Source of the DNA: a virus
Taxonomy: Duplodnaviria > Heunggongvirae > Uroviricota > Caudoviricetes
Length of the DNA: 4,462 nt
Strand: one strand, 5' to 3'
IMG/VR virus record: IMGVR_UViG_2778261594_000004
Span: 1-4,462 of that record
This document shows positions 1 to 4,462 of this stretch, one piece after another. The position numbers and the translations under genes are program-made. The notes beneath the pieces were generated by a model that had not been told where the DNA came from, made no database searches, and worked only from the letters and a program-made list of their open reading frames with translations. How positions within the stretch are numbered: the stretch's first letter is position 1; each line of letters begins with the position of its first letter.

Positions 1-214
1 CAGCCATACTTACCGCCGCGCCATTTCGCGGATTGCCACAACCGGAAGCGCACGATCGAATTAAATTTAACGACGACATATACAGAGAGACTAACTTCGC
101 CGTGCGCTTTCGTGTTATGCCCTGACTTTTCAGGGATATGTTCTTTCAGTAAACTGTCAGTGCCGGATTCTTATCCGTGTCCGGCGCACGTGCTCTACCT
201 CACCCGTGAATAAA

Positions 215-601
215 TTAATGATTAATTGATATTTTGTTGTTTGATTCAACTTTCCCATCGGATGTGTGATGCTTTAAATCACAGGAGTTAATACTGCTTG
301 CTGTAAAATGATTTTCAAGGGGAGCTATTCGAATCCCTTTCTTTTTCATTAACAAGCCAAATCCTTTATTAATGATGTCCATTAATTCCAGAAAGTATTT
401 TTCATGTAAATCCTGTTTATCAGAGAGCTGCTTCTCTTCGTACAGCCCGATAAAAGCTCGGCGTACGTTACCGGATATATTATCGATGGTTTCTTTTTCT
501 ACGGTACTCAGGTCAAGAGTGGCCAGTTGAGAACGAACTATATTCGCAGCCATTTCCTGGAATGGTAGTGGTAAATCTTTAAATTCCATCGTCAACCTCA
601 T
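215..601 (-). CDS. Hypothetical protein, 124-128 aa, AT-rich accessory gene downstream of cI; function not recognisable
   Basis: Uninterrupted 128-codon ORF in DNA that is only about 25-38% GC in three hand-counted 60-nt stretches (241-420), where stop codons are frequent, so coding is likely. Two in-frame ATG starts: 601..599, which overlaps the TGA stop of the upstream small ORF as TGATG, and 589..587, which has a GAGG Shine-Dalgarno 6 nt upstream. Predicted protein is hydrophilic and K/E-rich with no obvious transmembrane segment. No motif I recognise; not N-like (no Arg-rich N-terminus). Confidence 0.7.
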   Translation of the reverse strand: MRLTMEFKDLPLPFQEMAANIVRSQLATLDLSTVEKETIDNISGNVRRAFIGLYEEKQLSDKQDLHEKYFLELMDIINKGFGLLMKKKGIRIAPLENHFTASSINSCDLKHHTSDGKVESNNKISINH

Positions 602-753
602 CAGTCAGTGTTTCTGGTTAACCAGCGACGCGCGCCAGCTTCAGTTTTAAACGTTTTGCTTCTGGTATACGTCATCGCGGTAAACGTGCCGTCCTGGTTG
701 GGAAACACGCCGCATACCAGAGATTCGTTGTTGCCAAGATTGAGCGTATCCAT
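601..753 (-). CDS. Small hypothetical protein, 50 aa (MDTLNLGNNESLVCGVFPNQDGTFTAMTYTRSKTFKTEAGARRWLTRNTD), first gene of the accessory cassette
   Basis: Hand translation of the minus strand: ATG at 753..751 with GAGG 5 nt upstream, in-frame TAG upstream, TGA stop at 603..601 sharing one base with the ATG of the 128-aa ORF. Missing from the supplied ORF track, apparently because it is short. About 57% GC in a sampled stretch (661-720). Competes with the plus-strand ORF 608..793, which has a GTG start and no SD. Confidence 0.45.
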   Translation of the reverse strand: MDTLNLGNNESLVCGVFPNQDGTFTAMTYTRSKTFKTEAGARRWLTRNTD

Positions 754-928
754 GTTGACCTCATTTACCCTTAACGCCGGGTCGCGGAACTAAAAACCTG
801 CTGCGCTGTTATACAAAGTGTTCCCGCCGTCATGTTCATACGCCTCGGGCTGGCTACTTAACCCCTTGCCACTGCCGGGTAACTCGAAGTATTGCCCTGC
901 ATTCTGTGAAGCGGGGTGGGTTGTAATG

Positions 929-957
929 AATATAAGAATATTTAGTTTTGCCGTCAA
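929..957 (-). promoter_or_regulatory. Putative sigma70 promoter for the accessory cassette, reading leftward
   Basis: Minus-strand -35 TTGACG (957..952), exact 17-nt spacer, -10 TATATT (934..929); predicted start near 922. Overlapped and flanked by two copies of the TGAATATAA-containing repeat element. Confidence 0.5.
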
Positions 958-976
958 GTTGAATATAAATATTTTT

Positions 977-1003
977 AAGGTAAAAGGCCGGCAAAGCCGA
1001 CCT
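977..1003 (-). terminator. Putative rho-independent terminator downstream of cI
   Basis: On the minus-strand RNA, AGGUCGGC-UUU-GCCGGCCU forms an 8-bp GC-rich stem with one G-U pair (1003..985), followed by UUUACCUU. Lies 24 nt after the cI stop. The 3-nt loop and interrupted U-tract make it only moderately convincing. Confidence 0.45.
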
Positions 1004-1026
1004 CTGATTACAGGGCAAAGCGGGAG

Positions 1027-1671
1027 CTAGAGGCTGAACTGAACACCTTTTGCTACAGCAACGATGTTACATTCCGGTGTAAGTAAGGATGATTGATAGC
1101 GTGGGTTAAGGGGGGCTAAGTACACGAGCTTTCCATCAATAACTAATTTTTTTATAGTCATGGATGGTTCGTTTGTGAGTGGATCTGGGACTATTACTGC
1201 GACGATGCTACCATTTTTATATTTTTCGCCAGGCCTCATGATCACTGTGGCTCCAACTGGAATGCTTGGGGACCCTGATGGATTGTGCATAGTATCATCA
1301 GGCATTGAAACGGCAAAATCTCCCTCCTTGACATCAAAGAATGTGGTGATCCTGTCGACATTTCCCATAGTTTTCTCTCCTTTTAATATTAGGAAAGAAA
1401 TCGCTTCTCCCCAAGAAAGGTATGGGATTTGGGTACCTGGATTTTTCTGCACAAGGGATGATTCAGGTGATGATACTCCATACAGGAGATAGGACTCAGT
1501 AGTGCCTAGTGCTAGGGCTAATTTACTAAGAGCTTTGCTACCTGGTTCGTTTAGATCTTTCTCCCAGTATCCTATTGTTACCCCAGTTACGCCAGAAAGC
1601 TTGCCAAGTTCAACTTGGGTCAGACCTTTGTCTTTTCTGAGTTTCTTAAGCCTAATGCCAAGGCTTTCCAT
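1027..1671 (-). CDS. cI: Phage repressor, lambda cI-like (N-terminal XRE-type HTH, C-terminal S24/LexA-like autopeptidase domain)
   Basis: 214-aa ORF with GGGAG SD 6 nt upstream of ATG 1671..1669. The C-terminal 90 aa aligns by eye with lambda cI: AVSM vs GNSM (catalytic Ser), PSIPVGATVIMRPGE vs PSFPDGMLILVDPEQ, TIKKL vs TFKKL (catalytic Lys), LAPLNPRYQ vs LQPLNPQYP, PECNIVAVAKGV vs CNESCSVVGKV. N-terminus has a typical HTH (LTQVELGKLSGVTGVTIGYWEKD). Confidence 0.93.
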   Translation of the reverse strand: MESLGIRLKKLRKDKGLTQVELGKLSGVTGVTIGYWEKDLNEPGSKALSKLALALGTTESYLLYGVSSPESSLVQKNPGTQIPYLSWGEAISFLILKGEKTMGNVDRITTFFDVKEGDFAVSMPDDTMHNPSGSPSIPVGATVIMRPGEKYKNGSIVAVIVPDPLTNEPSMTIKKLVIDGKLVYLAPLNPRYQSSLLTPECNIVAVAKGVQFSL

Positions 1672-1770
1672 TATTTTCTCCCGCGAATTGAATATAAATT
1701 ATTTTAGATTGTATTGACCTAAAAAAAATTACCCTTTAATCTAAAAATACTTAGTTTTAAGGAGGGCGAA
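1672..1770. promoter_or_regulatory. Divergent cI/cro control region (putative PR-like and PRM-like promoters with candidate operator repeats)
   Basis: 99-bp AT-rich spacer between divergent cI and cro starts. Plus-strand -35 TTGACC (1714-1719) with candidate -10 TTTAAT (1735-1740, 15-nt spacer) or TAATCT (1737-1742, 17-nt spacer). Minus-strand TATATT (1696..1691) is a candidate PRM-like -10 with a poor -35. Contains a 9-bp inverted repeat TTTTAGATT (1702-1710) / AATCTAAAA (1738-1746) and one copy of the TTGAATATAAAT element (1688-1699). Exact promoter and operator assignment is uncertain. Confidence 0.7.
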
Positions 1771-1998
1771 ATGCGAGTTGATGAACTTGTCCAGTTTTTT
1801 GGTTCTGTCCAAAGAGTCGCTGATTTTTATGGGGTAACCCGAGAAGCTATATACATGTGGCGTAAGCGTCCCGGCGAAATAGTTCCCAAGGGGAGGGCTG
1901 CTGAAGCAGTTGCATACTCCAAGGGAAAATTATCGTTGAACCCAGAACTTTACAAAAAGAAGGATAACACCTCGAACGAAAGGAAAAATGATTCATGA
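1771..1998 (+). CDS. Cro-like transcriptional regulator (YdaS/Cro family HTH)
   Basis: 75-aa ORF with AAGGAGG SD 5 nt upstream. Divergent from the repressor. The pattern ELxxFFGSxxxVAxxYGVTREAIYMW resembles the YdaS/Cro family as I remember it. Stop overlaps the next gene start (ATGA). Confidence 0.85.
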   Translation: MRVDELVQFFGSVQRVADFYGVTREAIYMWRKRPGEIVPKGRAAEAVAYSKGKLSLNPELYKKKDNTSNERKNDS

Positions 1999-2420
1999 AA
2001 ATCAAACATGAACACATCCGCATGGCGATGAATGCCTGGGCATATCCTGACGGTGAGAAAGTTCCCGCAGCTGAAATAGCCCGGACTTATTTTGAGCTGG
2101 GGATGACGTTCCCGGAACTGTACGACGACAGCCATCCGGAAGCCCTGGCTCGTAATACCCAGAAAATTTTCCGCTGGGTGGAGAAGGACACGTCTGATGC
2201 TGTTGAAAAAATTCAGGCGCTGTTACCGGCGATCGAAAAGGCGATGCCGCCTTTGCTGGTGGCCCGTATGCGCAGTCACAGTTCTGAATATTACCGGGAG
2301 ATCGTCGAACGACGGGATCGGCTGGTGAAAGATGTGGATGATTTTGTCGCTGTAGCGATCGCCTGGGGCACCCTGACTAACAGTGGTGGTCAGCCTGGTA
2401 ATGCAGTTGTTGTGCATTGA
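1995..2420 (+). CDS. CII-like regulator, YdaT-family protein
   Basis: 141-aa ORF beginning MKIKHEHI, translationally coupled to cro-like gene by ATGA overlap at 1995-1998. Position after cro and my recollection of Rac-prophage YdaT (similar length and N-terminus) support the call; family assignment is from memory, not a search. Confidence 0.75.
   Translation: MKIKHEHIRMAMNAWAYPDGEKVPAAEIARTYFELGMTFPELYDDSHPEALARNTQKIFRWVEKDTSDAVEKIQALLPAIEKAMPPLLVARMRSHSSEYYREIVERRDRLVKDVDDFVAVAIAWGTLTNSGGQPGNAVVVH
2255..2262 (+). other. Chi site (5'-GCTGGTGG-3')
   Basis: Exact octamer at 2255-2262 inside the YdaT-like gene. Presence is certain; functional relevance is not. Confidence 0.6.
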
Positions 2421-2488
2421 CCAACAATATTTATACCGGATTTCTTTCGGAAGTTCGTGGGTAAAGTTCGGTATCAGAAGAGGTGAGT

Positions 2489-3520
2489 ATGGCTAATGCC
2501 TGGCTCAGATTGTGGCATGACATGCCAAATGACCCCAAGTGGCGAACGATTGCCAGGGTATCAGGACAGCCAATCGCAACAGTGATGGCAGTGTATATCC
2601 ATCTTCTGGTGAGCGCGTCACGAAATGTCACGACATGTCACGGCGTGTCACTACGTGGTCACATTGATGTCACGACGGAAGATTTAGCAAGTGCGCTTGA
2701 TGTGACGGAAGACGTAATTGATTCAATTTTGCATGCAATGCAGGGGCGGGTTCTGGATGGTGACCTTATTTCCGGATGGGAAAAACGTCAGGTGCTGAAA
2801 GAGGACAATGGTAACGTTTCGCAAACGGCAAAATCCCCGGCAGAGCGCAAGAGAGCGCAGCGGGAGCGGGAAAAGCTGCGGAAACATAATGCTGATTGTC
2901 ACGATGAGTCACGACGTGTCACGCATCTGTCACGACAAGTCACGACAGATAAAGATACAGATACAGAATTAAACCCCACACATAACGCGCGCGAGAGTAT
3001 TCCGACCAGTGAGTCGAATGGTGCGCCGTTGCAGACAGCCGAACCTGAATACCTGGACGGCCTGAGCGAACCGATCGGGAAATTTTCGATGACTACTGTC
3101 TGGCAGCCGTCGCCGGATTTTCGACAACGGGCAGCAGTGTGGGGTATGGCTCTGCCTGAGCCGGAATTTACACCTGCAGAGCTTGCCGCATTCCGGGATT
3201 ACTGGATGGCGGAGGGGAAGGTTTTCACGCAGGTTCAGTGGGAGCAGAAATTTGCCCGCCACGTGCAGCACGTCAGGGCACAGGTAAAACCAGTCAGCAA
3301 GGGGGGAAGTCATGCAGCATCAGGTGGCACGGCATCACGGGCAGTTCAGGAAATCCGGGCAGCACGCGAACAGTGGGAACGTGACAACGGATTTATCAGC
3401 AACGGAAACGGCCTGGAAGCTGTGGGAGCTTATGGGGGAGGTGTATTCGAACCGCTGGACTCAGAAGAACGGGGCCGCACCTTCGAAGCTCTGGATTGCC
3501 CAGATTGGTGCGATGACTGA
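2489..3520 (+). CDS. Phage replication initiator (replisome-organiser-like N-terminal domain, DnaT-like C-terminal region), lambda O functional analogue
   Basis: ORF track starts at GTG 2483; ATG 2489 is more likely (AGAGG 5 nt upstream). N-terminus AWLRLWHDMPNDPKWRTIARV fits the phage replisome-organiser pattern; C-terminal FTPAELAAFRDYWMAEGKVFTQVQWEQKFARHV resembles DnaT-type domains (from memory). Contains iteron arrays internally, as lambda O contains ori. The last ~70 codons (3312-3520) are low-complexity and overlapped by the P-like gene in another frame, so the true 3' end is uncertain. Confidence 0.85.
   Translation: MANAWLRLWHDMPNDPKWRTIARVSGQPIATVMAVYIHLLVSASRNVTTCHGVSLRGHIDVTTEDLASALDVTEDVIDSILHAMQGRVLDGDLISGWEKRQVLKEDNGNVSQTAKSPAERKRAQREREKLRKHNADCHDESRRVTHLSRQVTTDKDTDTELNPTHNARESIPTSESNGAPLQTAEPEYLDGLSEPIGKFSMTTVWQPSPDFRQRAAVWGMALPEPEFTPAELAAFRDYWMAEGKVFTQVQWEQKFARHVQHVRAQVKPVSKGGSHAASGGTASRAVQEIRAAREQWERDNGFISNGNGLEAVGAYGGGVFEPLDSEERGRTFEALDCPDWCDD
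2617..2676 (+). repeat. Iteron array 1: six direct GTCAC(G) repeats at 10-11-bp spacing (putative ori initiator-binding sites)
   Basis: GTCAC units begin at 2617, 2627, 2637, 2647, 2658 and 2669, spaced 10,10,10,11,11 bp, i.e. one helical turn. Core TGTCACG. Confidence 0.6.
2898..2946 (+). repeat. Iteron array 2: five direct GTCACG(A) repeats at 10-11-bp spacing, followed by an AT-rich stretch
   Basis: GTCACG units begin at 2898, 2908, 2918, 2929 and 2939, spaced 10,10,11,10 bp. Immediately followed by 2947-2973 (agataaagatacagatacagaattaaa, about 23% GC), a candidate unwinding element. Confidence 0.6.
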
Positions 3521-3974
3521 ACAGCAAATCCGTCTGGTCTGCCGTCAGTGCATGGACCGCTGCCGGGCGGGTGAAACGTGGCCCCCGGACCTGGCTGAGT
3601 TTGTTGCACTGATTTCGGAGAGTGGGGCAAATCCATTTGGTCTTACGGTGGATGCCGTGATGGAAGAGTACCGGCGCTGGCGCAATGAATCCTGGCGATA
3701 CGACGGGAGTGATAAATACCCGTGGCCACAGCCTGTGCTGTACCACATCTGCCTCGAAATGCGTACCAGAGGGATTGAGCGCCAGATGACGCAGGGTGAG
3801 TTAAAACGACTTGCGGAACGGCAACTGACGAAATGGGCAAAGCATGTTGGTAACGGGATGAGTGTTCCGCCAGTGCGACGACAACTGGAAGGGGCGAAAC
3901 ACCCGCAAGGGCCAACGCCAATTGAACGGCTGAAACAGGAATACGAACGCCGGAAGGCAGCTGGTTTTATTTGA
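3312..3974 (+). CDS. P: Lambda P-like replication protein (putative DnaB helicase loader)
   Basis: Aligns by eye with lambda P: LWIAQIGAMTEQQI vs QWVLAFRENGITTMEQV, PPDLAEFVAL vs PSPGQFVAW, KYPW vs SYPW, MTQGELKRLAERQLTKWAKHVGNGMSVP vs LTDAELRRKAADELVHMTARINRGEAIP. Start is uncertain: ATG 3312 (AGGGGG SD 6 nt upstream, 220 aa, overlaps initiator by 209 nt), ATG 3432, or ATG 3513 (overlaps initiator stop as ATGACTGA, 153 aa). P-like similarity begins upstream of 3513, favouring an earlier start. Confidence 0.8.
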   Translation: MQHQVARHHGQFRKSGQHANSGNVTTDLSATETAWKLWELMGEVYSNRWTQKNGAAPSKLWIAQIGAMTEQQIRLVCRQCMDRCRAGETWPPDLAEFVALISESGANPFGLTVDAVMEEYRRWRNESWRYDGSDKYPWPQPVLYHICLEMRTRGIERQMTQGELKRLAERQLTKWAKHVGNGMSVPPVRRQLEGAKHPQGPTPIERLKQEYERRKAAGFI

Positions 3975-4007
3975 ATCTGAGAAACGATTTTGTCGGAGGA
4001 AATTTTA

Positions 4008-4462
4008 ATGGAAACCGTATTTGACGCACTGAAAGCACTGAAAAAAGCCTCTTCACAGGTAGTGGCGGCCCGCCTTGGAATCAGCCGTGAAGATGCGGTC
4101 AACGAACTGTGGAAACTGAAGCGCCGTGGTGAAGCGGATAACAAGGGGTCGATGTGGTGGCTGACTCAGGCAGGTGAAAGTGAACCAGTGTCACCGGTAC
4201 CGAAAGTGACAGCGCAAATGCTGATTAAGGCGATTGAACAACATGGCCCACAAACGGCAGATGAGCTGGCACTGATGTTCGGGATTACCTCCCGCCGGGC
4301 GAATTCATCGCTGGCCATGGCAATCAGCAAAGGGCGTCTGATTCGCGTGAATCAGGGCGGTAAATTTCGTTACTGCATACCGGGTGCTGATTTACCGGCA
4401 GAGCCGGAAGCTGCATCCGTAGCGGAAACCGATGGTAAAGCCTTTCCTCAGCCAGCAGGTGT
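4008..4462 (+). CDS. Hypothetical protein with two tandem winged-helix-like halves, 3' end outside the window
   Basis: ATG 4008 with GGAGG 8 nt upstream; open to the window end (151 codons). Two internally similar segments (aa ~4-56 and ~68-128), each with a GIS/GIT-R motif typical of small HTH/winged-helix domains. Not in the ORF track because there is no stop in the window. Confidence 0.7.

Follow-up and report, generated by a model that had tools for sequence, protein, structure and literature searches.

A probable early-left operon of the dicBF type

In the DNA analysed here, a stretch of 4,462 nucleotides to which we refer as the window, we recognise the immunity and replication region of a lambdoid prophage of E. 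coli that resembles Qin and Rac. Matches to Pfam and PHROG profiles identify a LexA-like cI repressor of 214 aa with HTH_3 and Peptidase_S24 domains (1671..1027), Cro (1771..1998), a YdaT/CII-like protein (1995..2420), an O-like initiator with a DnaT domain (2483..3520) and, downstream of the initiator, P followed by a DUF1627 protein. The minus strand carries the two small genes with which this work is concerned: a ydfA/ydaF-like gene of the DUF1391 family that encodes 50 aa (753..601), and a gene of 124 aa (589..215, with its stop codon at 217..215) that belongs to PHROG 6937 and that we name the MEFKDLP family after its first residues.

A PL-like early-left promoter, the putative equivalent of dicBp, lies on the minus strand at 957..929, with the -35 hexamer TTGACG at 957..952 and the -10 hexamer TATATT ending at 929; in a promoter consensus scan it scored 10 matches out of 12 with a spacer of 17 nt. 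The site is inside A+T-rich, operator-like repeats (OL, 929..977) made up of repeat families D1-D3 and inverted repeats I1, I2 and I5, copies of which recur between cI and cro at 1688-1706 and 1738-1758 (OR). This placement, together with the consensus match, points to a leftward promoter that is controlled by the repressor. The divergent cI/cro pair, with its operators repeated at the leftward promoter, is the arrangement of a dicBF-type operon. Homology to prophages of other immunity types stops at 921-940. A likely intrinsic terminator of the cI transcript was recognised by reading the minus strand at 983..1003 (GGTCGGC-TTT-GCCGGCC and then TTTTACCTT); a simple terminator scan of the window did not report it. 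In related prophages, PaaA2-ParE pairs are located between the repressor gene and the leftward promoter.

Between the promoter and ydfA, the early-left transcript has a 5' leader (754..922, minus strand) that is conserved and non-coding and that includes the ydfA Shine-Dalgarno sequence GAGGT at 762..758. The leader is 83-93% identical in 18 loci and is found also in prophages that lack ydfA (homology 764-923). An ORF at 957..793 with a match to PHROG 19140 was a candidate for a leader peptide but was discarded: it starts within the -35 hexamer, and the indels that distinguish its homologues are not multiples of three, so it is not conserved as a coding sequence. An Rfam search of the whole window at E <= 1 returned no RNA family.

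RefSeq loci with 95-98% identity to window positions 1-930 have the gene order DUF1391, a hypothetical protein of 124 aa, dicB, DUF1482, exonuclease and integrase. In L001, which is 98% identical to the window over that range, dicB lies about 310 nt past the left end of the window; dicF and dicB are present in L001 and in most related loci, in each case outside the window, and dicF is annotated in phage Tritos. The ydfA gene comes first behind the PL-like promoter, beside the repressor, and it has the same position in L001-L003, L005-L015 and L031-L036. In Qin, a polycistronic transcript starts upstream of ydfA, and dicBp is PL-like and repressed by DicA (PMC5069750, PMC10448788; the latter for the promoter itself). 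The operon of the window resembles the K-12 Qin dicBF operon in its location beside repressor and cro, its PL-like promoter, its first gene and, as seen in L001, the presence of dicB and DUF1482/ydfD downstream. It differs from it in four respects: ydfB and ydfC are missing, the ydfA product is of 50 aa and ends in ...TRNTD instead of ...ERNSGE, the slot before dicF holds a 124-aa gene that is not listed in K-12 Qin, and the repressor is the LexA-like S24 protein of 214 aa. By analogy, the early-left promoter would drive a polycistronic transcript consisting of a 170-nt leader, ydfA, the 124-aa gene and then dicF/dicB beyond the window.

The ydfA gene and the start codon of its neighbour

The 50-aa ORF is an intact DUF1391 gene of the YdfA/YdaF family. 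Its product matches Pfam PF07151 with an E-value of 4e-29 and a score of 100.4 bits (cut-off 27.3) over profile positions 1-47 of 48; it also matches PHROG 751, and RefSeq names it "DUF1391 family protein" in the locus with 98% identity across window 1-930. None of the 13 alleles examined has a disrupted frame. An earlier note on this DNA, made from the sequence alone, had raised the possibility that the small ORF is a remnant; a profile score of 100 bits against a cut-off of 27 and an unbroken frame in every allele dispose of that idea. Differences among alleles are distributed over codon positions 1:2:3 as 14:10:33 in ydfA, as 27:31:85 in the N-terminal domain of the 124-aa gene and as 29:16:54 in its C-terminal part, a pattern that suggests that both frames evolve as coding sequence.

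Read on the minus strand, positions 603 to 599 are T(603)G(602)A(601)T(600)G(599). The pentamer is therefore present as the earlier note had described it, with the ydfA stop codon (TGA, 603..601) sharing a nucleotide with an ATG (601..599). The frame that this ATG opens extends to 215 and has a length of 128 aa, not the 124 aa that had been attributed to it; 124 aa is the length of the ORF from a second in-frame ATG at 589, which lies 11 nt past the ydfA stop. Between ATG 601 and ATG 589 the minus strand reads TGATGAGGTTGACGATGG. A Shine-Dalgarno sequence for ATG 589, GAGGT, occupies 599..595 on the same strand, its GAGG (599..596) being separated from the start codon by 6 nt, and its first G is the G of the ATG in TGATG.

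On all of the comparative evidence, which is in agreement throughout, the true start of the larger gene is ATG 589 and its product has 124 aa. All 124 positions of the PHROG 6937 profile find their counterparts in residues 5-128 of the 128-aa ORF (1.7e-76), and so the profile matches the 124-aa protein from end to end. PGAP annotates a protein of 124 aa in the RefSeq locus, beginning 11 nt past the ydfA stop. Nearly all of the 227 homologues are of 124-126 aa and begin with MEFKDLP, and in an exhaustive representative search the matches begin at residue 1 (MEFKDLP) in query and subject alike. The extension MRLT that would result from initiation at ATG 601 was found in no full-length homologue among the 227, in none of 38 cluster representatives and in no profile. 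Nothing resembling a Shine-Dalgarno sequence precedes ATG 601, and GAGGT is at the optimal distance from ATG 589. One class of E. coli genomes matches window positions 215..589 only, at 95-97% identity, with the homology ending exactly at the ATG (H67-H70).

Comparison among 30 loci of the 45 nt that precede the MEFKDLP start points to the same codon. In 21 of them the gene follows ydfC and the leader ends in ...CGTTAATAGCTAACCAACGAGGCTAATA (also given as ...AACGAGGCTAATA) directly before the ATG; these leaders contain neither TGATG nor any upstream ATG. The window-type leader, ACTGACTGATGAGGYTGACG directly before the ATG, occurs in eight loci as well as in the window. GAGG-N6-ATG is kept in both of these unrelated leader types. 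An in-frame TGATG is found in the window, L001, L012-15 and L033-35, and AUG 601 is in frame in every locus where the gene is linked to the 50-aa form of ydfA save one. The exception is L011, where an insertion of 8 nt places the ATG of TGATG 20 nt upstream and out of frame (MRLTI and then a stop codon) and changes the spacing to GAGG-N14-ATG while a 122-aa ORF remains intact. In L002 a window-type leader follows a ydfC-like gene that stops, in another frame, at the first TGA of ACTGACTGATG; this locus also has the sole substitution seen in the four extra codons, TTG to CTG, which is synonymous. The overlap is thus absent from the commonest context, out of frame in one locus and formed with a different stop codon in another, and the proposal that it couples the two genes as a start/stop overlap is not supported. 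A further suggestion, that ATG 589 with its GAGG could produce the larger protein independently, has held up well, ATG 589 being the conserved start.

The origin of the pentamer can be understood by reference to the ribosome-binding site of ydfA itself. This site, GGGTAAATGAGGTCAAC directly before the ATG, has the same ATGAGGT motif (764..758), with its ATG out of frame, and this sharing assigns the ATG of TGATG to a Shine-Dalgarno context: it is simply the front of an AUGAGGU motif and no conserved start codon. Where the Shine-Dalgarno sequence abuts the ydfA stop, the resulting UGA-UGAGGU would hold an in-frame AUG by chance, four codons before the true start, so that TGATG would be a by-product of a tight 11-nt intercistronic spacer and not a functional overlap. 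The word is not rare in the window, where it occurs 17 times on the two strands compared with 11.4 +/- 3.3 expected from shuffles. Tight packing of co-transcribed phage genes is seen likewise at the cro/YdaT-like ATGA (1995-1998) and the O/P ATGACTGA (3513-3520). These two are genuine start/stop overlaps, in which the overlapping ATG is the annotated downstream start, and in that respect they differ from 603..599.

Composition and mosaic structure

The GC content of ydfA is 50.7% and that of the 124-aa gene is 36.8%, with values at third codon positions of 60% and 35.5%, respectively. The contrast in GC content is weaker than the earlier note had stated: 51% against 37%, the small ORF having been credited with about 57%. 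A likelihood change-point scan was performed over 215-760 and over 215-925, with significance assessed against 500 shuffles. The best single change-point was nt 421 in both ranges (GC 0.31 versus 0.47-0.50), and it was reached by 3 of 500 shuffles in the shorter range and by none of 500 in the longer. A residual step near the gene boundary, placed at 622 (0.43 versus 0.525), was not significant, being reached by 323 of 500 shuffles. Within the 124-aa gene, codons 1-57 (nt 589..419) have a GC content of 43% and the remainder 31%. Since the only significant change-point is at 421, the sharp composition boundary is inside the downstream gene and not, as had been claimed, almost exactly at the junction.

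When window positions 215-760 were compared by megablast with 5,426 complete E. coli genomes, the matches fell into discrete breakpoint classes. In 455 genomes the match was full length (at least 80% coverage), with the 50-aa ydfA followed directly by the 124-aa gene (H51-H61), and a few genomes of this class have ydfB/ydfC between the two (e.g. H65). The 215-589 class has the 124-aa gene alone, after ydfC (L036). A class matching 414/430-760, which includes EPEC E2348/69 and L035, has the 50-aa ydfA, the leader and the N-terminal domain, joined to another C-terminus; in the 546/570-760 class, which includes O157:H7 and L033/L034, only the first codons of the downstream gene remain behind the same ydfA and leader. 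The match of ~598-760 consists of the 50-aa ydfA only, with TAA as its stop codon, followed by unrelated DNA with an opposite-strand gene of 171 aa (L031/L032). Finally, 622-760 corresponds to the canonical 51-aa ydfA followed by ydfB (H103-H110). Overall, homology breaks at 923-940 (the promoter), ~764 (before ydfA), 622, 598-607, 589, 546-570 and 414-430.

One of these joints lies in the last codons of ydfA (622..614, minus strand), as indicated by blastn breakpoints at 622 and 613 against L002 and by the tail classes of the protein. Homology to the canonical 51-aa ydfA, whose product ends in ...WLERNSGE, stops at 622, and the sequence from 613 onwards belongs to the leader that accompanies the downstream gene. 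The tail of the 50-aa class reads ...RRWLTRNTD in the window (class pattern ...WL(T/A)RN(T/S)D), and the class of tail correlates perfectly with what follows: in related prophages the 51-aa ydfA is followed by ydfB-ydfC, and the 50-aa ydfA by a protein of 124, 126, 122, 133 or 212 aa or by an unrelated stretch with an opposite-strand gene. Downstream of the slot, towards dicF/dicB, a block at 3..208 is 85-88% identical in prophages that have other contents in the slot. This tracking of downstream content by the ydfA tail suggests that the segment from ~622 to ~570, comprising the ydfA tail, the spacer and the first codons (MEFKDLP), behaves as a conserved linker. The modules that recombination would exchange around it are the ydfA body, the N-terminal domain and, above all, the C-terminal half of the protein encoded downstream, for which the joint is at ~421.

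The earlier note had envisaged a variable cargo slot behind the small ORF, with its joint at TGATG. Comparison of the junction among related prophages bears out the exchangeable gene, with at least five alternatives behind the 50-aa ydfA, but puts the joints at 622, 570-546 and 421, with TGATG accounting for one class only. The boundary at nt 421 is, as read from the alignments, a domain-level mosaic joint, and it is this joint that would give rise to the GC step; a GC step here marks recombination between domains within a gene and not a gene boundary. A simple deletion of ydfB-ydfC from an ancestor like L002 is a plausible origin for the junction, with an insertion as the alternative direction of the event. 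In the modular theory of lambdoid phages, joints occur at or near the borders of genes and domains, at conserved linker sequences. Sharp breakpoints, conserved flanks and alternating contents are likewise the features of module exchange in lambdoid mosaics, and compared with these there is nothing unusual at this locus, where one joint is intragenic, at a domain border, and visible as a step in GC. What has been found is mosaicism of the ordinary lambdoid kind, in an operon that was already known.

Translation at the junction and the relationship of the two genes

We assign a probability of roughly 80% to the following reading as a whole: the two genes are members of an early-left operon, the larger is started at AUG 589, TGATG is incidental, the downstream gene has been shaped by module exchange, and the functions proposed for the products are tentative. 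The 124-aa gene would then be translated from AUG 589 by means of the GAGGU Shine-Dalgarno sequence at 599..595. Ribosomes that terminate on ydfA may plausibly re-initiate at AUG 589. The gene would not need such an event, since with the same GAGG-N6-AUG it works 22 nt past ydfC and in prophages that have no ydfA. That independence also weighs against a stronger version in which the start is at 589 and yet translation depends on that of ydfA, through re-initiation or 70S scanning across the 11-nt spacer, making the junction a true coupling device. Terminating ribosomes are able to re-initiate at nearby SD-AUG sites, the 11-nt spacer with its Shine-Dalgarno sequence immediately after the stop is identical in at least three combinations with the tail of the 50-aa ydfA, and spacers in this operon are short as a rule (1 nt for ydfA-ydfB and 22 nt for ydfC-orfX). 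However, folding of the junction RNA in four leader types gave no structure more stable than those of shuffles (z = +1.37), and so nothing suggests a masked Shine-Dalgarno sequence that needs upstream translation. A dependence on ydfA translation is possible, and we consider it unlikely. We hold it to be very improbable that ATG 601 is the functional start, from which strict termination-reinitiation coupling would yield a 128-aa protein in a fixed proportion to the ydfA product. TGATG is in frame in the window and the eight loci named above, and the single substitution in the extra codons leaves the amino acid unchanged, as this proposal would wish; against it are the missing Shine-Dalgarno sequence, the absence of the four extra codons from all homologues and profiles, the 21 ydfC-linked leaders without an upstream ATG, the frameshift in L011 and the PGAP call of 124 aa. 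AUG 601 may at most serve as a minor start in addition to AUG 589.

Even less can be said for a type II toxin-antitoxin system or some other obligate two-protein module, an interpretation to which the earlier note had been attracted by the overlap. The genes are small, adjacent and co-directional with a very short spacer, and the sole hint from the proteins is a PADLOC match of the 50-aa product to AbiEi at E = 0.04, which is not significant. Each gene is found without the other, however: ydfA can be followed by ydfB-ydfC or by unrelated DNA, and some prophages (L016-L024, L028-L030) have the MEFKDLP gene but no ydfA. PADLOC gave no significant match for either protein or for two relatives, and searches of Pfam, PADLOC and PDB sequences detected no significant toxin or DNA-binding antitoxin domain in either; no match to a defence family was obtained with Pfam or PADLOC. 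The two genes lie behind a repressor-controlled early promoter rather than one of their own, and bona fide PaaA2-ParE pairs occupy a different slot in related prophages. In K-12, induction of an operon that lacked dicF and dicB was not toxic (PMC5069750), a result that also counts, indirectly, against a toxin, with the difference that the K-12 operon does not contain the 124-aa gene. The least credible of the alternatives makes the plus-strand ORF at 608..793 the real gene and takes the 50-aa frame for a remnant or artefact. The plus-strand ORF is open in most alleles and it shares third codon positions with ydfA, for which reason the codon-position test cannot part the two frames; frame integrity and conservation of the start were used in its place. 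ORF 608..793 matches nothing in Pfam or PHROG, the 51-aa ydfA alleles lack its GTG start and it has an internal stop in L012-15, as opposed to the DUF1391 frame with its high profile score and its integrity in all alleles. We conclude that ydfA and the 124-aa gene are, as their distribution suggests, ordinary neighbours that are shuffled independently and not a coupled or toxin-antitoxin pair. The observation of TGATG is real yet incidental. A stop/start overlap read from raw sequence is no evidence of coupling or of a toxin-antitoxin pair, and in this instance the true start, as established by comparison with related loci, lies 12 nt downstream of the ATG in the overlap.

The MEFKDLP family

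A by-product of this analysis is the recognition of a modular, uncharacterised family of small proteins encoded next to DicF/DicB in many prophages of pathogenic E. coli, and for students of prophage accessory genes it offers a modest lead. Residues 1-57 of the 124-aa protein (MEFKDLP...LYEEK; 589..419 on the minus strand, GC 0.43) form an N-terminal domain, delimited by alignments, the representative search and partial PHROG matches, that is nearly invariant and common to proteins of ~86-212 aa with unrelated C-terminal halves. In contrast to PHROG 6937, PHROGs 1363, 2151 and 9419 match only residues 5-57/68 of the 128-aa ORF (about 55-64 N-terminal residues); none of the four has been assigned a function. 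The remainder of the gene (418..215, minus strand) is an A+T-rich, exchangeable C-terminal module with a GC content of 0.31, bounded by the change-point at 421 and the megablast classes that end at 414/430. Its counterparts in the proteins of 124, 133, 122 and 212 aa are of unrelated types, truncated versions of the 124 type are found in proteins of 106 and 109 aa, and L035 and L011 have other C-terminal halves after the same N-terminal domain. The N-terminal domain itself exists as two allelic types that are combined with different C-termini: type 2 is joined to a C-terminus of the 124 type in P0080 and to the 212-aa type in O157:H7.

A low-confidence AlphaFold2 model of the 124-aa protein, built with 31 homologues, has a pLDDT of 59.5 and consists of helices at 8-23, 32-55 and 60-83 followed by a disordered tail. 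A Foldseek search of the PDB with this model gave a best E of 1.8 and no usable fold assignment, and a PDB sequence search gave chance-level matches only (E 0.11-0.8). Pfam searches with the alternative C-terminal modules and the neighbouring alternative cargo gave none above threshold. A profile search with the N-domain alignment recovered only further Escherichia hypothetical proteins and fragments, none of which brought a new domain partner or a name.

Operon position and domain architecture are the sole guides to function, and the assignments that follow are of low confidence. Both proteins would be small accessory proteins made early after derepression, in the manner of DicB, DicF, Kil and YdfD. 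In the 124-aa protein the conserved helical N-terminal domain may serve as a common interaction or oligomerisation module, with the swappable C-terminal part providing specificity. Extended to the whole family, this would describe a small, polymorphic, Escherichia-restricted group in which a helical N-terminal domain of ~57 aa, of two types, is combined with at least 5-6 unrelated C-terminal modules, the former for docking or oligomerisation and the latter as interchangeable effector or specificity parts; we regard this proposal as speculative and rather doubtful. If it is true, a role in host takeover, superinfection exclusion or counter-defence becomes possible, and the segment made up of the ydfA tail, the Shine-Dalgarno sequence and the first codons would be a recombination linker for the swapping of cassettes. 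The family is tiny: at 50% identity it forms 38 clusters in a set of 1.8 billion proteins, nearly all of these clusters matching from residue 1 over 50-65 aa. It is confined to prophages of the Escherichia group and phages like PPompW and the Stx2a-converting phages.

Mosaic structure around the leftward promoter

The loci most similar to the window across ydfA and the 124-aa gene (98% in the related prophage locus L001) lose their homology to it where the promoter has its -10 box, at about position 930, and the interval 921-940 is a further clean mosaic joint in the window. The cI gene, operators and cro of the window belong to a different immunity type from those loci; at 85%, this type recurs in the related locus L002 and in the 214-aa repressors of L018 and L019. 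In related prophages the space separating the repressor gene from the leftward promoter, a slot comparable to that of rexAB in lambda, holds a toxin-antitoxin pair, PaaA2-ParE (1585-2063 in loci L012-L015 and 1491-1962 in L028). In the window, nothing but a terminator-like hairpin (983-1003) occupies this slot.

The leader of about 170 nt that separates the PL-like promoter from ydfA (754-923, minus strand) is 83-93% conserved among prophages with differing immunity regions and is kept even in prophages that do not have ydfA. Indels in the leader are not multiples of three, and it is therefore non-coding; it may act in processing, antitermination or Rho control. The ORF at 957..793, which matches PHROG 19140, looks like an annotation artefact, as do the extended 78-80-aa 'ydfA' calls in some records. 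In the phage record ON470583 (hit H26) the ydfA homologue (window 604-753) seems to carry the name 'head-DNA stabilization protein D'. This is probably a mis-annotation because its sole visible basis is a match to head decoration proteins (PDB 1td0/1td3) at the level of chance (E = 0.42).

The MEFKDLP family and its 3' neighbours

Residues 1-57 of the 124-aa protein (419-589, minus strand) make up a conserved N-terminal domain of two allelic types in loci L005-L036. The C-terminal modules joined to this domain are of at least five unrelated kinds, and the resulting proteins are about 86-212 aa long. This family is confined to prophages and phages of the Escherichia group, and Pfam has no entry for it. 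In many related loci the MEFKDLP gene is abutted or overlapped at its 3' end by an annotated opposite-strand ORF, a putative convergent gene (L002, 3244-3465; L033, 696-905; L035, 1021-1299; L031, 875-1390). These ORFs are 69-171 aa in length, their size varies with the C-terminal module, and they have no match in Pfam. The segment is missing from the window, since position 208 joins 215 almost directly.

Replication genes

At other places in the window there are genuine overlaps of a stop with a start codon: between cro and the YdaT-like gene (ATGA, 1995-1998) and between O and P (ATGACTGA, 3513-3520). The P start at 3513 matches the RefSeq annotation of L001; the 220-aa ORF from 3312 is over-extended. 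Within the O-like gene lie eight copies of GTCACGAC-type repeats, spaced mostly by 10 nt, in two clusters (2627-2676 and 2898-2946); by analogy with lambda ori, these are probably origin iterons.

Follow-up and report, generated by a model that had tools for sequence, protein, structure and literature searches.

A 20-bp dyad at the OL and OR positions of a lambda-like Escherichia coli prophage, probable operator of its cI-type repressor

A short AT-rich element is repeated in the stretch of viral DNA considered here (the window, 4,462 nucleotides). Judging from the letters and their comparison with relatives, it is very probably the operator of a prophage repressor of the cI type, and by analogy also of Cro, at the OL and OR positions of a lambda-like Escherichia coli prophage. 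Several hallmarks of lambdoid immunity are found together: a repressor with HTH and S24 domains divergent from cro, repeated dyads at OR lying on PR and PRM, and the same dyad at PL. The arrangement is ordinary, a classic lambdoid OL/OR system that follows the design of lambda and Qin and displays a new immunity specificity, not a new principle; the operator sequence itself had apparently not been described before. A sequence-only reading of the window had proposed that a common motif links the cI/cro control region to a leftward promoter, with the repressor or Cro in command. This link holds, and such control is its best explanation, whereas the assignment of the promoter to an accessory cassette has to be given up.

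Genes and promoters of the immunity region

The repressor (214 aa; 1027-1671, minus strand) associates an HTH_3 N-terminal domain with a Peptidase_S24-like C-terminal domain (Pfam). It belongs to PHROG 4, transcriptional repressor, and its nearest solved structures are P22 C2 and lambda cI. Divergent from it and 99 bp away, cro (75 aa; 1771-1998, plus strand; P22_Cro family, Pfam PF14549) is followed by a YdaT/CII-like gene and then by replication genes. Leftward, the PL operon opens with an orthologue of ydfA (DUF1391; 601-753, minus strand; Pfam PF07151, E 4e-29) which, together with its ribosome-binding leader, aligns with ydfA of Qin when the K-12 dicA-ydfA region is used for comparison. 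The second gene is a 128-aa ORF (215-601, minus strand) standing in place of ydfB/ydfC, a member of PHROG 6937 (E 2e-76) of unknown function, labelled hypothetical in E. coli genomes. In a near-identical genome (L001) and in the prophage L090, discussed below, the leftward run comprises ydfA, dicB, DUF1482/ydfD, a RecE-type exonuclease, xis and int.

Between the repressor gene and PL lies a likely intrinsic terminator of that gene (984-1004, minus strand), a hairpin followed by a U-rich tract: RNA folding gives a 9-bp stem and then UUUACCUU, and the stem is kept in relatives despite base changes, even though a simple terminator scan did not call it. The predicted PL (957-929, minus strand) has a -35 box TTGACG at 957-952, a 17-nt spacer and a -10 box TATATT at 934-929; it agrees with the consensus at 10 of 12 positions in a promoter scan and would start near 922. 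The candidate PR (1714-1742, plus strand), read directly from the sequence, combines TTGACC at 1714-1719 with TAATCT at 1737-1742, again 17 nt apart. It would start near 1749. It fell below the threshold of the scan because its -10 matches only three positions in six; in the same register the -10 of Xenorhabdus reads TAGTAT and that of Arsenophonus TAGAAT. The presumed PRM (minus strand) is proposed from its -10, TATATT at 1696-1691; it would lack a -35 box and start near 1684. A minus-strand scan match at 1698-1670 (TTTATA-17-AATAAT) was discarded as PRM: with a -10 that overlaps the ATG of the repressor, it could not express the gene.

From a repeated motif to a dyad with five sites

Searching the window for TGAATATAA-N5-TTTAR yields exactly three matches, all on the plus strand (927-945, 960-978 and 1689-1707). 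The three copies announced earlier, at 925-943, 957-976 and 1688-1707, do exist, then, with coordinates off by 0-3 nt, and the exact identity noticed between the second and the third corresponds to a 12-mer, TTGAATATAAAT, common to 959-970 and 1688-1699. Their relation to promoters had also been seen correctly. The first lies on the -10 of the leftward promoter (929-934, TATATT on the minus strand), the second, as a full dyad at 962-981, nearly abuts TTGACG at 952-957, and the third sits on the PRM-like -10 upstream of the repressor gene (1691-1696, TATATT on the minus strand).

The repeat is real, but its definition needed amendment. The operator unit is a 20-bp dyad with consensus AATCTAA-N6-TTAGATT, present at five sites in the window, and the TG of TGAAT, formerly counted in the motif, stays outside the conserved element: it varies at OL1 and OL2 of relatives (TAAATCTAA, TAAAACTAA, GGAATCTAA, TGTGATCTAG). 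At PL, the strong site OL1 (929-948, AATATAA-GAATAT-TTAGTTT) overlaps the -10 and the spacer; OL2 (962-981, AATATAA-ATATTT-TTAAGGT), with a weak right half, is found just upstream of the -35, 33 bp away centre to centre. The cI/cro intergenic region carries three more sites, two strong and one weak, with centres 22 and 25 bp apart. The OR3-like site (1691-1710, AATATAA-ATTATT-TTAGATT) has the presumed PRM -10 as its left half; the weak OR2-like site (1716-1735, GACCTAA-AAAAAA-TTACCCT) overlaps the PR -35 and spacer; the OR1-like site (1738-1757, AATCTAA-AAATAC-TTAGTTT) extends over the PR -10 and the start region. The latter, the strongest of all and located on the cro promoter, was missing from the initial list of three copies.

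Two other ways of organizing these repeats were tried and rejected. Operators with long spacers, suggested by the inverted-repeat pairings 933-944/966-977 and 1695-1707/1719-1731, result from pairing two neighbouring dyads, and it is the N6 register that is conserved across genera. Rfam detected no RNA family, either in the window or along the extended left arm of L090, and an explanation of the repeats or of the leader at the RNA level was dropped.

Is the motif more than AT-rich promoter DNA?

The motif might merely be promoter DNA that resembles itself, with recurring -10-like or UP-element-like sequences (AATATAA, akin to TATAAT, and A/T tracts) and no common binding protein. The AATATAA half-site of OL1 and OR3 doubles as the minus-strand -10 hexamer TATATT, which is why the motif had looked promoter-like at first reading; read in reverse complement, it is indeed a good -10 in these two copies. 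The regions involved contain 21-41% G+C, and the shared 12-mer, taken alone, is only moderately unusual (local p about 0.01, shuffle mean 8.0). The gapped pattern tells another story: it has no match in 200 shuffles of the whole window, and three copies were reached in none of 5000 local shuffles, which preserved dinucleotides and were limited to the AT-rich intergenic stretches 900-1026 and 1672-1770. These patterns came from the same data, and an independent weight-matrix test was therefore run, trained exclusively on sites of other genera (Xenorhabdus, Arsenophonus, Phlomobacter). Its three best matches in the whole window are OR1 (20.6 bits), OR3 (19.5 bits) and OL1 (17.7 bits), whereas the best score of a local shuffle has its 99th percentile at 12.0 bits. 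The comparison of a matrix with shuffled sequence, proposed as a check when the motif was noticed, puts three sites far above chance. OL2 (4.4 bits) and OR2 (5.7 bits) are among the window's six best, and are individually not significant, below the 95th percentile of shuffles, a point in favour of coincidence. By contrast, OR1 has the dyad without any -10-like AATATAA, and a heteroimmune prophage displays, at the same positions, an unrelated dyad that contains G+C. All in all, chance resemblance among promoters appears extremely improbable.

Conservation of the sites and exchange of the immunity module

The comparative set was derived from a search of viral contigs, a search of genome contigs having given few close relatives. 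Across 50 related E. coli loci the TAA/TTAG cores are kept in place while the flanks drift. A set of 34 unique OL variants, only 74-79% identical over the region, shows no change in the half-site cores or in the -35 (GTCAAG of the PL -35 in 34/34), spacers and flanks being variable. At OL1 the TAA and ATTTAGTTTT columns never change, and position 932 is C in 25 of the 34 variants, so that the consensus becomes CTAA; substitutions at 932 and 965 go to this consensus C. At OL2, AT.TA (963-967) and TTT (974-976) are conserved, with variable flanks. On the OR side, OR3 is identical in all 27 unique variants and OR1 is a perfect dyad, AATCTAA-AAATAC-TTAGATT, in most E. coli relatives; with 88-100% identity over the entire intergenic region, however, OR conservation among E. 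coli loci says nothing by itself.

More distant repressors, from Arsenophonus, Phlomobacter and Xenorhabdus, are 45-53% identical to that of the window and keep the HTH stretch TQV.LGK..GV[TS]GVT[IV]GYWEKDLNEP. CTAA-N6-TTAG sites are kept in these genera as well: OR has three, and OL in Xenorhabdus loci has two, the second one 33-35 bp from OL1 in L006 and L007. Xenorhabdus hominickii L006 has a good site, GATCTAA-ATGAAA-TTAGGAT, at the position equivalent to OR2. In L007 the OL pair is located some 800 bp from the repressor gene, and the pair therefore travels with PL.

The reverse situation is illustrated by prophage L090, whose left arm is 99% identical and whose repressor is different. Where the window has its OL and OR sites, L090 has GTAAC-N4-GTTAC; the window's motif is absent from these positions, and the motif of L090 is absent from the window. 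Similarity to heteroimmune prophages stops within PL, at about 930. The sequence AATGAA (924-929) belongs to the common start region of PL, since heteroimmune L090 also has it. Together with the distant repressors, L090 shows that the operator covaries with the repressor type, as a module exchangeable between otherwise homologous phages. This bears on yet another possibility, that a nucleoid protein of the host (of the IHF, Fis or H-NS type) binds this AT-rich DNA in place of the phage repressor. For Qin, interference by H-NS/Cnu at the operator of DicA is reported (PMC3441716), and the base composition would suit such proteins. Yet the IHF consensus WATCAANNNNTTR has no match in the window, the motif changes with the repressor type although the host remains E. 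coli, and it stays constant with the recognition helix of the repressor across host genera. We give a host protein hardly any credit as the reader of this sequence, and retain the phage repressor. No named phage in the collection shares the repressor above 43% identity, apart from vB_EcoS-689R5 and vB_EcoM-606R7, both induced prophages of E. coli, in which it is 93.5% identical.

The leftward promoter

What had been taken for the promoter of an accessory cassette is the early-left promoter PL of the prophage, equivalent to dicBp, which precedes ydfA in Qin. It sits between the repressor terminator and the ydfA orthologue, and in genomes near-identical overall or in their left arm, genes in the same direction run on to dicB, DUF1482/ydfD, the exonuclease, xis and int. 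To be sure, ydfA and the 128-aa ORF might have formed a moron-like cassette separate from the early operons, with a motif that couples its expression positively to lysogeny: the place of ydfB/ydfC is taken by a variable insert, the 128-aa ORF, whose function is unknown, and the position of OL2, upstream of the -35, is one from which activators can act. Arguing against this, OL1 spans the -10 and spacer, where binding represses, and L001 and L090 show no other leftward promoter candidate or regulator from PL to dicB, exonuclease, xis and int. In Qin, the homologous promoter dicBp, an analogue of PL located upstream of ydfA, is repressed 22-fold by DicA via operators shared with the dicA-dicC region, and transcripts run from upstream of ydfA to dicF, other promoters not being evidenced (PMC10448788). 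An autonomous cassette switched on by lysogeny is, in our opinion, very unlikely.

The analysis supports instead repressor control of the leftward promoter, which would amount to repression of an early operon in the lysogen. The coupling to lysogeny put forward at the outset thus takes the opposite sign: the geometry of OL1 is repressive, and lysogeny would not be what turns these genes on. Because OL1 covers the -10 and spacer, they should be silent in the lysogen and come on at induction.

A plausible switch and what it is good for

In a lysogen, repressor dimers would fill OR1 and OR2 as well as OL1 and OL2, the weak sites being filled cooperatively. Occupation of OR1 and OR2 would shut PR, with cro, ydaT and the replication genes, and occupation of OL1 and OL2 would shut PL, with ydfA and the 128-aa ORF, followed in related genomes by dicB, exonuclease, xis and int. 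Bound at OR2, whose centre lies about 41.5 bp upstream of where PRM is predicted to start, the repressor probably stimulates this -35-less promoter in the manner of lambda cI, and high repressor, or Cro, at OR3 would turn PRM off. Once the repressor is inactivated, both early promoters would fire. OL2 may alternatively, or additionally, act as an UP-type element rich in A+T.

How the repressor comes to be inactivated is a separate matter. Its translation contains no Ala-Gly or Cys-Gly dipeptide, and a Thr aligns with the catalytic Ser149 of lambda (DDTM vs GNSM), the Lys (KKL) being kept. Of the features expected for RecA-stimulated self-cleavage, the Ala-Gly site is missing and the Ser/Lys dyad retains its Lys alone, which bears on the induction route, not on operator function. 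A broader view may be entertained tentatively, with the odds somewhat against it as a whole. A single immunity group, with one operator code, would span Escherichia, Arsenophonus, Phlomobacter and Xenorhabdus; in E. coli and Arsenophonus/Phlomobacter the repressor (Thr for the catalytic Ser, no Ala-Gly) could not cleave itself, and the OL/OR switch would be flipped by an antirepressor or some other signal and not by RecA-mediated cleavage, as with DicA/Rem or the Gifsy repressors; the dual coding of AATATAA as TATATT would tune PL and PRM.

The practical outcome is an operator code, AATCTAA-N6-TTAGATT, and a map of five sites, assigned to one repressor type. This type occurs in Enterobacterales associated with insects and nematodes and in several hundred complete E. 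coli genomes, among which STEC are numerous; up to 7 matching places were seen in a single genome. The code allows one to predict which resident prophages are homoimmune, and which promoter controls the early-left operon containing dicB in these strains; it also points to the positions whose mutation would lock or release the prophage.

Comparison with known systems

Among solved structures, the one closest to the DNA-binding domain is the N-terminal domain of P22 C2 (E 9e-7), and Cro falls in the Pfam family P22_Cro; the similarity is low, however. The operator sequence of P22 differs from that described here.

Qin, in E. coli K-12, is much closer in layout, with a cro-like gene, a divergent repressor, and a PL-like promoter directly upstream of ydfA, oriented toward dicB. 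In both cases operators are common to the divergent-promoter region and to PL or dicBp, and the operator is a 20-bp 7-6-7 inverted repeat, Oc in the case of DicA being TTGTTAG-TCATAA-CTAACAA (PMC3441716). However, the repressor has 214 aa and an S24-like C-terminal domain, whereas DicA has 135 aa and no such domain, and the 128-aa ORF occupies the position of ydfB/ydfC. Immunity specificity differs as well, because the half-sites differ (AATCTAA...TTAGATT here, TTGTTAG...CTAACAA in Qin). DicF was not found by Rfam in the window or in L090 (6300-8100).

Lambda departs from the present system in several respects. Its operator is 17 bp long, unlike the 20-bp dyad of unrelated sequence seen here; only two OL sites were found in the window, 33 bp apart; OL and OR are separated by about 760 bp instead of some 2.3 kb; the window has no rexAB and no N gene; and the repressor has Thr for the catalytic Ser149 and no Ala-Gly. 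The likeness in architecture is nevertheless considerable. The C-terminal domain of the repressor is homologous to that of lambda cI, the immunity-specific module is bounded on the left by OL, operators of the same family recur at PL, and a tripartite OR separates the divergent cI and cro, with site centres predicted at about -16.5, -41.5 and -63.5 relative to PRM, against about -19, -42 and -66 in lambda.

Gene content and distribution

The window (4.46 kb) comes from an E. coli prophage of lambdoid, Rac/Qin type, and spans its immunity and early region. On the minus strand the window carries a 128-aa ORF (215-601; PHROG 6937, function unknown), a ydfA/DUF1391 gene (601-753) and a 214-aa cI-type repressor with HTH_3 and Peptidase_S24-like domains (1027-1671). 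Cro, of the P22_Cro family, lies on the plus strand (1771-1998), followed rightward by a YdaT/CII-like gene, a DnaT-domain replication protein and a lambda-P-like protein. The 128-aa ORF shares its N-terminal 60 residues with three other PHROGs; it sits in the ydfB/ydfC place of Qin and phage 689R5, hence in a variable slot of the early-left operon. Many GTCACG-type words in the replication protein gene (2620-2960; tgtcacgac, gtcacgacg and similar) look like iterons of an origin embedded in an O-like gene, as in lambda. The stretch 780-1800 is 99.5% identical to prophages of STEC strains from cattle and human, and at least 80% of it is present in 474 of 5426 complete E. coli genomes. Leftward from the repressor, a near-identical genome has ydfA, dicB, DUF1482 (ydfD-like), a RecE-type exonuclease, then xis and int; the same run is found in L090, a heteroimmune prophage with a left arm 99% identical to window 1-800.

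From a repeat to five probable operator sites

A motif repeated three times had been proposed from the sequence-only reading, and the repeat is real: TGAATATAA-N5-TTTAR matches exactly three times (927-945, 960-978 and 1689-1707, 0-3 nt from the positions first assigned), with the 12-mer TTGAATATAAAT common to 959-970 and 1688-1699. The concern, raised at the same time, that AT-richness might produce such copies was justified, and shuffling, with dinucleotides preserved, was therefore confined to the two stretches between genes, of 41% and 26% G+C. Three copies were reached in 0 of 5000 such shuffles; the 12-mer on its own is only moderately unusual (local p ~0.01).

Comparison with relatives identifies the conserved element as a 20-bp dyad of consensus AATCTAA-N6-TTAGATT. 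AATMTAA-N6-TTAR matches exactly four sites in the window, and with the core TAA-N6-TTA a fifth appears in the control region. Two sites lie at the leftward promoter PL, OL1 (929-948, AATATAA-GAATAT-TTAGTTT) and OL2 (962-981, AATATAA-ATATTT-TTAAGGT); three lie between repressor and cro, OR3 (1691-1710, AATATAA-ATTATT-TTAGATT), OR2 (1716-1735, GACCTAA-AAAAAA-TTACCCT) and OR1 (1738-1757, AATCTAA-AAATAC-TTAGTTT). The original three copies are OL1, OL2 and OR3; OR2 and the best site, OR1, had been overlooked. Because these patterns had been fitted to the window, it was also scanned, against local AT-rich background, with a symmetrised weight matrix whose training sites came exclusively from prophages of Arsenophonus, Phlomobacter and Xenorhabdus. 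OR1 (20.6 bits), OR3 (19.5) and OL1 (17.7) outscore all other positions in the window; in local shuffles the best score has a 99th percentile of 12.0 bits. OR2 (5.7 bits) and OL2 (4.4 bits) are within the six best of the window, not individually significant; they are weak sites, supported by their position and by conservation among relatives.

Placement on predicted promoters

The sole strong promoter called by a consensus scan of 760-1800 is TTGACG-17-TATATT (minus strand, 957-929; 10 of 12 matches). First taken for the promoter of an accessory cassette, it is instead the predicted PL of the early-left operon. OL1 overlies its -10 and spacer; OL2, centred 33 bp from the centre of OL1, is placed immediately upstream of the -35. 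The repressor stop codon is separated from OL2 by a minus-strand hairpin with a U-rich tail (984-1004), a plausible terminator of the repressor gene. TTGACC (1714-1719), a 17-nt spacer and TAATCT (1737-1742) are likely to form PR, which the consensus scan did not call; this -10 is weak against consensus, and the same register reads TAGTAT in Xenorhabdus and TAGAAT in Arsenophonus. OR1 overlies the predicted PR -10 and start, OR2 its -35 and spacer. Inside OR3, the minus-strand TATATT (1696-1691), followed by GGGAGA and ATG, is the likely -10 of PRM, for which a good -35 is absent. With a PRM start predicted near 1684, OR3, OR2 and OR1 are centred at about -16.5, -41.5 and -63.5, close to the layout of lambda PRM. 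The AATATAA half-site of OL1 and OR3 also encodes a minus-strand TATATT -10, which explains why the motif looks promoter-like.

Conservation and exchange with the repressor

Scanning viral contigs gave 47 loci with a repressor 91-100% identical; together with other E. coli-type loci, they make a footprint set of 50, with 34 distinct OL and 27 distinct OR sequences. The OL region is informative, as it is just 74-79% identical in a diverged group. Invariant in 34/34 variants are AA 929-930, TAA 933-935 and ATTTAGTTTT 940-949 in OL1, the -35 GTCAAG, and AT 963-964, TA 966-967 and TTT 974-976 in OL2, while spacers, inter-site region and flanks vary. C occupies both 932 and 965 in 25 of the 34 variants, hence the consensus CTAA, and OR1 is in most relatives the perfect dyad AATCTAA-AAATAC-TTAGATT. 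The TG of TGAAT in the motif as first read is not conserved among relatives. In a Collinsella MAG bin, a 1.8-kb contig (JAIHTM010000357.1) encodes an E. coli-type repressor with 93% identity; it is probably a piece of enterobacterial prophage that was binned wrongly.

The operator extends to other genera. Repressors of Arsenophonus nasoniae, Candidatus Phlomobacter and two Xenorhabdus species are only 45-53% identical to that of the window, with the helix-turn-helix stretch TQV.LGK..GV[TS]GVT[IV]GYWEKDLNEP nearly unchanged. In OR, their loci show three sites of the CTAA-N6-TTAG type, at spacings of 25 + 24 bp (30 + 24 in Phlomobacter) versus 25 + 22 in E. coli, the middle one falling below threshold in X. 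santafensis. At the OR2 position X. hominickii has a good site, GATCTAA-ATGAAA-TTAGGAT, which supports the weak OR2 of the window. At the leftward promoter, each Xenorhabdus locus carries a pair of such sites separated by 35 bp; in Arsenophonus OL1 is clear and a second site weak and sub-threshold, and at the Phlomobacter locus no OL site was detected. In X. santafensis the OL pair is found ~800 bp beyond the repressor gene, so that the pair goes with the promoter and not with the end of the gene; the distance is ~150-185 bp in X. hominickii and ~55-90 bp in E. coli. The X. santafensis gap (~660-1500 in window orientation) could hold an inserted gene; rexAB occupies the same position in lambda.

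L090 has the same left arm and a repressor only 28% identical, with another recognition helix. Its operator, GTAAC-N4-GTTAC (L090 7933-7946 and 8695-8756), occurs once at the OL1 equivalent and twice in the cI/cro region; the motif of the window is absent from these positions in L090, and that of L090 is absent from the window. Homology between the window and heteroimmune phages ends at ~930, exactly at the PL -10. This end, and the swap of operator with repressor, are classic marks of an immunity module that can be exchanged and has OL as its border. One GTAAC-N4-GTTAC copy of L090 falls within the 5' end annotated for its repressor gene, and the protein alignment has a 15-residue N-terminal overhang, which suggests that the annotated start is too far upstream. 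Thousands of heteroimmune E. coli prophages share the segment from 780 to ~930, matched in 3752 of 5426 genomes, with homology ending at the PL -10 (window ~907-935, L090 7900-7930). The ydfA leader (~140 nt, 780-922) is conserved far more widely than the immunity module, which suggests that its RNA or DNA has a function beyond spacing.

A proposed regulatory scheme

The analysis shows the sites, their symmetry, placement on predicted promoter elements, conservation and covariation with the repressor; the scheme that follows is inferred from established lambdoid biology and the Qin precedent. In a lysogen, repressor dimers would occupy OR1/OR2 and OL1/OL2, filling the weak sites cooperatively and repressing PR and PL. 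Bound at OR2, the repressor would activate the -35-less PRM, while OR3 would serve negative autoregulation and the shut-off of PRM by Cro. The proposal that the leftward promoter is regulated by repressor or Cro through a shared motif is supported; its coupling to lysogeny, first read as expression, would be repression during lysogeny.

Relation to known systems

The feature is real, and belongs to the textbook lambdoid operator/repressor class with a new specificity. The closest repressors are those of two induced E. coli prophages (93.5%), mEp460-type phages (~42%) and phage 21 (32%); no named, studied phage with the repressor of the window was found, nor, in a limited literature search, a description of AATCTAA-N6-TTAGATT. 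Among solved structures, the P22 C2 N-terminal domain is closest to the DNA-binding domain. Ala-Gly and Cys-Gly dipeptides are absent from the repressor (1027-1671, minus strand; region considered, residues ~85-130), which may lack self-cleavage on SOS induction, like the DicA or Gifsy repressors. Where lambda cI has the catalytic Ser149, the alignment gives Thr (DDTM versus GNSM), and the catalytic Lys (KKL) is kept; the Ser149 position is Thr in the Arsenophonus and Phlomobacter homologues and Ser in Xenorhabdus.

The overall arrangement is that of lambda OL/OR, and closer still that of the dicA-dicC/dicBp locus of Qin, the cryptic prophage of E. coli K-12, where ydfA and its leader align with those of the window. 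The dicBp promoter, upstream of ydfA, is described as lambda PL-like and repressed 22-fold by DicA, and three operator sequences are described for the dicA-dicC and dicA-dicBp intergenic regions (PMC10448788). The DicA operator Oc, TTGTTAGTCATAACTAACAA (PMC3441716), and that of the window are alike 20-bp 7-6-7 inverted repeats. However, DicA has 135 aa, versus 214 aa with an S24-like domain in the repressor of the window, and the half-site sequences differ; the window thus represents another immunity specificity within a Qin-type design.

Follow-up and report, generated by a model that had tools for sequence, protein, structure and literature searches.

Two rows of GTCACG repeats, together with the AT-rich tract that adjoins the second row, probably form the origin at which a lambdoid (Rac/lambda-type) E. 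coli prophage replicates, and they lie within the gene for its initiator. Because both rows are real and are conserved as DNA rather than as protein, a replication origin is very probable. An earlier note on this DNA had proposed an origin within the initiator gene, and the proposal is supported where it could be tested in silico: the hexamers are kept as DNA, the plan is conserved among homologues, and the layout resembles those of P22 and lambda.

The window (the whole stretch of 4,462 nucleotides analysed here) covers the region for immunity and replication in a lambdoid prophage (Rac/lambda type). Its genes, assigned from family profiles, and the elements within the initiator gene are as follows.

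1027–1671, minus strand: LexA/S24-type repressor gene
1771–1998, plus strand: P22-Cro-like gene
1995–2420, plus strand: cII/YdaT-like gene
2489–3520, plus strand: initiator gene (NCBI name for the protein, 'phage replisome organizer'), 343 codons
2617–2674, plus strand: iteron array 1, six direct units, encoding residues 43–62
2701–2706, minus strand: one iteron copy in inverted orientation, reading GTCACA on this strand and TGTGAC on the plus strand, about 30 bp past array 1
2898–2944, plus strand: iteron array 2, five exact GTCACG units starting at 2898, 2908, 2918, 2929 and 2939, encoding residues 137–152
2945–2972, plus strand: AT-rich, purine-skewed tract ACAGATAAAGATACAGATACAGAATTAA, the presumed DNA unwinding element, 28 bp, 25% GC, 71% purine
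2973–2996, plus strand: C-rich/GC element ACCCCACACATAACGCGCGCGAGA, at the site of a CCCCC...GGGGG inverted repeat in relatives and in P22
3432–3974, plus strand: lambda-P-like helicase loader gene, start uncertain (Pfam Phage_lambda_P, PHROG 109, RefSeq annotation of L001)
from 4008, plus strand: DUF1627 gene

The closest complete E. coli genomes match the window at 98% identity across 92% of its length, with an identical gene order. The loader gene scores 58 bits against Phage_lambda_P (PF06992; gathering score 26) and matches PHROG 109 ('P-like helicase loader') and PHROG 33198, the latter aligning from residue 41 of the long ORF. In RefSeq relatives it starts at ATG 3513; the family matches extend upstream to ATG 3432, and a start there would overlap the 3' end of the initiator gene in a different frame. 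No Rfam families were found in the window, and promoter and terminator scans of it yielded results at chance level.

Anatomy of the arrays and of the encoded protein

The earlier note counted eleven GTCACG units in two arrays. Eleven sites in two arrays are indeed present, of which nine are exact and two are one-base variants: array 1 has exact hexamers starting at 2617, 2627, 2637 and 2669 and variants at 2647 (GTCACT) and 2658 (GTCACA). The hexamer positions confirm the common orientation and the 10–11-bp spacing described for both arrays (10, 10, 10, 11 and 11 bp in array 1; 10, 10, 11 and 10 bp in array 2; mean 10.3 bp), and Tandem Repeats Finder assigns a period of 10 to each. Both arrays also lie, as had been stated, within the initiator ORF, where they make up codons 43–62 and 137–152; they are 229 bp apart, and the intervening DNA is 50% GC. 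The inverted copy at 2701–2706 had been overlooked. GTCACG occurs 10 times in the window against 1.69 expected, a count reached by none of 200 dinucleotide shuffles, and it forms six pairs phased at 10/11 bp, against at most one phased pair for any hexamer in 300 shuffles. No DnaA boxes were found near the arrays.

The AT-rich stretch reported behind array 2, put at about 27 bp and 23% GC, lies where it was described and measures slightly longer and less AT-rich (28 bp, 25% GC). A stability calculation identifies it as the weakest duplex within the initiator gene: its 30-mer, at −32.1 kcal/mol, is the least stable there; the next-lowest 30-mer stands at −36.4 kcal/mol, and the gene averages −42.7 kcal/mol. 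Even lower stability is seen in the window's intergenic operator regions. GC skew has only a local negative dip, at 2900–2980, a 4.5-kb window being an uninformative scale for this measure. The C-rich/GC element behind the tract gives a weak terminator-like match on the minus strand. In the window, no stable hairpin is predicted at 2973–2996 (folding energy just −0.3 kcal/mol), and no perfect inverted repeat of at least 5 bp, a feature of the lambda/P22 class, follows the AT tract.

The initiator is predicted to comprise a winged-helix N-domain (residues 1–100), a helix (residues 117–135), a disordered linker (residues 136–198) and a DnaT-like domain (residues 199–266). AlphaFold models the N-domain with pLDDT >90 except for residues 41–60 (about 71), a β-hairpin or loop of variable length that is encoded by array 1, and the linker segment encoded by array 2 has a pLDDT <50. 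Array 2 and the AT tract correspond to codons 137–162 and so fall in the interdomain linker, whose coding sequence also holds the C-rich/GC element that follows. The C-domain, confidently modelled over residues 200–266, is a three-helix bundle with the single-stranded DNA-binding fold of DnaT (PF17948, 62.6 bits against a cutoff of 25), for which Foldseek retrieves 4ou6 and 6aeq at TM scores of 0.87–0.92 and 54–58% identity. Identity of the initiator with DnaT itself was ruled out (NF002770, 94.5 against a cutoff of 201). By structure comparison, the N-domain fold resembles those of DnaD-NTD and RepA_N, and the domain is classed as a DnaD-NTD-like winged helix. Its match to TIGR01714 (phage_rep_org_N) spans positions 1–118 of the 119 in the profile at 17.1 bits (E = 0.0046), below the cutoff of 49.8, and the N-domain has no match to the PF09681 family in Pfam. 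Pfam also gives neither an O-family match nor a helicase domain in the initiator.

Conservation of the repeats in homologous initiator genes

Homologues were collected by tblastn with the N-terminal 165 residues of the initiator and by a scan of one genome per bacterial species. The tblastn search recovered phage homologues from Escherichia (86% identity), Aeromonas (67%), Pseudomonas (60%), Ralstonia (38%) and others, and the scan added 60 more loci. Some 60 homologous initiator genes from Escherichia, Pseudomonas, Aeromonas, Bordetella, Ralstonia, Burkholderia and other genera share one plan, with the arrays at about +130 nt (array 1) and +390 nt (array 2) and an AT/purine-rich tract behind the second; the two-array plan occurs in Escherichia, Aeromonas and Pseudomonas phages and in about 50 bacterial genomes. 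In all genes of the GTCACG clade, the arrays lie at about +128 and +388 nt from the start codon, an inverted copy comes after array 1, and AGATAAAGATA(C/A)AGA stands immediately 3' of array 2. In 26 non-redundant homologues array 1 consists of four units at an unchanged offset within the gene, array 2 has two to six units in homologues, and the inverted copy reads CGTGAC in the consensus of the 26. The single-turn unit and the split into two arrays, which the earlier note considered distinctive, are thus features of the whole family and not of the window alone.

A codon alignment of the 26 non-redundant GTCACG-clade genes, in which the spacers are the columns inside the arrays, separates DNA-level from protein-level constraint. 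Column conservation is 93.5% in the hexamers and 67.5% in the spacers. Third codon positions are 92% conserved in hexamers against 53% elsewhere (p = 9e-9), and where a residue is conserved, 94% of sequences agree on its codon inside hexamers and 51% do so elsewhere (Mann-Whitney p = 1e-7). The hexamers occupy all three codon phases. These patterns indicate that the GTCACG repeats are conserved as DNA, not as protein. The origin proposal would have been undermined by homologues that keep the protein and lose the DNA repeats; instead, down to about 60% identity, the hexamers remain exact while the spacers and ordinary synonymous sites drift, which is the conservation of iterons despite synonymous drift that the comparison with related initiator genes was meant to reveal.

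The arrays had also been read as VT/SR-rich peptide segments. They are translated, but a period of 10/11 nt cannot correspond to a peptide repeat, and the VT/SR/xHx peptides are therefore a by-product of translating it in three frames. Because the arrays must also be translated, they sit in tolerant protein segments (the variable hairpin and the disordered linker) and change size in steps of 21 nt, that is, two units, two helical turns and seven codons. Such a step separates array 1 of the window from that of phage 640R1, and array 2 of the window from that of the Aeromonas phage. Relative to the common form, array 1 of the window carries a 21-nt, two-unit, seven-codon insertion.

The AT-rich tract behaves similarly. 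The 40 nt past array 2 are AT-rich in 53 of 53 related loci, with a value of 0.34 against 0.56 for the gene (p = 2e-10). In genes of at least 55% GC, aspartate is encoded by GAT in 92% of tract codons against 39% elsewhere (p = 1e-20), and lysine by AAA in 71% against 37% (p = 9e-8). This codon usage indicates that the AT-richness of the tract is selected at the DNA level, acting on synonymous sites in GC-rich hosts. Perfect inverted repeats of at least 6 bp are enriched behind the tract, occurring in 36 of the 53 relatives and in 208 of 540 control segments (p = 5.5e-5).

In more distant relatives the hexamer is a different one but the two-array plan persists; the spacing stays at 10–11 bp, and array 2 is followed by a purine/AT-rich tract. 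GCAACG occurs in Ralstonia phage Hennie and in Burkholderia/Cupriavidus prophages, and other clades have CGAACG, GTGACG or GTAACG. In a neighbour-joining tree built from N-domain columns with the array-encoded residues left out, the hexamer types GTCACG, GCAACG, GTGACG and CGAACG largely track the clades, and GTAACG is scattered. Because the arrays lie inside the gene for the N-domain, their co-inheritance is automatic, and this covariation therefore does not prove that the N-domain is the binder. A mutual-information scan picks mostly columns beside the arrays or in a gapped region and yielded no identifiable specificity-determining residues. The gene for the downstream partner varies (lambda-P-like, DnaB, primase-helicase or 'replicative helicase'), as does the initiator C-domain, and the winged-helix N-domain is the only protein that always accompanies the arrays. 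Array 1 is absent in some relatives (loci L007, L053, L056 and L057). Distances between the arrays are 219, 229, 238 and 247 bp, values that seem phased but depend on whether degenerate end units are included.

Comparison with known origins

The parallel with lambda ori inside O, drawn in the earlier note, holds well: array 2, the AT tract and their position in the linker mirror the lambda origin and the annotated origin of P22. In lambda and P22, as in the arrangement proposed here, the origin lies inside the initiator gene, in the linker between a DNA-binding N-domain and a partner-binding C-domain; a cluster of direct iterons is followed downstream by an A/purine-rich tract; a gene for a P-like or DnaB-type partner comes next; and the N-half with the iterons and the C-half are separate, exchangeable modules. 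The annotated origin in P22 gene 18 consists of iterons about 20 bp apart, then an A-rich run, ACACAAAAGACAATATACAAAAGACAATAAATACAAATA, and then CCCCCTTACCCCCTAAAGGGGGA. Many related loci share with P22 a CCCCC...GGGGG inverted repeat after the A-rich tract, an element that the window lacks; Pseudomonas phage P7869 has CCCCCCTTACCCCCCTGAGGGGG after its AT tract, a C/G inverted repeat nearly identical to that of P22. The differences are equally clear. The initiator described here is not homologous to lambda O or P22 gp18 (BLASTP against gp18, E = 7.5); its hexamers recur at 10–11 bp and have no internal dyad, whereas the lambda and P22 sites are about 20 bp apart with iterons of about 19 bp; and a second array of the same units, accompanied by an inverted copy, sits 229 bp upstream, in the part of the gene that codes for the DNA-binding domain itself. 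Conceptually, the design of lambda and P22 is extended rather than overturned.

A precedent outside the lambdoid phages is provided by the lactococcal replisome organizers, which bind direct repeats in their own genes, these repeats being the origin (PMC8965321). TP901-1 ORF13, Tuc2009 Rep2009 and r1t ORF11 share with the window direct repeats inside the organizer's own gene (PMC8965321). The DnaD-NTD-like winged-helix fold of the N-domain described here is a further point of agreement, and the weak TIGR01714 match noted above is nearly full-length. No homology between the initiator and TP901-1 Rep was detectable. The TP901-1 repeats differ in having a 15-bp period and forming one mid-gene cluster, and the initiator described here differs from the Gram-positive proteins in its DnaT-like C-domain and lambda-P-like partner.

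Short iterons read by a winged helix are also known from the SaPI islands, whose Rep winged-helix domain recognises penta- or hexanucleotide iterons, and SaPI origins likewise have two iteron sets and an AT-rich melting region (PMC9371898). The SaPI sets, however, flank the AT-rich region in opposite directions downstream of rep, and the SaPI initiator is a helicase. In the window, by contrast, both arrays run in the same direction and are separated by ordinary coding sequence of 50% GC, array 2 alone is followed by the AT tract, and the initiator lacks a helicase domain. The resemblance to the RepA_N proteins (pSK41/pTZ2162 RepA, PDB 4pta) is at the level of fold only, at about 12% identity; iterons, host range and C-domain all differ.

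Two E. coli proteins are related to the C-terminal half. The C-domain is a close relative of the single-stranded DNA-binding three-helix bundle of E. coli DnaT, and the C-half, the AT tract and the P-like gene are shared with ydaU-ydaV of Rac-SA53 at about 88% identity. Rac YdaU has a different N-domain (DUF1376) and no GTCACG arrays. Phage 640R1, conversely, shares just the N-half with the arrays. Because the matches to the Rac-SA53 and 640R1 phage groups overlap at 2947–2967, the AT tract is also the junction between N-half and C-half modules, as in lambdoid O genes.

Proposed mechanism, alternative readings and spread

The arrangement suggests a model for how replication might begin. Loss of the LexA-like repressor would permit rightward transcription of cro, the cII/YdaT-like gene, the initiator and the lambda-P-like loader, in the order in which the genes lie and with a presumed timing. 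The DnaD-like winged-helix N-domain of the initiator would then bind the GTCACG hexamers. On direct repeats at intervals of one helical turn, successive monomers would sit head to tail along a single face of the DNA, covering about 50–60 bp per array, and oligomerisation could bridge the two arrays across the 229 bp that separate them. The complex on array 2 would destabilise the AT tract directly beside it (2945–2972), which, by analogy with lambda and P22, would melt. The C-terminal DnaT-like domain could hold the exposed single strand, as its family membership suggests, and the P-like protein, again judged by family, would deliver host DnaB. Array 1 might contribute cooperatively to origin function, perhaps through a loop to array 2, or might serve in control.

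Counted against the origin reading were the lack of an AT-rich tract beside array 1 and of an array 1 counterpart in the lambda and P22 origins, the missing inverted repeat behind the tract in the window, the relatives without array 1, and the TIGR01714 match that falls below its cutoff.

The two arrays may have separate jobs, a possibility that we regard as real, if not the favoured one: array 2 and the AT tract would be the origin proper, and array 1 with its inverted copy would stand outside the unwinding machinery as a control element, titrating or 'handcuffing' the initiator or keeping the initiator gene from being transcribed or translated. Additional iteron arrays serve copy control in iteron plasmids and in phage P1. 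Such a division would agree with the absence both of an AT-rich tract adjoining array 1 and of an equivalent in lambda or P22, with the several relatives that have array 2 only, and with the conserved inverted unit that accompanies array 1 only; yet array 1 is conserved as strongly as array 2, and unit, orientation and spacing are the same for both in most clades. A more far-reaching reading, which we consider unlikely, is that the module represents not a lambda origin with shortened repeats but a distinct origin design with its own melting mechanism, in which winged-helix monomers would form a continuous filament on one face of single-turn hexamers, two intragenic arrays would be bridged in a loop of about 230 bp, and an evolvable 'NNNACG' code would switch specificity between very similar initiators. 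If true, this would supply naturally orthogonal initiator/origin pairs, and prophages with the same hexamer in one cell (up to four copies per E. coli genome) could fire each other's origins.

Readings without an origin fare worse. It is very unlikely that the hexamers are sites for another phage or host protein, serving packaging, partition, recombination or transcription control and riding along inside the initiator gene. Physical linkage alone would yield the clade-wise covariation, and the AT tract doubles as a recombination junction between gene modules; the layout, however, fits known lambdoid origins even in its A-rich tract and C/G inverted repeat, loci with the same hexamer have widely differing neighbouring genes while the N-domain alone is always present, and there are no nearby DnaA boxes. 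Least probable of all, to the point of being hardly tenable, is that the repeats reflect a protein-level constraint (a repeated peptide, hairpin or linker) or neutral slippage in tolerant loops and have no function as DNA. The array-encoded RG motif (R56, G57) is invariant across aligned homologues and relatives, and the variable loop and disordered linker in which the arrays lie tolerate insertions and deletions. A peptide repeat, however, cannot be encoded with a 10/11-nt period and hexamers in all three frames, and this explanation is contradicted by the synonymous-site test, in which synonymous positions are fixed in the hexamers while the spacers drift. Other clades, moreover, keep the same plan with different hexamers and hence different peptides, and GC-rich hosts, too, show selection for AT-ending codons in the tract.

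Under the preferred reading, with the origin inside the initiator gene, a widespread prophage replication module gains a probable origin. Our literature search found no description of these arrays and no binding or replication experiment for any family member, and a paper on the replication regions of Stx phages makes no mention of iterons. Judged from the sequences compared here, the module is very probably a widespread origin type for which no published description was found, new in its single-turn hexamer iterons and in its two intragenic arrays. It is also a clear case of dual coding, in which putative DNA-binding sites run through all three frames of the gene for the protein presumed to read them. 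The clade-specific hexamers lead to testable predictions of initiator specificity, and they bear on cross-activation or incompatibility between co-resident prophages and on the sites at which lambdoid replication modules recombine.

A plasmid search returned no minimal replicon built on the module, of the kind that would point to autonomous function, just large replicons that contain integrated prophages, and two Pseudomonas phage-like circles of 51 kb. Current annotation names the genes no more specifically than 'DnaT-like domain protein' or 'replisome organizer'. Prophages across the Proteobacteria carry the module, and of 5426 complete E. coli genomes 703 have it, in up to four copies each; O157:H7 strains with three copies are among them.

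Variant arrays and tracts in related initiator genes

At the locus of Escherichia phage 204576 (L006, 2001-2560), a frameshift in the initiator gene falls between array 1 and array 2 and a stop codon follows soon after, although neither GTCACG array is damaged and the AT tract is also whole. The frameshift may be a sequencing error, or the gene may be a pseudogene. The arrays themselves take unusual forms at some loci. In the Erwinia locus L030, GTCACGTCACGTCACG units overlap at a spacing of 5 bp (between +159 and +169 and between +411 and +421, counted from the start of the initiator gene), and in Pseudomonas and Phytopseudomonas (L065 and L069) array 1 is expanded to 8-10 exact GTGACG units (offsets +139 to +232). 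The tract that follows array 2 is in some cases a pure hexanucleotide microsatellite, (AGATAA)8 in L048 (offset +374 to +417) and (CAGATA)5 in L037 and L040; these microsatellites are in frame and are read as DK or DT repeats.

The module junction and copies per genome

The junction (2947-2967) between the N-terminal module of the initiator gene, which carries the arrays, and its C-terminal module lies at the AT tract. Directly past this tract, on the minus strand at 2974-2996, lies a terminator-like stem with a T-run; the stem depends on G-T pairs, and its fold as DNA is negligible. Phage vB_EcoS-640R1 (L002, 2593-4126) has the N-terminal domain and the arrays in common with the window. A Pfam search with the C-terminal half of its initiator returned no match, and the gene that follows is LygF rather than a P-like, DnaB or DnaC gene.

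In O157:H7 and related strains (E. coli genome hits H73-H76), the N-terminal domain and iteron module is matched at three places each, and the maximum among the E. coli genomes is four per genome. The presence of the same iterons in co-resident prophages could permit cross-activation or competition for the initiator. Many NCBI E. coli entries for the initiator (among P0001-P0034) are labeled 'partial', with lengths of 150-290 amino acids, and come from short contigs. Assembly breaks appear to fall within the initiator gene, possibly because the C-terminal half is common to several prophages per genome.

The start of the P-like gene

The frame of the lambda-P-like helicase loader gene is open from 3312 and shares the final 209 nt of the initiator gene (3312-3520) in a different frame. 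RefSeq relatives place the start of P at the ATG at 3513, and both Pfam and PHROG alignments of the P-like protein reach upstream of this codon, that of PHROG 33198 beginning at the ATG at 3432. PHROG 15931 (profile length 482) spans the initiator and P as a single protein, and thus in some phages the two are either fused or annotated as fused.

The immunity and early-left regions

The repressor gene is flanked on both sides, at 926-977 and 1688-1760, by TTGAATATAAAT(A/T)TTTTTA-like copies (repeat families D2-D4, I1 and I4) in direct and inverted orientations. These repeats appear to be the operators (OL and OR) of the immunity region of the window. A promoter-like site on the minus strand (957-929) lies within the 926-977 repeat region. 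Two small genes are read leftward:

215-601, minus strand, small protein gene of PHROG 6937, function unknown
601-753, minus strand, small DUF1391 (YdfA-like) gene

Together (215-753), they are typical of the early-left cargo of Rac/Qin-type prophages.

Follow-up and report, generated by a model that had tools for sequence, protein, structure and literature searches.

Replication genes of the window and the domains of the initiator

The window analyzed here, a stretch of 4,462 nt from a tailed phage (IMG/VR record IMGVR_UViG_2778261594_000004), appears to carry a lambdoid replication module of the Rac-like/O157 prophage type, with a replication initiator gene followed by a lambda P-like helicase-loader gene (Table 1). 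All coordinates in the original prediction held when they were read against the sequence: the P-like frame, which is +1 relative to the initiator frame, opens at 3288 directly after a TAA at 3285-3287; a G6 tract occupies 3301-3306; a strong SD, AAGGGGGG (3299-3306), stands 5 nt ahead of an ATG at 3312-3314; and the initiator ORF (start 2483/2489) closes with TGA 3518-3520, so that ATGACTGA spans 3513-3520. Measured from ATG 3312, the two genes overlap by 209 nt, and by 233 nt if the count begins where the P frame opens. Two further ATGs lie in the P frame, at 3432 and 3513.

Table 1. Features of the initiator and loader genes in the window.
Feature	Position	Strand	Basis or remark
Replication initiator gene ("phage replisome organizer", YdaU-like)	2483..3520	+	ORF list, PF17948
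Initiator start codon	GTG 2483 (used in RefSeq relatives) or ATG 2489	+	Stop TGA 3518-3520
Two iteron clusters inside the initiator gene	2617-2676 and 2898-2954 (feature 2617..2954)	.	Repeat search, families D1 and D2
DnaT-like three-helix DNA-binding domain of the initiator, aa 199-265	3083..3283	+	Pfam, PDB match, AF2
Gly-rich initiator linker, predicted disordered	3290..3331	+	AF2, alignment; the P-like start codon and its SD lie here
SD of the P-like gene (AAGGGGGG, G6 tract included)	3299..3306	+	Read from sequence; relatives GGAGG-like at the same place
P-like helicase-loader gene, long form, 220 aa, proposed true CDS	3312..3974	+	PF06992, homologues, conserved start, AF2
Overlap part 1: initiator frame constrained, P leader aa 1-27 unconstrained	3312..3392	+	Codon-phase identity, AF2
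Overlap part 2: P frame constrained, initiator Gly-rich acidic tail	3393..3520	+	Codon-phase identity, AF2, stop counts
P-frame ATG, Met41 of the long form	3432..3434	+	RefSeq start of 180-aa homologues (Salmonella, Klebsiella, others)
P-frame ATG, Met68, within ATGACTGA	3513..3515	+	RefSeq/GenBank start of the 153-aa form; 8-nt overlap

The initiator matched the DnaT domain family PF17948 (62.6 bits against a cutoff of 25), which was its sole hit in a Pfam scan at E<=0.01, with no match to the lambda O family (Phage_rep_O). DnaT chains in the PDB matched the same domain (E=1e-20), an AF2 model of the fragment encoded by 3056-3517 gave it a pLDDT of ~90-95, and RefSeq names relatives of the initiator "DnaT-like ssDNA-binding domain-containing protein"; the initiator scored 94.5 bits in the DnaT equivalog test, far below the 201 bits required. 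The iterons within its gene have a period of about 10 nt and the unit (A/C)TGTCACGAC, and they are presumed to form the replication origin because, by analogy, the lambda ori sits within gene O (PMC6022878). Considering its position and the iterons in its gene, the initiator seems to resemble O in the way it works, while membership in the lambda O type is not supported.

Beyond the DnaT-like domain, the Gly-rich linker (residues 79-92 of the AF2 fragment) was modeled at a pLDDT below 50. The first ~27 overlap codons of the initiator frame (~3312-3392) encode a conserved segment, SRAVQEIRAAREQWER, with a predicted helix at 3338-3385 (residues 95-110 of the fragment), and the last ~42 encode a Gly-rich, acidic tail that AF2 predicted to be disordered. 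The Gly/Ala-rich low-complexity tail originally described for the whole overlap was accordingly found in the last ~42 codons and not in the first ~27, where the conserved predicted helix lies. Moreover, initiators with unrelated central domains have this C-terminal helix and tail in common ahead of the same P family. Proteins retrieved with the C-terminal half of the initiator were for the most part partial and contributed mainly the alignment used for AF2.

Family, fold, and start codon of the loader

Assignment of the downstream gene was based on its 220-aa form, which matched PF06992 with 58 bits (cutoff, 26; E=1.3e-15) over residues 58-187, and a profile built from 25 homologues matched the lambda P chains in the PDB (E=1e-6). 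P-like sequence had been recognized in the overlap from the sequence alone, and the alignments bore this out: the PF06992 match begins at nt 3483, inside the overlap, and the AW.LW motif of the family alignments, together with W49, K52, N53, G54, P57, and W61 (invariant or near-invariant among 46 homologues), lies upstream of Met68. Homologues of 215-223 aa were found, and forms of 220-223 aa already exist in the databases; NCBIfam assigned neither the long nor the short form to a family. In addition, two Erwinia loci (L033 and L041) with P genes but no upstream initiator gene still encode W.LW..M..IYSNRW. The predicted function, as for the family, is DnaB binding and loading at the initiator-bound origin.

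The AF2 model of the 220-aa protein, with a pTM of only 0.49, placed residues 1-26 in a disordered segment (pLDDT <50) followed by helices at 25-45, 47-53, and 59-66 (pLDDT ~79-87), all ahead of Met68. In the Foldseek search of this model, the best PDB matches were all lambda P (top match, the full-length chain 9oa1_Z, E=1e-5, 212 columns), with domain III (8v9s) superimposed at an rmsd of 1.2 A over 72 residues; the global TM-score against lambda P was low (0.39) because the domain orientations differ. BLASTP of the long form against lambda P aligned only residues 85-192; therefore, homology of the N-terminal domain is not evident from sequence alone. Judged by the homologues, the N-terminal region is real P sequence.

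The same overlapping arrangement was present in 33 of 35 usable loci from different species, far beyond chance. Among 25 representative loci from other Enterobacterales, every one had an SD-like motif plus ATG in a frame open to the conserved YSNRW motif, compared with 5.2 expected from synonymous resampling of initiator codons; these loci share descent and were retrieved with P-derived patterns, so binomial P values overstate their independence. The conserved ATG lies 35-46 codons upstream of YSNRW in all 25, and the initiator codon over it is always NAT (H, N, Y, or D), followed by G. In two loci (L016 and L018), the stretch from this ATG to the conserved W.LW motif contains no further ATG, GTG, or TTG. 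Given the initiator amino acids, the P frame would stay open from 3312 to 3392 with an average chance of 0.69; ORF length there is therefore not evidence, and conservation of the SD and ATG was relied on instead. The first 27 codons of the long P form showed no P-specific constraint, and thus the case for translation of this leader depends on conservation of its SD and ATG, together with the absence of alternative starts. No promoter-like site for a separate P transcript was found within 3000-4100. A conserved SD and start codon inside the initiator gene supports a genuine long overlap on the same strand.

The G6 tract fits the role of SD for this P start better than that of a slippage site. 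It had been singled out as a typical place for slipped-strand indels; relatives vary there by substitution (G5T, G7, or GGAGG) and have the same frames. An indel or sequencing error at the tract could have lengthened the initiator ORF artificially, considering that homopolymers are error-prone and that the exact 76-nt stretch has no 100% match in complete E. coli genomes (best, 98.7%). However, O157:H7 TR01, which also has G6, differs across the G-tract region by a single substitution, at 3310; the G5T and G7 variants hold the same length and frames; and the long tail of the initiator, with the overlap, recurs in 33 loci from other species. With G6 present in complete O157:H7 genomes as well, an error at the tract is contradicted, and we regard it as hardly credible.

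Constraint in the two frames and the competing readings

Conservation in each frame, an analysis that had been suggested at the outset, changed hands within the overlap. In sliding windows over 22 aligned sequences, the least conserved codon position was the third of the initiator frame as far as ~3391 and the third of the P frame from ~3392 on, a switch that lies 120 nt ahead of the RefSeq start at 3513. From 3312 to 3392, O positions 1/2/3 had phase identities of 0.63/0.70/0.46, as they did in the O-only region, and O3 sites were no more conserved than they were there. From 3393 to 3520, phase identity was 0.54/0.75/0.77, with P position 3 the least conserved.

The initiator frame has nevertheless been kept open over this second part. 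Only 4 initiator-frame stops were seen in the overlap against 30.7 expected, with a control region well calibrated (176 against 188.6), and the initiator stop fell in the same 2-codon window in 17 of the 25 loci, compared with 1.7 expected, the resampling behind these tests ignoring relatedness among loci. Initiator-frame stops are present in the corresponding stretch of L041, where P stands alone. Excess conservation at P third positions in the overlap was first estimated at 0.54 versus 0.44, a difference inflated by Trp and Met codons; after their removal it was a marginal 0.47 versus 0.42 (p=0.027), and therefore no claim is made of purifying selection on, or function for, the sequence of the initiator tail. 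The comparisons indicate that both frames are kept by selection across relatives, with marginal constraint on the tail sequence and none on the P leader. Moreover, the overlapped part of each protein is predicted by the models to be disordered opposite the ordered part of the other.

These patterns bear directly on where P begins. RefSeq, whose PGAP pipeline gives 153 aa in E. coli, and GenBank place the start at ATG 3513, from which a 153-aa protein would be made through ordinary coupling across the 8-nt ATGACTGA, with the upstream P frame untranslated; the ATG-A[CG]T-GA layout is conserved in 17 enteric loci and could support termination-reinitiation. However, P-frame codon periodicity begins ~120 nt upstream, 11 loci have L, F, or C in place of Met68, and the SD is poor (GGTG, 2 nt upstream). 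Moreover, the six invariant residues and the three confidently predicted helices lie ahead of Met68, and standalone P genes encode that region too. A downstream start at 3513, raised in the original prediction, is contradicted as the sole start and seems distinctly improbable to us, though 3513 may be the source of a minor short isoform in some hosts by termination-reinitiation. A short ordinary overlap was to be expected if initiator homologues shared the C-terminal tail and P homologues began at the equivalent of 3513; the tail is indeed shared, but the P homologues do not begin there.

Many database entries of 180-181 aa, annotated in Salmonella, Klebsiella, Citrobacter, and Pectobacterium, correspond instead to a start at ATG 3432 (180 aa, 89-nt overlap), where a homology-based PGAP pseudogene call also begins and where Met41 is nearly invariant. 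Against this start, P periodicity and the conserved AW.LW motif begin ~40 nt upstream, a well-spaced SD is lacking, two loci (L024 and L025) have no Met41, and the conserved SD and ATG far upstream would have no reason. Met41 lies within the predicted helix 25-45 and is probably an internal residue of it, and we consider initiation at 3432 unlikely.

A third alternative dispenses with a separate P start. A +1 programmed ribosomal frameshift, either on the G6 tract or close to 3390 where constraint is handed over, would yield an initiator-P fusion; P does lie in the frame +1 to the initiator, a +1 slip on GGG-GGG-A is possible in principle, and a fusion would also produce a sharp hand-over of constraint near 3392. 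However, the homopolymer is not conserved (GGAGGT, G5T, and the like take its place in relatives), the hand-over region shows little conservation in any of the three phases and contains indels of 6, 21, and 24 nt, all multiples of three, and both the conserved SD plus ATG and the kept initiator stop would be needless. No conserved slippery sequence was found at the frame junction among the aligned relatives, and the sole fused database protein (P0106, from one contig) is probably an assembly indel. The fusion proposed among the original explanations was rejected on these grounds, and we judge it very unlikely.

A probable loader start inside the initiator gene

Four explanations had been offered without ranking, of which genuine out-of-frame overlap, or overprinting, is the one favored by the conserved start, the constraint switch, the P fold, and the kept initiator frame. 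It is in our judgment quite probable that the loader gene starts at 3312 and that 209 nt shared with the initiator gene are read in two frames. The lambda P homologue would begin at ATG 3312, in the +1 frame, and run to 3974 (220 aa), its SD lying in codons that specify the Gly-Gly linker of the initiator, and the initiator would be translated through to TGA 3518-3520. From 3312 to ~3392, the initiator would encode its conserved C-terminal helix and P a freely evolving disordered leader; from ~3393 to 3520, the P frame would supply the three helices with which its N-terminal domain begins, opposite an initiator tail that is Gly-rich, acidic, and disordered. The sequence of this tail would be barely constrained, whereas its open frame and end point would be maintained by selection.

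We infer that both products are made in this way. In lambda, the O C terminus binds P, and the P N terminus is thought to bind O (PMC6022878); by analogy, the C-terminal helix of the initiator and the N-terminal domain of P may be interacting surfaces. Placing the P start inside a translated ORF may set the initiator:loader ratio and keep the interacting parts genetically linked. A more tentative possibility, and a doubtful one, is that the 209-nt overlap is a selected device rather than a packing accident, with a functional disordered acidic tail and interlocked binding determinants inherited together. The tail might then act, for example, as a partner-binding tip or as a translational-coupling track limiting ribosome starts on a toxic loader, and a P-binding helix and an initiator-binding domain held in one DNA stretch would be co-inherited when lambdoid modules recombine.

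The main outcome is a correction of annotation within known kinds of arrangement, namely, the lambda O/P module and overprinting. The usual database annotation probably cuts ~67 aa off the loader. If the long form is true, RefSeq WP_000139447.1 (153 aa) is short by ~67 residues, including three helices of the domain thought, in lambda P, to contact the initiator, and structural, interaction, or expression studies on the annotated protein use a truncated loader. Relatives of the module were found in 1253 of 5426 complete E. coli genomes, about a quarter, O157:H7 included, with roughly 2,400 copies among the complete genomes, and it occurs in many other Enterobacterales. The locus is also a remarkably clear natural case of two genes overlapping at length on one strand in a double-stranded DNA (dsDNA) phage, with a sharp hand-over, complementary order and disorder, and one frame that stays open though its amino acid sequence is almost unconstrained. 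Why phages keep such overlaps is testable here through two single-base mutations, each silent in the other frame. In addition, the locus shows that the recombination boundary of the replication module falls within the initiator gene, ahead of the C-terminal helix that the initiators share.

No earlier description of this overlap was found in the open-access full-text literature, although one may exist elsewhere. Its direct relatives are the Rac-type/O157 ydaU/ydaV-like modules (Escherichia phage Rac-SA53, the PPompW phages, and many E. coli prophages), which share 86-99% nucleotide identity with the window, have the same two frames, SD, ATG, and stop, and differ in annotation only, the loader being given as 140, 153, 180, or 220-223 aa depending on the pipeline. 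As in lambda O/P, the initiator precedes the helicase loader downstream of cro and a gene in the cII position, and origin iterons lie within the initiator gene. The loader is a homologue of lambda P (PF06992; PDB 8v9t/9oa1) of similar length (220 versus 233 aa), with ~25% identity restricted to lambda P residues 84-203. Lambda P itself comprises a disordered domain I followed by domain II, and the loader likewise has a disordered N-terminal segment ahead of helical domains (PMC12661323). The C terminus of the initiator travels with P, as expected if it binds P as in lambda (PMC6022878). In contrast, O and P overlap by only 4 nt in lambda (39582-39585), compared with 209 nt here, and the initiator has a DnaT-like domain and no lambda O Pfam match. 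Initiator residues 192-267 match the C-terminal DNA-binding three-helix bundle of E. coli DnaT; unlike DnaT, the initiator has its iteron-encoding region in an N-terminal part of unrelated sequence, and it ends in a C-terminal helix and tail that DnaT lacks. Gene overlaps in dsDNA phages are most often 4 nt long, and a survey put the longest one that families have in common at 185 nt (PMC7017920). As in overprinted or overlapping viral pairs such as those of phiX174, lambda Rz/Rz1, and the cases reviewed in PMC8227390, two proteins would be read from one DNA stretch on the same strand in different frames, with disorder and a biased composition in whichever reading is younger or unconstrained. 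Unlike those pairs, however, the tail of one old gene here overlaps the head of another, both with known homologues, rather than a new gene being embedded in an old one, and constraint is handed over in mid-overlap, the disordered extension of each protein covering the ordered part of the other.

Gene content and layout of the overlap

The 4,462-nt window is the immunity and replication region of a lambdoid prophage (see the table). Escherichia phage Rac-SA53 and PPompW/Stx2a phages share 86-88% identity with the 3' two-thirds of 2480-3980 (from ~2950), and the stretch 3080-3980 is carried by 1,253 of 5,426 complete E. coli genomes, many O157:H7 strains among them. The YdaT-family ("toxin") gene stands where lambda has cII, and its first 4 nt (ATGA, 1995-1998) are shared with the cro-like gene. 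An AT-rich operator-like element (TTGAATATAAAT...) occurs in three copies, two of them inverted between the cI-like and cro-like genes and the third 729 nt off, just downstream of the repressor gene, where it may be a remote operator serving looping. Two minus-strand ORFs with one base in common are also stacked downstream of the repressor gene, within 215-753.

Features of the window and their coordinates
Feature	Position	Strand	Remark
Minus-strand ORF	215-601	minus	128 aa
Minus-strand ORF	601-753	minus	50 aa
Operator-like copies	951-980, 1680-1709, 1733-1762
cI-like repressor	1027-1671	minus	HTH and S24 peptidase
P22-Cro-like gene	1771-1998
YdaT-family gene	1995-2420		cII position
Initiator	2483/2489-3520		DnaT-like domain
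Repeat clusters	2617-2676, 2898-2954		within initiator CDS
Lambda-P-like gene	3312-3974		start as proposed
DUF1627 gene	4008 onward		start only within window

On rechecking the sequence, all coordinates of the original prediction proved correct. The P frame, the +1 frame of the initiator, is open from 3288, after TAA at 3285-3287; a G6 tract lies at 3301-3306, and the ATG at 3312 has a good Shine-Dalgarno (SD) sequence, with AAGGGGGG upstream and a 5-nt spacer. The initiator ends at TGA 3518-3520 inside ATGACTGA, giving an out-of-frame overlap of 209 nt counted from ATG 3312, and further in-frame P ATGs occur at 3432 and 3513. P-like sequence is indeed encoded within the overlap: the Pfam lambda-P match starts at residue 58 of the 220-aa form read from 3312, 10 codons upstream of Met68 (ATG 3513).

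Start of the P gene and its annotation

A pattern scan, with one genome per species, yielded 37 loci from Escherichia, Salmonella, Citrobacter, Klebsiella, Enterobacter, Pluralibacter, Pectobacterium, Serratia, Erwinia, Yersinia, Rouxiella, and other hosts. Of the 35 usable loci, 33 had a long ORF upstream that ran into the P frame for roughly 150-230 nt with the same frame relationship; the exceptions were two Erwinia loci (L033 and L041), in which a P gene without an initiator upstream is flanked on both sides by ordinary-looking chromosomal genes. Every locus has an ATG 35-46 codons ahead of the YSNRW motif and, 5-10 nt before that ATG, a GGAGG-like sequence; two loci (L016 and L018) contain no other ATG, GTG, or TTG from this conserved ATG to the conserved W.LW motif. 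Read in the initiator frame, the SD forms Gly-Gly codons, typically GGA-GGT, and the ATG draws its AT from a NAT codon (His, Asn, Tyr, or Asp) and its G from the first base of the next codon; this T and G are invariant, whereas the initiator amino acid varies. SD, ATG, and open frame occurred together in all 25 representative loci, compared with 5.2 expected from synonymous resampling of initiator codons; as in the other resampling tests, related loci were treated as independent, and the P values are upper bounds on significance.

Of the downstream starts considered originally, 3513 is disfavored by an ATG that is not conserved (Met, Leu, Phe, or Cys in relatives), and 3432 by its position within a predicted helix and the absence of a properly spaced SD. 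A short isoform made from 3513 by termination-reinitiation is possible in the enteric subgroup. The G6 tract is best read as the SD that serves the start of P. It had been suspected as an indel or sequencing-error site, of which there was no sign: complete O157:H7 genomes contain G6 too, and close relatives have G5T or G7 through substitution, with length unchanged. A +1 frameshift producing an initiator-P fusion likewise found no support, considering that the tract is GGAGGT in distant relatives and that the region near 3392, where codon constraint passes between frames, varies and carries indels of 6, 21, and 24 nt. The only fusion-like products seen were two database proteins, P0106 (333 aa) and P0032 (291 aa), each from a single contig, with P joined to a DUF1376 initiator part or to DUF1627; these are probably assembly indels.

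Current reference annotation contradicts the long overlap, and the P start varies between sources. RefSeq PGAP and several GenBank phage records use the 3513 equivalent (153 aa, 8-nt overlap), and Stx2a/PPompW records start further downstream still (140 aa, overlap absent). In homologues from Salmonella, Klebsiella, Citrobacter, and Pectobacterium, PGAP places the start at the 3432 equivalent (180-181 aa), and lengths of 215-223 aa come from other records and from gene calls on metagenomes. In E. coli O111:H8 strain 8234 (L005, 1536-1849), the P gene is truncated by an IS1203 insertion; its homology-based PGAP pseudogene call starts at the 3432 equivalent with an 89-nt initiator overlap, in conflict with the 153-aa PGAP calls elsewhere.

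Codon constraint and predicted structure in the two frames

An alignment of 22 sequences, reaching from the DnaT domain to the stop of P, was scored for conservation at each codon position. Upstream of the overlap, initiator position 3 was the least conserved (0.69/0.69/0.46), and this pattern persisted over 3312-3392 (0.63/0.70/0.46). From ~3392, P-frame periodicity appeared (0.54 at position 3, 0.75-0.77 at positions 1 and 2) and went on unchanged in the P-only region (0.44/0.78/0.82). This sharp hand-over takes place within ~15 nt and precedes the RefSeq P start by 120 nt. Initiator third positions were no more conserved in 3315-3392 than elsewhere in the initiator (0.447 versus 0.466); thus, the first 27 residues of P are free to vary.

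In the 35 codons after the hand-over, 25 loci contained 4 initiator-frame stops versus 30.7 expected when P codons were resampled synonymously with the codon usage of the P-only region, where calibration gave 176 observed versus 188.6 expected. Moreover, the first initiator-frame stop fell in one two-codon window in 17 of 25 loci (1.7 expected), built from T-ending codons for seven different amino acids, and the standalone P gene of L041 has initiator-frame stops in the corresponding stretch. With Trp and Met codons removed, P third positions were marginally more conserved in the overlap than elsewhere (0.47 versus 0.42, p=0.027). On this evidence, selection maintains an open initiator-tail frame with a fixed end point but puts little constraint on the tail's sequence. 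In addition, L033 and L041 retain the P N-terminal W.LW..M..IYSNRW..KNG region, so the initiator frame cannot account for its conservation.

When the 220-aa P was modeled with AF2 (46-sequence alignment, mean pLDDT 76, pTM 0.49), residues 1-26 were disordered, followed by helices at 25-45, 47-53, 59-66, 70-85, and beyond. Its only significant PDB matches were lambda P chains (212 columns aligned with full-length chain 9oa1_Z; 1.2 A to domain III, 8v9s). In lambda P, a disordered domain I (residues 1-29) precedes domain II (~30-119) (PMC12661323), a layout mirrored by the 220-aa form, whereas the 153-aa form would lack half of domain II. For the last 154 initiator residues, AF2 predicted a DnaT bundle (pLDDT >90), a disordered linker (nt 3290-3331, the site of the P SD and ATG), a helix (nt 3338-3385), and a disordered tail. 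Thus, according to the models and conservation, one frame is ordered and conserved in each half of the overlap and the other disordered.

The initiator/P module and its relation to known systems

The solitary Erwinia P-like genes are intact (L033, 2492-3118, 208 aa; L041, 2474-3043, 189 aa) and may be domesticated loaders or prophage remnants. By eye, the translations flanking that of L033 are TtcA-like and DEAD-box (DbpA-like), resembling the Rac attachment-site neighborhood of E. coli. In Leclercia adecarboxylata NCTC13032 (L040, ~2441-2692), the P frame passes into the initiator-frame tail directly after ...QVMG through a 1-nt frame change in the G-run of ATGGGGGA, which corresponds to window 3432-3440; either an assembly error in the homopolymer or a pseudogene could explain this. 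The P frame is broken in L007 (E. albertii) and in L043 as well.

Initiators whose central regions are dissimilar (DnaT-type and at least three other types) carry a common C-terminal GG..[HN]A...S.AVQQIRAAREQWER segment and tail upstream of the lambda-P-like family, indicating that the shared unit consists of P together with the initiator C-terminal helix. For lambda, binding of P is attributed to the O C terminus and binding of O to the P N terminus (PMC6022878); by analogy, the overlap would physically interlock two presumed interaction determinants. The initiator CDS also contains two clusters of five ~10-nt-period repeats ((A/C)TGTCACGAC), about 270 nt apart and presumably origin iterons, in a layout that differs from the single block of four iterons in lambda.

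Ribosomes would initiate P at 3312 inside the translated initiator ORF, while initiator ribosomes would continue 69 codons past this start to the stop at 3518-3520. P synthesis would then probably be limited by or coupled to initiator synthesis, which would be plausible because lambda P is toxic through DnaB sequestration (PMC4926192). No description of this initiator/P overlap was found in a search of open-access papers. The analysis establishes that both frames are maintained, that the internal start signals are conserved, that constraint switches sharply, and that predicted order and disorder are complementary; the module, both protein families, and long overlaps (overprinting) as a phenomenon are already known. 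Among dsDNA phages, 4 nt is the commonest overlap, and long conserved overlaps are rare (PMC7017920).
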